Below are positions 1 through 20,000 of a stretch of DNA of 20,000 bases, piece after piece; the first letter of the stretch is position 1; every line of letters begins with the position of its first letter. Source of the stretch: an uncultured virus (IMG/VR IMGVR_UViG_3300043105_000062) (Duplodnaviria; Heunggongvirae; Uroviricota; Caudoviricetes); the IMG/VR virus record IMGVR_UViG_3300043105_000062, positions 54,427 through 74,426 of that record. One strand, written 5' to 3'. Both the position numbers and the translations under genes were made by a program. The notes beneath the pieces were generated by a model. That model made no database searches and was not told the DNA's origin. It was given only the letters and a program-made list of their open reading frames with translations.

Positions 1-975
1 TTTATTAGTTAAGAAACCACTGTGACTGGATGCAAACGCTGAGATTTTAGCCTTCAGCGATATGAAGCTTCCGAGCACATTGGCCGGCGGTTGAGGCCCC
101 ATCATAGTGGGTGTCATCATCTGTCCGAGATAACCTACTAAATCTGAGAGTATAGAAGCGAGTTGTTGACCCAATACAGCGTCATCAACTCCACTTTCAC
201 TACCTACGTATGTCGTGCCGTCTTTGACCGTTACTGAAGATGAACCCATCTCAATCTTAGCCTGAGAGTTGTCAAGTGTCGCTTTAGCCTTATCATGCTC
301 CAGCACAATGTCTTTAGTAGTCATTGTTGCTGTTGACTTTCCTCCGACATCCGTCTTTGCAAGCACGCCATCTTTAGTTTTACCAAGGCTGTGAGTGACA
401 GTAGCCTCATCTTTATCCTTCTCAGTATTGACGATTGTAACAACAGAGTCTTTAGTATATGCCGTGTTGGTCTGAACGCCTGTTAGCTCAAGCTCATGCA
501 CATCAGGAGCGTTCTCGTCATCAGGCTTGTATTCTTCACGCTCTCTGACACCGATTGAAATATCTTGGTGAGAGTCAAGCTGGATGCAATCGACATGAGA
601 GAACATTGTGACGTATTCGTTACCTGTCTCCGGGTCTTTACTAACAAGCACATCGGAATATAGCTTTGGAATAATTACATAGCCGCTTATATCATTCTGG
701 ATGGCGGTAAGTAAGACTCCCTCATGGTAGCCAATCTTAGCCTCCTCGCTTTCTGAAACCGCCCAATCTGCATATTCCTGCACGTCAATAGTGCCAAACA
801 GTTCATCGCTTTCATCGGTATGCACCTTTGCAACAAAGCCCGTGACCCTGGAAGTGCCACGAACTGCTCCTGTATTGCTATTGACTACACCCTTTAGAGC
901 GATAGCGCGAATTGCCGTGCGTATCATCTCATTAGAAGAATGGTCAGTTAAATGCTTTTTTATTTCGTCACTCAT
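1..975 (-). CDS. Putative baseplate central spike (gpV/Mu gp45-like); 3' end runs off the window
   Basis: Not in the ORF track. Translated by hand from ATG at 975 (MSDEIKKHLTDHSSNEMIRTAIRAIALKG...GQMMTPTMMGPQPPANVLGSFISLKAKISAFASSHSGFLTNK), open for 325 codons to the edge. It follows the hub gene, has a beta-strand-rich middle (KATLDNSQAKIEMGSSSVTVKDG) and a DAVLG...GPQPPAN C-terminus as in spike-type proteins. Confidence 0.7.
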   Translation of the reverse strand, partial: MSDEIKKHLTDHSSNEMIRTAIRAIALKGVVNSNTGAVRGTSRVTGFVAKVHTDESDELFGTIDVQEYADWAVSESEEAKIGYHEGVLLTAIQNDISGYVIIPKLYSDVLVSKDPETGNEYVTMFSHVDCIQLDSHQDISIGVREREEYKPDDENAPDVHELELTGVQTNTAYTKDSVVTIVNTEKDKDEATVTHSLGKTKDGVLAKTDVGGKSTATMTTKDIVLEHDKAKATLDNSQAKIEMGSSSVTVKDGTTYVGSESGVDDAVLGQQLASILSDLVGYLGQMMTPTMMGPQPPANVLGSFISLKAKISAFASSHSGFLTNK

Positions 976-987
976 ATTCTACAGTCC

Positions 988-2481
988 TTAGTTTGAAGTT
1001 TTATTGCCGGCACGACTAATGCAGTACGGCAATGTTATTTTTTGACGAAAGCCATCAACTCCAAAGGTTGTATTGACTTCCTCAACTAAGTATATGCCAT
1101 TTTTACCCGGATAGCGCGTATCTATCAGTTCTACTTGGTCAGCTGTGCTCAAATGCAAATCGCCAAACAATGTGATGGATCCTTCAATGCCGGTCATATT
1201 ATAGCCTTCATAATACTTGATAGCTTCTTCTGCCAATTTCTCAGTAGTGATTGGTCGGGTCTTTGATACAAAAGCAATCTGAGTGTAAAGCTTCATATCG
1301 ACTTTATCGTTGGGCGCATCGGTCAAATATCGTTTGCCCGCCTTCAACGCCTTCTTACTCAGCTTAGTCTCATTTACATAGCGGTAAGCCGGATTGCTGG
1401 ATGACTCTTCCTTTGAGCTATCATACTGAGGGTTCTTGATGATGGTGATGTTGATAAACTTATCGTCAGCATCAATTCCTTTCGCTTGAACAGCCAAAAA
1501 GTCTTTATCTGAAGATGTAAGCGACAGACCATTGCTCGCCACATGATAGTCAAAATGTATTGGCGTAGGAGTAGGGGTCGTTTTTGCTTTGAGCAAAGAA
1601 TCATTGCCGGGATTAGAAAAATATGCCCTACCAATCTGAATCGCCGGCTGACCATTATAATCGCTAACATAACAGAATAAACCATACTTGGCCCATTCAG
1701 TAAGCACATCGGCGACAGTCAAATCGGTACTTAATTCAACTGCACCTAAATCAAAATCCATTTTGGCTGTGTCCGGGTGTAATATCAAGCCTGTATCCTG
1801 GAGTAACTTGTATCGTCCATCCTCGCCAATAAAATCTTTGACTTCACATTTCTTGAGCTTGACTTTAGGGCATGTAATGGTCTTCAAATAGCTGGCAAGA
1901 TTTTCACATTCCAGCTCAATCGGGGTGTCCAAACTTACCTTAGTAATATATCCATCAAACATCAGGCTCATATACTCTTTGCCGTCTGCCTTTTTATGTT
2001 TAAAATTGCTTTGGTAAGACTTACGGGTTTCTTCATCGTTATATATTGTTTTCTGACCTGTATTGTTCGTCTTTGCCATTGCAGCCACTTTGGGGTCTGT
2101 GGTGTACCCAAGATAAATCTTAATACGCTGACCTACACTAAATGTACTGGTGGTAACAGTAGAAGTTTCTGAACTACGATTTTCTTCAACTACACCGCTA
2201 TTCGACAGTGTTACAGTAACAGATTCAAAATCTTTCTGTTGCTCATCAGTGCGCCCTTCAATCGTTTTGCGAAGAATAGTGCCACGAGGAAATCGAACCG
2301 ATGCTGTACCGATGAGTTTTTTATAAGACTCCTCGATCTCCACATGCTCAACCTCACAAATACGCATAATAGAGCCTTGAACATCTCCGTTAGGCTTCTT
2401 TTTATCCTGCGGTTTCCACACTTCAATTAATGAAATCAAAATGTGAAAACCGGGTTGTTTATTAGTATTGAAAACTGCCAT
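988..2481 (-). CDS. Baseplate hub / late control D-like protein (Mu gp44/P2 gpD-like)
   Basis: The start is more likely ATG 2481 (MAVFNTNK), just after the upstream stop at 2486, than 2553. Motifs: IKIYLGY, MFDGYITKVSLDTPIELECEN and C-terminal GSITLFGD...NGIYLVEEVNTTFGVDGFRQKITL. Synteny between DUF6046-like and spike genes fits. Confidence 0.75.
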   Translation of the reverse strand: MAVFNTNKQPGFHILISLIEVWKPQDKKKPNGDVQGSIMRICEVEHVEIEESYKKLIGTASVRFPRGTILRKTIEGRTDEQQKDFESVTVTLSNSGVVEENRSSETSTVTTSTFSVGQRIKIYLGYTTDPKVAAMAKTNNTGQKTIYNDEETRKSYQSNFKHKKADGKEYMSLMFDGYITKVSLDTPIELECENLASYLKTITCPKVKLKKCEVKDFIGEDGRYKLLQDTGLILHPDTAKMDFDLGAVELSTDLTVADVLTEWAKYGLFCYVSDYNGQPAIQIGRAYFSNPGNDSLLKAKTTPTPTPIHFDYHVASNGLSLTSSDKDFLAVQAKGIDADDKFINITIIKNPQYDSSKEESSSNPAYRYVNETKLSKKALKAGKRYLTDAPNDKVDMKLYTQIAFVSKTRPITTEKLAEEAIKYYEGYNMTGIEGSITLFGDLHLSTADQVELIDTRYPGKNGIYLVEEVNTTFGVDGFRQKITLPYCISRAGNKTSN

Positions 2482-2485
2482 AGCA

Positions 2486-3598
2486 TCAAATGTTTGGTAC
2501 AAGTTCATCAAGCCCTGCTGCTGCGACTGAAACTGCTGCATTGGTAGCCGCACTTACAGCGGTACTTGCTGCCATTTGAGCGAGCTTGTTATCAAGAATA
2601 GCTGTGTACCATGTATCCCAACTTGATGATGAGATAACATCGTTAATCGCGGCAATAGTATCACCGCTCAATTTAATCGCATCGTCAGGCTCAACCGCAA
2701 CACACGAAAAGCTATACGGTTGAATATTCTTGTATTGCGGCGAGTCCAATGAAAAATCCTGGATAATAACTTGAGTCACACCAAGAGTTCCAAACGCATA
2801 ACAGTTTACTTTGACAATACCTTGATACTGCATAATTTTCAAGAACCGTTTCACAGCTTCAGTTGGGTACACACCTTCTTCATCAGATACAATCGAACCG
2901 CTAACATTGTACTTCAAATCGCCTCCAGACACAAGTTCTTTACGAGTATAATCTCGTCCTTGAACCTGAGTAAGAACAACGTTTTTGCTGCTGTTCATAG
3001 ACACAGTTGGCGCAAGGTCAATATGAAATACTGTTTTGGTGTTGAAAGTTTCTTTTTTATATGTCTTAGCAACGTGTTCTATTTCATTGCCTGGGTTCCA
3101 CAACTTTTCAAGTGTAGATTTCTTTTTTATCGTATAAGATTCTGTTTCACTACCCCATACTAAATCAGTATAAGATAATTCTTCTTCATCATCATACGAA
3201 AGAATTAGCGCTTCAGGGACTGGAGTGCCATATTTAGTTTTTGCAATCAATTTATGACCTCCCTGACAAGTGATGCTACCAAACCCTTCAGTAGATTTAG
3301 CTCCGTTCTCAATAAGTACTTGACGATTTTCTTCTTGAGCTTTACGTGCCGCTTCTACTTGTTGTTTTGCCACATGCTTCTGATACTTTGGAAGGAGAGA
3401 ATTGAGCTCCCCTTCCAAAGTAGATATAGCAAGCTGCTTGGCAATATGCACCAAGACGCTCTTATATGCAGACTGGGAAACGTATTGCAAGCTCCCGGTC
3501 TTTTGTTGATACCGCCAGTTGAGGCTACTGACAAATTGTGTGGTTGCATTGCCTGCATTGAAAGCTAAATTAGACCACACTCCTCCGAAATAACTCAT
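2486..3598 (-). CDS. DUF6046-like protein (probable tail tube initiator, gpU-like position)
   Basis: 370 aa directly after the tape measure gene. The segment SKNVVLTQVQGRDYTRKELVSGGDLKYNVSGSI resembles the DUF6046 motif of Bacteroidota phages. Confidence 0.65.
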   Translation of the reverse strand: MSYFGGVWSNLAFNAGNATTQFVSSLNWRYQQKTGSLQYVSQSAYKSVLVHIAKQLAISTLEGELNSLLPKYQKHVAKQQVEAARKAQEENRQVLIENGAKSTEGFGSITCQGGHKLIAKTKYGTPVPEALILSYDDEEELSYTDLVWGSETESYTIKKKSTLEKLWNPGNEIEHVAKTYKKETFNTKTVFHIDLAPTVSMNSSKNVVLTQVQGRDYTRKELVSGGDLKYNVSGSIVSDEEGVYPTEAVKRFLKIMQYQGIVKVNCYAFGTLGVTQVIIQDFSLDSPQYKNIQPYSFSCVAVEPDDAIKLSGDTIAAINDVISSSSWDTWYTAILDNKLAQMAASTAVSAATNAAVSVAAAGLDELVPNI

Positions 3599-3602
3599 TT
3601 TA

Positions 3603-6600
3603 TTATGAAGTTGCGAGGTCGTTCAGCATCATGGTTCCGTCAGCGGCGGCCTCATAGAGTGCATAAGCTACCTCTCGTTTAACTCTTTCGATTATTGCGA
3701 CATTCTCGCCCTTAGTCAAGTCGATTGAATCAACATTCATCAAGTTTTGGATATTGATGTTGATTTGCTTTGGTATAGCACGGTTGGTCTGGTGAGACTT
3801 GTAATCTGAAGTGTTAGTGCCATGACCATTACCGTTGGTTCCGGTATGGTTTGTGTCATCATTGTCTCCAGTATTAAAGTTCCTGCCCTTCCAACCTTTT
3901 ACATGACCACCACCTAATGAAACAATATTGCTGGCGCCTTGCAAACTCAAAGTGTTAGGCTTCATATTGTTCATCGACCTATTAAAGGCAGCAGTCAACG
4001 GATTTGTCCTTGTGTTGAGCCAAGAGTTGTTTTGACCCAAGGAGAACACAGGCGTTGTGCCAAAGTTAAAGCCTCCGCTCAACGGTGTGACACCAATGCC
4101 ACCGGTCGCACCTACGCCACCAGTAACACCACCATCACCTGTATATGACGGAGATGGCAAATATGACCCCCATCTTGGCCAGCCAAGCGCCAAATTGCCA
4201 AGATTGAACAAATTATTAGTCAAGCCTGAGAATGTACTGTTCCAGTCTTGTCCTAACGCTCCACTCAACCCCATAATAGAGTTGCCTAAGCCAGTCATCT
4301 GGGTTTGCAGCATCACCAAATTGCCATTCTCATCAATAGCCTCGTATAGCTGAGAAAGTTCATTCCAGCGATATAGCTGACCATTCAAAGTTATTTCTTG
4401 GTTCTGAGCAACATCTATTAACTCATCAGAAGCGCCCATAAACGCTTGCGCTTGAGTGAGCAATGTCTGACAGAAGCCAATCAATGCTGCACCAGCAGGT
4501 TCAGCGGCAGCGCCTGATTTTTGAACCGCATCAATAACTGACTGCATGTTTGAAGCAGCCATCTGAGCAGCTTGTTGTGCATCGTAGTGCTTCGTTTCAC
4601 CTGTCTTTTCATCTTTAATATCAAGCCAAGTGAACGTTCCATCTTTGAAACCATAATGAGAATACCATTCTGCAATATTATTGGGGTCATAGTCTTTCAT
4701 GTTGAGACCTGGCTGATCACCAATAACAAAGCGTAAATAATTCGCCAATGTAGATGCAGTCAATGTATTAGAATCTACTTCGTTTCTAAAGCTGGTAAAC
4801 GCTTCTTGCATCGGCTCCAATATAGCTTGCAGCTGAGTCCACATATACTTACGTGTCTGCTCATCAAGAAGCATACGAGCCATATCCCAGTCAGTATCTT
4901 TAATATCGCTGAGAGAAACAAGATTATTGAGATACTGAGGGTCGTTTGAGTGTATGATTGAATTTATGTAATCGTTGAACTCAGAAGTCGAAGCACCTCT
5001 ATAGCCCATCTTAGCAACATTCATACGCATATTGGCAACTAACTTTTCATAATAGCCCCCAGGAGCCATTAATTCAGCTGTTGCAGCTGCGCTTGCCCAT
5101 GCTGCTTTTAATCCATTGGTAGTTCCATTGCCTGCTCTAATAACTTCTTCGCCATTCTCTCCAGTAACAGTATATACAGACCCGCCCTTACCATTTGACA
5201 CATAGCTGCCTTTAACCTTATCAGCAGTTGTCAAATAATAAGCACCACCAAAATTAACAAGATGCAAATTCGAGCCAAACTTGTCTTGATATATACTATT
5301 AAAACTATCAAGCTGCTTACCGCTCCACATGTCATCAGACTTATCCATCAGCTCTTTGAACACACCGGTAGAAGCCTCCATCGGGTTTTCTCCAGTCTGC
5401 AAGCCAAGTAGCTGAGCGGTTAGCTCAATACGCTTTTCAACAAGGTCGTTTATATCTTTATGCTTGGTATATTGCTGTTCCAGATACTGCATAATAGTGT
5501 TTTCTGAATTAGCAATCGTACCATTCTTGATAACATTCTGCTGAGCAAAGTCTTGCATTTCGCCATATATTTTTTTCGACTCAACCCAGCTACTACGTAA
5601 TGCTGCAAGGCCACCTAAAGCAGCGGCTACGCCAGCTACGCCCCATCCAATAGGACCGCCCATCATAGCAGCTGCACCAGCAACGCCAAACAATGCACCA
5701 GATGCGGTATCCCAACCGTTATCAGCGTCAGCCGCCTTCGACAAGCCATACATCATGGCTGCACTACCGACAAGGTTTCCAGCCATGCTGCCAACTTGGT
5801 TCAAAGCCATACGCTTGCCCATTTTGCCGCCATAACGTTTCTTATAATTAGCAAGAGCGGCAGCATTTTCTTCAGCGGACAATGCAGCATCATAGTGTGG
5901 ACGAGGTATGCTACTTACAGGAGCGCCAAATTTCCAAATAGTTTTACCGCCAATCTGGAATGAGCCTCTACGTAAAGCATCCATCGTATTACTTGAAAAT
6001 CCGGGAGCCCATGAAATAGGCCCATTGTATCTTACAACGCCTGGCGCAACTGTAGTGGCTGTTAATCCGCCCATAGCTTTTACTGCTCTTGTGCCAGCTA
6101 CAGATGCAGATCTGCCAAGCAGCTGGAATGAATTAGCAATACCTGTAATCATATAGCCAACTTTCTTGATACCCAAGAGAGCAAGCATAATACTTCTAAA
6201 TGCTGTAACACCTTTGACAACCGGCCAAATCATTAGCTGGAACTTAGCCCATGCTTTAATGACTCCACCGAACTTATCAAAGAACCATACAAACCATTTT
6301 GAAGCATCAATCATCACATGAACAAACTCCATCATGGTGTCAGACACACGTTTAAATGCAGCAGTAGCTTGGTCTGATTTCAGCCAGTTTATAGCACTAC
6401 TCATTAAGTTGCGCAGCTGCCCTTGTATTCCGCTAAAAGCTGTAACTCCCTTGTCGGTGAACACAGATGTTAATTGCGCCCACAGACCCTGAAGTGTATT
6501 CTTTTTCTCGTCAGCAAGTGAAGAAGACAGCCCTTTAGACAAGTAGTTCTCTAAATATACATCTTCCCACTTACCAACGTGACTCGACAATGCAACAGCA

Positions 6601-7913
6601 CCTGAAGCGGCTGTCTTATGGAATAGTTGATAATATGATGCAACGTCAAGATTGGCGTTATTGAGTTCCTTGAAAATTTCAAGTAATCCTTTTCTTGAAC
6701 CATCAGATTTAAATCGACTAATGCCTATTGCATCCCACGCCTTCTGCTGTTTCTTAGTCGGGTTTACGATATTGGCCATAATGGTACGTAAAGTCGTACC
6801 AGCCTGAGAACCCTTAATACCGGCATCACCTAACACACCAATAGCCGATGTAGCCTCCTCAAAAGGAACATCACCAGCCGATAACAGAGATGCTGCATAT
6901 TTGTAAGCCTCAGCAATTTCTGTCAAAGTGGTATTAGACATGGTAAACGTGTTCGTCATTACATCCGCTGCATTACGCATTTTCTGAGGTGCGATATTAT
7001 AAGCGGTCATAATATTCGTTACCAAATCGGCAGTCTGTCCTAAGTCTGTATCGCCAACAAGCGCAATATCCGCAATAGGTCTGATAGATTGCTTGATAGA
7101 CTCTACGTCAAAGCCAGCCATTGCCAAGAACTTAGCAGCATCAGCAACTTCAGTAACTTTGAATTTAGTCTCCATGCCAACATTACGAATAACGGCACTC
7201 ATATTAGCAAAGCGACCGGTGAAATCCTCATCCGTATCATGCGATTTAAGGATATTCTCAACGGTCTTCATCACGTTATCATATTCGACAGCCTGATCTA
7301 CTACATTTGAAATGAGTGTGCCCATTCCGGCAATACCATAAGCGATACCCATACCCTTCAGCATATCAATCGCCATGCCACCATTATTAGGAAGCGGCGT
7401 AGGGCCCCACAACTTATATCCAAGGTTTGTAGTATTGGCAGCGCTGGGGAATATGCTCCTTGGAGCGGTACGAGCAGTGCGTGAAGCAGCAGCTCTTGTT
7501 GATGTGCGAGAGCGAGACGGGGCGGCAGGCGCAGGTGCAACAGCAGGGGTAGCAGAACTTCCACCACCTCTTGCAGCGGCTCGCTTACTACCTTTGCCCT
7601 TTACGGTCGCACCGCCAAGATAGATACCCATTGCATTGATTCGCTCCAGCTCGCCTCTAACCATTTGTAGAGAGCGTACCAATTTACCAATCTTCTGAGT
7701 GGCAGGGCGAGTATCTACCTTAACAGTATATGGTTTATTAGCCAAGGCACCAAGTGTCTCAATAAGACCACGAGTTTTGGCTTGCAAATCTACAAGCGGT
7801 TTCGTAGCCTTATCCATTGACATCAGCGTCCGCTTAAACGCATTAATCGCGTTTGAGGCAGTCGTCGCATCAACGTTGACTATATAATTGACTTGATATG
7901 TTTGTCCAGCCAT
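3603..7913 (-). CDS. Tail tape measure protein (TP901-family core)
   Basis: 1436 aa, Ala/Gly-rich. PhageMin_Tail-like core (ETKFKVTEVADAAKFLAMAGF...LGDAGIKGSQAGTTLR), hydrophobic segments, and position after the tail chaperone. Confidence 0.95.
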   Translation of the reverse strand: MAGQTYQVNYIVNVDATTASNAINAFKRTLMSMDKATKPLVDLQAKTRGLIETLGALANKPYTVKVDTRPATQKIGKLVRSLQMVRGELERINAMGIYLGGATVKGKGSKRAAARGGGSSATPAVAPAPAAPSRSRTSTRAAASRTARTAPRSIFPSAANTTNLGYKLWGPTPLPNNGGMAIDMLKGMGIAYGIAGMGTLISNVVDQAVEYDNVMKTVENILKSHDTDEDFTGRFANMSAVIRNVGMETKFKVTEVADAAKFLAMAGFDVESIKQSIRPIADIALVGDTDLGQTADLVTNIMTAYNIAPQKMRNAADVMTNTFTMSNTTLTEIAEAYKYAASLLSAGDVPFEEATSAIGVLGDAGIKGSQAGTTLRTIMANIVNPTKKQQKAWDAIGISRFKSDGSRKGLLEIFKELNNANLDVASYYQLFHKTAASGAVALSSHVGKWEDVYLENYLSKGLSSSLADEKKNTLQGLWAQLTSVFTDKGVTAFSGIQGQLRNLMSSAINWLKSDQATAAFKRVSDTMMEFVHVMIDASKWFVWFFDKFGGVIKAWAKFQLMIWPVVKGVTAFRSIMLALLGIKKVGYMITGIANSFQLLGRSASVAGTRAVKAMGGLTATTVAPGVVRYNGPISWAPGFSSNTMDALRRGSFQIGGKTIWKFGAPVSSIPRPHYDAALSAEENAAALANYKKRYGGKMGKRMALNQVGSMAGNLVGSAAMMYGLSKAADADNGWDTASGALFGVAGAAAMMGGPIGWGVAGVAAALGGLAALRSSWVESKKIYGEMQDFAQQNVIKNGTIANSENTIMQYLEQQYTKHKDINDLVEKRIELTAQLLGLQTGENPMEASTGVFKELMDKSDDMWSGKQLDSFNSIYQDKFGSNLHLVNFGGAYYLTTADKVKGSYVSNGKGGSVYTVTGENGEEVIRAGNGTTNGLKAAWASAAATAELMAPGGYYEKLVANMRMNVAKMGYRGASTSEFNDYINSIIHSNDPQYLNNLVSLSDIKDTDWDMARMLLDEQTRKYMWTQLQAILEPMQEAFTSFRNEVDSNTLTASTLANYLRFVIGDQPGLNMKDYDPNNIAEWYSHYGFKDGTFTWLDIKDEKTGETKHYDAQQAAQMAASNMQSVIDAVQKSGAAAEPAGAALIGFCQTLLTQAQAFMGASDELIDVAQNQEITLNGQLYRWNELSQLYEAIDENGNLVMLQTQMTGLGNSIMGLSGALGQDWNSTFSGLTNNLFNLGNLALGWPRWGSYLPSPSYTGDGGVTGGVGATGGIGVTPLSGGFNFGTTPVFSLGQNNSWLNTRTNPLTAAFNRSMNNMKPNTLSLQGASNIVSLGGGHVKGWKGRNFNTGDNDDTNHTGTNGNGHGTNTSDYKSHQTNRAIPKQININIQNLMNVDSIDLTKGENVAIIERVKREVAYALYEAAADGTMMLNDLATS

Positions 7914-7935
7914 AATTTGTATGAGTCTTTTTACA

Positions 7936-7968
7936 AAGAATAGAGATACGAGGAATTACTCGGTTAAA
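7936..7968 (-). promoter_or_regulatory. Putative phage late promoter upstream of the tape measure gene
   Basis: Minus strand TTTAACC (7968-7962), 16-nt spacer, CTCTATTCTT (7945-7936), 22 nt before ATG 7913. Confidence 0.65.
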
Positions 7969-8005
7969 GATAACCCCCAGCTGCACAGAATTTGGCAACT
8001 GGGGG
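7966..8005 (-). terminator. Intrinsic terminator after the chaperone GT frame
   Basis: Minus strand CCCCCAGTTGC / GCAGCTGGGGG stem (8005-7995 with 7984-7974) followed by TTATCTTT. Confidence 0.7.
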
Positions 8006-8022
8006 CATCAACGAGTTATAAG

Positions 8023-8214
8023 TTATAGACCTAAAGCACTTGCCTGTCGCGTGATGACCATTTGACTGTGCATCCACTCAGCGTCGTTAACGAGAATGGC
8101 AAAATCTTCGTCGTCGAGGTCTTCAATATTGACTCCCGGAAAGTAATGTCTTAGGAAAATTATCTTTTGACGAAAGTAATCATCCTCTTTTACTTCCCAG
8201 GCTTCGATAAATTT
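8023..8214 (-). CDS. Tail assembly chaperone 'T' extension, reached by -1 frameshift (GT fusion about 188 aa)
   Basis: The -1 frame is open from the slippery site 8214-8208 to TAA 8025-8023: IEAWEVKEDDYFRQKIIFLRHYFPGVNIEDLDDEDFAILVNDAEWMHSQMVITRQASALGL. There is no Met at its start. Confidence 0.8.
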   Translation of the reverse strand, partial: KFIEAWEVKEDDYFRQKIIFLRHYFPGVNIEDLDDEDFAILVNDAEWMHSQMVITRQASALGL

Positions 8215-8588
8215 ATGACACGGCCACCGCGCATTTTGATGATGTGCTGAAGCTGGCCCATAAGACCGAACAAGAACAATGAGTCATTGTCGATAAGCTC
8301 CTTGTCACCGTCGAGGAAACAGTCCTTAGCGAGCTGACGCATAGCCGACACTTGGTCTTTCTGTGCGAATGTCATGTACTTCGAGAAGGTGGGGAATGAA
8401 GGCTGAGTGAAGTAGCCTACGTAAACCTCTTTCTCGTCGTCACCCTCGCCGAATACGAGCAAGGGGTAAACCTTAGCCTTGGGGTTGGCTTCTTTTAGGT
8501 CGGCAACCTTCTTTTCGATGGTTGCTTGCAATTTCGGATCAAGAGCATCTTCCTGCTCTACGGTCTCAAGATTTTCCTTATCTTCCAT
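8190..8588 (-). CDS. Tail assembly chaperone (gpG-like), 132 aa
   Basis: Lies between tube and tape measure. The start is probably ATG 8588 (MEDKENLE, context CAACAAAATG) rather than 8618. It ends just after the slippery heptamer (…INLSKPGK*). Confidence 0.85.
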   Translation of the reverse strand: MEDKENLETVEQEDALDPKLQATIEKKVADLKEANPKAKVYPLLVFGEGDDEKEVYVGYFTQPSFPTFSKYMTFAQKDQVSAMRQLAKDCFLDGDKELIDNDSLFLFGLMGQLQHIIKMRGGRVINLSKPGK

Positions 8589-8620
8589 TTTGTTGAATAT
8601 ATTAAAGTTTACTTTCACTC

Positions 8621-8654
8621 AAGAATAGAGGAATTAAAGAATGATGAGGTGAAA
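8621..8654 (-). promoter_or_regulatory. Putative phage late promoter upstream of the tail chaperone
   Basis: Minus strand TTTCACC (8654-8648), 17-nt spacer, CTCTATTCTT (8630-8621). Confidence 0.65.
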
Positions 8655-8661
8655 ATATAGC

Positions 8662-8697
8662 AAAGAAAATGCGGCACCGGAATTAACCGATGCCGCA
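8662..8697 (-). terminator. Intrinsic terminator after the tail tube gene
   Basis: Minus strand TGCGGCATCGG-TTAATT-CCGGTGCCGCA followed by TTTTCTTT. Confidence 0.85.
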
Positions 8698-8728
8698 CCG
8701 TTCACTCTAATAAACTCTATGGAAGAAG

Positions 8729-9178
8729 TTATTTAGTGCTGGGGACAATCTTGAACGGGTTGAGTTCAAACTCCTTAGTGATGTTGGTATCGTCCTGAGA
8801 TACCTCCATACCGTCCTCGTTAAAGAGGCAACCCTTCAATGTTACAGTCTCGGTTGAGAAGTCCTGAGTGTTGAACTCATTGGCGAATGAAACTACGAGG
8901 TCAAACTCGCCCAAGTTCATAAGCGAACCTTTCAGTGCGCGAAGCTGAACCTGAGTATTGTAGTCCATTGTAATCTGTGCCGTGTACTCGGTATTACCGA
9001 AACCACGGTTCACAGGTTCACCGCCCAGACCATAGTTAGACTCAACCTTCTTCTTGATGTTCCACTTGATAGCGGTAACACCCTGAAGAATTGTGGGGTT
9101 GGCATTAGCAGAACCAGTCAACGCAGGAGCGGTGAGCTGTACCATTGCCCATGAGTATGCGACGTTATTGATAATCAT
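8729..9178 (-). CDS. Tail tube protein
   Basis: 149 aa directly after the sheath gene. INNVAYSW, NYGLGGEPVNRGFGN and ETVTLKGCLF are typical of contractile-tail tube proteins. Confidence 0.85.
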   Translation of the reverse strand: MIINNVAYSWAMVQLTAPALTGSANANPTILQGVTAIKWNIKKKVESNYGLGGEPVNRGFGNTEYTAQITMDYNTQVQLRALKGSLMNLGEFDLVVSFANEFNTQDFSTETVTLKGCLFNEDGMEVSQDDTNITKEFELNPFKIVPSTK

Positions 9179-9196
9179 ATTCTTATACTATTTTGT

Positions 9197-10528
9197 TTAC
9201 TGGCTGACGTAAAGACCTTCGGTGACTTCGATAGACTCGGCACAGCCCATAGGAACGATGCCATACGAGAGGGTCAGCTTTTTAGTTACAAGAATGTTTT
9301 GGTCAGACGATACAGTCACGAATGAAGTACCGCTAATCTCCTCAGCGCTCTCCATCTCGTCAAGCACATCTGTAACGAGGTTCTCGAATACAGTAACTTG
9401 AGCCGAAGAAAGTTCGCCTGAAGACGGATCAACTTTGATAGGCGAGTTGACGTAAGGCAACAGAGCGGTACGAACCAACTTGCGAGATTTGTTGATTGCA
9501 CGGTTGCGAGCAATAGTGCAATAGTCGCCGGCAGAGCAGGTGTGGTCATTTGCGAAGTACACGTGGCCCTCAAGACCTTCAAATGTACGCAAGAACACAT
9601 AACCAGCTTCCTCAAGAGCGTTAAGCTGAGCCTTAGTCAAAGCTGAGTAGCTAAGACCGTTAGTGATAAGACCGTCAGCAACTGTAGAGTCACCGAAGCC
9701 CATTTCAATAGCCGGTACATAGCTTACAACGTCAAAGTTCTGAACCCAACCGATAGACTCGCCTACACTTGCCTGAGTGAGTGCGCCAAGAGCAAGGCCG
9801 ACAATACCAACAGGAGTGGTAGATGTCAGAGAAGCCTGCATACGGCGAACAGACTCTTCCATTGACTGAGACAAAAGCACAGTTACGTAGCGAGCGTCGA
9901 TAACGCAAGACGGAATCTGGCTAATTGCGATAGTGTTAGAAGTAGCAGTGCCGACTTTGACCTTAGATGTATTGGCGTTAACCAAGAGAGATACCGGAGC
10001 GAAATAATCGTCAGCAAGCTCTTTAGCTACGCGGTTAAGGTCAGCAACGAGGGAGATTGAATAACTGTTAGCTGCTTCATCAGGCTTGGTCCAGAGCTGT
10101 TGCTCAGTCCAAATACCGATTTGGAAGATGACACCGTTAGCAGCTCGTTGCATTTCGATGAGTGCGTTCCAGTCTTTAGAACAGTCAGCAAACATCACAA
10201 ACAAACGACCTGAACCACCGGCCATACCGTAGAACTTGCTGATATGGTAGTAAGGAATACCTGCGAGCAAGTCAGTGCTTTCGCTGGTCTCCGAATCCAC
10301 CTCACCAGTGTAAGCGGTAATACCGGCTTCAACAGCGTCGTTGAGGCTGTTAAGCTCAACTACTGTGTCCTTCCATGTATCGGCGATAGCAGCGCCGGCA
10401 CCTTTAGTCCAAAAATCGGGCTGGCCGGAGATGTCGAAGAGGAGACCGCAAACCTTTTCTACATTGGTGTTTGTAGTGCTGGGAATGTTGCCATCCAGGT
10501 CGCTCATAAAAACGTTTCCTAATGCCAT
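9197..10528 (-). CDS. Contractile tail sheath protein (DUF2586-like)
   Basis: 443 aa. Motifs: YYHISKFY, ESIGWV and the C-terminal LEEAGYVFLRTFEGLEGHVYFANDHT...DYCTIARNRAINK...DQNIL...YGIVPMG sheath signature. Confidence 0.85.
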   Translation of the reverse strand: MALGNVFMSDLDGNIPSTTNTNVEKVCGLLFDISGQPDFWTKGAGAAIADTWKDTVVELNSLNDAVEAGITAYTGEVDSETSESTDLLAGIPYYHISKFYGMAGGSGRLFVMFADCSKDWNALIEMQRAANGVIFQIGIWTEQQLWTKPDEAANSYSISLVADLNRVAKELADDYFAPVSLLVNANTSKVKVGTATSNTIAISQIPSCVIDARYVTVLLSQSMEESVRRMQASLTSTTPVGIVGLALGALTQASVGESIGWVQNFDVVSYVPAIEMGFGDSTVADGLITNGLSYSALTKAQLNALEEAGYVFLRTFEGLEGHVYFANDHTCSAGDYCTIARNRAINKSRKLVRTALLPYVNSPIKVDPSSGELSSAQVTVFENLVTDVLDEMESAEEISGTSFVTVSSDQNILVTKKLTLSYGIVPMGCAESIEVTEGLYVSQ

Positions 10529-10540
10529 TGTATGAGAAGT

Positions 10541-10939
10541 TTATAATTTGAAATACGGATTCTGGTAGAGAGTTGCGTTCTTTACGAACACCTTGGGAGT
10601 GTCGCTGGGGTAAACGCCGCCGAGCTTGTCGATATAAATCTCCTTAACTTCGGTGTGGCGTTTCAAGTAAGCCTTAGCTTTGTCGGGGATGTCTGTAAGA
10701 ACAGGCTTCTCGGCAGGGACTTCTTCCTCAACCGCTTTACTCTCGGTTTCTGTCTCAGGTGCGGACTCGACCTCAGTCGATGTTTCATCAGCCTTGGTAT
10801 CAACAGGTGCTTCAACGGTAGTCTCAGCTGGCGTATCAACCGGCGCTTCCTCTGTTTGAGGGGCTTTGGTCTCGGTGGTCTCCTCAGTGTTCACTACAGG
10901 GGCTTCTTCCTCAACCGCTGCTTTATTTTTTCTTACCAT
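10541..10939 (-). CDS. Hypothetical acidic, low-complexity protein between capsid and sheath
   Basis: 132 aa that fill the intergenic gap. E/T/P/A-rich N-terminal region with repeated EAPV(D/V)(T/N), plus a compact C-terminal domain ending YQNPYFKL. Confidence 0.8.
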   Translation of the reverse strand: MVRKNKAAVEEEAPVVNTEETTETKAPQTEEAPVDTPAETTVEAPVDTKADETSTEVESAPETETESKAVEEEVPAEKPVLTDIPDKAKAYLKRHTEVKEIYIDKLGGVYPSDTPKVFVKNATLYQNPYFKL

Positions 10940-10957
10940 AAAGTTTACTATTGTTTT

Positions 10958-11001
10958 AATTAAAAAGAGGAGCGGAGTTTCGTTATTCCTCCACTCCTCT
11001 T
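10958..11001 (-). terminator. Intrinsic terminator after the major capsid gene
   Basis: Minus strand AAGAGGAGTGGAG-(11 nt)-CTCCGCTCCTCTT followed by TTTAATT. Confidence 0.8.
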
Positions 11002-11026
11002 GTCGATGATACTATGCGATAATGAG

Positions 11027-12124
11027 TTAGGCGTTCTTGTACGGAGTCCAAACGATAATCTCACTCGGACGCACGAGGTTGATGTCCATCTTCATGCGCA
11101 TTTGGAAGAAGTAAAGTTCGGAGTTAGCCTGAAGACGTTCAACCTTTACAGACTCCTCATCGGTGCTGTAGTCGATTGCCATCCAGAGACAAGAATCAGC
11201 GTCGTTAGAGAACTTGCCGAAGAAGATTGTAGATTCGGGGATACCGTCAACTACAATGATCTGTTTGCCTTTGAAAGTGCGACGGTTAACGTCGGGGTTT
11301 TCAACGTACTTGTACTCTTTCGAGGTGAGGTACTGGTCGTAGAGGTCCCAAACATCCCAGCCCATAACGAATTTGAGCTTGTTAGATTTGCGGACGTGAG
11401 CCGGAGTCTTCATCCAGATAGCGTAAAGTGCGTCTTCAACGTCTTTACCGGTTGTGAAAGTGTCAGCACCTGCGAGAATTACCTCACCAGAAGCAACCTC
11501 GTTCTTAATGTCCTCGGTGATTGCAGAAGCCTCACCAGCTGCAACAACAGCCTGAGCTTTGAGGTTAGCAAGAACACGAGCGAGAGCACCGTCAAAGTAC
11601 TTCATCAAGCCAGCAGCAGAAGCGCCACCAAGAGCAGTTGCACCTTCAGGAACAGTGATTTTGGCATCTACGCCGCCTTTCTTACCACACCAGATACAGT
11701 CGTTGATGTACTGATCTTTGCGGTCGAGAAGCAGACGAAGCATAGTCTTCTGAACAGCAGGATCGAGTTCACGGAATACAAGAGGTCCGGTGGGCTGAGC
11801 AAAGCGCCAGTATTCCTCGAAGTCGCGAGGGTTGAACTCCAGATAGACCATGAAGTCTTGAGGGTCCAAATAACGCTCAGAGAGTTTGTACTGGTTAAAT
11901 CCGCTCTCATCGTTGGCAGCGCCATCCGCAGAAGTAGGAGTAGGCTTGTTGTCCTGGATGATAGAGCCCAGTTGGATGTGAGGCAAAACGTAACGTTTTT
12001 GAATACCGGGCTTAACATGAACAAGACCAGCCTCATAAGTCTCGTTCCCCTTCGCGGTATATACCAGGAGGTCTTCAAGAACCTCGCCCGCATAAGTGTT
12101 ACCGGCAAAATTAATAGTAGCCAT
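11027..12124 (-). CDS. Major capsid protein
   Basis: 365 aa directly after the protease/scaffold gene and followed by a strong terminator. Codon usage looks like that of a highly expressed gene. Size and position fit an HK97-fold MCP; the fold itself was not verified. Confidence 0.85.
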   Translation of the reverse strand: MATINFAGNTYAGEVLEDLLVYTAKGNETYEAGLVHVKPGIQKRYVLPHIQLGSIIQDNKPTPTSADGAANDESGFNQYKLSERYLDPQDFMVYLEFNPRDFEEYWRFAQPTGPLVFRELDPAVQKTMLRLLLDRKDQYINDCIWCGKKGGVDAKITVPEGATALGGASAAGLMKYFDGALARVLANLKAQAVVAAGEASAITEDIKNEVASGEVILAGADTFTTGKDVEDALYAIWMKTPAHVRKSNKLKFVMGWDVWDLYDQYLTSKEYKYVENPDVNRRTFKGKQIIVVDGIPESTIFFGKFSNDADSCLWMAIDYSTDEESVKVERLQANSELYFFQMRMKMDINLVRPSEIIVWTPYKNA

Positions 12125-12142
12125 TGTTATTGTGACGGGGAA

Positions 12143-12676
12143 TTAAAATTTGTCGAACTGCACGTCACCCAACTTTTCCTTGATAGCTGCTTTTACCTGA
12201 GCGTCAACATCTTTCAATGTCTCCTCAACAGTAGCCACGTTAGCGGGATCAGATGCGATTGTAGCCGTGATTACCTCACGGGCCTGGATTGATGCAAGAG
12301 TTGCTTTTACAGTAGCGAAGTCGGCGTTAGCCATCGTCACCCAAGCGTCTTTTGCAGAAGCCTCAATTTTACCTGCCTTGATAGCGTCTTCAATGACTGA
12401 AGCGATCTCGGCCTCGCGAGCAGCTTGCTCAGCGTCCTTGTACGCCTTGAGAGCGTCCTTGACTTCACTAAGTTCACTGTTGACGTTTGCGAGTTCTGCT
12501 TCCTTGCCTTCGAGTTTAATTTTGACAGCGGTCAACTCACTCTGAGTTTCCTTGAGGGTTGCCTCTGTCTTCATCAACTCAGCAATACGAGCTTCTATCG
12601 CTGCGGCCTGAGTGTCCTTCGCGAGTCCAAGTTGTGCTGAAATGGCGTCGAAATTTACATTTTCGTTAGTTTCCAT
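12143..12676 (-). CDS. Putative internally initiated scaffold protein (177 aa, in frame with the protease)
   Basis: ATG 12676 (M245, METNENVNF) has the A-rich context CAAAATAAAATG, sits at the domain boundary, and has a late-promoter-like motif about 40 nt upstream. Confidence 0.6.
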   Translation of the reverse strand: METNENVNFDAISAQLGLAKDTQAAAIEARIAELMKTEATLKETQSELTAVKIKLEGKEAELANVNSELSEVKDALKAYKDAEQAAREAEIASVIEDAIKAGKIEASAKDAWVTMANADFATVKATLASIQAREVITATIASDPANVATVEETLKDVDAQVKAAIKEKLGDVQFDKF

Positions 12677-13408
12677 TTTATTTTGATCTTGGATTTGTGA
12701 ATTGTCTTTTCGATTACGAATAGCGCTGATGTCTTCAAGAAGTTTATTTTCATCCACTTCGGCAGATACAGCCGACATGATGTCTCTAATTGAAGCGGTA
12801 TCTACGATACCTTCCATCTCGCATTTTACTTTGTCACGAACCTTCTTTGAAGTTTTGATAACGTTCTCAGCCGGGAGGAAACCAGCCTTAACCGCATCAG
12901 ACGCGCTGAAGAATGTACCGTCAGCTTCACCTTCGCCATTCATAATGGCAGCTACTTTTTCTTTGGATAGGCCAAAGCGTTTGGTATAGATGGTTTCAAG
13001 CTGAGAGCGGAAAGCCTCCACGGTCTGCTTGAGCGACGGGTCGTTATCAATGTTCTTAGCGTTGAAGGGGTTATGAATCATCAGCAACGAATAATCGTGC
13101 ATGAACAGATTGTCACCAGCTGCCCAAATGATGCTTGCCATCGAAGCAGCAATACCCTCAACTACGCAATCAACTTCAATAGGACAAGAGCGTATGATTG
13201 AGAATGTGCTCATTCCGTAAAGAACTGAACCGCCCTCCGAGTTAATCATCACGATAATTTTTGATGGCTTGATATAATCTTGCAGCCACAAAAATTCATC
13301 ATTGAAGCATTGGACGCTACATTCATCTACGGAAGAGAAAAAGCGTATAATAGCCGGCTTGTCTGTTTCAGCCCTACCAACTACATATTTCAGATTTTCT
13401 ACGTCCAT
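12143..13408 (-). CDS. ClpP-type (S14/S49) prohead protease with C-terminal scaffold domain
   Basis: INSEGGSV, GIAASMAS (catalytic Ser) and LMIHNP (His) motifs. The C-terminal part from M245 is coiled-coil-like and Ala/Glu/Lys-rich. Confidence 0.9.
   Translation of the reverse strand: MDVENLKYVVGRAETDKPAIIRFFSSVDECSVQCFNDEFLWLQDYIKPSKIIVMINSEGGSVLYGMSTFSIIRSCPIEVDCVVEGIAASMASIIWAAGDNLFMHDYSLLMIHNPFNAKNIDNDPSLKQTVEAFRSQLETIYTKRFGLSKEKVAAIMNGEGEADGTFFSASDAVKAGFLPAENVIKTSKKVRDKVKCEMEGIVDTASIRDIMSAVSAEVDENKLLEDISAIRNRKDNSQIQDQNKMETNENVNFDAISAQLGLAKDTQAAAIEARIAELMKTEATLKETQSELTAVKIKLEGKEAELANVNSELSEVKDALKAYKDAEQAAREAEIASVIEDAIKAGKIEASAKDAWVTMANADFATVKATLASIQAREVITATIASDPANVATVEETLKDVDAQVKAAIKEKLGDVQFDKF
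12716..12747 (-). promoter_or_regulatory. Degenerate late-promoter copy inside the protease gene
   Basis: Minus strand ATAAACT-N15-CGCTATTCGT (12725-12716), an 8/10 match to CTCTATTCTT. Confidence 0.45.
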
Positions 13409-13426
13409 TGTGATTTACCTTTTCCC

Positions 13427-13460
13427 AAGAATAGAGGATTGTAATTTAAATTGGGTGAAA
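13427..13460 (-). promoter_or_regulatory. Putative phage late promoter upstream of the protease gene
   Basis: Minus strand TTTCACC (13460-13454), 17-nt spacer, CTCTATTCTT (13436-13427), 18 nt before ATG 13408. Confidence 0.65.
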
Positions 13461-14180
13461 TCACCCCGTGATATTATCAAAACCGACAACATCTTCAAAC
13501 TTAGGCTCAGCGAAATTAGGCGAATGGTCAGGGTTCGCAATTTCATTCTGGTCGCTTGGTTGGGTAAACGGCGGCACGGTGACATACACATCCTTGTAAT
13601 TCTTGTATGCGTATGAGGTGAAGTCTTGGAACCAAATCTGATAATCAATCCAATAAGGCTGTAAAGCATCATCAAATGACAATGGTTGGTCCCAGTATTG
13701 CAGCTGGAAGCGATACACCAATGCTGGGAACGAGCTTTTCTGTGCCTCAATAGCAGCAACAATTCGCTTATATACTGCTAATCCTTCACATTCAACTTCG
13801 TCATCACTGTTGTTCAGCCTGTTAAGCACATAATGAATACGCATTGTACCCTTGCCATCAGCAATACTTGAAGTGCCGACATTGTAATAAATGTCGATAA
13901 AGTGGATGAACACCGCTGGGAATACGATACCGTACTCTTTGTTATATTCATCGTGTTTGATACGAGTTAACTGACCATTGTCCAGTTTGATAGTCTTGAA
14001 CAATGGTGGACTGTCCGGGTCATTAGGGTCTTCCTTAATAGACTCCAGAATTTTTCTCACCGCCTTGTACGTTTCAATCATGGCGTTGGTTTCAACAGCC
14101 TCTTGAACTTCATCGTACACTTCAGGGGTTATGACTTCTTCCGGTTCGGACGGTTGAATTGGCTTTTTATCTACTATCAT
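13461..14180 (-). CDS. Putative tail completion/terminator-type neck protein (Mu gp37-like position)
   Basis: 239 aa with an ATGA overlap to the upstream gene. The 'IKLDNGQL...FPAVFIHF' pattern resembles tail-terminator-like proteins. Function is inferred mainly from synteny. Confidence 0.55.
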   Translation of the reverse strand: MIVDKKPIQPSEPEEVITPEVYDEVQEAVETNAMIETYKAVRKILESIKEDPNDPDSPPLFKTIKLDNGQLTRIKHDEYNKEYGIVFPAVFIHFIDIYYNVGTSSIADGKGTMRIHYVLNRLNNSDDEVECEGLAVYKRIVAAIEAQKSSFPALVYRFQLQYWDQPLSFDDALQPYWIDYQIWFQDFTSYAYKNYKDVYVTVPPFTQPSDQNEIANPDHSPNFAEPKFEDVVGFDNITG

Positions 14181-14713
14181 CGTCTAACTACGCCTGGGAA
14201 AGTTCTAAAAATCATTCTTTCAAGCTCACGTAACTTATCGTTCATTACAGATGAGTCTTTCTTTTCAGTTGGCATGAACTGGCGTTGCGGCATGTTAGCC
14301 ACTCGTCCGGTTCGTATGGATGAGTCGTCAGAGTTATGTACTGCGGCAAAGCAGAAACCTCTGTGACTATATGTTCCGCTAAATGCTGATGGGTCGGTAA
14401 AAACTTTGACGCGGCCTCTTGTGCGATTATACGTTTCAGTCTCATACACAATAGAGTTGCGCAACGAATGTGACTCAATCAAGCCACCGACGGTATAACC
14501 ACCTTTGTTACGCTTAGGACGATGCTTCCAAACTACGCTGCCAGAAGTATTGAAGCGTTTCATATCAAACGACTTCTGGAATATCTCCACAGCAGAGCGA
14601 CCAACGGATACCTGAAAGTTCCAGATATTCAATTCAAACTGGTGAGGAAGCAACTCCCATGATGTAATCCATTGTTGAGGCGTTATTGGAATACCTCTAT
14701 TGATTCTCGCCAT
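14177..14713 (-). CDS. Virion morphogenesis protein (Mu gpG/P2 gpS-like)
   Basis: 178 aa, basic. FQKSF...WK, LIESHSLRNSI, FAAVHN and MPQRQFM motifs match this family. Confidence 0.75.
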   Translation of the reverse strand: MARINRGIPITPQQWITSWELLPHQFELNIWNFQVSVGRSAVEIFQKSFDMKRFNTSGSVVWKHRPKRNKGGYTVGGLIESHSLRNSIVYETETYNRTRGRVKVFTDPSAFSGTYSHRGFCFAAVHNSDDSSIRTGRVANMPQRQFMPTEKKDSSVMNDKLRELERMIFRTFPGVVRR

Positions 14714-15572
14714 AGTATTTCGCTCTAATTCGTTTAGCTATAGCATTGAGACGACCAACATGTCGCTCATCAACTTGGAAGTATGGATGTTCATCTGAGA
14801 AAATTCGACCACCCAGTGCGACGCTCTCCTTAAATGTGCGGTTGAACCAATCAGGCATCTCAGGAGTAGCCATTGCCTGAACCGAGCTAAGGTTTGACTT
14901 TCCGTCTATTGAAGCAGTATCCTCAACCAAATAGCAACGGCACTGATATTCAATAGGAGGTATCAACCAAGCCGGGAAACGAGATTTCGGTGCCGTGAAG
15001 CCCTCATACTGTAAGTGCCAAGGGCGCACACGCTCATCGCCTTGTGTCATGTACATCAGAACGGTATCATCCCTGACAGCTGCAAGAAAAGCAGCAACAA
15101 TCATTGAATACTCTGCATCCTGATTTTCTGTACGCATATATTGGTCGTTGAAGCGCTTGAACACAGGCAGGAAAAACAGCTTCCAATCGTCATCATCCAT
15201 ATCTTCAGACTCCTCATCACTAAGCTCATCTTCCAGCTCAGCCATATCGTCAGCCATCTGATATTCAGCGACTACTGAGAAATCAACAAGGTTATCAACA
15301 GCCGCCATAACAATATTTCGTTGGGCAATCTGTTCACTGTCAAGTCCTTCAGCCTCACGGATAAGCTTTATTGCATCTTCAAACGTAATGCCAAAGCCAT
15401 CCAGTGCTCGTCTAATCATAATGTCAGCACGAGCTTCCATCAAGTCTTCCAGCGTATCCCATTCGTTCTCCTGATTAGCAACACTAATGACAAAATCATG
15501 GAACAGAGCCAGCAATATTGCCACCTCTTTTTCATGCCGGTCCTCACTTGTGTCTGGATGTCGTAATGCCAT
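14697..15572 (-). CDS. Minor head protein (Mu gpF / SPP1 gp7-like); possibly expressed mainly as a frameshift fusion to portal
   Basis: YMTQGDERVRPWH...PPIEYQCRC motif. ATG at 15572 (GTG at 15575), but the frame is open upstream through the portal slippery site at 15623-15617. Confidence 0.85.
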   Translation of the reverse strand: MALRHPDTSEDRHEKEVAILLALFHDFVISVANQENEWDTLEDLMEARADIMIRRALDGFGITFEDAIKLIREAEGLDSEQIAQRNIVMAAVDNLVDFSVVAEYQMADDMAELEDELSDEESEDMDDDDWKLFFLPVFKRFNDQYMRTENQDAEYSMIVAAFLAAVRDDTVLMYMTQGDERVRPWHLQYEGFTAPKSRFPAWLIPPIEYQCRCYLVEDTASIDGKSNLSSVQAMATPEMPDWFNRTFKESVALGGRIFSDEHPYFQVDERHVGRLNAIAKRIRAKYYGENQ

Positions 15573-15578
15573 CACATT

Positions 15579-15623
15579 GGAGAGTAGGGTTGGACCTATT
15601 GCCCCCTCTCCCGAAGAAAATTT
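15579..15623 (-). other. Candidate programmed -1 ribosomal frameshift signal (portal to gpF-like frame)
   Basis: A_AAT_TTT in the portal frame (15623-15617), 5-nt spacer CTTCG, then the hairpin GGAGAG-GGGG / CCCT-A-CTCTCC (15611-15579). The -1 frame is the gpF-like frame, with no stop in between. Confidence 0.7.
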
Positions 15624-16924
15624 TTGGTATTACGAGCGTGCCCGTAACGTCTGAAATATTCCTCATCAGTTAGATGGCGAGTCGTATTATTGCTATAACC
15701 GCCGCCTCCACCTCCGGACGGAGCACCACCTGCACCTTCAGCCATAACATTCAGCTGACGTTTAACTTTCACGCCGAACTCCTGCTCAATAGTTTCGGGG
15801 TCCATTTCCCAAGAAGCGGTTAAGTTCTGGAACAAACGTATGCGGTCTTCATCGGACATCTCAATACGTTTAGCGTATTTGAACTCAAGGCCATCCGGTA
15901 AATATCCAAGACGGACAAGGCGAGGCACAATGCTTTCGTTCATCACCAGTTCAATGTAATCACGGTACACCTCGATACGGTCACGGAAAATGTTTTCATG
16001 CGCACGAGTAGCACCGACATACGACTGGGTAGCGCCGGCGATTGACTCAGAGCCAAGAATAAGGTTTGATACATCCTTATCAACGATAGCAATAAGCCCG
16101 GTGAACACTTGCTCTGAGTTCGACATCGTGAAAGTTTTAATATCCACCTCGTCATTCAGACCGGTTACGATAACTTTGTTCTGGGCAGCACTCGCTATAT
16201 CATTTGCCATTCGCTTACGGTCAATGGTGTTCTCAGACTCAGTTTTGCCGTGAATAATAGGCTGACCATAGGTGTGAGAAAAGTTGACGTAATTGGCAAA
16301 TGTAAACTTCTTGGCTAATATTAGCGGAGCAACAGCAGAGAACAAACCCAAGTCACCGTTATTCACAAGAACATAATGGTCGGCATACTTCGGGTCATCG
16401 AAATTCCACTGAGGCATCCATATTCCTTGTCGCTGAACAATACGACGTTGATCCGCAAGAATATTACGGCGCTCAACAAAGTTCACCTTCAGTCCATTAT
16501 GTTCCAGAGTTGGGTCAACCAAGAACTCAAGACCGGTGTATCCATACAGCTTCGACTCGGCAATACCATAGATAATCTTCAGAAACTCGGTGTTCTGGAT
16601 TTTCTTGGTCGCCGGAATGTCCTTAGAATATTTGCCTTTCTCGTTTTGCTTAGCCATCATAAATCGTTCTCCCACAATTTGAGAGAACAGGGTCTCCAGT
16701 ACGCCACGTAGATGAGCGTCTTGCTGCACACAGGCATCATAAATGTCTATGAGGCGGCTACGGTCATCCAGCACCGTTCCGTTCTGGAGGTGCCTATAGG
16801 CAGACTGAAAGCGGCATCGGCGCTCAATCTCCCGTACATATTCCTGTACGCTCTTTTTGCTGGTCATAAAGGTACTTTCCAGCAACTGAGAGATTTCTTT
16901 ATCTGATAATTCTGCGTTAGCCAT
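15596..16924 (-). CDS. Portal protein (DUF935 / Mu gp29-like)
   Basis: 442 aa. IYDACVQQDAHLRGVL, ESKLYGYTGLEF, FSHTYGQPIIHGK and VSNLILG...SYVGATRAHE motifs. First gene of the head module. Confidence 0.85.
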   Translation of the reverse strand: MANAELSDKEISQLLESTFMTSKKSVQEYVREIERRCRFQSAYRHLQNGTVLDDRSRLIDIYDACVQQDAHLRGVLETLFSQIVGERFMMAKQNEKGKYSKDIPATKKIQNTEFLKIIYGIAESKLYGYTGLEFLVDPTLEHNGLKVNFVERRNILADQRRIVQRQGIWMPQWNFDDPKYADHYVLVNNGDLGLFSAVAPLILAKKFTFANYVNFSHTYGQPIIHGKTESENTIDRKRMANDIASAAQNKVIVTGLNDEVDIKTFTMSNSEQVFTGLIAIVDKDVSNLILGSESIAGATQSYVGATRAHENIFRDRIEVYRDYIELVMNESIVPRLVRLGYLPDGLEFKYAKRIEMSDEDRIRLFQNLTASWEMDPETIEQEFGVKVKRQLNVMAEGAGGAPSGGGGGGYSNNTTRHLTDEEYFRRYGHARNTKNFLRERGQ

Positions 16925-16945
16925 TGTTAGCGAGTTTACTTTCTG

Positions 16946-16978
16946 AAGAATAGAGTTCGCCGCTCATTTTTGTTTTAT
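16946..16978 (-). promoter_or_regulatory. Putative phage late promoter upstream of portal
   Basis: Exact CTCTATTCTT (16955-16946), 21 nt before ATG 16924. The upstream box is weaker (TAAAACA at a 15-nt spacer). Confidence 0.6.
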
Positions 16979-17102
16979 GACGAACCGGCAATTATCCGAT
17001 ATTGATTAGTCAACTTAAATGTTTTAGAAAAATTTCAATCTTCTATATTGTTGATAATCAGCATTGAATAAAATATTTTAATGCAAAAAGACTGTTTTCG
17101 TT

Positions 17103-17135
17103 ATTGTACTATTGAAAATTTTGCCTATCTTTGCA
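17103..17135 (+). promoter_or_regulatory. Bacteroidota housekeeping-sigma promoter (-33/-7)
   Basis: TATCTTTG at 17126-17133 matches TAnnTTTG. (A)TTG at 17103-17106 lies 19 nt upstream, and ATG 17169 is 35 nt downstream. Confidence 0.7.
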
Positions 17136-17168
17136 TCATCATTTAATTTTAACTCCAATCACACCAAT

Positions 17169-17717
17169 ATGGAAGAAAAAACTTTTAGTTACTTCCGCAT
17201 TAAAACGGAATGTACGGTTGAGGAGCCCAATGGTTCTTTAGCCAAAAAGAAGATTGAAGAGTTAGTATTAGCTACCAGCTATACAGAAGCTGAGATGCTT
17301 GTACACGAAATCATCTCTTCACTTAACCGGACACAGTTCGGTAGCGTATCTTACGAGATTACTAAGACGAAAATCTCGGATGTGTTGTATAACGAAATCC
17401 TGTCTCAGCAAGATGAACTGCTGAAAGGCTTCTGCTGTAACTACTTTGAGGAGGAGGAAACTTCAGGCGAAGGTCTTTACTCTGTTAAAGTCATCTTCCT
17501 AACACTTGATGAAAGAACAGCCAAAGAAAAACAAACAACCGAGGTATTCTATGTTCCTGCTCGCTCTAACGCCGATGCTACAAACCGCATCTCGCAATAT
17601 CTCAAGAGCAATATGCAGGATTTCGTAATCCGCGACTGCAAATTTGACAAGGCTGAAGCAATCTATTGGCCCCTTGACGAACATAAGAGAAAGGTATCCG
17701 AATTTGACCAGAACTAA
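17169..17717 (+). CDS. DUF4494-like protein
   Basis: The start is more likely ATG 17169 (MEEKTFSYFRIK). Two related halves, KKKIEELVLATSYTEAE and YSVKVIFLTLDERTAKEK, match the Bacteroidota DUF4494 pattern. Confidence 0.75.
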   Translation: MEEKTFSYFRIKTECTVEEPNGSLAKKKIEELVLATSYTEAEMLVHEIISSLNRTQFGSVSYEITKTKISDVLYNEILSQQDELLKGFCCNYFEEEETSGEGLYSVKVIFLTLDERTAKEKQTTEVFYVPARSNADATNRISQYLKSNMQDFVIRDCKFDKAEAIYWPLDEHKRKVSEFDQN

Positions 17718-18172
17718 TGCTGGGTCAGCCAGGGAAAGGTGAAATCCAATTAAAATGTAAAGAGCAATCCTTTCCTGAGTTCGCTAACCTGCTCTTTGGT
17801 AAGAACGAAGACGGGCGATCGTTCTTTGACGCTACATACTATCTGTCGAAGATGACAGAATCAGTGCCCATTAAGTCCTTCTTTAACCAGTATCGCTATC
17901 AAATCAAAGCACTTTGCGACGCTTACAAAATAGACGATGCTCAGGTTTGCTTAATCAATGAAGAAGGGCATTATCTAATTGATGGAACTTTCGTGTTCCT
18001 GTTCATAGCATTTGTCGAACCCGATTTCCTTGCATATATGTGCGACAGGGTATTTGAACTTTTTGCCCACGGGGTTGCTGTATCAGACACATACCTTCTG
18101 TCGGCGGCGAGAACCCGTCTGTCAAGCGAAGTCTTAACAGCGATAAGTGACTATGAAAAAGAGTCTCAGTAA
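17717..18172 (+). CDS. Hypothetical protein, possibly a divergent KilA-N/APSES-like DNA-binding domain
   Basis: TAATG coupling to the upstream gene. FFDATYYL...GHYLIDGTFVFLFIAFVEPDFLAYMCDRVFELFAHG parallels the KilA-N FNAT...GTW...FA.WL.P.F..W...I.EL pattern. Confidence 0.5.
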   Translation: MLGQPGKGEIQLKCKEQSFPEFANLLFGKNEDGRSFFDATYYLSKMTESVPIKSFFNQYRYQIKALCDAYKIDDAQVCLINEEGHYLIDGTFVFLFIAFVEPDFLAYMCDRVFELFAHGVAVSDTYLLSAARTRLSSEVLTAISDYEKESQ

Positions 18173-18491
18173 CAAGACCAGTAGCCCGGTCCTCGTATTT
18201 AATCCATCCAAGCGTTTAGTGGGATATTTCCACTCGCTAACCGCTGTGGCTACAGCTTTCAAAACATCAAATTCTTCAATCTATCAGGCTTGCGTCGGAC
18301 CTTGCATATCCAGTTGCGGTCTATACTTCAGATTTCTCGCCAACGACATGGAGATTGAGGATAATGACTATGGAGCATTGCGACTGGAAGATTATGATGA
18401 GATGTGCGGCGTAACTCGCACATACTATCCTACTACCAGCATGTCGCGAAAAGGAATGAAATATAAACAATCTAAAAACAGCAAAAAATGA
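18153..18491 (+). CDS. NUMOD1/IENR1-like HTH protein with no nuclease domain
   Basis: PVLVFNPSKRLVGYFHSLTAVATAFKTSNSSIYQACVG...GLYFRF resembles NUMOD1. ATG 18153 is preferred over GTG 18147. Confidence 0.6.
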   Translation: MKKSLSNKTSSPVLVFNPSKRLVGYFHSLTAVATAFKTSNSSIYQACVGPCISSCGLYFRFLANDMEIEDNDYGALRLEDYDEMCGVTRTYYPTTSMSRKGMKYKQSKNSKK

Positions 18492-18958
18492 ATATCAAAT
18501 TACTCTCACCCGGAGCTAAAGTGCCTACCAGAGGCACACAGTTCTCTGCCGGCTATGACCTGTACGTTCCCAACGACACAATCATAGAGCCCGGTCGTAA
18601 TATTGTTCCTCTTGACATTTCCATCGCTCTCGGCGCTGATCAAGAAGGACACATCCGTCCTCGCTCAGGCTTTGCAGCTAAAGGCTTCGAGGGTCACGAA
18701 CTTACCGAGACCGGTTACAAGAAAGTTCCCAAGCGTTTCAACGCCGATGTCATCCAAGGCACACTGGATGCAGACTATCGCGGCAATGTTGGTGTTATCG
18801 TCAAGAGCTGCGAAAAGAAACCATTTATGGTAACTGCCGGCACTCGCATTGCCCAGATGGTTATCGAAGTTCACTACAGCGGTGATTTCACCGTAGTTGA
18901 TGAACTGGACGATACCACTCGCGGAGAAGGCGGCTTTGAATCAACAGGCACTCACTAA
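18488..18958 (+). CDS. dut: Trimeric dUTPase
   Basis: All five motifs are present: AGYDL, RPRSG, GTLDADYRG, RIAQ and RGEGGFESTG. Confidence 0.95.
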   Translation: MNIKLLSPGAKVPTRGTQFSAGYDLYVPNDTIIEPGRNIVPLDISIALGADQEGHIRPRSGFAAKGFEGHELTETGYKKVPKRFNADVIQGTLDADYRGNVGVIVKSCEKKPFMVTAGTRIAQMVIEVHYSGDFTVVDELDDTTRGEGGFESTGTH

Positions 18959-18973
18959 TATTCACTCTAAAAT

Positions 18974-19003
18974 GGGCGCATCTTTTGGTGCGCCCTTATC
19001 ATT
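18974..19003 (+). terminator. Possible weak terminator or hairpin between dut and the ligase gene
   Basis: GGGCGCA-(8 nt)-TGCGCCC followed by TTATCATT. Confidence 0.5.
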
Positions 19004-19007
19004 AATT

Positions 19008-20000
19008 ATGAGCAATAAAATAGACCAACTACTCGCCTCCATCAAAGCTCATAACGAAGCATACAGAGCCGGCAACCCGGTCATATCTGATGCGGAATAT
19101 GACAAAGAGGTGGATGAGCTGAGAGCACTTGATCCGGAAAATGATTGGTTCAAGCACGCAGAGCCTGCCACAGTAGGCAAAGGTAGAAAAGTCAAGCTAC
19201 CTCACCCTATGAAATCTCTCAACAAAGCGAAGTCTTTGAATGAGGTAAAACAATGGATGAAGTCGCTGGCACTCCCTGAAACCGCCAAACTCGTCATCAA
19301 TCCTAAATTTGATGGCATCTCTTGGCTACACGACGAAAGAACCGGTGCCACATATTCTCGTGGCGGTGCTGACAATGAAGGACAGATTTGTACCCAGCAT
19401 TATCTCAAAGGAAACTTCGACAGGAAGAACCCTTGGGGTAACGAACTATTATCGCCTGAGTTTACCTTTGGCGAGCTCGTATTCAGTAGGGCAAGCTGGG
19501 AAGCTAACTTTGTTGGCCAAGTATCAGATGCTACGGGCGAACCTTATCGCTCACCGCGCAACACAGTCGCAGGCTTCATCAACCGTGACGATGCTTCAGA
19601 CAAAATCAGGTTCTTGCAATTCTTCAGATATGGTATTGGCGAAGGCGACCTTGGTAACTTCAGCACATACGAAGCATTGTATCGCGAACTTTGCGATGTT
19701 TTTAATCAGCCATATCTCGGAAAGACAATTACCGTCAACGAACTGGATGACGCTATGCTTATGGAGCTATTCCAAGAGTGGCGCAAGTTATATTACATCG
19801 ACGGACTTGTAATCTATCTCAACGATCTCAATCTTTGGGACACCATCGGTCGCCAGCAGACAACTGGCAACCCTCTCTATGCTATTGCCTACAAGCACCC
19901 GGACTTTACTGACGTATTTGAGACAACCGTCAAAGGGGTTGACTGGAAGATTAGCAAGGCCGGCGCATTGAAACCGGTAGTCAACATTGAAGCAGTCAAC
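19008..20000 (+). CDS. ligA: NAD-dependent DNA ligase, 3' end runs off the window
   Basis: Not in the ORF track. Translated by hand from ATG 19008: HNEAYRAGNPVISDAEYD (domain Ia), HPMKSLNK, PKFDG (adenylation Lys), SRGG, GE, SPRNTVAG, YYIDGLVI, AIAYK and WKISKAGALKPV. Confidence 0.95.
   Translation, partial: MSNKIDQLLASIKAHNEAYRAGNPVISDAEYDKEVDELRALDPENDWFKHAEPATVGKGRKVKLPHPMKSLNKAKSLNEVKQWMKSLALPETAKLVINPKFDGISWLHDERTGATYSRGGADNEGQICTQHYLKGNFDRKNPWGNELLSPEFTFGELVFSRASWEANFVGQVSDATGEPYRSPRNTVAGFINRDDASDKIRFLQFFRYGIGEGDLGNFSTYEALYRELCDVFNQPYLGKTITVNELDDAMLMELFQEWRKLYYIDGLVIYLNDLNLWDTIGRQQTTGNPLYAIAYKHPDFTDVFETTVKGVDWKISKAGALKPVVNIEAVN

Follow-up and report, generated by a model that had tools for sequence, protein, structure and literature searches.

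The window (the whole 20,000-nt stretch analysed, from a gut Bacteroidales phage) carries a portal gene and, directly after it, a gene for a minor head protein in a different reading frame. This arrangement raises the question of whether the second gene is translated from a start of its own or as an extension of the portal protein, reached by a -1 ribosomal frameshift. The features that bear on this question are listed below, with their sources in brackets.

15596..16924, minus strand: portal gene in the zero frame, 442 aa, ending at TAG 15598-15596 (Pfam and PHROG matches)
15698..15736, minus strand: Gly-rich stretch GAGGAPSGGGGGG, portal residues 397-409 (translation)
15630..15632, minus strand: -1-frame stop TAA, which bounds the overlap window on its upstream side (translation of this frame)
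15617..15623, minus strand: slippery heptamer A_AAT_TTT, with zero-frame codons for Asn435-Phe436 (sequence; invariant in the junction alignments)
15612..15616, minus strand: 5-nt spacer CTTCG (RNAfold)
15579..15611, minus strand: predicted stimulatory hairpin, with 5' arm 15611-15602, loop 15601-15590, and 3' arm 15589-15579 (RNAfold)
15573..15617, minus strand: fifteen trans-frame codons SSGEGAIGPTLLSNV, which would be read only after a shift (translation; coding pattern in relatives)
15539..15543, minus strand: GGACC, candidate pseudoknot partner of the loop bases GGUCC at 15596-15592 (pairing search)
14697..15572, minus strand: ORF of a MuF/gp7-like minor head protein, with 291 aa if read from ATG 15572; it is shifted by -1 against the portal frame (Pfam, AlphaFold2)

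The upstream gene matched the Pfam family Portal_Mu (PF06074) at E 2.4e-43 and 149.2 bits (cut-off 23.9) over profile positions 2-336 of 336, and was assigned to PHROG 113 (portal). Its AlphaFold2 model, built from a 14-sequence alignment, reached a mean pLDDT of only 59.8 and was therefore unsuited to a fold search. Portal residues 382-416 had no secondary structure and a pLDDT below 50, which is weak evidence in a low-confidence model, and the Gly-rich stretch is likely a flexible linker ahead of the shift site. The position of the downstream ORF, directly after the portal gene, fits the Phage_Mu_F / SPP1 gp7-like family. The window's own protein matched Phage_Mu_F (PF04233) at E 2.5e-4 with 22.2 bits, under the cut-off of 29.6. 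The same family was matched at E ≤0.01 by 19 of 21 aligned relatives (best 1.4e-10), and proteins found with the family profile matched PF04233 at 35-69 bits. The AlphaFold2 model of the MuF-like protein had a pLDDT of 91.2. Foldseek returned no PDB match for this model at E ≤0.001, VIA-align against 48,161 chains returned helical-bundle look-alikes only (Z ≤7.6), and a profile search among PDB sequences gave a single match, at chance level (E 0.26). These searches identified no solved relative. No toxin domain was found in the MuF of the window.

The portal 3' end reads ACC AAA AAT TTT CTT CGG GAG AGG GGG CAA TAG, where the AAT and TTT of the heptamer at 15623-15617 are zero-frame codons. RNAfold paired 15611-15602 with 15589-15586 and 15584-15579, giving a 10-bp stem with one bulged A and a 12-nt loop, within which the portal TAG lies. 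The -1 frame is open from 15629 past the portal stop into the next gene, reading KFSSGEGAIGPTLLSNVMALR... The window thus holds two ORFs and not a single-ORF portal-MuF fusion, with the portal closed by TAG 15598-15596 and MuF in the -1 frame. A shift at the heptamer would yield a fusion of 436 + 15 + 291 = 742 aa, with the predicted junction peptide NFSSGEGAIGPTLLSNV and the shift-spanning peptide NFSSGEGAIGPTLLSN. An earlier note on this DNA had described the portal end, heptamer, hairpin, open -1 frame, and a Gly-rich linker before the site, all of which were found as described, and its product lengths of 442 and about 742 aa were computed to be 442 and 742 aa.

Taken alone, the signal in the window does not exceed chance. 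With 7 occurrences of AAATTTT in the window, the count is close to the 6.7 expected, and an open -1 frame is required over only some 18 codons. The 71-nt fold of the window had a free energy of -16.9 kcal/mol (z = -0.90), equalled by 36 of 200 shuffles, and the 50 nt following the heptamer folded at -14.5 kcal/mol (z = -0.84); this hairpin is among the weakest of its family and no better than shuffles. GGACC at 15539-15543, 35 nt downstream, could form the second stem of a pseudoknot with the loop bases GGUCC; within the window's clade, 11 distinct junctions retain this pairing, but without covariation, and it may be chance. The window junction scored 0 for pairing 13-28 nt after stem 1. The significance of the signal comes entirely from the relatives and not from the window.

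The comparison set consisted of 125 distinct portal/next-gene junctions from 265 usable loci of related phages and Bacteroidales prophages, with portal identity down to 50%. In all 63 of the first-round loci that hold both genes, MuF was in the -1 frame and open over the portal stop. In 103 of the 125 distinct junctions, the next gene was in the -1 frame with an open overlap and the portal end carried AAATTTT in phase. Because the relatives share ancestry, these counts are not independent events; the tree needs only 5 state changes. Across these 103 junctions, the -1 relation was constant despite indels and the use of all three stop codons (TAG 44, TAA 43, and TGA 16), which lie 12-24 nt from the heptamer. 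The heptamer A_AAT_TTT was in phase in 103/103 of the -1-frame junctions, whereas the Asn-Phe pairs elsewhere in the same portal ORFs used the four codon pairs 47, 42, 42, and 40 times. Invariant columns were limited to the heptamer plus one G in the 38-junction alignment and to the seven heptamer columns in the 103-junction alignment. The codon preceding the heptamer was of nine kinds, all ending in A, against a background of 22% A at third positions. Selection at the heptamer acts on nucleotides and not on residues.

A hairpin was found in 103/103 junctions, with a stem of 6-13 bp (at least 9 bp in 96) and, in 101 of them, a spacer from the heptamer of either 5 nt (70 junctions) or 4 nt (31 junctions). 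The portal stop was always in or adjoining the hairpin loop. The mean free energy was -17.9 kcal/mol and the mean z was -3.6, compared with -3.0 kcal/mol and +0.3 in junctions without the signal. Compensatory changes were evident in a MAFFT alignment that was not fitted to the structure, where 87.4% of the cells pair (81.4% when shuffled) and two-sided changes affect 8 of 10 stem pairs, a level reached by 0/500 shuffles. On the 103-sequence alignment, 139 cells were changed on both sides against 62.6 in shuffles (0/500 reached the observed number), and two-sided changes affected 9 of 10 stem pairs. Sliding the 3' arm by -1 gave nearly the same covariation score on this alignment (0.393 vs 0.396) because the arms are purine/pyrimidine repeats and the bulges differ. 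RNAalifold recovered only 8 pairs from the MAFFT alignment, with a small covariation term of -0.57, because the bulges shift the inner stem. Hairpins across the relatives were scored by per-sequence folds and explicit pair counts. Pairing of the pseudoknot type (score ≥13, 13-28 nt past stem 1) was detected in 36/103 junctions, compared with 6.5% of 3090 swapped-loop controls; the 36 comprise 23 distinct pairings that join 5-8 bp of the loop to downstream sequence behind a long stem 1. As to sequence variation at these junctions, the slippery run is extended to T6 in some relatives, and ATGA or GTGA overlaps of portal and MuF occur in some.

Fusion of the two proteins is also found in a single frame. 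In two close relatives (P0002 and P0003), portal and MuF form one ORF, with lengths of 753 and 763 aa and a linker that is acidic. Among the best 150 representative clusters, 22 have a length of at least 600 aa, and Portal_Mu and Phage_Mu_F were matched in one chain in all 22 clusters and in one 539-aa fragment. A fused portal-MuF product is viable, since such single-ORF fusions exist. When IMG/VR was queried with P0002, no in-frame fusion was retrieved, and all of the 55 distinct junctions then known were of the frameshift type. The four patterns that the earlier note had proposed to look for in relatives were all found, namely, a heptamer conserved in the portal 3' ends (invariant, 103/103), compensatory hairpin changes (at a level that 0/500 shuffles reached), a -1 frame kept through indels and TAG, TAA, and TGA stops, and natural in-frame fusions (two close relatives and 22 representative clusters). 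Its proposal of a portal-gpF fusion made by -1 frameshifting is supported by this comparison, and we consider it very probable that the 3' end of this Mu-type portal gene directs programmed -1 ribosomal frameshifting, so that both the 442-aa portal and a 742-aa portal-MuF fusion are made.

A real frameshift could alternatively serve the expression of MuF at a fixed fraction of portal, for which most relatives would have no other means, with MuF then released, for example by a ClpP-like prohead protease, and acting like the free gp7 of SPP1. The lack of a MuF start codon in most relatives, a head maturation protease gene at 12143-13408 (2 kb downstream), the Gly-rich and probably disordered linker ahead of the site, and the precedent of SPP1 gp7 as a separate portal-binding protein (available text of PMC6316719) are in keeping with such a release, but no cleavage site was identified, and the single-ORF fusions are widespread with linkers that are not conserved. 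The findings fit a cleaved and an uncleaved product alike, and we regard release as possible though doubtful. Because full fusions are common elsewhere, an essential low set ratio of fused to plain portal is only one possibility.

The frameshift itself, whether or not the fusion is later cleaved, was further assessed, beyond the comparisons proposed in the earlier note, from the start codons available to MuF. The first ATG in the MuF frame lies at least 34 codons past the site in 81/103 relatives and within 20 codons in only 13/103. In 17 of the 38 first junctions, no ATG, GTG, or TTG occurs for at least 33 codons; GTG or TTG, which are in principle able to initiate, are present in many other relatives. 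The first ATG of the 81 relatives lies inside conserved coding sequence, and the stretch that initiation there would skip is conserved protein, with an entropy by codon position of 1.34, 1.01, and 1.78 (a coding pattern). The signal also occurs in BS-TP1, a cultured Bacteroides phage, in whose record the MuF CDS begins only at an internal ATG that lies 113 nt beyond the portal stop. Ten junctions provide natural controls: in these, MuF starts with an ATG of its own, some 7 codons past the Asn-Phe position, and the heptamer, hairpin, and fixed frame are all absent. These junctions read AAT TTC, AAC TTC, or AAC TTT, or have no Asn-Phe, and their MuF is in frame +1, in frame 0, or in an ATGA overlap. 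The 8 of 10 that keep Asn-Phe and could be folded had free energies of 0 to -3.4 kcal/mol.

In the window, the MuF-like ORF has two possible start codons, GTG 15575 and ATG 15572, and the position of the latter is exactly where the independently initiated relatives start MuF. As ATG 15572 exists in the window's own lineage, MuF might also be made separately here, translated from this codon without shifting. A stricter reading holds that there is no recoding in the window at all, that MuF is made only from ATG 15572 (or GTG 15575), and that the heptamer and hairpin are relics or are kept for another purpose, such as mRNA stability or translational coupling. Besides the position of the ATG, the chance-level frequency of the heptamer and a hairpin not above shuffles speak for this reading, but we consider it improbable because an early ATG is limited to 13/103 relatives and none occurs for at least 34 codons in 81, the heptamer is invariant at synonymous sites, and clades with their own start lose the heptamer, hairpin, and frame together. 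The start context of ATG 15572 is also poor (6 A and 13 G+C in the upstream 25 nt, with the hairpin ending 6 nt upstream). The earlier note had pointed out that this ATG lacks an A-rich context, and the comparison was borne out for 10 of the 13 other putative starts examined in the window, which have 9-14 A in the upstream 25 nt; however, it failed for ATG 14180 (6 A, 13 G+C), GTG 8618 (5 A), and GTG 2553 (12 G+C), which are comparable to ATG 15572, and the start-context argument is therefore weak.

Ribosomes that terminate at the portal stop might instead restart on a nearby non-AUG codon and produce free MuF. The location of the stop in or beside the hairpin loop, 12-24 nt past the heptamer, and the ATGA or GTGA overlaps of some relatives would suit such reinitiation. 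It leaves unexplained the invariant in-phase A_AAT_TTT and the fixed spacing of 4-5 nt to the stem, no ATG, GTG, or TTG is at hand for at least 33 codons in 17/38 junctions, and the -1 frame is open from ahead of the heptamer in every case, so that we judge it very improbable. Slippage of RNA polymerase in the A3T4-6 run, or indel heterogeneity of the DNA there, is scarcely credible as the way in which the ORFs are joined, even with the T6 run of some relatives, because a phased heptamer followed at 4-5 nt by a structure is characteristic of ribosomal frameshifting, the two-frame arrangement is agreed by more than 100 independent assemblies, and 3-6 identical bases make a short run by the standards of transcriptional slippage. 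Two further candidates were rejected: stop-codon reassignment or readthrough, as the ORFs are in different frames and the portal stops include TAG, TAA, and TGA, and an assembly artefact, as more than 100 independent assemblies agree.

For the programmed frameshift, the anatomy of the site, its conservation at the nucleotide level, the missing MuF starts of most relatives, and the natural fusions were observed, whereas slippage itself, how frequent it would be, and the role of the fusion are inferred. Most ribosomes would read AAU-UUU in the zero frame and terminate at the TAG in the hairpin loop six codons on, giving the 442-aa portal. The hairpin 5 nt downstream of the heptamer would pause some ribosomes, whereupon the P-site tRNA-Asn and the A-site tRNA-Phe would move back by one base (A_AAU_UUU to AAA_UUU). 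The shifted ribosomes would read the 15 linker codons and the entire MuF/gp7-like ORF, giving the 742-aa fusion. The C-terminus of the portal faces the head interior, and co-assembled fusion subunits would therefore put MuF domains inside the procapsid, with the frameshift efficiency setting the number of fusions per portal ring. Heptamers of the H_HH.U_UU.Y type are among the most efficient in E. coli, according to the available text of PMC4066793. The same phage has a second site at its tail-chaperone junction, where an in-phase A_AAT_TTA at 8214-8208 precedes a -1 ORF, and this is kept in BS-TP1. A search for RNA or proteomic data on this phage found none; no RNA run was listed for the stretch, and one DNA run contained a fraction of 0.05 of the sampled words.

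The tail assembly chaperones of lambda (G/GT) and of most long-tailed phages are made by a -1 frameshift, as Xu, Hendrix, and Duda (2004; cited in PMC7302621 and PMC7911831) reportedly described. The portal-MuF junction resembles G/GT in having an X_XXY_YYZ heptamer near the end of an upstream structural ORF, a -1 ORF that in most relatives is without a start of its own, and two expected products with a shared N-terminus and a ratio that slippage would set. Unlike in G/GT, portal and MuF head proteins take the place of the tail chaperones, the extension would add an entire conserved virion protein of 290 aa, and the heptamer is accompanied by a strongly conserved hairpin, which in about a third of the relatives is a putative pseudoknot. 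In retroviral gag-pol and coronavirus 1a/1b, ribosomes do not initiate on the downstream ORF, whose translation depends on a frameshift that fuses it to the upstream product, as would hold for MuF in most relatives. The heptamer of Rous sarcoma virus, A_AAU_UUA, is nearly identical, and the pseudoknot of infectious bronchitis virus joins a stem 1 of 11 bp to a stem 2 of 6 bp through a long loop. About a third of the relatives resemble this coronavirus-type stimulator, with a long stem 1 and a predicted loop-to-downstream pairing of 5-8 bp; however, those systems belong to eukaryotic RNA viruses, have enzymes encoded downstream, and share no homology.

Single-gene portal-MuF fusions are described for Microbacterium phages of subclusters EA3, EA5, and EA8 and cluster EB in the available text of PMC7302621. 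Like P0002, P0003, and the 22 representative clusters, they have the same order of domains, with Portal_Mu N-terminal and Phage_Mu_F C-terminal. Unlike the present case, they are encoded by one ORF, which places MuF on every subunit with no recoding, whereas the two frames seen here would give a short and a long product. SPP1 gp7, a member of the MuF family, enters the procapsid interior via the portal in few copies and supports the start of infection (available text of PMC6316719). SPP1 gp6 and gp7 share with this locus a MuF-family gene immediately after the portal gene, but they are products of separate genes that bind non-covalently, while here frameshifting would join the two parts covalently. 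In temperate phages, fusions of MuF with toxins have reportedly been described by Jamet in 2017. Bxa of Bacteroides is such a fusion (available text of PMC11699363). In these fusions, as would hold here, MuF is a module that takes a fused partner into the capsid, and Bacteroidales prophages are involved; MuF is the N-terminal carrier of the toxin in them, whereas it would be the C-terminal cargo of the portal here.

No published report of a frameshift in a portal gene was found in the main-text literature searched. The word 'portal' occurs 0 times in the PRFect paper and 0 times in the first 300,000 characters of the Atkins 2016 review, and 'frameshift' occurs 0 times in the BS-TP1 paper. We consider it likely that, in a large clade of Bacteroidales phages and prophages, a start-less MuF is made only as a trans-frame extension of the portal, much as in gag-pol, through an invariant A_AAU_UUU and a hairpin, with a putative long-stem pseudoknot in about a third of lineages; that the efficiency of the shift would set the share of the twelve portal subunits that bear MuF inside the head; and that no recoding has been described for a portal gene before, which would give phage morphogenesis a second conserved frameshift beside that of the tail chaperone.

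Because an absent start codon was sought, gene callers and the BS-TP1 record truncate MuF or leave a 113-nt gap, and a joined portal-MuF product should be annotated across a group of abundant gut phages and prophages. With more than 100 natural variants of one signal, including its hairpin, putative pseudoknot forms, and lineages with loss, the junctions allow frameshifting to be compared, as is rarely possible, in Bacteroidota, which differ from E. coli in translation. The cultured member BS-TP1, which grows on Bacteroides salyersiae, makes the prediction directly testable. Frameshifting would offer a simple route to portal rings in which plain and MuF-bearing subunits are mixed at a fixed ratio, and it bears on how the number of MuF/gp7 proteins in the head, and of the toxins attached to some, is set.

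The full record is a single contig of 74,426 bases, of which the window is the final 20 kb. The candidate -1 frameshift site lies on the minus strand at the 3' end of the portal gene, which adjoins a gene for a MuF-like (gpF/SPP1 gp7-like) minor head protein:

16924..15596, minus strand: portal gene, Mu-type, 442 aa (Pfam Portal_Mu, E 2.4e-43)
15572 (ATG) to 14697, minus strand: MuF-like ORF, 291 aa, weakly matching Phage_Mu_F (E 2.5e-4; 22.2 bits, under the cut-off of 29.6)
12143-13408: ClpP-like prohead protease gene

The MuF-like ORF was followed by two small ORFs, the protease gene, and a putative capsid gene, beyond which lay tail sheath, tube, chaperone, and tape measure genes; together these genes form the structural module of a phage of the myovirus type.

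The portal gene ended in AAA AAT TTT CTT CGG GAG AGG GGG CAA TAG, and the anatomy described in the earlier note was reproduced throughout. The heptamer A_AAT_TTT occupied 15623-15617, its AAT and TTT being codons of the zero frame, and the -1 frame was open into the MuF-like ORF after a TAA at 15632-15630. The hairpin (15611-15579; 10 bp, one bulge) began after a 5-nt spacer and held the portal TAG inside its loop. A shift at the heptamer would yield 436 + 15 + 291 = 742 residues, the size proposed for a minority portal-MuF fusion. The window taken alone proves nothing about frameshifting. AAATTTT occurred seven times in it (6.7 expected, no excess), the hairpin, folded within 71 nt, was no more stable than its shuffles (z -0.90), and the 50 nt past the heptamer folded at -14.5 kcal/mol (z -0.84), not beyond the shuffles. 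The open overlap was approximately 18 codons, and such overlaps are common between neighbouring genes.

Four collection scans (three of viral contigs and one of genomes) and two GenBank stretches gave 276 related loci, many of which were the same contigs found twice. Of these, 11 were dropped as truncated or missing the portal C-terminus, and the remaining 265 collapsed to 125 distinct 150-nt junctions spanning the portal and the next gene, whose portals were 50-100% identical to that of the window. Where a genome locus had a named host, it was nearly always a member of the Bacteroidales (Prevotella, Palleniella, Muribaculaceae, Bacteroides, Phocaeicola, Alistipes, Parabacteroides, Dysgonomonas, Butyricimonas, and Segatella among the names), and several loci were considered prophages because they were embedded in large chromosomal contigs. 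The sole cultured relative found was Bacteroides phage BS-TP1 (74% nucleotide identity).

In 103 of the 125 junctions, a MuF-like frame at -1 relative to the portal and open before the portal stop was combined with an in-phase AAATTTT. The arrangement was kept regardless of the portal stop (TAG in 44, TAA in 43, and TGA in 16) and of the heptamer-to-stop distance (12, 15, 18, or 24 nt), and the conserved heptamer and constant -1 frame anticipated in the earlier note were thereby borne out. The seven heptamer columns were the only invariant columns when 38 and when 103 junctions were aligned, apart from one G in the 38-junction set. Elsewhere in the same portal ORFs, Asn-Phe was encoded by AATTTT (47), AATTTC (42), AACTTC (42), and AACTTT (40); at the site, it was AATTTT in 103 of 103. 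The codon before the site specified nine different residues with A as the third base every time, compared with a background third-position A of 22%. Judged by codon choice, the constraint on the heptamer acts on nucleotides, not on amino acids.

As read from these junctions, MuF is without a start of its own in most relatives. The first MuF-frame ATG after the site was at least 34 codons away in 81 of the 103 junctions, 21-33 in nine, and at most 20 in 13, and 17 of the first 38 contained no ATG, GTG, or TTG across at least 33 codons. The stretch before the first ATG was conserved as protein (e.g., LSNVvALRqPDDsKDRHEeEVAiLLpLFhDF) and carried a coding signature in the MuF frame (mean column entropy of 1.34 at codon position 1, 1.01 at position 2, and 1.78 at position 3). 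Most close relatives had Val or Ile (GTA, ATA, GTT) where the window has ATG (and GTG) at 15570-15575. In the BS-TP1 record PQ571274 (loci L067 and L277), the MuF CDS is annotated from an internal ATG, with 113 unannotated bases past the portal stop. Unlike most junctions, that of the window has an early ATG (codon 16-17), which lines up with the start codon of relatives that initiate MuF independently. Upstream of this ATG the sequence was G+C-rich, and the hairpin ended 6 nt before it, consistent with the earlier remark that it lacks the A-rich context of other structural starts. The window start codon may be a recent substitution and not an ancestral initiation site.

When each junction was folded alone, a hairpin was present in all 103, with a mean energy of -17.9 kcal/mol and a mean z of -3.6. 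Seventy of them had a 5-nt spacer and 31 a 4-nt spacer; 96 had a stem of 9 bp or longer, including 86 with 10-12 bp. The arms varied by clade in a compensating manner (e.g., GGAGAGGAAG/CTTCTCTCTCC, GGAAGAGGAA/TTCCTCTTCC, GGACGAAGCG/CCCTTCGTCC, and GGGGAATGG/CCATTCCC). Covariation was counted twice, each time against 500 shuffles. In a MAFFT alignment of 38 junctions fitted to no structure, paired cells reached 87.4% (81.4% shuffled), both-side changes occurred in 8 of 10 pairs, and no shuffle matched the observed values. In an ungapped alignment of the 103 junctions, paired cells reached 75.2% (68.0% shuffled), with both-side changes in 139 cells compared with 62.6 in the shuffles, none of which equalled it. 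The compensatory changes expected from the earlier note were thus present in both sets, with the caveat that, in the 103-junction alignment, sliding the 3' arm by -1 gave near-equal covariation (0.393 vs. 0.396) because the arms are purine/pyrimidine repeats and the bulges vary. The per-sequence folds and natural controls were therefore weighted above the covariation score.

The natural controls came from the other 22 junctions, comprising 10 with an own-ATG MuF, seven with a different gene, two with variant slippery sites, and three from broken or doubtful MAG contigs. In the own-ATG junctions, the ATG lay about 7 codons past the Asn-Phe position, the site was AAT TTC, AAC TTC, or AAC TTT after C, T, or G, or was absent, and the frame was +1 or 0, or the genes overlapped at ATGA. 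Eight of them kept the Asn-Phe codons and were foldable; these gave 0 to -3.4 kcal/mol, with z of about +0.2 to +1.4 and one exception of -0.7. These controls lack the signal; the heptamer, the hairpin, the constant -1 frame, and the absence of a start codon thus appear and disappear as a set. The two variants (L184 and L239) kept the hairpin and the -1 frame with no start codon and had the non-canonical sites GAATTTT (G_AAT_TTT; first ATG 127 codons on) and TCTTTTC (TCT_TTT_C), respectively, retaining only the A-site U_UUU tetramer. At seven junctions (L224, L233, L238, L240, L246, L247, and L250), the portal had no Asn-Phe tail and the MuF-like gene was replaced by another gene that began at an ATG of its own (MRITLEQFCEQW... 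or similar). In a FastTree portal tree (117 rows, last 25 residues removed, root not known), signal-bearing rows stood on both sides of every deep split and the others formed a few nested groups; five state changes suffice.

In many relatives, the hairpin loop was complementary to a segment 16-21 nt past the stem, with pairs differing by clade (e.g., GGCAAC/GTTGCC, GGCAG/CTGCC, GGTAG/CTACC, GAGAC/GTCTC, and CCGGCA/TGCCGG) and downstream synonymous Leu codons varying in step with the loop. Using a fixed 15-nt window, a pairing score of 13 was reached in 36 of 103 junctions, compared with 6.5% of 3,090 loops swapped from unrelated junctions and with 6-16% in windows placed elsewhere, and 23 distinct pairings were found. 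In roughly one third of the family, a pseudoknot whose stem 1 is long may serve as the stimulator. Loop complementarity of 5-8 bp, 13-28 nt past the stem, was seen, for example, in L015, L021, L029, L040, L048, L053, L063, L163, L173, and L221. A second group (L039, L060, L071-L077, L101-L115, and L199) showed complementarity over 6-8 bp (AGATAGC/GCTATCT) to a segment 39-54 nt downstream, with no double compensatory changes. The junction of the window itself had no loop pairing inside the fixed 15-nt window; its only candidate loop pairing was GGUCC (15596-15592) with GGACC (15543-15539), 35 nt past the stem and invariant in its clade.

Two further elements were found near the tail genes:

8023-8618, minus strand: probable tail assembly chaperone frameshift, with an in-phase A_AAT_TTA heptamer at 8214-8208
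8661-8696, minus strand: terminator-like element directly 3' of the tail tube gene

The chaperone ORF (8618..8190) ended in ATA AAT TTA TCG AAG CCT GGG AAG TAA, and a -1 frame ORF (8283..8023) extended towards the tape measure gene (3603-7913). BS-TP1 kept this heptamer and its phase (L277, 716-722), which suggests that this type of slippery site is in use by these phages. In PQ571274, gp37, upstream of the tail chaperone, is labelled 'portal protein'; from its position beside the chaperone gene, with only the 3' end read, gp37 probably corresponds to the tail tube ORF of the window (8729-9178). In the terminator-like element, a G+C-rich stem of 10 bp (GCGGCAUCGG/CCGGUGCCGC) closed a 6-nt loop, and AUUUUCUUU followed.

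The sequence observation was confirmed, its frameshift interpretation was supported by the relatives, and a real -1 frameshift at the portal/MuF junction is highly probable. Heptamers of the form H_HH.U_UU.Y are described as among the most efficient in E. coli given a stimulator (PMC4066793). In the proposed mechanism, the hairpin would reach the entry channel of the ribosome while the P site holds tRNA-Asn paired to AAU and the A site holds tRNA-Phe paired to UUU; both tRNAs would slip back by one base to pair with AAA and UUU, and reading would resume at UCU UCG GGA into MuF. Ribosomes that do not shift would terminate six codons later. Frameshifting of this kind (textbook knowledge) and the fused portal-MuF protein are already known. 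A portal-gene frameshift joining MuF was not found in the literature searched; 'portal' was absent from the PRFect paper and from the opening 300,000 characters of the 2016 review of recoding, and 'frameshift' was absent from the BS-TP1 paper.

In solved portals, the C-terminus lies inside the head. In SPP1, the portal is described as bringing a few copies of gp7 inside the procapsid (PMC6316719). Long ring subunits would therefore put MuF domains inside the head. Natural in-frame fusions, also looked for on the basis of the earlier note, were found. A search for longer MuF-like relatives gave two proteins encoded by single ORFs (753 and 763 aa), each of which has a portal, an acidic linker that differs between the two, and MuF, and lacks the Asn-Phe site. 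A profile search of 1.84 billion representatives gave 3,324 relatives at E ≤ 0.001; among the best 150 of these, 22 were at least 600 aa, and all 22, together with a 539-aa fragment, carried Portal_Mu and then Phage_Mu_F in one chain. The MuF assignment was made because 19 of 21 aligned relatives matched PF04233 (best E 1.4e-10) and fused proteins exist. Single-gene portal-MuF fusions are also on record for Microbacterium phages (PMC7302621). Five of the fusions among the best 150 of the 3,324 relatives (P0077, P0078, P0090, P0119, and P0145) added a third, toxin-like C-terminal domain, a PBECR2 nuclease in three and CdiA_C in two; in these proteins, the portal itself would bear a polymorphic-toxin module.
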